DNA from: Eledone cirrhosa
Lineage: Eukaryota
Assembly: GCA_964016885.1 (NCBI GenBank)
Contig: OZ024746.1
Location: 33,108,001-33,172,000, forward strand
DNA: 64,000 nt
Direction of reading: 5' to 3'
Both the position numbers and the translations under genes were made by a program. Below, one piece after another: positions 1 through 64,000 of this stretch. How positions within the stretch are numbered: the stretch's first letter is position 1; each line of letters begins with the position of its first letter. The notes beneath the pieces are model-generated. The model was not told where the DNA came from and made no database searches. It worked only from the letters and a program-made list of their open reading frames with translations.

Positions 1-15375: not shown

Positions 15376-15989
15376 TTTCATTTATTGGCCACAAGGGCTG
15401 ACATATAGGGGACAACACAATGTTTAATCCCAATTTTACGGGAATATGTCAACACAATATATATTAAACATACGAACACAAACTCATAGATACTACATAT
15501 CACAAAACCCAGTAATCACAACGCCACCGCCGCCACCACCCCATCCATCATCTTGCTACCACTATCCCATCGCCGCCGCCACCACTCCTTCATTGCTACC
15601 ACCACTATTCCCCTGTTAACTTGAGAGAGAAAGAGGAAGGTGGCGGTATCACTAGACAAGGGAGAGGCTAGCAAAAGATATAAATAGACTGACTTAGTGA
15701 CCTGGCCACCGGCCAAACGTCAACAGCAACAACTATGGGACTGCTGGCTCACCCCTTCCTCACCAACAATATAAAAAGCCCCGGCACCACCACCGACATA
15801 GCCAACAACAATAACAGGCAACTACAGCAAAAAGTATATTATATTATTGTAATGCACTGGGTGATTGCTGGCCTTGTGCCTGGAGTGGAGACAATTATTA
15901 ATAATTTCATTCTTAAGCCACGCAATGCTCACATTAAGGAACCACTCATGATAATAACAATTTAAAAAAAACAACAAAAAGAAAACCCC

Positions 15990-18900
15990 CTGACCAAGAA
16001 ATACCGGGATGGCGGCCGGCGGGGAATAGCCGTGTCTCTAGGGGAGAACGACCCCTCTAGTCTTGGTTGACACTCGTTCTAGAAGTGGTAACACGAAATG
16101 ATTACCCCTTGGCGGATAAGGATAAAACGCGACAAAATAAAGTAAATGTCTAATGATAAAATCTCATACCGGATCGGCCGTCACCCGGGTAAAAAAGGGC
16201 CGCGTCCCTCAGAGAGGAACCAGACTTTTGTCGAAAAATCAGCTAATGGTTCAAACCTTCCCATCACTTCGGAGCTGGAGACCTCCCATAACCGGAATAC
16301 TCCTACTGTTGGCCCTCCATGCTCACCACCAAGAAATCCAAAGAAAAAGAGAGAAAAAGGGTCAAGGGAAGATAATAAAGAAGTCCTTGAGGCTTTCTAC
16401 ACTGCCATGTACTACCCATCAAATACATCGAATACAGAACAGACATATATCAACTGGAAAAAGAAACATCCCGAAAACAGAGGCTATATTGACAGTAACA
16501 AACTAGCCAATATACGAAGAAATATTGTAAGAAAAATGTTACTAACTGATATAGAAATTGATCAGATCAAGCTATTAGTACAAAGTCAGCGAAGGGAAAA
16601 TGAAACATGTGTCAGTGAAAACGAGGTAAACTGTAACACTTCGAACCCCAGGGTTGGGGCGGAATCACTGGCAACAGAACAAATTAAAGAAAGAATCGAA
16701 AAAGTGGAGGGAGTGCATGCTCAGGATGAAACTCCAAATGAAAATAATGAGATCGCAAATGATAAAGAAATGAATGAGAATGAACTTGCCAACTTGAAGG
16801 ATGAAATTATGATCGAATGGATGAAAATGAAAGAATCTGACATGGGGCAACGAGACACCCTCCCTAAGATCCAGAACTCCAAACAGAACCAAAAGATAAT
16901 ACACAAGACTAACATAATTCTCAAAAACATTATCATCACAAACAAACTAAACATTACTGATTTAAATCATCTCTATTATGCATCGGCTAAAGTCACCACT
17001 CACTTATGTGGAGTGAAGATGAAATAACAAAGGAATTCCCACAAGAAATCTACTTGGCAAGAGAACATCAATCGCCAATTAAACCTTCTCCGATCTGACA
17101 TAAACATTTTAACAAACTATAAAGTAGGTGAACATGTTAAACAAACTAAACTTAGAAAATTGAAAAAAAAGTACAGTATAAAATCAACATGTGACATAGA
17201 CATGCTGATAGAAATAATCAAGCAAAAAGTGTCGGCCAAAGCTGCTCGTATGAGGCGCTTTGAAAAACGATCTAGATTCTGTAAGGACAATAATATGTTC
17301 AAAAACAACCAAAGAAACTTCTACAGAAAAATTGGTAAGTCAACAATAACTGCTAAATCAATACCACCCAAGGAGGAAGTGCAAGAATTCTGGGAAAAGA
17401 TCTGGGCCGAAGAAAAAGTTCATAACATACATGCCCCATGGATAGACAGACAAATGAAAGATACAGCTCACCTTGAGGAACAAATATGGGAAAATATAAC
17501 AGTTGAATTGTTGCGCTTGGCTCTAAGAAAAACCAGCAAATGGAAATCCCCAGGAAAAGACAAAATACAAAACTTTTGGATAAATGCCTTCACAGAGTCT
17601 CATGAGCTGTTAGCCCATCTTTACAATGAAATAGTTAAGGAGCCAGAAAAGATACCATCATGGCTAGTTAACGGCATTACATTCCTGCTTCCGAAGAATG
17701 ATGAGACAAACAATCCCCAAAATTACAGACCGATAACTTGCTTGACCACAACGTATAAAATTTTAACATCAGTCCTAACTGAATACACATATGACCACCT
17801 GATAACAAATGACCTATTTCCCATTGAGCAGAAAGGGTGTAATCGAGGCTCATATGGCTGTAAGGATCAGCTTCTGGTTAACAAAATGATACTGGAAGAT
17901 TGTCATAATAGACACAAAAATCTATCGATTGCTTGGATAGATTATAAAAAAGCATTCGATAGTTTGCCACACAGTTGGATTGAAAAATGTTTAGAGATTT
18001 TCAAAATATCCCCCGTTGTCAGGAGGTTTTTGTCATTCAGTATGAAGACATGGAAAACGACACTCCTTTTGAATAGTGAAACAAAATCACTGGAGGCTGG
18101 AGAAGTTAATATTAATTGTGGAATTTTTCAGGGTGACTCTTTATCACCGCTTTTATTCTCCATCGCACTTATACCATTAAGTAAAATGCTCAATGAAACA
18201 AAACATGGATATAAAGTCTATGACAAAACCATTAATCACCTGTTCTACATGGATGACCTAAAACTATTTGCAAAAAATGATGAGCAATTGCAAGGGCTAT
18301 TATCCACTGTGGAGCAGTTCAGTGATGACATTAAAATGGAGTTTGGACTAGATAAATGCGCCAAAGCAACGTTCACCAGAGTAAAGCTGCTGAAGAGTTC
18401 AGACATTAATCTTGATCGGGGGAACGTGATAAGAGAACTTGATCAAGAAAAAACTTACAAATATCTAGGTGTTTGTGAAGGAGACGGAATCAAGCACTCG
18501 ACAATGAGGGAAAGGATAAGGAAGGAATGTTACCGCAGAGTAAGAGCAATCTTAAGAACGGAATTGAATGCAAGGAATAGTATCGATGCCATAAACACGC
18601 TTGCCATACCAGTAGTAACCTACAGTTACAATGTCATCAACTGGTCAAGCACAGAGATCCGTAGGCTCGATACAAAAATTCGAAAATTATTAACCATGTA
18701 CAGAATGCATCACCCTAAGGCAGATATAGATAGAATATATCTCCCTAGAAAAGAAGGAGGACGTGGGTTAATCCAGTTAGACATTGCGTTGAAAACTGCA
18801 ACAATTGGATTATCTACATATCTAAGGGAATCACATGATTGGATGATCAAACTCGTTTTGAAACACGAAAGCATCAAAAGATCATATTCCATTACAAAAG

Positions 18901-19966
18901 ATGCACAAAGATACAGTAATGGATTACAAATTTCAGAAGTCCCATTTACTGCTGAAATGGAAAACACAGAAAAAGAAAAGCAGGTAAAAGTAACTGCAAA
19001 GAAAGAACTGCTACAGAAACTGGCTAAGAAATGGCAAGAAAAGCCTCTGTATGGAAAATACCCAGAGCGAGCTAACAATCCTGATGTTGACAAAACTTTA
19101 ACCCATCAGCGGTTGGCATCCTCTGGACTGAAATCGGAAACTGAAGGACTGATTATATTAGCACAAGATCAGTGTCTGCCAACAAAAAATTACCAAGCCA
19201 ACATAATTAAAAATGGATGCAGCCCATTATGCCGTGTATGCAAAAAACAACCAGAGACCATTGACCATATAATTTCAATGTGCAGTCCTATAGCTCCAAC
19301 CGAATACCTAAACAGGCATGACAGAGCTGCACAATACATACATTGGATAATGTGTAAGCATTTTGACCTGCCCCATCAAAAGAATTGGTGGGAGCATCAA
19401 CCACCTCCCATACTTGAAAAAGATCACATCTCAATCTTGTGGAACTTTAGCATCCAAACAGACCGAAAAATAGATGCAAATAGACCTGATATAATATTGA
19501 AGGACTTTAAAAAGAGGGTATGCCTGCTAATTGATATGTCTGTTCCAATAGACAAGAATGTATCTATAAAAACATTTGAAAAATTGAGCAAGTATAAGGA
19601 CCTGGAGATAGAAATTGGAAAAATGTGGAAATTGAGAACTAAAACAATACCAGTGGTTGTAGGTGCTCTGGGAATGATACCTAAGGGGTCTAATGATTAC
19701 TTATCGCAGATCCCAGGAAACCCGCGTATAGGAGAAATACAAAAGATAGTACTAATGGGAACTGCCCATATACTAAGGAAGATTCTGTCAATATAAGTAC
19801 ATCACAAGTTTAAACACCTAAAGATGCATGTGTGTGTGTATGTATGTTCTTCCTTGAACATGGCGGACTTGTTGTCTCTTGAGGTCACTGGTTGTGACTT
19901 GGTGATAACTCGTATGAACATAAAGCAAGATAAATGCAACTGTAATAATAATAATAATAATAATAA
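15990..19966 (+). mobile_element. Near full-length R4/Dong-clade non-LTR retrotransposon (RT + CCHC + restriction-like endonuclease)
   Basis: ORFs 16146-17027 and 17160-19796 are in the same frame, separated by one TAA. Motifs: RT (GIFQGDSLSPLLF, YMDD), CRVC..H..C knuckle, RHD, RPD..D..K RLE. Ends in (TAA)n. Confidence 0.92.
16146..19796 (+). pseudogene. ~1216-codon RT-RLE polyprotein with a single in-frame stop at 17025-17027
   Basis: I read 17028-17159 in frame and found no further stop; domains as above. Confidence 0.85.
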
Positions 19967-21188
19967 TCGGAGAGTAAGGAGCGTATTGAAGTCACATCTG
20001 AACAGCAGAAATGCCATAAGCGCAGTAAATTCCCGAGCTGTGTCTATTATTAGGTACAGTGCGGGAATTCTGAGATGGAATGTTGCTGAACAAAAAGAAA
20101 TGGATAGGAAGACTAGGAAGCTATTGACTATCTACAACATGTTCCACAAGAGGAGTGATGTCGATAGACTCTACTTAAGGAGATCTGAGGGTGGAAGAGG
20201 CCTTATCAGCATAGAGGACTGTGTTCAGATGGAGAAAAACAACCTAGACAAATATGTGACTGATAGTAAGGAGCCAATTCTCAGAACTGTACTGAAGGAG
20301 GGGACAATAGGCCAGGGGATGTCCAAGGAGGAAATAACATCAAGGAGAAAGAGCAGCCTTCAGGAAAAATCCCTTCATAGTACCTTCTTTGAGAAAACTG
20401 AATTTAGAGATCCACAGACATGGAACTGGTTGAAAAGAGGAGACCTTAAAAAGGCTACAGAAGGAATGAAGTGGTTGAAACACCATATTTACAAGAAGGA
20501 GGCTAGCCCACTGTGCAGGATCTGTGGAGAGAGAGAGAGGAGACTGTGGCTCACATTGTATCCGAGTGTAAACACCTAGCCCAGACCCACTATAAGGGCT
20601 GGAGACATGATGTGATGGGCAGGGTGATCCACTGGCACCTGTGCAAAGTAAACAATTTACCACATTCTTAGAAATGGTATGAGCATAAGCCAGAGGCGGT
20701 GATAGAGAACGATCAGGTGAAGGTGCTGTGTGGGATTTTAGGATACAGACGGATAAGAAACTGGAACACAATAGACCTGACCTGGTGGTTGTGGACAAAG
20801 AAAAAAGATCGTGCCTGATTGTGGATGTGGCCTGCCTATTCGACACGAGAGTGCAAGAGAAGGAGAGGGAGAAAATTAACCGATACCAGGACTTAAAGTG
20901 GGAGGTAAAAAGGATTTGGAACTGCCATGAAGTCAAAGTGATCCCGATTGTCATAGGCGCACTGGGGACTATCTCCAAAAGTTTCCAGGGATGGTTAAAG
21001 AAAATCGGCCCCTTCACGCTTTTTGGAACGCTTCAAAAGGCATGCTTGCTGGGAACAGCAAGAACCCTCCGATACGTCCTGAATATCTGAGGCTGCAGGT
21101 AGTGGCTTGATATTTATTCCAACAGACTTTCCGGTTAACTAACATCAATGACTGATACTCAAGGAGTAATAACAATAATAATAATAAT
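19967..21188 (+). mobile_element. 5'-truncated Dong-like retroposon, family 2
   Basis: RLYLRRSEGGRGL, CRICG, WDFRIQTD..RPDLVVVD..KINRYQDL; frameshifted; flanked by (TAA)n. Confidence 0.9.
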
Positions 21189-21537
21189 GATTTCTTTATT
21201 AACCACAAGGGTTTACATAAAGTAGACATTAAAGACAGTGCAGGAGAATACAGGACGGTACAAATGGGCATTTCTGCGCGTAAAAAACAAAAACAGAGGA
21301 TGTAACAAAAAATAACAATGAAAAATTCCCCAATAGGGGGGAGACTTCGGAGGGACATTTGTGGAGAAAGCCCAGTAAAAGGCCACAGTGACCCTGACCA
21401 CCAAGGCAAGTGCCCTCTCCCAGTTTTCCACCTTTAATTTACAGATACATACTCAGAGTAAGCCTATTCACTCGGGTCATTCTTGCTTCTCTCACCCATC
21501 TTGCAACAAAATGCTGAGAAGAGAGCACTTCCCTCTC
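21189..21537 (-). mobile_element. 3' fragment of an L1/Tx1-like LINE
   Basis: C-terminus EREVLSSQHFVARW, then a 3'UTR ending ttgtggttaataaagaaatc-(att)n; a similar end occurs at 15374-15420. Confidence 0.5.
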
Positions 21538-21611
<74 letters not shown>

Positions 21612-22167
21612 GGAAGAAGAATAAGCATAAGAATAAGAATAAGGAAAACAACAAACGTAACAACAAGAAGCAAATCAATGTTAGGGTAGGTCAGCAACTG
21701 CCATGGGCACCTCTTTTTCTCTTTTAATTGGTTTAAATATTAAATATTAAAAAGAATCTCATAAAATATTTTATATTAAAACTCATCAATTGTAAACGAG
21801 ATACAAATCAATCAACACAAACTGCGTGATATTTTCAACGCAGCTAAACTTTTCACCCTATATTGTAGTAGTAAACATTCTTCCAGACTATTGTTTTTCT
21901 GCAATTATAGCAGTTATATTTATTGAAGTTTGAAGTTTGATGTAGAAGTTGAGGTATTCTTATAATTACTATATCTACGGGATTTCCTTAAAGGCATCCT
22001 TATAATTCGACTCATATTGTAAATGTCGTTGCCGTTCTTGTTGCTGATGTTGGTAGTAGTAGTAATAGTAGTAGTAGTTATGCTGGTGGTGATTGTCGTT
22101 GTAATCTAGTCCTGAGGATTCTGTACTCCTCTATTGTTCTCTTGCAATATTGGCCTCCTAGACATAC

Positions 22168-22228
<61 letters not shown>

Positions 22229-22434
22229 TACATTTACTAGCATGACAATGTCGTGACGACATAAGACAGTAAGTGTGATGAGAACCGCCTACGGGAGAAG
22301 ACAGATACGTGGTTCATCTGTCGTCGAATGTTATGTACATACACACACGCACATACATACACACACATACACACAAACATATTAGCAGGTACACCCGCAC
22401 ATACATACATACATATATATTTATATACAGAAAG

Positions 22435-22482
<48 letters not shown>

Positions 22483-22797
22483 GTCTATTACTGACTTTTG
22501 TACATAAATGTACACACAGGTGCATGATTGTATGTAAGTAATTCTACTTTAGATCGCTAGTAGGCAGACGTGTTGCATATAGACATAAAACAACAGAATC
22601 ACGGTGATGTTCATGTCACGAAGCTGATGCCGGGAAAATCCAGCAATGCAATACATGTAAACACACAAACCTATATTTCCTCAAAGAAACACACATATGT
22701 TCATACGCAACCTCACACGTACTTACATAAATGTTTATATAAATAAATAAATAATTTATATATATAAATTATATATATATATAAATTATATATATAT

Positions 22798-22972
<175 letters not shown>

Positions 22973-24609
22973 GTTATCTAAGTATGAATTCTTAATTATG
23001 GAGAATGAGCTCTCGAAGTGTAAATATAGAGGTGATATATTATTTGATACATGGTAATTAATCATACGTTTTAATAGAATAATTAAAGTTTCGTGATGTT
23101 TGTAGGTTAATCCCATTTGGTATTTCATGATAAATCTAAACTTTGGTATTTCATGATATTTCATGATAAATCTAAACTTAAATACTAAAATACTACAGTG
23201 GGCCCTGCAATGCTACTGTGGACTCGTGTAATGCAAGCAACTGTGGGCCGCCTGCGGCCAACTTATCATTGGGCAACCTGGCAACCTGGCCAGTCCGCCA
23301 CTGCATCTAAGTTAATAACAAAACACGCTGCTTACACACACGTCGCATTCAAACATGATTTTTCCCAAACTCTTTTTACTTTATTCACCACCATTTCGAA
23401 CATATTGAATTGTAACTTATATAATTTCATTGCTATTATTAATATGTAAAATGGAACATTGTCTCCAACACAATTGTTAACGAAAATTAAACATTATTTT
23501 AGACAGAACTAAGATGTTATATCTTTCTATCATTATATAACAAATAGAAGTCATGTTTAATTTCGTTACTAAATAAAGTAGCTTGTTTTCCTAGGAATTC
23601 TTTCGCACACTGAGTAGTAAATAAGTCACTTTACTGGTACTTTATTTTATCGACCCCGTAAAAATTTGGTTTAAACATATAAACGAACATTGGTTTACAC
23701 ATTAAATTGATTGCAGTCTGTGTTACATTACTGGTTAACTGTTAATTCTTTCTACAATTATATTATAACATCACCAAATGCGTTTCAGTCCAATCTCTGT
23801 CCTCAATTTATGCTTTTATACTCTCCAATTTTATTACCATCCATACTTTCACTCCTTCATTTTCAAGCCTACCCATTTATTCATTTTCTTTCTTTTTTCT
23901 CTCGCTCTCTATTTCTCATACTTCATATTGTATTCTTTGATTTTCTGCGTAATTGTCAGACTTAGTGTTTTGCTTCTCTTTAACATGAAATTGAGTTATT
24001 ATCCTTTTGTCCTTAGGAACAAGGTCAGAAATTGTTCTACAGTGAAGCAATCGATTATATGGATCAACGTTTGATTAGTAATTAATTTCACTGCACTGTC
24101 TCGATGAAAGGCATTAATAATTCCACGAAAAAAAAAAGACCAAGCACTCCTCCCTACCCTTGTCACTTCCATTTACCTTCGGCCTCAGTTCAACTTTTCT
24201 TACGAACATTATCCGCCTTACATAACTGCATGTGTGAACTTTTTGTATTGTTTTTGTTTGCGTGAGTGTGCACTTTTGTTTGTGTATACATGTGTGTCTA
24301 TAAATTTGCTTGGGTGAGTTTTATATAGGACTTATTTTATCGATCTCTTTTATGCCAAATGTGTAAGGTTTAAGACATAAATACAAACAGATACAGAAGT
24401 AAACACAGATTTCGGTTTACTCTCAAACATAAATATACATACGAAGAAATATGTTGTATAAATCGTGAAAAATATTCATTTATAGAACTAAATATTTCAA
24501 CTGATTCTGGGTGGTACCTAAATCAAATTGATAAAGTTATATCTCTAGCTGTTAAGTGTTACATCTCTAGCTGTTAATTTAAGTTATAGATGAAGAAACC
24601 TAAGAAGAA

Positions 24610-24857
24610 ATAATTGTTTCTACTTTTAGCACAAGTCATTACTGGTACTTTATTTTATCGACGCCGTAAACATAAGAAGAAATAATTGTTTCTACTTTTG
24701 GCACAAGGCCAGCAATTACCCAGTTCATTACTGGTACTTTATTTTATCGACCCCGTAAGGATGAAAGGCAAAGTCAACCTCGGCGAGATTTGAACTCAGA
24801 TCGTAAAGGGACGTAACTATGCTGGAAAGCATGGCGTCCGACCCTCTACCGATACTG
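24610..24857 (-). mobile_element. SINE S1 with a partial duplication of its 3' end
   Basis: Reverse complement of S1; a deleted tail copy at 24610-24670 precedes the full copy. Confidence 0.85.
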
Positions 24858-25889
24858 AATGAAGGGAATATAGGTCTTCTGGCAAAAGAAAAGAGTAAGA
24901 AATACACAATAAACGCACCTTGTACAGCATGAGAAAATTAGAAGGATATTTCCGTTGCCAATAATGCAGTCAGAAACTCGTAAAAACAAAAACAAAAGAG
25001 TAGCGGTATGAAACGTAATAATGAGGGAAAGATTTTTTTAATTAGGTGAAATTACTTCAGAAAAGCCGGAATATTGATTTGTAAGTATGGTACCACCTTT
25101 CAAGAGTATTTAACTTTAGGTAATGAAATACTATAGATTGGTTACAAAAGAAATACAACATATGTGCGCAGATATAGTCGTCCTTTCAACTTGAACTCCT
25201 TCGAGGAACGCTTATGTCAACCCATTTGGCGATGGCCTTCCGGGCTCTTATCTAGATATTAATGTTCCCAAGAGTCTTCTCCAATATATATGGCTTTATA
25301 AAAGGGGTATCGCATTATTTGTGATGTATTTAACTGTTAGTTCTACTGTCTACTTGAAAGAACAGTTTCTTTAGTAAGAGCGATGATTAGTTAGACTTCA
25401 GAACGTCCTATTTCGAAATTTCCACATATCAATCTAAATATTATTCATATGTTCTATTACAGTTTTAATTGTCTTTTAATTGTCTTTCAGATTTTTTTGC
25501 TCTTCGGGTTGAGGAGGGTAAACTCTCCAATTACACCGTGTAACAAAGACATTTTTTTTCTCTGTTCCTGGCTTGTAATCAATTCTTTTGTATTGCTTAG
25601 GTCCCAAATAAATAAAAAAGTGCTATTAAACAGTTAAAAGTTGGGGTTTGTAAAAATTCTAAGCTATAATTATTTGTATGCTGAATTTTACGTTGTATGT
25701 AAGTTTAATTTGCTTATGTTAAATGATGTTTTTACGTTAAATTAAAATTATAAAATAAAGAGTAATACCTAAAGAAAATTATAAAAGTGCAATAAAGTGT
25801 AAAATTGTTAAAACGTGGATTAAAGAGATTTATTGATACTGGATTTTCGCACCCTGAATAATGGGTAAGTTGTGTTTTAAGCATTCGTC

Positions 25890-26305
25890 TCCAGGATGAA
25901 GCAATGGAACTTGGTCAAGGAGGAAGTGCAGGTGACAATTCAGAGACGTCGACACAAACCCTTCTCAGGCTTTTACACACTTAGGGATGGCCTCTGCTTC
26001 TGCCATGACGTGCCTGGACTGTTTGACGATATTGGGGTGCGGTTTGTGCCCAAGGAGTGGCGGCTATTTATAGACAGCTCCACCACAACTTTGAAGGCTG
26101 TCCTGCTCCACAATGGAAACAAGTTCCCGACACTGCCCTAGCTCATTCAGTCTGCCTGAAGGAAGATTACTACAGTGTGAAAGTCCTCTTGGAAACTCTG
26201 CAATACAACCAGTACAAGTGGGAAATCATTGGAGACTTCAAGATGGTGGCTTTCCTGCTTGGACTCCAAGGAGGCTTTATCAAATTCCAATGCTTCCTCT
26301 GACCA
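25890..26305 (+). mobile_element. DNA transposase fragment, Chapaev-3/CMC-like
   Basis: EWRLFIDSS..LKAVLLHNGN..P.AHSV.LKE.Y....W.I.GD.KM..FLLGLQGG..KF.CFL, with an in-frame stop; family name assigned from motif recall. Confidence 0.65.
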
Positions 26306-26339
26306 CTACAAAAAAGGAACTGGGAGCAGCGAACAGTGG

Positions 26340-27200
26340 TTGGCGCATAAATTAAAATACGACATCAATTGAATACAGAAGTGTAATAAAATTCTACTTT
26401 CTACTTGGAAAAAACACATGAGGAAACTCTCAAGGATATGATGAAAGTATATAATAATGATTGTCCATCAAAGATGAAACAACGCTTTCAAAATACTTAC
26501 CCGAAAGTAAAAGAACCTCAGCTGAGTGGAGAAAATATGATGAAAAACCTCCTAACAAAATGAGAAGCGGAACCAGCCATAGACATGAGTTTATGTTTTC
26601 AATTTTCTGGACTAGGAAGGGAATTATTAGCACTGATTTTCTGGATAAAGGCATGGTCTGCAATGCTTTTTATTTTAGTAAACTGGTTACTGAATGTAAG
26701 GAGAAAAAGCGGAAGACGCCTAATGTGCCACTTTGGCTTCTAATCGACAATGCCCTTATTCACACAGCAAAACTTGCACAAGAATGCATTGAAAAATGTG
26801 GCTTTCATCAACTCGTTCACCCTCCTTATAGTCCGGACATTGCTCCAAGTGACTTTTTTTTCTTCAGACTGCTTAAGAAAGAGCTCAGTGGTAATCACTT
26901 TGCAACTGGAGAGGAACTCAAAAGTTTTGTTAATGAATATTTGAACTCTTTGGATGATTCATTTTTCAAAGCGGCGTTTGAAGAATTACTGGTAAGATGG
27001 CGAAAGATGGTTGTAAACAATGGAGGCTACATTGAAAAATAACTTTATTAATGTTTTCTTTACTAGTATTGAATGTATTTTCAAATAAAATTCGTTTGAA
27101 TGTTCAAAAATAACTTTATTAATGTTTTCTTTACTAGTACTGAATGTATTTTCAAATAAAATTCGTTTGAATGTTCTAGCTTTTTCTTTTCATACCGAGT
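26340..27200 (+). mobile_element. Mariner (DD34D-type) transposase remnant
   Basis: ORF 26461-27042 with FW..KGI, DNA..H, HPPYSPDIAPSDF; N-terminus degraded; ~71-bp tandem duplication at 27036-27177. Confidence 0.85.
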
Positions 27201-27236
27201 ATTAGAGATATTGACCCGACCACGTATATACATATG

Positions 27237-27335
<99 letters not shown>

Positions 27336-27895
27336 AATTACTAAATATGAGGAAATAATAATCATAGTCTTTCTATTCATATCTATATCTTACAGCCAAA
27401 CATGTATTTCTAAACACTCACATTTTTTCAGAACATCCATAAATATTTCGAAGAAATCCATTGACATGAGCCTGTGAGTAGGGAGTTGTATGAGTATTTA
27501 ATCATAATTTATACATTCCAGTTTCTGAATATCATATTTATGCATAGCCAACGTATGTAATAATTATGTTCATTGTCATTGTTTTTGTAGTTGTTGTTAC
27601 AGCTGTTATCAGGACTGACATGACTGTACTGATCGTAGTTGTTTTTACCATCGTTATTTCTTTCCTTTGCTATTTCTGATGCTGTTGATATTGTGGAGAT
27701 TACAGACGTGATACAAGGCACATAAGATCTGCAATGAATATTTCTATTGACACTTGTATCAAAAATATTGATCACATGTCAAACTCGCTTTTTCATAATA
27801 AACTTCTTTTCTTTTTACGTTTAATATTTTTTTGTATTCGTGCCTGCTTATCGTTTTTCTTGCATTCTTTACTTGATTCTTCCACACACACACAC

Positions 27896-27936
<41 letters not shown>

Positions 27937-28062
27937 TATATGTACTAACACGCAAACAATTCTGTCCACTTTTTTTCGTTTCTGTGTTATCATATGCCAA
28001 ACTTTTTTGACTATTTCATATTCAAGCATGCGTTGTCGTACCTTATTATAAGCTAACAATTT

Positions 28063-28115
<53 letters not shown>

Positions 28116-28704
28116 CATATATATATATACATACACATATGCATATATATATATACACACATATATATATATATATACAAATATATACATACATATATGC
28201 ATACATATATATATATATACATATATGCATATATATATATATATATATACACGTACTGTCTGTTGGAATTCCTGTCAAATGTGTTATGATATTACAATAT
28301 AGTTTATTTGGCTAAAAATCAGCTGCTCTTGTTATTTATATTTTGTTTATATGTTATGTCATCTTATTATGTCATATTATTGAGATTAATACAATTATCC
28401 TTATTACTATTGTTGTTGTTGTACTATTATTATTGTTGACGTTTTGCTTTAATATTACTGTTGTTGTTGTTACTGATGTTATTATTATTTTTATTCTCAT
28501 CATTATATTTTTTTTATTAACAATACTTTTGTTGTGTCCGTTGTAGTCCACATATTAGAGAAAGTTGCAAATTACTTTTAGTAGTAAAGACGTTCTTTAT
28601 GTTTATGTGTATGTACATGCACACACACATACACCCCCCACATATATATGTGTATACATATGTATATATATATGTATATAAAGATGAATATATATACCTA
28701 TAAA

Positions 28705-28771
<67 letters not shown>

Positions 28772-28981
28772 TGTTGCGTGCGTGTGTGGGTAGCTGCCTG
28801 TGTTTATATTCGAAAAAAATGTTATAATAACACAAATGTATAAACGGATATGTTATATACAAAAATAAATTATAATGACATTAAATGGAAAAAAAAAACA
28901 CACTTCATAACTTCTTCGACAAAGAATACGACATGGGAATTTAAATAAATACATTCACTCACGGCACATTCACACACGCAC

Positions 28982-29170
<189 letters not shown>

Positions 29171-29206
29171 TGCGAGCGCGTGTATGTGCATTTAGTTTTG
29201 TATATA

Positions 29207-29264
<58 letters not shown>

Positions 29265-29294
29265 CATATTTTACATATATATATATATGTACAT

Positions 29295-29340
<46 letters not shown>

Positions 29341-29512
29341 ATGTGTATGTGTTATGTATAATATGATTTTTTTGTATGAAAGGCCTGAAATAAAACTATC
29401 TAACTCTCAACAGGGTAGAAATATGTCTACTTCATATAGAATTATCTAATACACAACCACAACTCGCTGGACCTCCATGCGGTTCAGTCTATTGCACATT
29501 ATTTACGAACAC

Positions 29513-29662
29513 TTTGATGCATAGAGTTACGGCCCTTGCCATTCTGAGTTCAAATCCCGCCTATGTTAACTTTGCCTTTCATCCTTACGGGGTCGATAAA
29601 ATAAAGTACCAGTAATGCACTGGGATAATTGCTGGCCTTGTGCCAAAAGTAGAAACAATTAT
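29513..29662 (+). mobile_element. SINE S1, 5'-truncated
   Basis: Body and tail match 14700-14848. Confidence 0.85.
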
Positions 29663-30211
29663 TTACGAAGACTTTCTTCCTTGAAATCGCAATTCTGAAA
29701 ACATCGTTTCTTAGTTGCACGTAAAATAAAATTCTCACTTGCTTTTACCTCTGCAACTTTTACTACGTTCCTTGTATCATGCATACACACGAATCACTTC
29801 CATATATACATATATATATATATATATATATGAGAGTATTGAAGTTTGCTTGAAGCATTTTGGAATAATAAGTAAATATCTTTAAGTCGTTTGGAAGCCT
29901 CGACAATGCAAATGGGTAAATCTCCGGGTAACAAGATCCGGTGGTGGAGAGAGAGATGTAAGTGGGTGTACGTTGAGATGCGTGGTGTGTATAAGACGTG
30001 TAAAGGAATGAAAGAAAGAGTATAAAGGATAAAATAAAAATAACAACACGAGAGTGAGTTACCTTGGGAGAGATTTAATTGTCCCTATATATTTCGGATT
30101 CACATCCATCAACTGGGGGTTTTTTTCCGGGGTGGGGGAAAGGTTGTCTGTCGGAAAGGTGCGAAACGCGTCCTCCGCTGTTTGTTGTTTTGAATAATAT
30201 ATATATATCTT

Positions 30212-30546
30212 GCAAGCGGTGGGAGGGACCGTCCTGACGAAGGCCAGTTAAGCTTGAAATGTATAGACGTTTGTCCCCCTTGCTTCTTCTGGACATCACC
30301 AGAGCGCGTTAGCCCCCCCCCCCCACGGTATTTGCATAGCTACGGCTTCCTAAAACCGCATTTCTTTGGAGATACGAAATATTTATACATATTGTATAAA
30401 GCTATGCTTGAAGCGAAATCCTATTTCTTTTTTCATTATAAATTGAGCCAACTTATGCAGCTTCATATGCAAATGAGATTAATCACCTCATTTATACAGA
30501 CGAGAAAAGTATATATTCTCGCCTGTTTTCTAGTCCAGCAGTCGCA
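30212..30546 (+). mobile_element. 332-nt hammerhead-containing retrozyme-like monomer (family G, permutation 1)
   Basis: cgtc-CTGACGA(30234)-aggc cagttaa gctt-GAAA-tgta-TA-gacg; begins and ends with gca; circular permutation of 52831-53142. Confidence 0.85.
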
Positions 30547-30569
30547 TATATCTATATATCTTCACCCAC

Positions 30570-30624
<55 letters not shown>

Positions 30625-30625
<1 letters not shown>

Positions 30626-30890
30626 TTCCTCTTCTTCTTCGCCCACGTATTCCTCACACGTTCGAGCAGGTCCTGTCAGAAGCCACTATCTCTAACTGAT
30701 CTGACTGGGTCCCCAAACGAAATCAGCGAAGCTCATGGGTATGTTCTAACCATCTGGCTCAGGGTCTAACCCTGAGTCTCTTGCCGGTTGGTTTTGCCTG
30801 TAAAATCTGTCCAGCACTTCTTTCCTTGAGACATTCTAACTGCATGACCACAGTATCGGAGATGTGATCTGAAAAGTCGCGGTTCTACCC
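30625..30890 (-). mobile_element. 3' fragment of an RTE-like LINE
   Basis: LRYCGHAVRM, then after a frameshift KPTGKR.R.RP..RW; ends in (gaa)n. Confidence 0.55.
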
Positions 30891-32244
30891 ATATATATAT
30901 ATATACATATGTATACCTAACCAAATGAAAAAGATATATGCATAAGAGCCATCTGTCGTATAAGAAACACGGTATATTGTATATATACCAAATACATATT
31001 ATATAGAAAAATATGTACACAGGTGGAATCATAAATGAAACACTATAGTGTTATTTCACATCTTTTTCATTTGGTTATTATGGCTCTGGATATTCTCTAT
31101 TGAGCTTGCTGGAATCATATTCCTCGTCGGACTAACAACACACCTAGGAGCTGGACATATCGTTAATCATCATGTGATAGTAGGAAAATAACTCAATATA
31201 TATGAAACCGGTTTTATTTTATACATTCATTATATACATGTCGACACCCTAGATTTATCGTTTTTGATTGTTAGTGTTCTCGTATCATTTACCTTTTCTC
31301 TCATCCCTAAAAATATAGTTCCTAAATCCTTCTCTTTTAGACTCTCGTATAATCCAGTAAAGCATGCGAAGTTTTCTTTGTTTTTGTACTATCTCATCTA
31401 AAGCTAGCAACTGTGATTGTTTATACATAATATTTAAAATATTAGTTAGATGTTTTAGCCCCCGCCTAGTGTCTTTTATGTCGTGTTTACGAAATTGTCA
31501 AATATATAGCATTGTTAACCAATACACAACATTTCTTCTGAAGAACAAGCTCAATATTTCAGAGGAAACTAATTATGTTGTAAAATCTCCATTCTAGATG
31601 TAGAAACTTGATTATTCTTCACTCCACTGGCAGTTACAACAGAATTGTATTAAATAATATATAGAATCCTCTAAAGTGAAATAACCCATGGTATTAGTAA
31701 AATATTTGAAATATTACTAGTGATGTGAACAAAACGAATACTTATTTCGTTGTATATAAATACAAAAAGATCGTGTTCTCGCTTAGGACGTACGCTCATG
31801 ATAGTCTATCGAGATACAATAGAGATCGAAATCGAATTTTCCTGGTGAGGGACTTCTATTCGAAGCCTCGAACCCTCCTCCATTTTCTCCAATCCTGAAT
31901 CTAATACAACTGTATTTTTGCATCACTGTGTTTGTTTTAGTTATATATATGTATGTATAGGCGCGGGGACATAGAAATAGTTGGGCTGGATACCCGATCG
32001 CGCGGTTAAACCACTGGGAGTGAAGGGCCCCTAGTCTTTGTCAGAGCATTCTTCTAGGAGAAGGCAACTCAGGAAACTGGGTTAACTCCGACATAAAACC
32101 TGCGGCTCAGTAGTTACCGACGATGTTGATCTTTTCTTCTTTTCGGGTTATAGCTGCTGGCGCTCAGAGAGTGGGATTGGCTCAGTGCACAGTCTTTCTT
32201 CACTTTAAATAAATCTTTGCGCACAAGCATTGCACGATGGAATT

Positions 32245-32372
32245 AATTGTTTCTACTTTAGGCACAAGGCCAGCAATTACCCAGTGCATTACTGTTACTT
32301 TATTTTATCGACCCCGTAAGGATGAAAGGCAATGTCAACCTCGGCGGAATTTGAATTCAGATCGTAAAGGGA
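32245..32372 (-). mobile_element. SINE S1, truncated
   Basis: Reverse complement of the S1 tail, body and B box. Confidence 0.85.
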
Positions 32373-32423
32373 TGACTAATAATGGTATATCGTGCAATCG
32401 CCATACTCGATAATGAGGGAGCA

Positions 32424-32496
<73 letters not shown>

Positions 32497-32659
32497 TACA
32501 TATATATATGCTCCAACATGGTCTCAGTCCGTAGGCTGGAACACCTATAAGCGTAAACGGATACATATAAACATATATATATATATACATATATAGCTAG
32601 ATAGGCATATAGATAATATGTGTCTCTTCTTATGTGTGTATTCAGTCTCTATTGATCTA

Positions 32660-35600
32660 AATCTAGTTATGATGGCTGCAAACTCTGCCAAGAGTATTGC
32701 AATCGCTTGTCAGGTTCAGATGTGGGACGCTCGGATATGGCTTTTCAAGCCTGCTAGAGACTTGTACTCCTTCACACACTGACGACAATTATGGACATCC
32801 CTGGCTTGAGGTCCTGCACCAGGTTGCCCGTGAACCCTCACAACACCGTGGAGATCATAGTTCACTTGTTCTCTTTGAACATGGCTGCGACTGTGGCTCC
32901 TCAGACCAGATTTGCTCAAGCAAATTTTTCCACACTCAGGGCACTTCAATTCAATGGAGACAGCGATCGTTTCGAGAGATACACCATGGCATTGCTTACG
33001 CCCATCCTGTTTGATCTTCTTGTGTTCTATGCGTCTGTCCTCAAAATTATGGACCCCGTTATTTACCATTCCACGCCAAGTCTCTCTTTCAAGAGCTTCT
33101 ATCTCCCAGTCAGCCATCATCAAATCAGTGTTTTTCAATGAGTCCTTTACACAATCCTTGAATCGAAGCTTTGGCTTGTGAGGTGTTCTCTTACCCTCAC
33201 AAAGCTCGTCATACAAGAGTTGTTTTGGGATTCGATCATCCTCCATTCTGCAGAGGTGTCCGGTCCATCGCAAACGCCGTTGGTGGATGATACTCTCAAT
33301 GCTTCGACACTCACTTCTCTCAAGGACCTCAACATCACTCACATGCATCTGCCACTTGCTACCGAGCATCTTTCTGAGACACTACTGGTGAAACCGTTCC
33401 AGTCTGTGGATATGCCGTTTGTAGGCAACCCATGTCTCACATGCATACAGCAAAGCTGACAGTACATCTGCAGCATACACTCTCACCTTGGTTCTCATTG
33501 TGATTCCTCGCCTGCACCAAAGACGGTCGTTGAGCCTTCCAAATGACTCACTTACCTTACTAACACGTAGACCAACTTCTGCATCCAGAGAGCAGGTCAC
33601 ACTCAGAGTACTCCACAAATACACAAATGTGTCAGCAGCCTTAAGCTTTTGACCGTATACGTGTATGGAGGGTTCATTGAAAACTTTATCCGGAGCAGGT
33701 TGGTACATGACGACAGTCTTCTTCAGACTGATTGTCAGTCCCAAAGCACTGCACGCATTGATAAAAGAATCCTTAAGGTGTTGCATGTCACTCTGGGAGT
33801 GTGCAAAGAGATCACAATCATCTGCATATAACAATTCTCTGATCAATGTACTCAGTACCTTAGCGTTGGCTGTGAGACGCCTAAGGTTAAACAGCCTGCC
33901 GGAAGTGCGATATCTGAGATAGATACCGTGTTGACAATCCTTGAAGAACACCATCGCGAAATACAAGGCAAACAAAGTCGGTGCAGGTATATCACCCTGC
34001 TTGACGCCATTTTCAGCCGAGATTGGCTCAGACAGTTTATGTCCAACATTCACCCATGCCTGCATGTCATCGTGAAAGAGTTTCAGAATGTTGTTCACAA
34101 ACTTTTCAGGACAACACGATCTCTCCAAAATAAACCACAAAGCCTTCCGATTAACGGTGTCAAATGCCTTGGTCAGATCGACAAAAACTTGGCATAAGTA
34201 CATGCGTTGCTCAATGCATTTCTCTTGAAGTTGTTTGGTCGAGAAGATCATGACAACAGTGCCTATGCCATTCCCAAAGCCACATTGGGACTCAGGAACT
34301 ACCTCAACAGCAATGTGCTGTATCAATCTGTCCAACAATATCCTGCACAAGATCTTCCCAGCCACAGATAGCAGTGAAATACCTCTGTAGTTGCCACAGT
34401 AATCTTTGGCTTGCTTTCCTTTGTAAAGTACCACCATAAAGGCATCTTTCCAATCTTGTGGCACATCTTTTTCATTCCAAACATTCACAAAGAGATGAGT
34501 GAGGCGGTTTAAGAAGTTATCACCAGCACACTTGAAAATCTCAGCACTTAGTCCATCCATTCCAAGGTCTGGATCACTGGATCATTTTCACCGAACCAGT
34601 CTTTATGCTTTCTATTGGTATGGCCCAAAACCCCAGCACTAACATCATAGACGGTTTTCTTCAATGATTCTCAAGTGTTTTCACATTCCATGGACTCAAG
34701 GGACCTCGACAGCTCAGCTCTGACTTTCTCTGTTTTCAGACGAGCAACGTTTAGTTGTCTTGGAAGGGCAACCTTCTTTCCCCTTACTTTGGGCTTCACA
34801 ACAAATTGAAACTTGGCGCGCCTCAGACGATGATCAGTCCAACATTCCTCGCCTCGCAATACACGAACCAGTTTTTCATCATCACTAGCACACATAGTAG
34901 GATAGTACACACTGACCAGAGTCACAAAGAGGTTTTGAATCAAAGGGACTCTCATGGACATTATCCGATCATTGAATCCACAAGGAAGATTTTCCAGCTT
35001 TGAGACGATTCCATTCCTGACTGCAAATGCGACCCCTGCCTCTCTCCTACAACCCTTTGCTCCACCACTCCAATAGAAGGTATATCCTCCCTTCTGTTCT
35101 GTGAATTGACCCTCACCTGCCAATTTCGTTTCTGAAAGAGTAACGATGTCCATGCTATAGCGATAGAGTTCCCCCGACAGAGTTCCACCAAAGCAGATCT
35201 TCTTTCAGGGCAAGTTTTACTGGACTGGGAATCCAGTAAAGTTCTTACATTCCAACATCCAATATTCAGAGATTTGAACCACCTTGCAGTTGTAGGATGA
35301 CGACCGGGCTCACGCTGCGGTGCCATGGGACACCTGCCGAGCCAGACGCCTTCACAATAAGTTCCAGAGCCCTTACTGCCATTGACGTCAAGGTTATCAT
35401 CTGTCATCATAGAGTTTGGTGCACTTTTAGGCTACGGCCAGCCACACGAACCTGTAACAGATCGTGAACAAGCGATGCCTGTGCTTTGAAGGTTTTTTAA
35501 ATGGGGAAAGGCCTTACACGCGTCAATCCCACTCTCTGAGCATCGAAAACACTACCCGAAAAGGAGAACTGGTCAACATCATCGGATGCTTCCAAAGCCG

Positions 35601-35880
35601 CAGGTTTTCTTTCAGAGTTTCCCTCTCCCAGAAAGGTGTTGTGACAACAACAGGGCGCCCTTCACTCCCAGGTAAAAAAAAGAAGTACTATTTGGATGGC
35701 CGTTGACTCTGCTGAGTTCCTCTGCCCTTTGCCGGGTCTTGTATTTCATCCCATAAGGTGTCCAAATATCACCATCCCCACCAAGCAAGCTTGGTGGTGT
35801 TGCCGGTTTAGTCGCCGACGACCCGACCATGAGACAGGTAGTACTGGGTTACATGTTACCAGTAGCACTCGAGAGCAACC
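32660..35880 (-). mobile_element. Decayed RTE-clade (BovB-like) LINE: APE endonuclease + RT + two C2H2 fingers
   Basis: WNVRTL, LSETK, TDHRL (APE); YRGISLL, FVDLTKAFD, GVKQG, LLYADD (RT); RRLRWTGH..RM; CPEC..H..H and CRQC..H..H; several frameshifts and deletions. Confidence 0.9.
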
Positions 35881-36544
35881 TGACACATATGTAGTTATAC
35901 CTGTCATTCTTGTGCATATTTCTCTTATTATAATGTTTTACTGACTTTTTCTATATTCTATTATGCACATGGAAAATAGTTTCAAATGTATCATTGTTTC
36001 ACTTGCAACTTTTATCATAATATAACTTAGGTACTAGATAAATTTCCAAGTCGACACACTACTATTGTCTAATCTATATGTGATGTGATTCCCACGTTAT
36101 ATATATATAAATACACACAGACACACACACAGACACACACACACATACACACACACATATATGTATATATATATATACACATACATATATATATATATGG
36201 ATCTTTATATATACATATATATATGTACATGGAAATAACTTTATATGGGCGCATTTTCATATAGATATATCTAGAACATTTTCAAAGAAATACATGTAGG
36301 AAACTGTCTCAGCCTCTATTTGAGACATTTCGTAGTAGATTGATTCAGGCGACAGACAAGGGAGCAGAAAGTGACGGCAGATTAGATGGATTTAAACTGT
36401 TGATCTTCATTGAAAGGAATAAATCAATCAAGCTTTAAAATGATCGATAATGTAAATGTATGTGGCACAAAGAAAACTGCTTAGCAAAGAGTTCGGTTTG
36501 GTAAATCCATCACATGGAATAAATAGACATAACCGCTGAATTGT

Positions 36545-36592
<48 letters not shown>

Positions 36593-36650
36593 TATAAATA
36601 TGTGTATATATATATGTATATATATATGTATATATATATATATGTATATA

Positions 36651-36734
<84 letters not shown>

Positions 36735-36749
36735 TAAATATATATATAC

Positions 36750-36835
<86 letters not shown>

Positions 36836-37398
36836 GTATATATATATATATATATACGTGATATATTGATATATGTGTATATATATATATATGTATATAT
36901 ATGCATACATAGATATATACATACACACACACATATATACACACACACATACACACACATACACACAGACATGCACACACACATACACATATATATGTAC
37001 ATATATATATGTGCGTGATAGTACTTGGCTGTAAAAGAATTCTCCGTGGCATACCACTTTGTCTTTAGTAGTCTGAAATCTAGATCTATCCGTCTAGTTG
37101 CCATTTTTCATTAAATATCACGCAGTTTTCTTCCAAACATATTATAAACATTCTACTGTTATGTAAATTTTCTTAAGCTTGATTTTATGGGCACAGGAAT
37201 GTCTGAATCCTTATGAAAGACACCTTAGTACAATATGATTCGGCATTTGATCTTACTGTTAAACGTTGGTCAATTAAATGCGTATACAGTCAATATAGAT
37301 TTTGAGGAATATGTATATAAGCATTATGTATGTATGTATGTATCTATGTATGTATGTACGTATGTATGGATGTATGTATATGTGTGTATATATATATA

Positions 37399-37500
37399 TA
37401 CAGGGTGTCCCACAAAAATGTATAATACTTCAACAACATTCTAATAAATCTTGCCTATACAGGTAATCAAAATGTGTATACATTTTTGGGGGATACCGTA
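37399..37500. mobile_element. ~100-bp Tc1/mariner-type MITE
   Basis: tacagggtgtcccacaaaaatgtata ... tatacatttttgggggataccgta imperfect TIRs; a related half copy lies at 40397-40456. Confidence 0.6.
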
Positions 37501-37645
37501 TATTATTTATCGGTTTCTTCCTGACTGTATCTCTCACACACTTGCTGCTCTCTCCCAGCCAGCCCCTCTAACCGCCACTTTCTCACTCTCTCTATTTATT
37601 CATCTTTATTTCCCCCCATTCCGACTCATTTGAATATCATTTAAA

Positions 37646-38422
37646 TAATTGTTTCTACTTTTGGCACAAGGCCAGCAAATTACCCAGTGCATTACTGGTA
37701 CTTTATTTTATCGACCCCGTAAGGATAAAAGGCAAAGTCAACCTCGGCGGGATTTGAACTCAGATCGTAAAGGGACGTAACTATGCTGGAAAGCATGGCG
37801 TCCGACCCTCTACCGATACTGCCAATCCACCGCCTTACGAATATCATTTAAATAATTGTTTCTACTTTTGGCACAAGGCCATCAATTACCCAGTGCATTA
37901 CTGGTACTTTATTTTATCGACCCCGTAAGGATAAAAGGCAAAGTCAATCTCGGCGGGATTTGAACTCAGATCGTAAAGGGACGTAACTATGCTGGAAAGC
38001 ATGGCGTCCGACCCTCTACCGATACTGCCAATCCACCGCCCTTCATTGTTTCTACTTTAGGCACAAGGCCAGCAATTACCCAGTGCATTACTGGTACTTT
38101 ATTTTATCTACCCCGTAAGGATGAAAGGCAAAGTTAACCTCGGCGGGATTTGAACTCAGATCGTAAAGGGACGTAACTATGCTGGAAAGCATGGCGTCCG
38201 ACCCTCTACCGATACTGCCAATCCACCGCCCTTCATTGTTTCTACTTTAGGCACAAGGCCAGCAATTACCCAGTGCATTACTGGTACTTTATTTTATGTA
38301 CCCCGTAAGGATGAAAGGCAAAGTCAACCTCGGCGGGATTTGAACTCAGATCGTAAAGGGACGTAACTATGCTGGAAAGCATGGCGTCCGACCCTCTACC
38401 AATACTGCCAATCCACCGCCCT
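37646..38422 (-). mobile_element. Head-to-tail array of four SINE S1 copies
   Basis: Four near-identical ~190-bp units starting near 37646, 37853, 38046 and 38236. Confidence 0.92.
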
Positions 38423-38506
38423 GAAATACTAAAATACTATTTCAAAAATAATTTCAAATGAATTTAATGTATTCCGGGTTCAGTTAACCGCATGTGTATG
38501 CGTGTG

Positions 38507-38592
<86 letters not shown>

Positions 38593-39003
38593 TATGTGTG
38601 TGTGTGTGTGGCTATATGTGTGTGTGTGTGTGTGTGAGTGTGTCTATCCGTATATGTATGTGCGTGTGTGGGTCTTTCGCTAGTCTTCATCGACGTAGAC
38701 ATAAACACCTGCGATTTCATAAACCGCTGATTCCAGAACAATTTCTCTTAAGATACACCGTATTACATAGAGTCAATTAAAAATGTAGTAACAGAGATTA
38801 GCAAATACGAAGCATGAGAATCCCCTTATGTTTGGAGTGAACAAAATTACTAAATAATATTTTGCAAGTAGTTCTGTTTCAGCATGTAATCCACAGTACA
38901 ATATCTCTGATGGATATCTAGATGACAAAAGTAGCCGTTTAAAGAAATTGTTTCAACAACTGAAAGCTTCGTCGTTTTAAAATAGGAAATATATATGTAT
39001 ATA

Positions 39004-39061
<58 letters not shown>

Positions 39062-40375
39062 CAGGGCGGGGCATAATTCCTGTTACAAAGTTTTAAATCA
39101 ATTTAAAAATACATTATGTTGCTAATATAACTAATATATTTGTATCAAATCCATGCACTATAACCATATTAACTATTTTTCAGAACATTACTCCATTAAC
39201 AATTTGCAATGTCCATAGAATTGAAAAGAAAGTTCATAATAGAGAAGCATGAAAAAGGCCTGACTCCACCCAAGATATTTAAACTGGGGAAAATTCTTAA
39301 GATCAATAGAATGTTGATCAAAAGGACAATCGATCGATTTAAGGAAACTTCCCCGATCAAAAACAGACCTCGATCCAGACGCCCTCGCACCTCAAGAACA
39401 CCAAAACACGTTAAAAGTGTGAGGGAAAAAATAAGGCGTAATCCAAGAAGGTCCATGAGAAAATGGCAGAAGAAGCAGAAACATCGCCGAGAACTATGCG
39501 GAGGATATGTCGAAATGATCTGGGGATGTCACCCTATAAGTTCCAAAAGAGGGAGCTTCTTTCTGCAGCCACAATTGAAAAGAGGCTCTCCAGAAGTAAA
39601 CTGTTATTGAACTGTATCAAGGATGGCACGCTGCAAAACATCATCTTTACAGATGAGAAGTTATTCACTGTGCAGCAGTCTCACAATCATCAAAATGAAC
39701 GAGTACTTGCAAAAAGTCTCAAATCAATTCCTTCAAGTGTAGGAAAAGTGTTCAGAACACAGAAACCAGCATCAGTGATGATTTGGGCAGCCATTTCTGA
39801 AAGAGGTAAGTCTCCTCTGATTTTTGTGCCTCAAGGAGTTAAAATTAACAAAGAACTTTACATACAGGATATTTTGGAAGGATCACTGATGCCATGGTGC
39901 ATATCTGTTTATGGCGATGACATTTGGACTCTCCAACAAGATGGAGCGATGAGCCACAATGATTGCATAACACAACAGTGGTGTAGAGACCATTGTCCTG
40001 CATGGTTCAGTAAGGAAGAGTGGCCTCCCACATCACCAGATCTCAACCCTCTCGATTTTTCTTTATGGTCAATTCTTGAGAGTGAAACCTGCTCTACTCC
40101 TAGCCAAAATATTGAAACTCTAAAATCAAAACTGAATAAAGTATGGGAGAAAATACCCATGGAAACTGTTCGTGCAGTCATCGAAGAATACTTCCAGCCA
40201 CCGCTAGAATACTTCCAGCGGTGGTGAGAGTTAGAGGAAAGCATTTTGAATAAATTTGTGTGCAGTTGTTTAATAGTATATTACTTACTATTTGTTGAAG
40301 TCAAATCTTGAAATAAATGTTTTTTTCAAGAACTATTTGCATTTTATTTTGTAACAGTTTTTATGCCCCACCCTG
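39062..40375 (+). mobile_element. Tc1/mariner DD37D (maT) transposon, frameshifted
   Basis: TIRs cagggcggggcataattcctgttacaaa / tttgtaacagtttttatgccccaccctg; ORFs 39209 and 39463 joined by a frameshift; FTDEK, QQDGA-37 aa-D (SPDLNPLD). Confidence 0.92.
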
Positions 40376-41298
40376 TATATATATATATATATATATAGGG
40401 TGTACCAAAAATGCATGCACACTTTAATTACCTGTACATGCAATATTTATTAGAATGTGTGACGAATGTGTGACGAAAGAGCTTCGACAATATATAAACA
40501 ACCATATGGTATTCGAACCAACCACCCAACCAACCGGAAATATATAATAAATTGAAGTGAAAACCAACAGGTATGCGTGTTTTTATTGGCAGGATGTTCG
40601 TCCCAAAATATAACTATATATATATATTGGTAAAAGGAAAAGAAAATGCTGACAAATTGTTCCCAGTGAAAAATAGTTTAATTAGGAATAAGTAAAATGT
40701 AGTAATAAGTATTGGTTAGTATTCAGTTTTAGTTTTAAGTTTTTACCGGTTGCGCATTTCTAATGCTTTTCAAAAATAATTTTGAGATAGAGCGCCCGTG
40801 ATGTTTGCTCTAATCTGATCAGTTTTGGAAATTCTACCTGTTTTATGTGAAAAAAGTGGCTCCAGAGGTATTAAAATAAGTTTCGCGCCAATTCGTGTTT
40901 CAAAAATTCTTGTGCTCAAAACAATTTTGATTGGTCAGTAGAGGTCACGTGAATATTAAAAATTGATTTTGCGCCAAATGTAGGTTTGTCGAAGAGTGTC
41001 CTTTTTCGCCTGATTGAGAAGTCACTGAAAAATAAGTCTTTTAAGACAAATATGTGTGTGTGGGTAGTAAAGAGGTTCATTGTTTTGATAATGGTCAGTA
41101 GGGATGTGTGTGTGAATTGCAGTCATGTTGAAAGGTCAACAGTTCAGGTACCTATTAAGACAAATATGTGTGTGTGGGTGTGTGTGTAGCAGAGTAATTT
41201 GTGGTAGAGGGATCGGTCAGTAGGAATGTGTCTGTACGTGTGTGGGGATATTTTAACATGTTGAAAGATATTTTTCAGCTCTTGTCTTATACGGAGAA

Positions 41299-41329
<31 letters not shown>

Positions 41330-41356
41330 TCTCTTTGTATGTTAGTGTACGCGCGC

Positions 41357-41456
<100 letters not shown>

Positions 41457-41860
41457 TCCAGTATTTTTGTGATACTGGTAAAAATGGTGTACATTATTCG
41501 ATATTTTCAGCAAAAATGATTCTCTCAAGAGAACATCAAAAACATTAATAATAAAAGGAGGTGTGAAATGATATATAGTATTGTCATAACACCAAGGTCT
41601 GTGTGAGTGTCCAGATTGTACGTACTGCAAGGGGAATCCATTAGGCCCTGCCGTATTGGAATACTTGTGTACAAATACGTATGTGCCCTCAGTGTGCAAT
41701 GCATGTGTGCGTATATGTATGTGTGTGTGTCGGCACGTTTATATCTATAGACATCAAAAGGTATGCAAATTTGTGTATATTTGTGTTGCACCATAGAACA
41801 TGTGTGTTTACGTATGTCATTGTGTTTATATGTGGATAGAGATGTATGTAGGATATATAC

Positions 41861-42290
<430 letters not shown>

Positions 42291-43021
42291 TATTGAAGTA
42301 TAAAATAGGATTTAAAAATATTGAAATAGAAGGATAAATTGAAAGCAAATTCCTGACATGTGTGTATATATATATTTATTTAATTCTCCCCGCATCTATA
42401 CATACACACATACACACACACCAATATATATATATATATATCCTGTAAACAAATTCATGAATACATAGATACATGGTGAGTGTTAAATAACCTTTTTATT
42501 ATATACAATCTTTGCCGAAAGGAAGTTGCAGGAGAAGTAGAACGGAGCAGAGTATTAAGGAGATATGCGAATATTAATGGTCAGGATATAGAGAGACAAG
42601 TTGACTTTTCGCGTGTATTGCTTAATAGGTCATGTCTTCTACACTATTTTATACCATTAAATATTTGCAACATCTAAAATAAAACAGAAATTTAAAAGAA
42701 AAGATGGTTATATTGACAACAAACGAGGCTTGGAATCGTCGTTTAAGAAACATACGTAAAACGTTATATAGATAAGTACATGGATAGCTGTATACATGTA
42801 CATACATAAATACATACGTTCTGCTCATGCCAATATGCACAAATTTATATATATATATATATATATGAAATTTCGTTTCATTTTTTCCGTATATACATAC
42901 ATATATATATTTATATGTGTATTTAAATGTATATTTATATGTATATGTATATATATATATATTTATATGTATATATATATATATATATATTTATATACAT
43001 ATAAATATATATATATATATA

Positions 43022-43476
43022 TGCAAAGTTTTATTTAAATTGTTGGGTTACAACGAGTAAATATTTATAACTGATATAAAAGCACTCAACAAGTATTTGG
43101 AGTATATTTACGATATTAAATAAATGGAAACTATATTTATAAAACCATATTTATTTCATTATATATATTTCAGGGATATCATATTAAAAATATGGTATGC
43201 CTTCTTCAGACAAAATACAATATAAACAGTCTTATAAATAGATAGATTTGACATACCTTACAACTTCAACTTCCATTTAAATCAACTTCCATTTAAATCA
43301 ACTTTTTAAATGGAAGTTGAAGTTGTAAGGTATGTCAAATCTATCTATTTATAAGACTGTTTATATTGTATTTTGTCTGAAGAAGGCATACCATATTTTT
43401 AATATGATATCCCTGAAATATATATAATGAAATAAATATGGTTTTATAAATATAGTTTCCATTTATTTAATATCGT
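43022..43476 (-). mobile_element. Family A fold-back hammerhead element (copy 4)
   Basis: Tail on the left; arms 43111-43283 / 43306-43475; CTGAAGA(43377)-agg...cct-GAAA-tatata-TA-atgaaata. Confidence 0.88.
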
Positions 43477-43513
43477 ATATATATATATATATATATGAAT
43501 ATATATACATGTC

Positions 43514-43547
<34 letters not shown>

Positions 43548-43751
43548 CATATATATAGACATACATATGAATATATATACATATATACAAATATATATAT
43601 ATACACATACATATATATATATATAAACATGTGTATATATATATATGTATACATATGTGTATATATATATATATACATTTATATATATATTTACACACAC
43701 ACACATTATATATATAATGTGTGTGTGTGCATATATATATATATAAATGTA

Positions 43752-44327
43752 TACAATATTAAATAAATGGAAAACTATATTTATAAAACCATATTTATTT
43801 CATTATATATATTTCGGGGATATCATATTAACAATATGCTATGCCTTCATCAGACAAAATACAATATAAACAGTTTTATAGATAAATATATTCGACATAC
43901 CGTAATAAACATCAACTTCATTTGAAGAGGTTCACTCTAGCAGTGAAAATACAGAGAGAAAGAAAGAGAGAGAGAAAAGAGGGAAATAAGAAAGAAAGAG
44001 GGTATTTCCCTCTTTTCTCTCTCTCTTTCTTTCTCTCTGTATTTTCACTGCTAGAGTGAACCTCTTCAAATGAAGTTGATGTTTATTACGGTATGTCGAA
44101 TATATTTATCTATAAAACTGTTTATATTGTATTTTGTCTGATGAAGGCATAGCATATTGTTAATATGATATCCCCGAAATATATATAATGAAATAAATAT
44201 GGTTTTATAAATATAGTTTTCCATTTATTTAATATTGTAAATATACTCCAAGTATTTGTCGAGTGCTTTTATATCAGTTATAAATATTTACTAGTTGTAA
44301 CCCAACAATTTTAAATATAACTTTACA
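43752..44327 (+). mobile_element. Family A fold-back hammerhead element (copy 5)
   Basis: ~235-bp near-perfect arms centred near 43995; CTGATGA at 44138; tail to 44327. Confidence 0.88.
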
Positions 44328-44490
44328 TATATAAATGTATATATATATATACATATGTATATATATATATACATATATACATGTGTGTGTATATATATAT
44401 ACATATATATGTATATATCGATATGTATATATATATACACATTTATATATATATATGTATATATTTATATGTATATATATATATATACAC

Positions 44491-44571
<81 letters not shown>

Positions 44572-44695
44572 GATATGTATATATATATTCATATATATAT
44601 ATGTATGTAGACAGGTATATATGTATTTACATGTATATATATACATATACATATATATACCTATCTACATACATAGATATATATAGACATACATA

Positions 44696-44759
<64 letters not shown>

Positions 44760-44761
<2 letters not shown>

Positions 44762-44900
44762 TAACGAAGGAAATGTGGTAAGGAACCAGGTGGACCATAA
44801 CGCACCAAAGTACTCAATACTTAGGGTAGTAGAGTGGGTAATAGGAACGAGTAGGACCCCGACGGCTGAGCTCAAGCCCTTTCGACGGCTAATTCTGGAC
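44760..44900. repeat. ~140-bp interspersed repeat, family D (also 49234-49373, 61978-62170, partial 53243-53335)
   Basis: aacgaaggaaatgtggtaagg...gctaattctggac in three copies, each starting next to (TA)n. Confidence 0.85.
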
Positions 44901-45583
44901 TAAATAAATATTTTTATCCTGGTATTTGAATAGCCGAGCTTCTCAGGGGGTAAATCCATATATGGTAAAAGTGATTGTCACAGGATTGATCAAAAGTTTG
45001 TTGTTGAGACATAATAATTCTATCATGGCAATTTGTGCAGGGAAGGGGTAGCTGAACCTGCCAGTAGAAGCAAGAGAGAGAGGGGGTGGAGGAAACCCAG
45101 TCGTGGTGCGTTGATAGTGCCAACTACAGCTGGGCATGAGGTCAAAGAAGATACTAGGGGGAGGGGGGGGGGAAGTCGAAACAATAAGTAAAAATATAGA
45201 GAAATACGGAGAGTGTTAAAGAACAATTAAATGTAAAAAAAAAACAAAAACAATTTGCGGTTACTATAACCCAAGGACAGCTATCAAGACTCTCACTGGT
45301 ACTGCTAGACTAAATAAAGGTTTACTAGGTGGGACAGAATTATATTGAGACCCTTTTAAGAGGTATAAGTAAACAACCGAATATATCTTACGGTGACGGG
45401 TCAACAAGTGGGGGGCCAAAATATTAAAGAAACTACCACGAAATAATAATTCAGAGTCCCGAGACCAGTACGAAATAAAGGTTTCTACCCCAGGCACAAG
45501 GCCAGCAACCACCCAGTGCAAAAAAATAAACTAATACAATATATATATACATACATATATATTTATATATAATTATATATATA

Positions 45584-45677
<94 letters not shown>

Positions 45678-45783
45678 CATATATACACACACATGTATAT
45701 AATAATAATAATAACAATAATAATAATAATAATAACAATAATAATAATGATAACAATACATATATTGGATAACAAAAACAAAA

Positions 45784-47050
45784 ATGAAGGAATTGATAAG
45801 ATCTGAATACATTCGAAGAGTAAGGAGCGTATTAAAGTCACACATAAACAGTAGGAATGCCATAAGTGCAGTAAATTCTCGAGCTGTGTCTATTATTAGG
45901 TACAGTGCGGGAATTCTGAGATGGTATGTTGCTGAACAAAAAGAAATGGATAGGAAGACTAGGAAGCTATTGACTATCTACATGTTCCACAAGAGGAGTG
46001 ATGTCGATAGACTCTACTTAAGGATATCTGAAGGTGGAAGAGGTCTTACAGCAAAGAGGACTGTGTTCAGATGAAAAAAAACAACCTACACAAATACGTG
46101 ACTGATAGTAAGGAGCGAATGCTCAGAATTGTACTGAAGGAGAGGACAATAGACCAGGGGATGTCCAAGTAGGAAATAACAACAAGGAGAAAGAGCAGCC
46201 TTCATGAAAAATCCCTTCATAGTACCCTCTTTGAGAAAACTGAATTCAGAGATCCACAGACATGGAACTGGTTGAAAAGAGGAGACCTTAAAAAGGCTAC
46301 AGAAGGAATGCTAATGGCAGCGCAAGAGCAGGCCCTCAGAACGAAGTGGGTGAAACACCATATTTACAAGGAGGAGGCTAGCCCTCTGTGTAGGATCTGT
46401 GGAGAGAGAGGGGAGACTGTGGCTCACATTGTATCCGCGTGTAAACACCTAGCCCAGACTCACTATAAAGGCTGGACACATGATGTGATGGGCAGGGTGA
46501 TCCACTGGTACCGATGCAAAGTAAACAATTTACCACATTCTGAGAAGTGGTATGAGCATAAGCCACAGTCGGTGATAGAAAACGATCAGGTGAAGGTGCT
46601 GTGGGATTTTAGGATACAGACGGACAAGAAACTGGAACACAATAGGCCTGACCTGGTGGTTTTGGACAAGGAAAAAAGATCATGCCTGATTGTAGATGTA
46701 GCCTGCCCATTTGACACGAGAGTGCAAGAGAAGGAGAGGGAGAAAATTAACCGATACCAGGACTTAAAGTGGGAGGTAAAAAGGATTTGGAACTGCCATT
46801 AGGTCAGAGTCGTGCCGATGGTCATCGTCGCACTAGGTACTATCTCAAAGAGTTTCCAAGGATGGTTAAAGAAAATTAGTCCAGCCCCGCTTTTTGGAAC
46901 ACTTCAAAAGGCATGCTTGCTGGGAACAGCAAGAACACTCCGATACGTCCTGAATATCTGAGGCTGCAGGTAGCGGCTTGATATTCATTTCAACAAACTT
47001 TCTAGTTAAATAACATCAATGATTGAAACTCAAAGAAGAATAATAATAAT
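45784..47050 (+). mobile_element. 5'-truncated Dong-like retroposon, family 2 (second copy)
   Basis: High identity to 19967-21188; ATEG.LMAAQEQAL, CRIC..H..C, RPD motifs; TAA repeats on both sides. Confidence 0.9.
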
Positions 47051-47442
47051 ATATATTATAAGAAATCTCTGTCTTATGTTCAGTTGCTATCGTAACATAT
47101 TTGCAATGAAAAGTAAATTACATATATAACTGTTCCCGTATATGTTTAATTATCCGTACACTCATATCGATATAGATACTAGCTATATCGACATATATAG
47201 ACAAACGCACTCACAGAAATGCATACATAACACGTTGATGCTACAAAAGTTGTGTGTGTAAGTTTGTATGTATAAACGTAAAAACTCAGAAGCGTATAAT
47301 TTCCGTACAAGATGAAACAGATAGTTGCCTTTAGGATATTATTATACTTTTAGTATGAATAGTTGTGATCATACAACCGTGGTGGTTTTAATTGTTGTAG
47401 CATTATATGCAAATATATATGGGCAAAATACACACAATATGT

Positions 47443-47482
<40 letters not shown>

Positions 47483-47487
<5 letters not shown>

Positions 47488-47712
47488 ATAATAATAAATT
47501 TGAAGACTAAAATCTAAAGAGGGCTCGATAAGGATAAATATATATCAAATATATAAGAACCGTAGAGCAAATATTTATTAGAATAACAGATTAAAGTTTA
47601 AGCAAAGAATCGCTGCTTCCACCCTTAACGGGATCTTCCGAAACTCAGAAGATCCCGCTAAGGGTGAAAGCAGCGATTCTTTGCTTAAAGTTTAATCTGT
47701 TATTTTAATAAA
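47483..47712. repeat. Family E repeat with terminal fold-back (fragments at 11662-11728, 52075-52182, 61420-61540)
   Basis: Inverted arms 47572-47638 / 47648-47713 plus a one-sided extension. Confidence 0.8.
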
Positions 47713-47734
47713 TCTCTCTCGCTCTCTCTCTCTC

Positions 47735-47808
<74 letters not shown>

Positions 47809-47871
47809 TCTCTATATATATATATATATATATAATATAAGATCAAAAGATGGTTAAAGGAGTTCCATATA

Positions 47872-47938
47872 TTTTATTATGCGCATTTCAAAAACAAACA
47901 TCATCAAACAATAATATTTGTGTTTTCATCAGATAAAA
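47872..47938 (-). ncRNA. Type I hammerhead ribozyme (family H; related pieces at 63444-63631)
   Basis: Reverse complement reads ttttat-CTGATGA-aaacacaaatatt...gatgtttgttttt-GAAA-tgcgca-TA-ataaaa. Confidence 0.8.
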
Positions 47939-48065
47939 CAGGAGAACATGATATGAAGGCTAAAAAACACTTGTTGATAGTGCAGTTTTAAATCAACATA
48001 TCAGTTTTAAATCAACATATCCGATATCTGCATTGCTTTATTGTACTACAATAAAACTCACCTCC

Positions 48066-48127
<62 letters not shown>

Positions 48128-48268
48128 TATATATATATACAATTATATCAATCTCTTCCCCCTCTTTCTTGATATATATGTATGTATATATATACAAATA
48201 TATATATATATTTATATATATATATATTTGTATATATATTTGTATATATATATACATATATGAATATA

Positions 48269-48301
<33 letters not shown>

Positions 48302-49199
48302 CAGGGTGTTCGGGATAAATTTGACAGTTTCATCAGGAAAAAGAAAAAGTGCTTGGTATCTACAAAATTTATTTGGTTTAAAAGAAATTCAATGGAGAAG
48401 GAAATTACACTATTGTCAAAGAGTTTTACTCAAAATAACCTCCATTAGCGTCTATTACAGCCTCAATCCGGGCCCGGAACCTAGAGCAAGCTGATTTTAC
48501 ACTTTGCCTGGGAAGGCTCTCAAAAACTACTTTAATTCTGTCGATTAACTGGGCTTTTGTAGTACTGGCACGGCGATTGGTGTCTTTCTCTACAGCGCCC
48601 CATACATAATAGTCCATCGGGTTAAGATCAGGGGAGTTCGGAGGCCAAACATTGCGACTGGTGTAGTCGTAAAACTTGGCTGACAACCATTTTTGACTTT
48701 TCCCCGAGGTGTGGCAGGGGGCCGAATCCAGCTGCCATACATACGGCCTATTATTGGCTACCCTTGTTATCCAGGGCTTCAATTCATGCGACAAAGACCG
48801 AATTCCGATGCCAGGGTCCTCCAACACTTTTTTCTGCAGATTTTAGAGGAATTCTGCTGTGCGAGAGCAATCAGATCTTCTGTTATGTTTCTTTCTTCTA
48901 GCCACAGCCTCGTAGTCTCCATTGCAATTCTCCAGTTCATGCCGGATTGTTTTTACAGTGTTCAGGGAGCATTGAGCAGCGACCATAATCTCCTTATTTT
49001 GATGGCCGGCGCGAATCATCATGATACAAGTTATTCTCTTCCATGATTCAGGTGGCTCCCAGTCATCCATTCTCGTTGTCATCAGATATATGAATGAAGG
49101 AGGGTTTAAACTTTCAAATAAAGCCTAGTGCGCATGAATGAATTTAAAACATCTGAAAAAACAACCAAATATTATTCTGTCAAATTTATCCCGAACACC

Positions 49200-49202
<3 letters not shown>
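48302..49202 (-). mobile_element. Internally deleted DD37D (maT) Tc1/mariner element
   Basis: Perfect 26-bp TIRs cagggtgttcgggataaatttgacag; TA flanks; WQLDSAPCH-37 aa-D (SPDLNPMD); first catalytic D region missing. Confidence 0.9.
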
Positions 49203-49237
<35 letters not shown>

Positions 49238-49373
49238 CGAAGGAAATGTGGTAAGGAAATAGGTGGACCATAACGCACCAAAGTACTCTATACTTAGGGT
49301 AGTAGAGTGGGTAAAAGGAACGCGTAGGACCCCGACGGCTGAGCTCAAGCCGTTTCGACGGCTAATTCTGGAC

Positions 49374-49495
<122 letters not shown>

Positions 49496-49994
49496 GTGCA
49501 TGTGTATATATGTATACCACGTATTGTACGCAAGAAGAGAAAATCATTATCAAACATACACGCAACATTATCCAGTAAAACTCACCCATGTCAAATCCAT
49601 GGCCTCGCTTGCCAATACTTGGCAAGTCTAAAAAGCCTTACCACAAATGAAGATCCAAACTGAATGAACCGAACCGGTTGTTCGGACCCTCATTCGTCAC
49701 ATATATATATATATATATATACACACACATATACACACACACGCACACACACACGCAGATATATATATATATATATATGCATGCAGGCACACACACACGC
49801 ACAGACACACAGACACACATATATATATATATACATATATGTAGACAGAGAGAAAGAGAGAGAGAGAGAAAGAGGGAGAGAGAGAGAGAGAGAGAGAGAA
49901 AGAGGGAGAGAGAGAGAGACATGCACACACAAATATATATGTATACATACAAACATTATATAATTATATATATATATAGTTAATAATTATATAT

Positions 49995-50399
49995 ATATAT
50001 ATAGTTAAAACTGCTTCGCATACTAGCTCCTATATCGGCTCTACCTCTAACACTTTTAAGGTACGCTATAACGCGCACTCTTGTTCCTTTCGAGGCCCTA
50101 TCAACATATGTTCGACATCTCTAGCTAGGCTCATTGAAAACCTTAAATTAACCAACATTGAACACTCACTAACATGGGATATCTTGGCTTGGGACCAACC
50201 CTTCAATGGACGAAGAAACTCTTGTGACCTCTGTCTTACCGAAGCATATTACATAACTCTATCACGACCTCTACCGATTAACGATAGAATGGAGGTAACT
50301 ATTAGCTGTCAACATCCTTCGCCAACAGAATATTTGACCCAACATAGTCAGCTAGCACCATTTTTAGTTGTAGCTAATAAGTTAAATAGTTATAGCTAA
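49995..50399 (+). pseudogene. Penelope-like element GIY-YIG endonuclease 3' fragment
   Basis: Frame from 50031 reads YIGSTSNTFKVRYNAHSCSF..TSLA..I..LK.....W.IL....F.....CDLCLTE...I.....IN.R.E....CQH. Confidence 0.85.
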
Positions 50400-51189
50400 C
50401 TTAGATAATTATAAGTTACCTCCCTTACATTGTCTCTCAATTAAAAAATTAAAAAATTAGCACTTCTTAACTATAAACTACCCACAATTTCTAATTTCTC
50501 GAGGAGATACTTCCCCTGAAACCACCCTCTAATTAGTAAGGTAAATATGTCCATTGGCGGCCATCTTGTTACTCATAGGCAGATCTCACACAATTCAGCC
50601 TCGACAGAAGAATACTGCTCGACCATGGCAGACAATATATATACCCAGGACACCATAGTGAAATACCAATATATGGAACATTACATTCATGTAACATTCT
50701 TTCCTTATTTTAATTTATATTTCTTTTGAAGTTCAGATGAGCTGCTCTAATTTTACCTAAGTTATTTATTTTCAACTGAACCAGATCAATAATGATCTAT
50801 AATCATTTGATCCAGAAATATTATATGCAGTAGCGAAACAATTGTAAACGGACATTATTGTTATTAATATTATTATTATTATTATTATTATTCTCTACAT
50901 TCCTTACATCAAACTAAAATATGTTGACAATCTTTAAATAATGTCTTCTTTGTGAAGTTTGTGGTCTTGTTTTGTTTAACTAATGAATATTTCCAGCTCT
51001 GTGCAACTAACCTCTGCATGAACCCAGCCACATAGCTGCCTTCCACTGCATATTGCACATTGAGCACATGCCTTTACGTTTTGGCTTCTAACTAATTCCC
51101 CAATCTCTCTTCTCCTCTCCTATCTCCTCTCCTATCTCCATCTCTCTCTTTAAGATTGGTTATTTTTGAACTGTGTATATATATATATA

Positions 51190-51432
51190 TTAATTCAAGA
51201 TATTAACAAAAATAGACATTCGCGTGATCAAGTATATTTTATTATACATATTTCAGAGATACTGAGCTATCTTCATCAGTACGTCCTCATCAGATAAAAA
51301 TAAGATGACATACCCTGACTAAGTTGATGGTTAAAATTCAGTCATGGCATGACCTCTGTACCTTTGAAATATATATAATAAAATATACTTGATCACACGA
51401 ATGTCTATTTTTGTTAATATCTTGAATTAATA
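51190..51432. mobile_element. Fold-back element with - strand hammerhead (A-related)
   Basis: Arms 51190-51255 / 51365-51432; reverse complement reads ttttat-CTGATGA-ggacgtactga..tcagtatctct-GAAA-tatgta-TA-ataaaa. Confidence 0.75.
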
Positions 51433-52184
51433 TTAATAACTCCGGAAAACCATATCAGTGGAGTGCTTCTGATCTATTGTAAAACTTTATTCTTTGATTT
51501 ATTCATTGAACCTCGTTTAACCTTTAAATATATATATATATATGATTTGTGATATATGTATATTGATGGCTCTATTAGATGTACCGCGGTATTTGACTGT
51601 TAATCTCATCGACTATGAAATAAATCATAGCATACGGGATATCTGTGTTGTTTGAACTTAGAAAGGTTAAGTTAGGTCATTATCGTTAGCCCTCTACCCA
51701 TTATGCCATACACATATCTAGATAATAATAGCTATAATATTAAGTGCACCTATAAGTGTTGAAAAAATAATCATGGCTAAAACCAAAAACACATCTACAA
51801 AAAAAAAACAAAGATAAAAGCATCATTATCGGTCTGAAACATTAAAATTCTTTTCATTGGCGGAGAGGAATTTATCACCTGCAAGTATCTAAAATGTCTC
51901 CAGAATAAATGGGATTCATATAACAATGAAGCCCGATAAACACATGCACACACATAAATACGCATGCATTCATATATACATACACACATGCATACATATA
52001 TTTTATTTACATACATGCATATATGCATATATATAAACATATGTATATATATACATATACATATATATATATATAGTAATAATAATAAATGTGAAGACTA
52101 AAATCCAAAGAGGGTTCGATAAGGCTAAATATATATCATATATATAAGAACCCTAGAGCAAATATTTATTAAATAACAGATTTA

Positions 52185-52800
<616 letters not shown>

Positions 52801-52830
52801 TACTAAAAAAAAAAAATATATATATATATA

Positions 52831-53142
52831 TGAGCCAACTTATGCAGCTTCATATGCAAATGAGATTAAATACCTCATTCACACTGAGGAGAAATGTATA
52901 TATTCTCGGCTGTCTTCTAGTCCAGCAGTCGCAAGCGGTGGGAGGGACCGTCCTGACGAAGGCCAGTTAAGCCTGAAATGCATAGACGGTTCTCCCCCTT
53001 GCTTCTGCTGGACATCACCAGAGGGCGTTAGCCCCCCGGTGTTTGCATAGCTACGGCTTCCTAAAACCGTATTTCCTTGGAGATACGAAATATTTATACA
53101 TATTGTATAAAGCTATGCTTGAAGCGAAATCCTATTTCTTTT
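52831..53142 (+). mobile_element. Family G retrozyme-like monomer, permutation 2
   Basis: accgtc-CTGACGA(52953)-aggc cagttaa gcct-GAAA-tgca-TA-gacggt; segment order rotated relative to 30212-30546. Confidence 0.88.
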
Positions 53143-53151
53143 ATATCTATA

Positions 53152-53201
<50 letters not shown>

Positions 53202-53356
53202 TAGTATATTATATATAATATATATATATATATATAAAAGAGTGTGTGGTAAGATATCAGGTGGGACCATAGTACTCAATACTTAGGGTAGTATAGTGGG
53301 TAATAAGAAGAATTTAGCTGTCAAAACGGCCGGAGCATATATATATACATATGTAC

Positions 53357-53418
<62 letters not shown>

Positions 53419-53706
53419 TATATATATACTATTATAATATATATATAATATGCACACACATAAACATATATGTATATATATATTCGTGTATGTAAGCATG
53501 GATGTTTATAAGCATACATATGTGTGTGCATATGTCATTATTCGAGATAATATACATGCAGTGAAAAGGTTTTGTCTCATCCACACTGTAATATGAGTTA
53601 ACAAGAAATCGCACTGAGTAAGTATATGCTTAAACAAATATAATAATTTTAATAAGACCACCAGCAATAAGCTAATCAGGAATTATATATATATATATAA
53701 AATTGC

Positions 53707-53847
<141 letters not shown>

Positions 53848-54346
53848 CATTATATAAGTTCATACACACACACACACATAGAGAAATATATATTTATATA
53901 CATATATATATATGTATATATCCTTAGGACCTTATATATAAGTATGTATGTTTGCATATATGCATAAATGTACAAATGTATAAGCATCCTAGACCCTTGC
54001 AGCTTGAAATTCTTGACGAAATCTCTCGAAGAACACTCGAAACTCTCGAAACGTAAGGAAGCATTTAAGTAGTACATTACAAGTGTGTTTCCTTCTCAAT
54101 CGTCCCCAAGAAAATATAGCAATTGAATTTTATTAATCTAATTATATAGCCGCGAGCTGCCTTTCAACATGTCAATACCTTTTATATCGCAGCGAAATGT
54201 TTGCATACCCACACAAGATAAATAACTGCATATTATCTCACCTAGTACCTTTACAGAATAGAAAACTTTACTCCAGTTGGAAGTTCAATTCTGAAATTCT
54301 TTGTGCCAAAGGTGAAAAAAGTTTATACGCACACAGACGCAGACTC

Positions 54347-54471
<125 letters not shown>

Positions 54472-54562
54472 GTCTGCGTGTGTGTGCGTGTAAACCTTTT
54501 TCACCTTTGGCACAAATACACAAACGCACACACACATATATATATATGTGTGTATATATGTA

Positions 54563-54608
<46 letters not shown>

Positions 54609-54934
54609 CACACACACATATATATACATATGTATGTATATATGTATATATATATATACATATATATATATATTTAAATTTATATATATTTAAATATAAA
54701 TATATATATATACATACATATATATATATTTAAACAGATATATTTATACATATATATACACATATATACATACATATATATACATATATGTATGTATAAA
54801 TATATCTATGTTTAAATATATATATATATGTATATATTTATATATATATATTGCCAGAATTAATAACAGAACACACTCACTGTTTGGTTGGTTTTCGCTT
54901 CTCGCTGTCTTTTATATATATATATCTGCGATCT

Positions 54935-55243
54935 AACTTACTCGGTCCTCAATGTTGCCATTGACTGACCGGCGGTCAAAAATAATACAGATACAATATA
55001 GACAAACACATATATATATAGTTTACATAAATCTTTCGTTGCACATCAAAAAAAAAAAAAAAAAAAAAATGGCGTAGACATACAACACAACAGGAGGAAC
55101 AATGAATATAACACCACTGACGATGTTGCAGATGTGCAACGAAAGATTTATGTAAACTATATATATATGTGTTTGTCTATATTGTATCTGTATTATTTTT
55201 GACCGCCGGTCAGTCAATGGCAACATTGAGGACCGAGTAAGTT
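54935..55243. repeat. Perfect ~113-bp inverted repeat with candidate hammerhead core
   Basis: Arms 54935-55047 / 55131-55243; CTGACGA(55117)-t-gttgca gatg tgcaac-GAAA-gatt-TA; stem I weak. Confidence 0.7.
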
Positions 55244-55269
55244 AAAAAAAAAAAAAAAAAAAAAAAAAA

Positions 55270-55316
<47 letters not shown>

Positions 55317-55335
55317 AATATATATATATATTTAA

Positions 55336-55395
<60 letters not shown>

Positions 55396-55401
55396 ACACG
55401 T

Positions 55402-55433
<32 letters not shown>

Positions 55434-55734
55434 ACACATACACACAGACATACACACACACACACACACTTACACACACAAACACACAGACACACACACA
55501 TATATATATGTATATGAGGGTATGGGTGTAATCTCTACTGAGCCTATTATATATTGATCTAAAAGGCAATTCGCTGTACATGATTGGACATGCCAAATGA
55601 TGTAGTTATCATTTAAGAGTAATATGTAAGAGAAACAAATGAAGGTGGTCATGAATTGCGTAGGTGAGAGAAAGGGAGAATGTGTGTGAATGAGAGAATG
55701 AAATACTATACATGTCTGATTGTTACACAGAGAG

Positions 55735-55818
<84 letters not shown>

Positions 55819-56004
55819 AGGAGTGAGAAAAGAACTTGGATTGTTGAGAGGATCAATTGTAATGAAAGTCTCTGACTCAGCAGATTTGAGCGTAGAAAAA
55901 GATGGCGTCGGAGATAGTAATACTGAATGCATTAAATATATCACATGCATATCTATATATAAATATCGAAATATATATATATATCAATTATCATCTATAT
56001 CCCT

Positions 56005-56045
<41 letters not shown>

Positions 56046-56133
56046 ATATCTATCTATCTATAAATCTCTCTCCCTCTTTCTCTCTCTCTTTCTCTCTCCC
56101 TCTCTCTCTCTCTCTATATATATATATATCTAG

Positions 56134-56175
<42 letters not shown>

Positions 56176-56205
56176 ACTTGTGTGTGTGTGTATATATATA
56201 TATAC

Positions 56206-56237
<32 letters not shown>

Positions 56238-56456
56238 TTACTCATACACACACACTCACACACACACACTGACACACTCACACACACACTCACAGAACCA
56301 CACACACACACATACACACACACGCACACACACACACATATATATATATATGTATATATATATATGTGTGTGTGTGTGTAAATATATATATGTATATATA
56401 TAATTATATATATATACACACACACGTATATATATATATATATATATATATATACG

Positions 56457-56492
<36 letters not shown>

Positions 56493-56496
56493 TATA

Positions 56497-56635
<139 letters not shown>

Positions 56636-56969
56636 AGATAGAAGGGAGTAAAAAACACATGACTCATATGAAAACATATTCATATTTTCCGTGTTCGGCT
56701 GCTATGTATATGAATATACCTGTGTGTATAGTATATGCTTGTGGATTTTGTCTAAATGAACGGGTAAGCATACAGCAAAATAGATCAATGATTGATTTAT
56801 CGATAAATAAAATGCTGAGAAGAGAAAAATAATCTAAAAATGAACGACAATATTTAATGACAGCGACACGTGAATCAATGAGGCCAAAGAAAAAGGATAA
56901 TTGCATCGTGATATCGTCGGTATCGTCATTCACCATTGACAGTGTCTTCATCACCAAGCGCCCTCACAT

Positions 56970-56973
56970 AAAC

Positions 56974-57026
<53 letters not shown>

Positions 57027-57044
57027 CCAACCCTCGTCCCGGAA

Positions 57045-57078
<34 letters not shown>

Positions 57079-57150
57079 TCATCATCTTCTTCACCAACTC
57101 TTGTCACCCAAACCATCAGCATCATCGTCACCAACCCTCCTCACCTAAAC

Positions 57151-57191
<41 letters not shown>

Positions 57192-57241
57192 CCAACCCTC
57201 CTCATTTAAGCCCTCATCATCATCACCAACCCTCCTCACCT

Positions 57242-57289
<48 letters not shown>

Positions 57290-58195
57290 CCAACCCTCCT
57301 CATCTAAGCCATCATCATCATCCCAACCCTCCTCACCTAAACCATCATCATCCCCAACCCTCCTCACCTAAACCATCATCACATCCCAACCCTCCTCACC
57401 TAAACCATCATCATCCCCAACCCTCCTCACCTAAACCATCATCATCCCCAACCCTCCTCACCTAAACCATCATCACATCCCCAACCCTCCTCACCTAAAC
57501 CATCATCATCCCCAACCCTCCTCACCTTAACCATCATCATCCCCAACCCTCCTCACCTAAACCATCATCATCCCCAACCCTCCTCACCTTAACCATCATC
57601 ATCCCCAACCCTCCTCACCTAAACCATCATCACATCCCCAACCCTCCTCACCTAAACCATCATCACATCCCCAACCCTCCTCACCTAAACCATCATCATC
57701 CCCAACCCTCCTCACCTAAACCATCATCACATCCCCAACCCTCCTCACCTAAACCATCATCATCCCCAACCCTCCTCACCTTAACCATCATCATCCCCAA
57801 CCCTCCTCACCTAAACCATCATCATCCCCAACCCTCCTCACCTTAACCATCATCATCCCAACCCTCCTCACCTAAACCATCATCATCCCCAACCCTCCTC
57901 ACCTAAACCATCATCATCCCCAACCCTCCTCACCTTAACCATCATCATCCCAACCCTCCTCACCTAAACCATCATCATCCCCAACCCTCCTCACCTAAAC
58001 CATCATCACATCCCCAAACCTCCTCACCTAAACCATCATCATCCCCAACCCTCCTCACCTAAACCATCATCATCCCCAACCCTCCTCACCTAAACCATCA
58101 TCATCCCCAACCCTCCTCACCTTAACCATCATCACATCCCCAACCCCCCTCACCTAAACCATCATCATCCCCAACCCCCCTCACCTAAACCATCA
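56970..58195. repeat. (CAT)n grading into a ~30-32-bp minisatellite (ccccaaccctcctcacctaaaccatcatcat)n
   Basis: About 28 near-identical units from ~57320 to 58195. Confidence 0.95.
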
Positions 58196-58329
58196 TCACT
58201 ATCACTATCACCACTGTCACTAACAATATCATCAAACATACCTACCAATACAACTACCACCTCCTCCGTTGTCAATACCAACAGATAATTTCCTCTACTT
58301 CCTCTTCCATCTTTTTCTTCCTCATCAAC

Positions 58330-58351
58330 CACTACTACTACCATCACCACA

Positions 58352-58404
<53 letters not shown>

Positions 58405-58414
58405 CATCACCACA

Positions 58415-58456
<42 letters not shown>

Positions 58457-58509
58457 GCTACTACTACTACTACTACTACTACCATCATCACAACTACTAC
58501 TACTACTAC

Positions 58510-58575
<66 letters not shown>

Positions 58576-58585
58576 CATCACCACA

Positions 58586-58624
<39 letters not shown>

Positions 58625-59099
58625 GCCACCATCATCATCAGCACCAGCACCAGCACCACCACCACCAGCACCACCTTCACCACCAACACCACCACATCCA
58701 CCACCACCCAGCACCAGCACTAGCACCACCACCACCACCACCACCACCACCACCACCACCACCACCACCAGCACCAGCACCAGCACCAGCACCAGCACCA
58801 CCAGCACCAGCACCAGCACCAGCACCACCACCAGCACTACTACCACCACCAGCACCACCAGCACCAGCACCACTACCAGCACCAGCATCACCACCACCAC
58901 CACCAGCACCAGCACCAGCACCAGCACCAGCACCACCAGCACCTCCACCACCACCACCAGCACCAGCACCAGCACCAGCACCACCACCAGCACCACTACC
59001 AGCACCAGCACCAGCACCACCAGCACCTCCACCACCACCACCAGCACCAGCACCAGCATCAGCACCAGCATCACCAGCATCAGCACCACCAGCAGCACC

Positions 59100-59130
<31 letters not shown>

Positions 59131-59655
59131 GCACCACTACCAGCACCAGTACCAGCACCACCAGCACCACCACCACCACCCCACCACCAGCACCACTACC
59201 AGCACCAGTACCAGCACCACCAGCACCACCAGCACCACCCCACCACCAGCACCACTACCAGCACCAGTACCAGCACCACCAGCACCACCACCACCACCCC
59301 ACCACCAGCACCACTACCAGCACCAGTACCAGCACCACCAGCACCACCACCACCACCCCACCACCAGCACCACTACCAGCACCAGTACCAGCACCACCAG
59401 CACCACCACCACCACCACCAGCACCAGCACCAGTACCAGCACCAGCACCAGCACCACCAGCACCACCACCACCACCACCACCAGCACCACCAGCACCAGC
59501 ACCAGCACCACCAGCACCACCACCACCACCACCACTGCCACCACCAGCACCAGTACCAGCACCACCACCAGCACCAGCACCACCACCACCACCACCAGCA
59601 CCAGCACCAGCACCACCACCACCACCACCAGCACCAGCACCAGCATCACCACCAC
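58330..59655. repeat. Compound trinucleotide repeat, (ACT)n then (CCA/GCA)n
   Basis: Read directly; accounts for the low-complexity ORFs at 58165-59723. Confidence 0.95.
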
Positions 59656-59921
59656 ATGACGATATTATAGACGATGATGGTCTTCATTGTCACAAATGTA
59701 AATCACTGTTTTACAAACGTTGATACCCTTAATGTACACACCATTATTTTGAAAGGCGTCATCGACAATATTTCAGAACATGTAAATACATGTATTCAAC
59801 AACAACAACCATTATAACCACAGCAACTAAACATATCAGTGACGGCAATATATCTAGGATAATATAAACACAAGAACAATGGAAAAATAAGAATGAAAAT
59901 CGCGTAATCGAAGAGAACAAA

Positions 59922-59957
<36 letters not shown>

Positions 59958-59961
<4 letters not shown>

Positions 59962-60168
59962 AAGTTATATTTAAATTGTTGGGTTACAACGAGTAAATAT
60001 TTATAACTGATATAAAAGCACTCAACAAGTATTTGGAGTATATTTACGATATTAAATAAATGGAAACTATATTTATAAAACCATATAAAAATTTAATATG
60101 ATATCCCTGAAATATATATAATGAAATAAATATGGTTTTATAAATATAGTTTCCATTTATTTAATATC

Positions 60169-60171
<3 letters not shown>
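59958..60171 (-). mobile_element. Family A element, collapsed copy (copy 6)
   Basis: Tail plus short inverted arms; only the GAAA-tatata-TA half of the ribozyme remains. Confidence 0.75.
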
Positions 60172-60207
<36 letters not shown>

Positions 60208-60214
<7 letters not shown>

Positions 60215-60553
60215 CGTAAAATAAGAACATTTTAAAAATTATTTAAAAAATTAACTTACTTACTAAAATTTTCACTCCAACTAATCAGCGAGCTTTTCAG
60301 TGCATGGAATCCAGTCCCCGCTAGCTGTTCCATCTACCGAATTATTATTATTTTTATATGAGTCCCCAGTGTCCGCGCATTGCCTGGAGACTTAGCTGAG
60401 AATAGACTCCCTCATGACGCAATGAATTCTCGACAGTTAGATTACGTAACTGTCTTTATCCCATTGCAGAAACTAATTAGTTGGAGTGAAAATTTTAGTA
60501 AGTAAGTTAATTTTTTAAACATTTTAAAAAATTTTCTTATTTTACGTCTTTTA
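60208..60553. mobile_element. Fold-back element with a mutated hammerhead
   Basis: Arms 60208-60285 / 60476-60553; actcc-CTCATGA-cgcaatg...cattgca-GAAA-ctaattag-TT-ggagt at 60406-60487. Confidence 0.65.
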
Positions 60554-60694
60554 TATTATTGTTCTGCATCCTCCTGCATTGAACCACCTAGGTACTATGA
60601 CATAACCTGTGTATTTGCTAGCATTAGCGTACATCTGTACGCATATGTTAGTAGATATACTAAATTCTCTCTCTCTCTATATATATGTAAACGA

Positions 60695-60777
<83 letters not shown>

Positions 60778-60885
60778 GATATTTATAGCTCTGGTTTATC
60801 CAAACTATTGAGCCCTTTGCCATACATTTCGAAGATTGTGTTTCGTTATTTCGTGGGCCGAGATTCCGATTCTCAATTATTTATT

Positions 60886-60926
<41 letters not shown>

Positions 60927-60928
<2 letters not shown>

Positions 60929-61110
60929 GATATTAACAAGTGGAAACTATATTTATAAAACCATATCTATTTTATTATACATATTTCAAGGATACCATGT
61001 TAAATTATGGTATGCTTTCATCAGACAAAATAGAATATATACCAGTTTTATAAATAAATATTGACATACCTTTACAAAATGCAACTGTTACTTTTGGAAG
61101 ACATCGGGAT
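60927..61110 (-). mobile_element. Family A single arm (copy 7) with intact - strand hammerhead
   Basis: High identity to 12159-12330; tttc...tcatcag present. Confidence 0.8.
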
Positions 61111-61125
61111 AGTATATATATATAG

Positions 61126-61167
<42 letters not shown>

Positions 61168-61534
61168 AATATAAATTAGCGAGAATCGTATTTCGGCTAT
61201 TAGAAATTAGCGGAAAACAACTTCCGAGATGTGTAAATAGCGGTCAATAGATTCTAACGAACCAGAGCTACAATATACGTTAAAAGGCCAAATACACTGA
61301 GACGATGGTTAAACAATTATCCGCACAGCCATAGAAACGACCAAGTAAATCGGTTCAAACAAATAAAAAAATATGATTGAAAAATATGATTGAAAAATAT
61401 ATATACTTAAATATATATGCTTAAACTTTAATCTGTTATTTTAATAATTATTTGCTCTACGGTTCTTATATATTTGATATTTATTTATCCTTATCGAGCC
61501 CTCTTTGGATTTTAGTCTTCAAATTTATTATTAT

Positions 61535-61593
<59 letters not shown>

Positions 61594-61653
61594 CATACAC
61601 AGATATATATGTGTGTGTATATATATATATATACATACATAAATACACAGATA

Positions 61654-61709
<56 letters not shown>

Positions 61710-61725
61710 CATACACAGATATATA

Positions 61726-61780
<55 letters not shown>

Positions 61781-61781
61781 C

Positions 61782-61968
61782 TGTTTCTACTTTTTGGCAC
61801 AAGGCCAACAATTACACAGTACATTACTGGTACTTTATTTTATCGACCCCGTAAGGATGAAAGGCAAAGTTAACCTCGGCGGGATTTGAACTCAGATCAT
61901 AAAGGGACATAACTATGGTAGAAAGCATGGCGTCTGACCCTCTACAGATACTACCAATTCACCACCCT
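61782..61968 (-). mobile_element. SINE S1
   Basis: Reverse complement of full-length S1. Confidence 0.88.
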
Positions 61969-62262
61969 TATATATATATAACGAAGGAAATGTGGTAAGG
62001 AGCCAGATGGACCATAACGCACCAAAGTACTCAATACTTAGAGTAGTAGAGTGAGTAATAGGAACAAGTAGGGCCCCGACGGCGGAAATCAAGCCGTTTC
62101 GACGGGTAATTCTGGACTAATTAGCAGTCGAAACGGCTTGAGCTCAGCCGTCGGGGTCCTACTTGTTGCTATATATATATATATATATATAATTTGTTTG
62201 TTAAAATATATATGTATAAAATATATATATATGTATATATGTATATATATATATATATGTCT

Positions 62263-63114
62263 TTTTTTCCGTTTGTCATTTTCGGTGCACCCGGCCGATT
62301 AACCCACTCGATATGAAAATTGGGCTACTCAGCCGTTAATATGCATAAGGTAAGTATATACGTTCAACAATCTGGCAGGAAGGTATACGTTGCTGACGAT
62401 AGCTAATAAGCTTGAAACTAGAACAGCGTTCCTTTGTCAGTGTTGATAAACGAGCAACGATGGTTGCTGGACACTACGGCTTAATACGGGATGTTTGTTT
62501 AGAAACACACCGAGCATTATAATAAATGTTCGGTGAATCCATACGTACATATATATATGTGTGCATGTATGTATATATATATACATACTACTGTACGTCT
62601 GCATACATGTATGTATGTACGTGTACATACTTATATTTAAGTAACAGCCGTACGGGGAATGGAAAATGAAATTTCGTTTCATTTTTTCCGTTTCTCGTTT
62701 TCGGTGCACCCGGCCGATTAACCCACGTGATATGCAAATTGGGCTACTTAGCCGTTAATATGCATAAGGTAAGTATATACGTTCAACAATCTGGCAGGAA
62801 GGTATACGTTGCTGACGATAGCTAATAAGCTTGAAACTAGTACAGCGTTCCTTTGTCAGTGTTGACAAACGAGCAACGATGGTTGCTGGACACTACGGCT
62901 TAATACGGGATGTTTGTTTAGAAACACACCGAGCATTATAATAAATGTTCGGTGAATCCATACGTACATATATATGTGTGCATGTATGTATATATATATA
63001 TATACATACTACTGTACGTCTGTATACATGTAAGTATGCACGTGTACATACTTATATTTAAGTAACAGCCGTACTGTGAGTGGGAAATGAAATTTCGTTT
63101 CATTTTTACCGTTT
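62263..63114 (+). mobile_element. Head-to-tail dimer of a ~419-nt hammerhead-containing monomer (family I, retrozyme-like)
   Basis: Period 419 (cggtgcacccggccg at 62283 and 62702); acgttg-CTGACGA-tagc taataa gctt-GAAA-ctag-TA-cagcgt at 62806-62848; the copy at 62387-62429 has AA instead of TA. Confidence 0.88.
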
Positions 63115-63217
63115 ATATATATATATATATGTATATATATATTATATATATAATATATAATATATGATATATATATATATATATTATATATATAATATAT
63201 AATATATGATATATATA

Positions 63218-63258
<41 letters not shown>

Positions 63259-63281
63259 ATATATAATATATGATATATATA

Positions 63282-63444
<163 letters not shown>

Positions 63445-63622
63445 GTAGGAGGTGAGATTTATTGTAGTACAATAAAGCAATGCAGATATCGGATAAGAAG
63501 CACTCTACAGTTTGTAGGACTGGAGTATACATAATATAAGATCAAAAGATGGTTAAAGGAGTTCCATTGAAATGCGCATAATAAAATACATGGAACTCCT
63601 TTAACCATCTTTTGATCTTATA

Positions 63623-63698
<76 letters not shown>

Positions 63699-63699
63699 C

Positions 63700-63731
<32 letters not shown>

Positions 63732-63803
63732 CATATATTATATATTATATATATAATATTATGATATATATTTTCGCCATAATAATTGTCTTTTTCTCCC
63801 TGT

Positions 63804-63839
<36 letters not shown>

Positions 63840-63853
63840 CATATATTATATAT

Positions 63854-63884
<31 letters not shown>

Positions 63885-64000
63885 ATTCCCTGAAATGAAT
63901 ATATAAATAATTATCTTTCAACATATATGGATTAGTTACACCTCCAACAACCATCCAACGAGATCCCCCCCTCCCCATGCCTTCGTACGTACGTAAACCT

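Follow-up and report, generated by a model that had tools for sequence, protein, structure and literature searches.

The two-unit insertion and its predicted hammerheads

The DNA analysed here, referred to below as the window, is a stretch of 64,000 nt from Eledone cirrhosa (contig OZ024746.1, positions 33,108,001 to 33,172,000, forward strand). At 62263 to 63114 on its forward strand lies a single insertion composed of two head-to-tail units and an 11-nt overhang, which forms one direct arm, has no inverted arm, and ends at what proved to be the long 3' end of a dispersed repeat family. Its features, with coordinates in the window, are as follows:

62264 to 62682, forward strand: unit 1, 419 nt
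62683 to 63103, forward strand: unit 2, 421 nt, 95% identical to unit 1
62372 to 62440, forward strand: hammerhead motif 1, with extended helix I; U16.1>A at 62422, cut site predicted dead
62791 to 62859, forward strand: hammerhead motif 2, predicted cut at 62842/62843
62424 to 62842, forward strand: cut-to-cut monomer, 419 nt, predicted to be 69% paired as a circle
62732 to 62739, forward strand: octamer ATGCAAAT, conserved across subfamilies and in the sister family
62929 to 62952 (also 62510 to 62533), forward strand: hairpin named in the preliminary description, with compensatory changes in older subfamilies
62958 to 63051, forward strand: long AT-rich self-complementary hairpin whose (TA)n loop expands in older subfamilies
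63053 to 63057 (also 62632 to 62636), forward strand: position of the short 3' end, unused by the window copy
63058 to 63114, forward strand: tail between the short and long ends, about 57 nt, with the long end at 63114
62170 to 62258, no strand: upstream (TA)n target run, from repeat annotation
63114 to 63444, no strand: downstream (TA)n target run, from repeat annotation, starting at about 63114/63115

A preliminary description, made from the sequence alone, had presented the locus as an exact dimer with a terminal redundancy of about 12 nt and (TA)n flanks. The two tandem units and the flanks on both sides are indeed there, and the redundancy measures 11 nt (63104 to 63114, a repeat of the unit start with one mismatch); the exactness did not hold, as the units match at 400 of 418 aligned positions, with 18 differences and one 2-nt indel. 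They stand about as far from each other as from the units of other loci, and have two rare variants in common with roughly 4% divergence since, as expected for one insertion that has subsequently decayed. Any target-site duplication is masked by the (TA)n of the two flanks. The unit is non-coding (GC 38%; the longest ATG frame is a low-complexity 81 aa on the minus strand), and the dimer is absent from the list that Tandem Repeats Finder gave for the window.

Each unit contains a CUGACGA core (62393 and 62812) followed by GAAA and a CUAG loop, with a four-pair stem II above a U-U mismatch and a six-pair stem I continued by an extended helix. In motif 2, stem I pairs 62806-62811 with 62843-62848, the core spans 62812-62818 and the GAAA 62833-62836, stem II has the U-U base and an AAUA loop, and helix III consists of one pair with the palindromic ACUAGU; the predicted cut site is GUA. 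A minimal hammerhead with a CTAG loop in each unit, and a change of the first copy's cut site from UA to AA, had both been proposed, and both were recovered, the latter as U16.1>A, an allele found in 1% of loci; the U-U mismatch at the base of stem II (10.1:11.1) was absent from that description. The window copy could release no monomer because the cut site of unit 1 is mutated, and with one dead site the dimer could be cut once at most. Under a paired-hammerhead model (PMC7761336), the intact catalytic strand of unit 1 might still serve the site of unit 2. A copy is termed 'active' by Li et al. if it has two consecutive complete hammerheads (bioRxiv 10.64898/2026.07.22.740005), a definition that excludes the window copy on account of U16.1>A in unit 1; locus L003 (G000:C1:30731934-30732788), a natural dimer, has two intact motifs.

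Searching Rfam returned no hammerhead match either at the gathering score or at E<=10, and sub-threshold matches to Rfam miRNA families turned out to be the AT-rich hairpin. The assignment to type I hammerheads is drawn from the core sequence and from covariation. In the family at large, 148 of 176 cores are intact at end-anchored loci, and in loci chosen by their ends and not by their core, 36 substitutions fall on core positions where matched columns predict 58.8. Alignment A1, whose core is invariant by construction since its rows were picked with the core pattern, was used for stem covariation only. Two-sided changes affect 7 of the 21 hammerhead stem pairs (20 regions), more than in all 500 shuffles and all slid controls, a statistic inflated by the relatedness of the sequences; across whole units (n=10) they affect 23 of 112 predicted pairs, so that the structural covariation among homologues that had been asked for is present at both levels.

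Compared with shuffled sequences, the predicted fold of the cut-to-cut monomer scores z = -7.9; once the AT-rich hairpin is left out, the remaining 325 nt score z = -4.8. All of the additional stems noted beforehand, namely the two hairpin copies listed above and AGCCGT/ACGGCT, are present. For the octamer ATGCAAAT, whose unit 1 counterpart (62313-62320) is mutated, a role as internal promoter is a guess; newt satellite 2 has an octamer promoter of the snRNA type.

Other elements in the window

Another hammerhead family, with a unit of about 345 nt that has an octamer, is found at 30206-30550 and 52823-53155, the two copies being 90% alike and starting at different points of the unit. This is probably the other monomer to which the 419-nt unit had been called unrelated, and BLAST found no similarity between the two. 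More hammerhead-like cores occur at 2712/2866, 10993, 12247/12398, 42090-44138, 51293, 52383/52614 and 61024; several have a palindromic loop III and lie in inverted pairs, and they represent further Penelope-type repeat families. Adjoining the dimer, at 61976-62172, is a two-armed, (TA)n-flanked element with one long and one short end, whose family recurs as a partner arm at locus L045 (see below). The segment 49980-51185 is the 3' part of a GIY-YIG Penelope element with two 3' ends about 190 nt apart and 48,908 candidates genome-wide. The window further contains long reverse transcriptase-like reading frames at 16146-19796 (293 and 922 aa), likely of a LINE, and three tandem copies of a 190-nt repeat at 37855-38422, with a single copy near 61781.

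Family size and subfamilies

Rather than being a single-locus unit, an outcome for which the preliminary description had allowed, the unit is dispersed in thousands of copies. We searched 3.0 Gb of genome with exact patterns, whose counts are lower bounds and whose reversed controls gave 0, and found at least 5,424 intact hammerhead cores, at least 2,684 + 451 + 280 long ends joined to (TA)n, and at least 3,884 short ends. By the testable features the family belongs to the animal non-LTR retrozymes, with which it is compared below.

Older subfamilies are 72-85% identical. A sister family with a 470-nt unit (1,524 candidates, of which 40 were scored and are mostly 97-100% alike) is younger; it keeps the layout and both kinds of end, has replaced stems, a G-C pair at the base of stem II and mostly a GUC cut site (example L230:4680-6150, at G000:C1:163.57 Mb), and is the best candidate for activity assays. 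The units also build arrays: a satellite-like one of about 50 units at L217-L219 (G000:C1:51.772-51.794 Mb) and one of an older subfamily with a 3.5-kb higher-order repeat at L228-L229 (C2:60.57-60.61 Mb). At C2:60.57 Mb, pairs of hammerheads lie 3.5 kb apart, which was considered as a sign of an autonomous element and proved to reflect this higher-order array. Likewise, the alternating AB array at L220 was considered as evidence of a dimer circle and rejected, its interior repeats being identical and its ends different, which points to later local expansion.

Fixed ends and two-armed insertions

A genome-wide survey for permuted ends had been proposed; the copy ends gave the opposite picture. 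The 3' ends are fixed at two Penelope-type sites about 57 nt apart, the long and the short end, both joined to (TA)n and lying about 272 and 215 nt downstream of the predicted ribozyme cut. At the 5' side truncation is variable, and multimers typically have a non-integer length and a 5' end that differs from copy to copy. A tail between two ends is a signature of Penelope-like elements (PLEs; PMC8557442), and has been traced to two internal start sites of reverse transcription (PMC11167929).

Many copies are two-armed. On contig C1, the arms of the first 99 loci with a long end and 61 with a short end were mapped against native arrays; of the places listed, one with a long end and some with a short end were passed over, most of them the same or neighbouring insertions, and seven repeated loci were counted in the end-pairing tallies and removed from the arm statistics. 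Among the 99 long-end loci the inverted arm was missing in 43, ended at the short site in 49, at the long site in 0 and elsewhere in 6, with 1 at a sequence edge. The 61 short-end loci comprised 23 without an inverted arm, 30 in which it ended at the long site, 5 in which it ended elsewhere and 3 at an edge; the short site accounted for 0. For a replicate we fetched 60 loci and kept 50, leaving out 10 that were clustered or had been seen before; 26 of the 50 lacked an inverted arm, 14 were long-short pairs, 0 were same-end pairs, and in 10 the arm ended elsewhere. The ends of the inverted arms also join (TA)n, for which they had not been selected. Long ends are thus paired with short ones by a rule of about 92 to 1 that is not absolute, the long-long exceptions being L370, which the classifier had overlooked, and, in a BLAST-picked set, L021.

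Mixed insertions with Penelope-type partners

In 6 of 210 end-anchored loci (L037, L045, L087, L319, L323 and L357) the family's arm stands head-to-head with an arm of another Penelope-type element, the long-ended retrozyme arm directly abutting a 5'-truncated partner with no (TA)n spacer. L235, fetched for another reason, is a seventh. These loci were picked by eye from free 5' flanks and by BLAST against a small library, and the count is accordingly approximate. The partner arms of L087 and L323 are Penelope coding sequence from Hydra-type elements, that of L037 is the 3' region of the L087 family, and those of L045, L319 and L357 are other (TA)n-ended Penelope-type repeats. Wherever the two ends of the partner family are known the partner uses its short end (5/5, with a few extra bases at L037), which fits the prediction of the long-short pairing rule; since the partner families use either end about equally often, the chance of 5/5 is about 0.03. 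At the loci checked, the far side showed none of the upstream sequence that the partner lacks. The mixed loci could also be later insertions accompanied by deletion of the target.

Neighbouring coding elements have the DKT, CxCx5C, CxxC and CxH motifs that define the (TA)n-targeting Hydra-clade PLEs (PMC8557442). Protein P0001, for instance, possesses DKT, the CxCx5C linker, and CxxC and CxH in a C-terminal GIY-YIG domain, and CxCx5C is also present in the L235 arm. On these motifs we assign the partner proteins, provisionally, to the Hydra clade; the Pfam GIY-YIG match (E 0.0016) is below the cut-off. The Hydra-type element at L229:5586-9830, with a 768-codon open frame and all four motifs, abuts an array and was considered as a further mixed insertion. 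It was rejected as such, since the array sequence resumes past its 3' (TA)n; the element likely inserted into an internal (TA)n loop of the array. A comparison with 30 loci of one abundant GIY-YIG family revealed no autonomous element whose terminal repeat resembles the unit. With at least three coding families among the partners, the repeat seems to be served promiscuously by several PLE families. The fixed ends and the mixed insertions point to mobilisation in trans by Penelope reverse transcriptases, which we regard as very probable.

What is copied

The 5' stops show no excess at the hammerhead cut site (6 against 5.8 expected in 199 passages, 2 against 1.5 in 44 passages of the replicate; together 8 against 7.3), and this argues that the template is not a cut linear monomer, while a circle and an uncut multimer both fit. 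Arms exceed one unit in 109 of 290 cases and two units in 13 of 290. Drop-off rises gradually with length (Weibull shape about 1.5), and no step after one lap was found in it. Stops do cluster at unit positions 405-30, a window chosen post hoc, with 26 against 14.6 expected and 7 against 2.8 in the replicate (by arm type, 21 against 9.6 for long-end and 12 against 8.0 for short-end arms), and the cluster could mark the 5' ends of linear transcripts. The near-integer length of the window dimer follows from its own 5' end falling among these positions.

Per kb, segments of one locus share 2.3-2.6 rare variants, those of different loci 0.13 and nearest partners 0.82, and sharing is as frequent across inverted arms as along tandems. 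At L276, five segments on both arms are 0.1-0.2% apart and have three rare variants in common. With L276 left out, loci with at least three overlapping segments contained 37 shared rare variants, of which 6 were present in all segments; gene conversion or a template of several units would explain this better than a single circle. An RNA-editing scar was sought and is not supported (A>G against T>C is 214 to 142 per locus; per column p is 0.08 and the top columns follow G). Core conservation and within-locus sharing of rare variants count for a circle, which we consider the rather more probable template.

Discussion

Like the metazoan non-LTR retrozymes (PMC7229834; bioRxiv 10.64898/2026.07.22.740005), the family consists of non-coding tandem units of a few hundred nt, each with one type I hammerhead and high self-pairing, and numbers thousands of monomeric, dimeric and arrayed copies; its unit length and GC content agree with the roughly 150-450 nt and the GC below 50% that characterise the group. 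A similar one-pair helix III with a palindromic tetraloop is seen in HHR_Amex1 of the axolotl, and a similar U-U under stem II in HHR_Amex2. The unit is slightly longer here (420 nt), and the octamer hints at an internal promoter, whereas retrozymes seem to be without one according to PMC7761336. Mobilisation by PLEs has been proposed in the retrozyme papers from co-occurrence or terminal-repeat similarity; here insertion ends and mixed insertions indicate it directly. With the Hydra-clade PLEs of PMC8557442 the family shares partial tandems, 5' truncation, an inverted 5' copy, a tail at one end, (TA)n targets and hammerheads, and it differs in having no ORF and a tail of about 57 nt against 30-40; in the autonomous families examined, no terminal repeat resembling it in sequence was found. 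The PAc Poseidon element (PMC11167929) similarly has two internal start sites downstream of a hammerhead, with a spacing that equals the tail. In vitro its protein, a predicted dimer, yields cutting and extension of both target strands, and its start sites did not differ from strand to strand, whereas here the two arms almost always use different sites. In the available literature on octopus or cephalopod hammerheads, Penelope and twin priming, neither a family of this sort nor mixed arms came up; the word 'ribozyme' is absent from the accessible part of the octopus repeat annotation PMC13282606, and the main text of bioRxiv 10.64898/2026.07.22.740005 names no mollusc, though its supplements may list relevant families.

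We lean towards the explanation that the window harbours an aged two-unit copy of a dispersed non-coding hammerhead family whose fixed ends join (TA)n. On this reading, a Penelope-type (Hydra-clade) reverse transcriptase-endonuclease likely inserted it in trans, and probably from a ribozyme-cut, re-ligated RNA circle. The hammerhead RNA would cut itself, likely as paired hammerheads (helix III being one pair plus a palindrome), and the monomer would be re-ligated into a circle. A Penelope-type protein would then cut both strands of a (TA)n run, and both DNA ends would then act as primers, with the long-end site as the internal start for one and the short-end site for the other; the template would usually be retrozyme RNA and sometimes another Penelope-type RNA. 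The copies would have a median length of about 370 nt, many being longer than one unit, and the 5' ends of the two arms would finally be joined.

Possible, and in our judgement somewhat unlikely, is Penelope-driven insertion from an uncleaved linear multimer transcribed from tandem source loci, with the hammerhead cutting rarely or aiding processing, as in autonomous Penelope elements. The genome does hold arrays of about 50 and of 10 units that could supply such RNAs, and read-through of the cut site, the stop excess near unit positions 405-30 and the absence of most shared variants from some segments would all be accommodated. The weak anatomy of the ribozyme (a U-U mismatch under stem II and a helix III of one pair) points the same way, as do the use of mainly uncleaved RNA by PAc in vitro (PMC11167929) and the lack of cleavage in 8 of 9 Xenopus retrozyme dimers (bioRxiv 10.64898/2026.07.22.740005). 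Against this, the deficit of core substitutions and the retention of the core in a sister family with replaced stems suggest that cleavage matters, L276 has five near-identical segments that share three rare variants over both arms, and comparable animal retrozymes accumulate as circles (PMC7229834). The rolling-circle reading given in the preliminary description is not established by the dimer: its units have diverged by 4-5%, and an uncut multimer explains read-through of the cut site equally well.

We find it improbable that the window dimer is a local tandem duplication of a single inserted unit and that multimers are generally DNA-level expansions. The two rare variants common to its units and a 5' end almost exactly at the unit boundary would be expected, and local expansion does happen, as in the identical interior repeats of L220; yet non-integer multimers with variable 5' ends prevail, stops near the unit boundary are enriched across the family, and divergence is 0.043 between tandem and 0.039 between inverted pairs (28 loci), so that the rounds are as old as the insertion. 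Very improbable, finally, is a SINE-like or satellite repeat copied by a conventional LINE, its hammerhead-like motif incidental: the missing Rfam match and the long reverse transcriptase-like frames of other kinds in the window are in keeping with it, but no poly(A) or LINE-like 3' end was seen, the (TA)n targets and the pair of fixed internal ends are those of PLEs, and stem covariation and mixed insertions with PLE arms speak against it.

Building on the circle-templated explanation, a Penelope reverse transcriptase dimer may load two RNAs, one at its long-end and one at its short-end start, on the two sides of one (TA)n break, accepting promoter-bearing ribozyme circles interchangeably with the RNAs of several Hydra-clade elements. 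Mixed insertions would then be fossils of co-loading and would identify the enzyme that spreads animal retrozyme circles. We hold this extension to be nearly balanced, leaning slightly against it.

The window locus itself is an ordinary decayed copy. In the retrozyme literature available to us, both the enzyme that spreads animal retrozymes and copying from a circle have been proposed and not demonstrated. The family described here names candidate enzymes, the Hydra-clade Penelope proteins, with both start sites mapped to within a few bases, and its long-short pairing rule constrains the integration of Penelope elements themselves. Its intact natural dimers, together with the younger sister family, make the mobilisation step testable in vitro.
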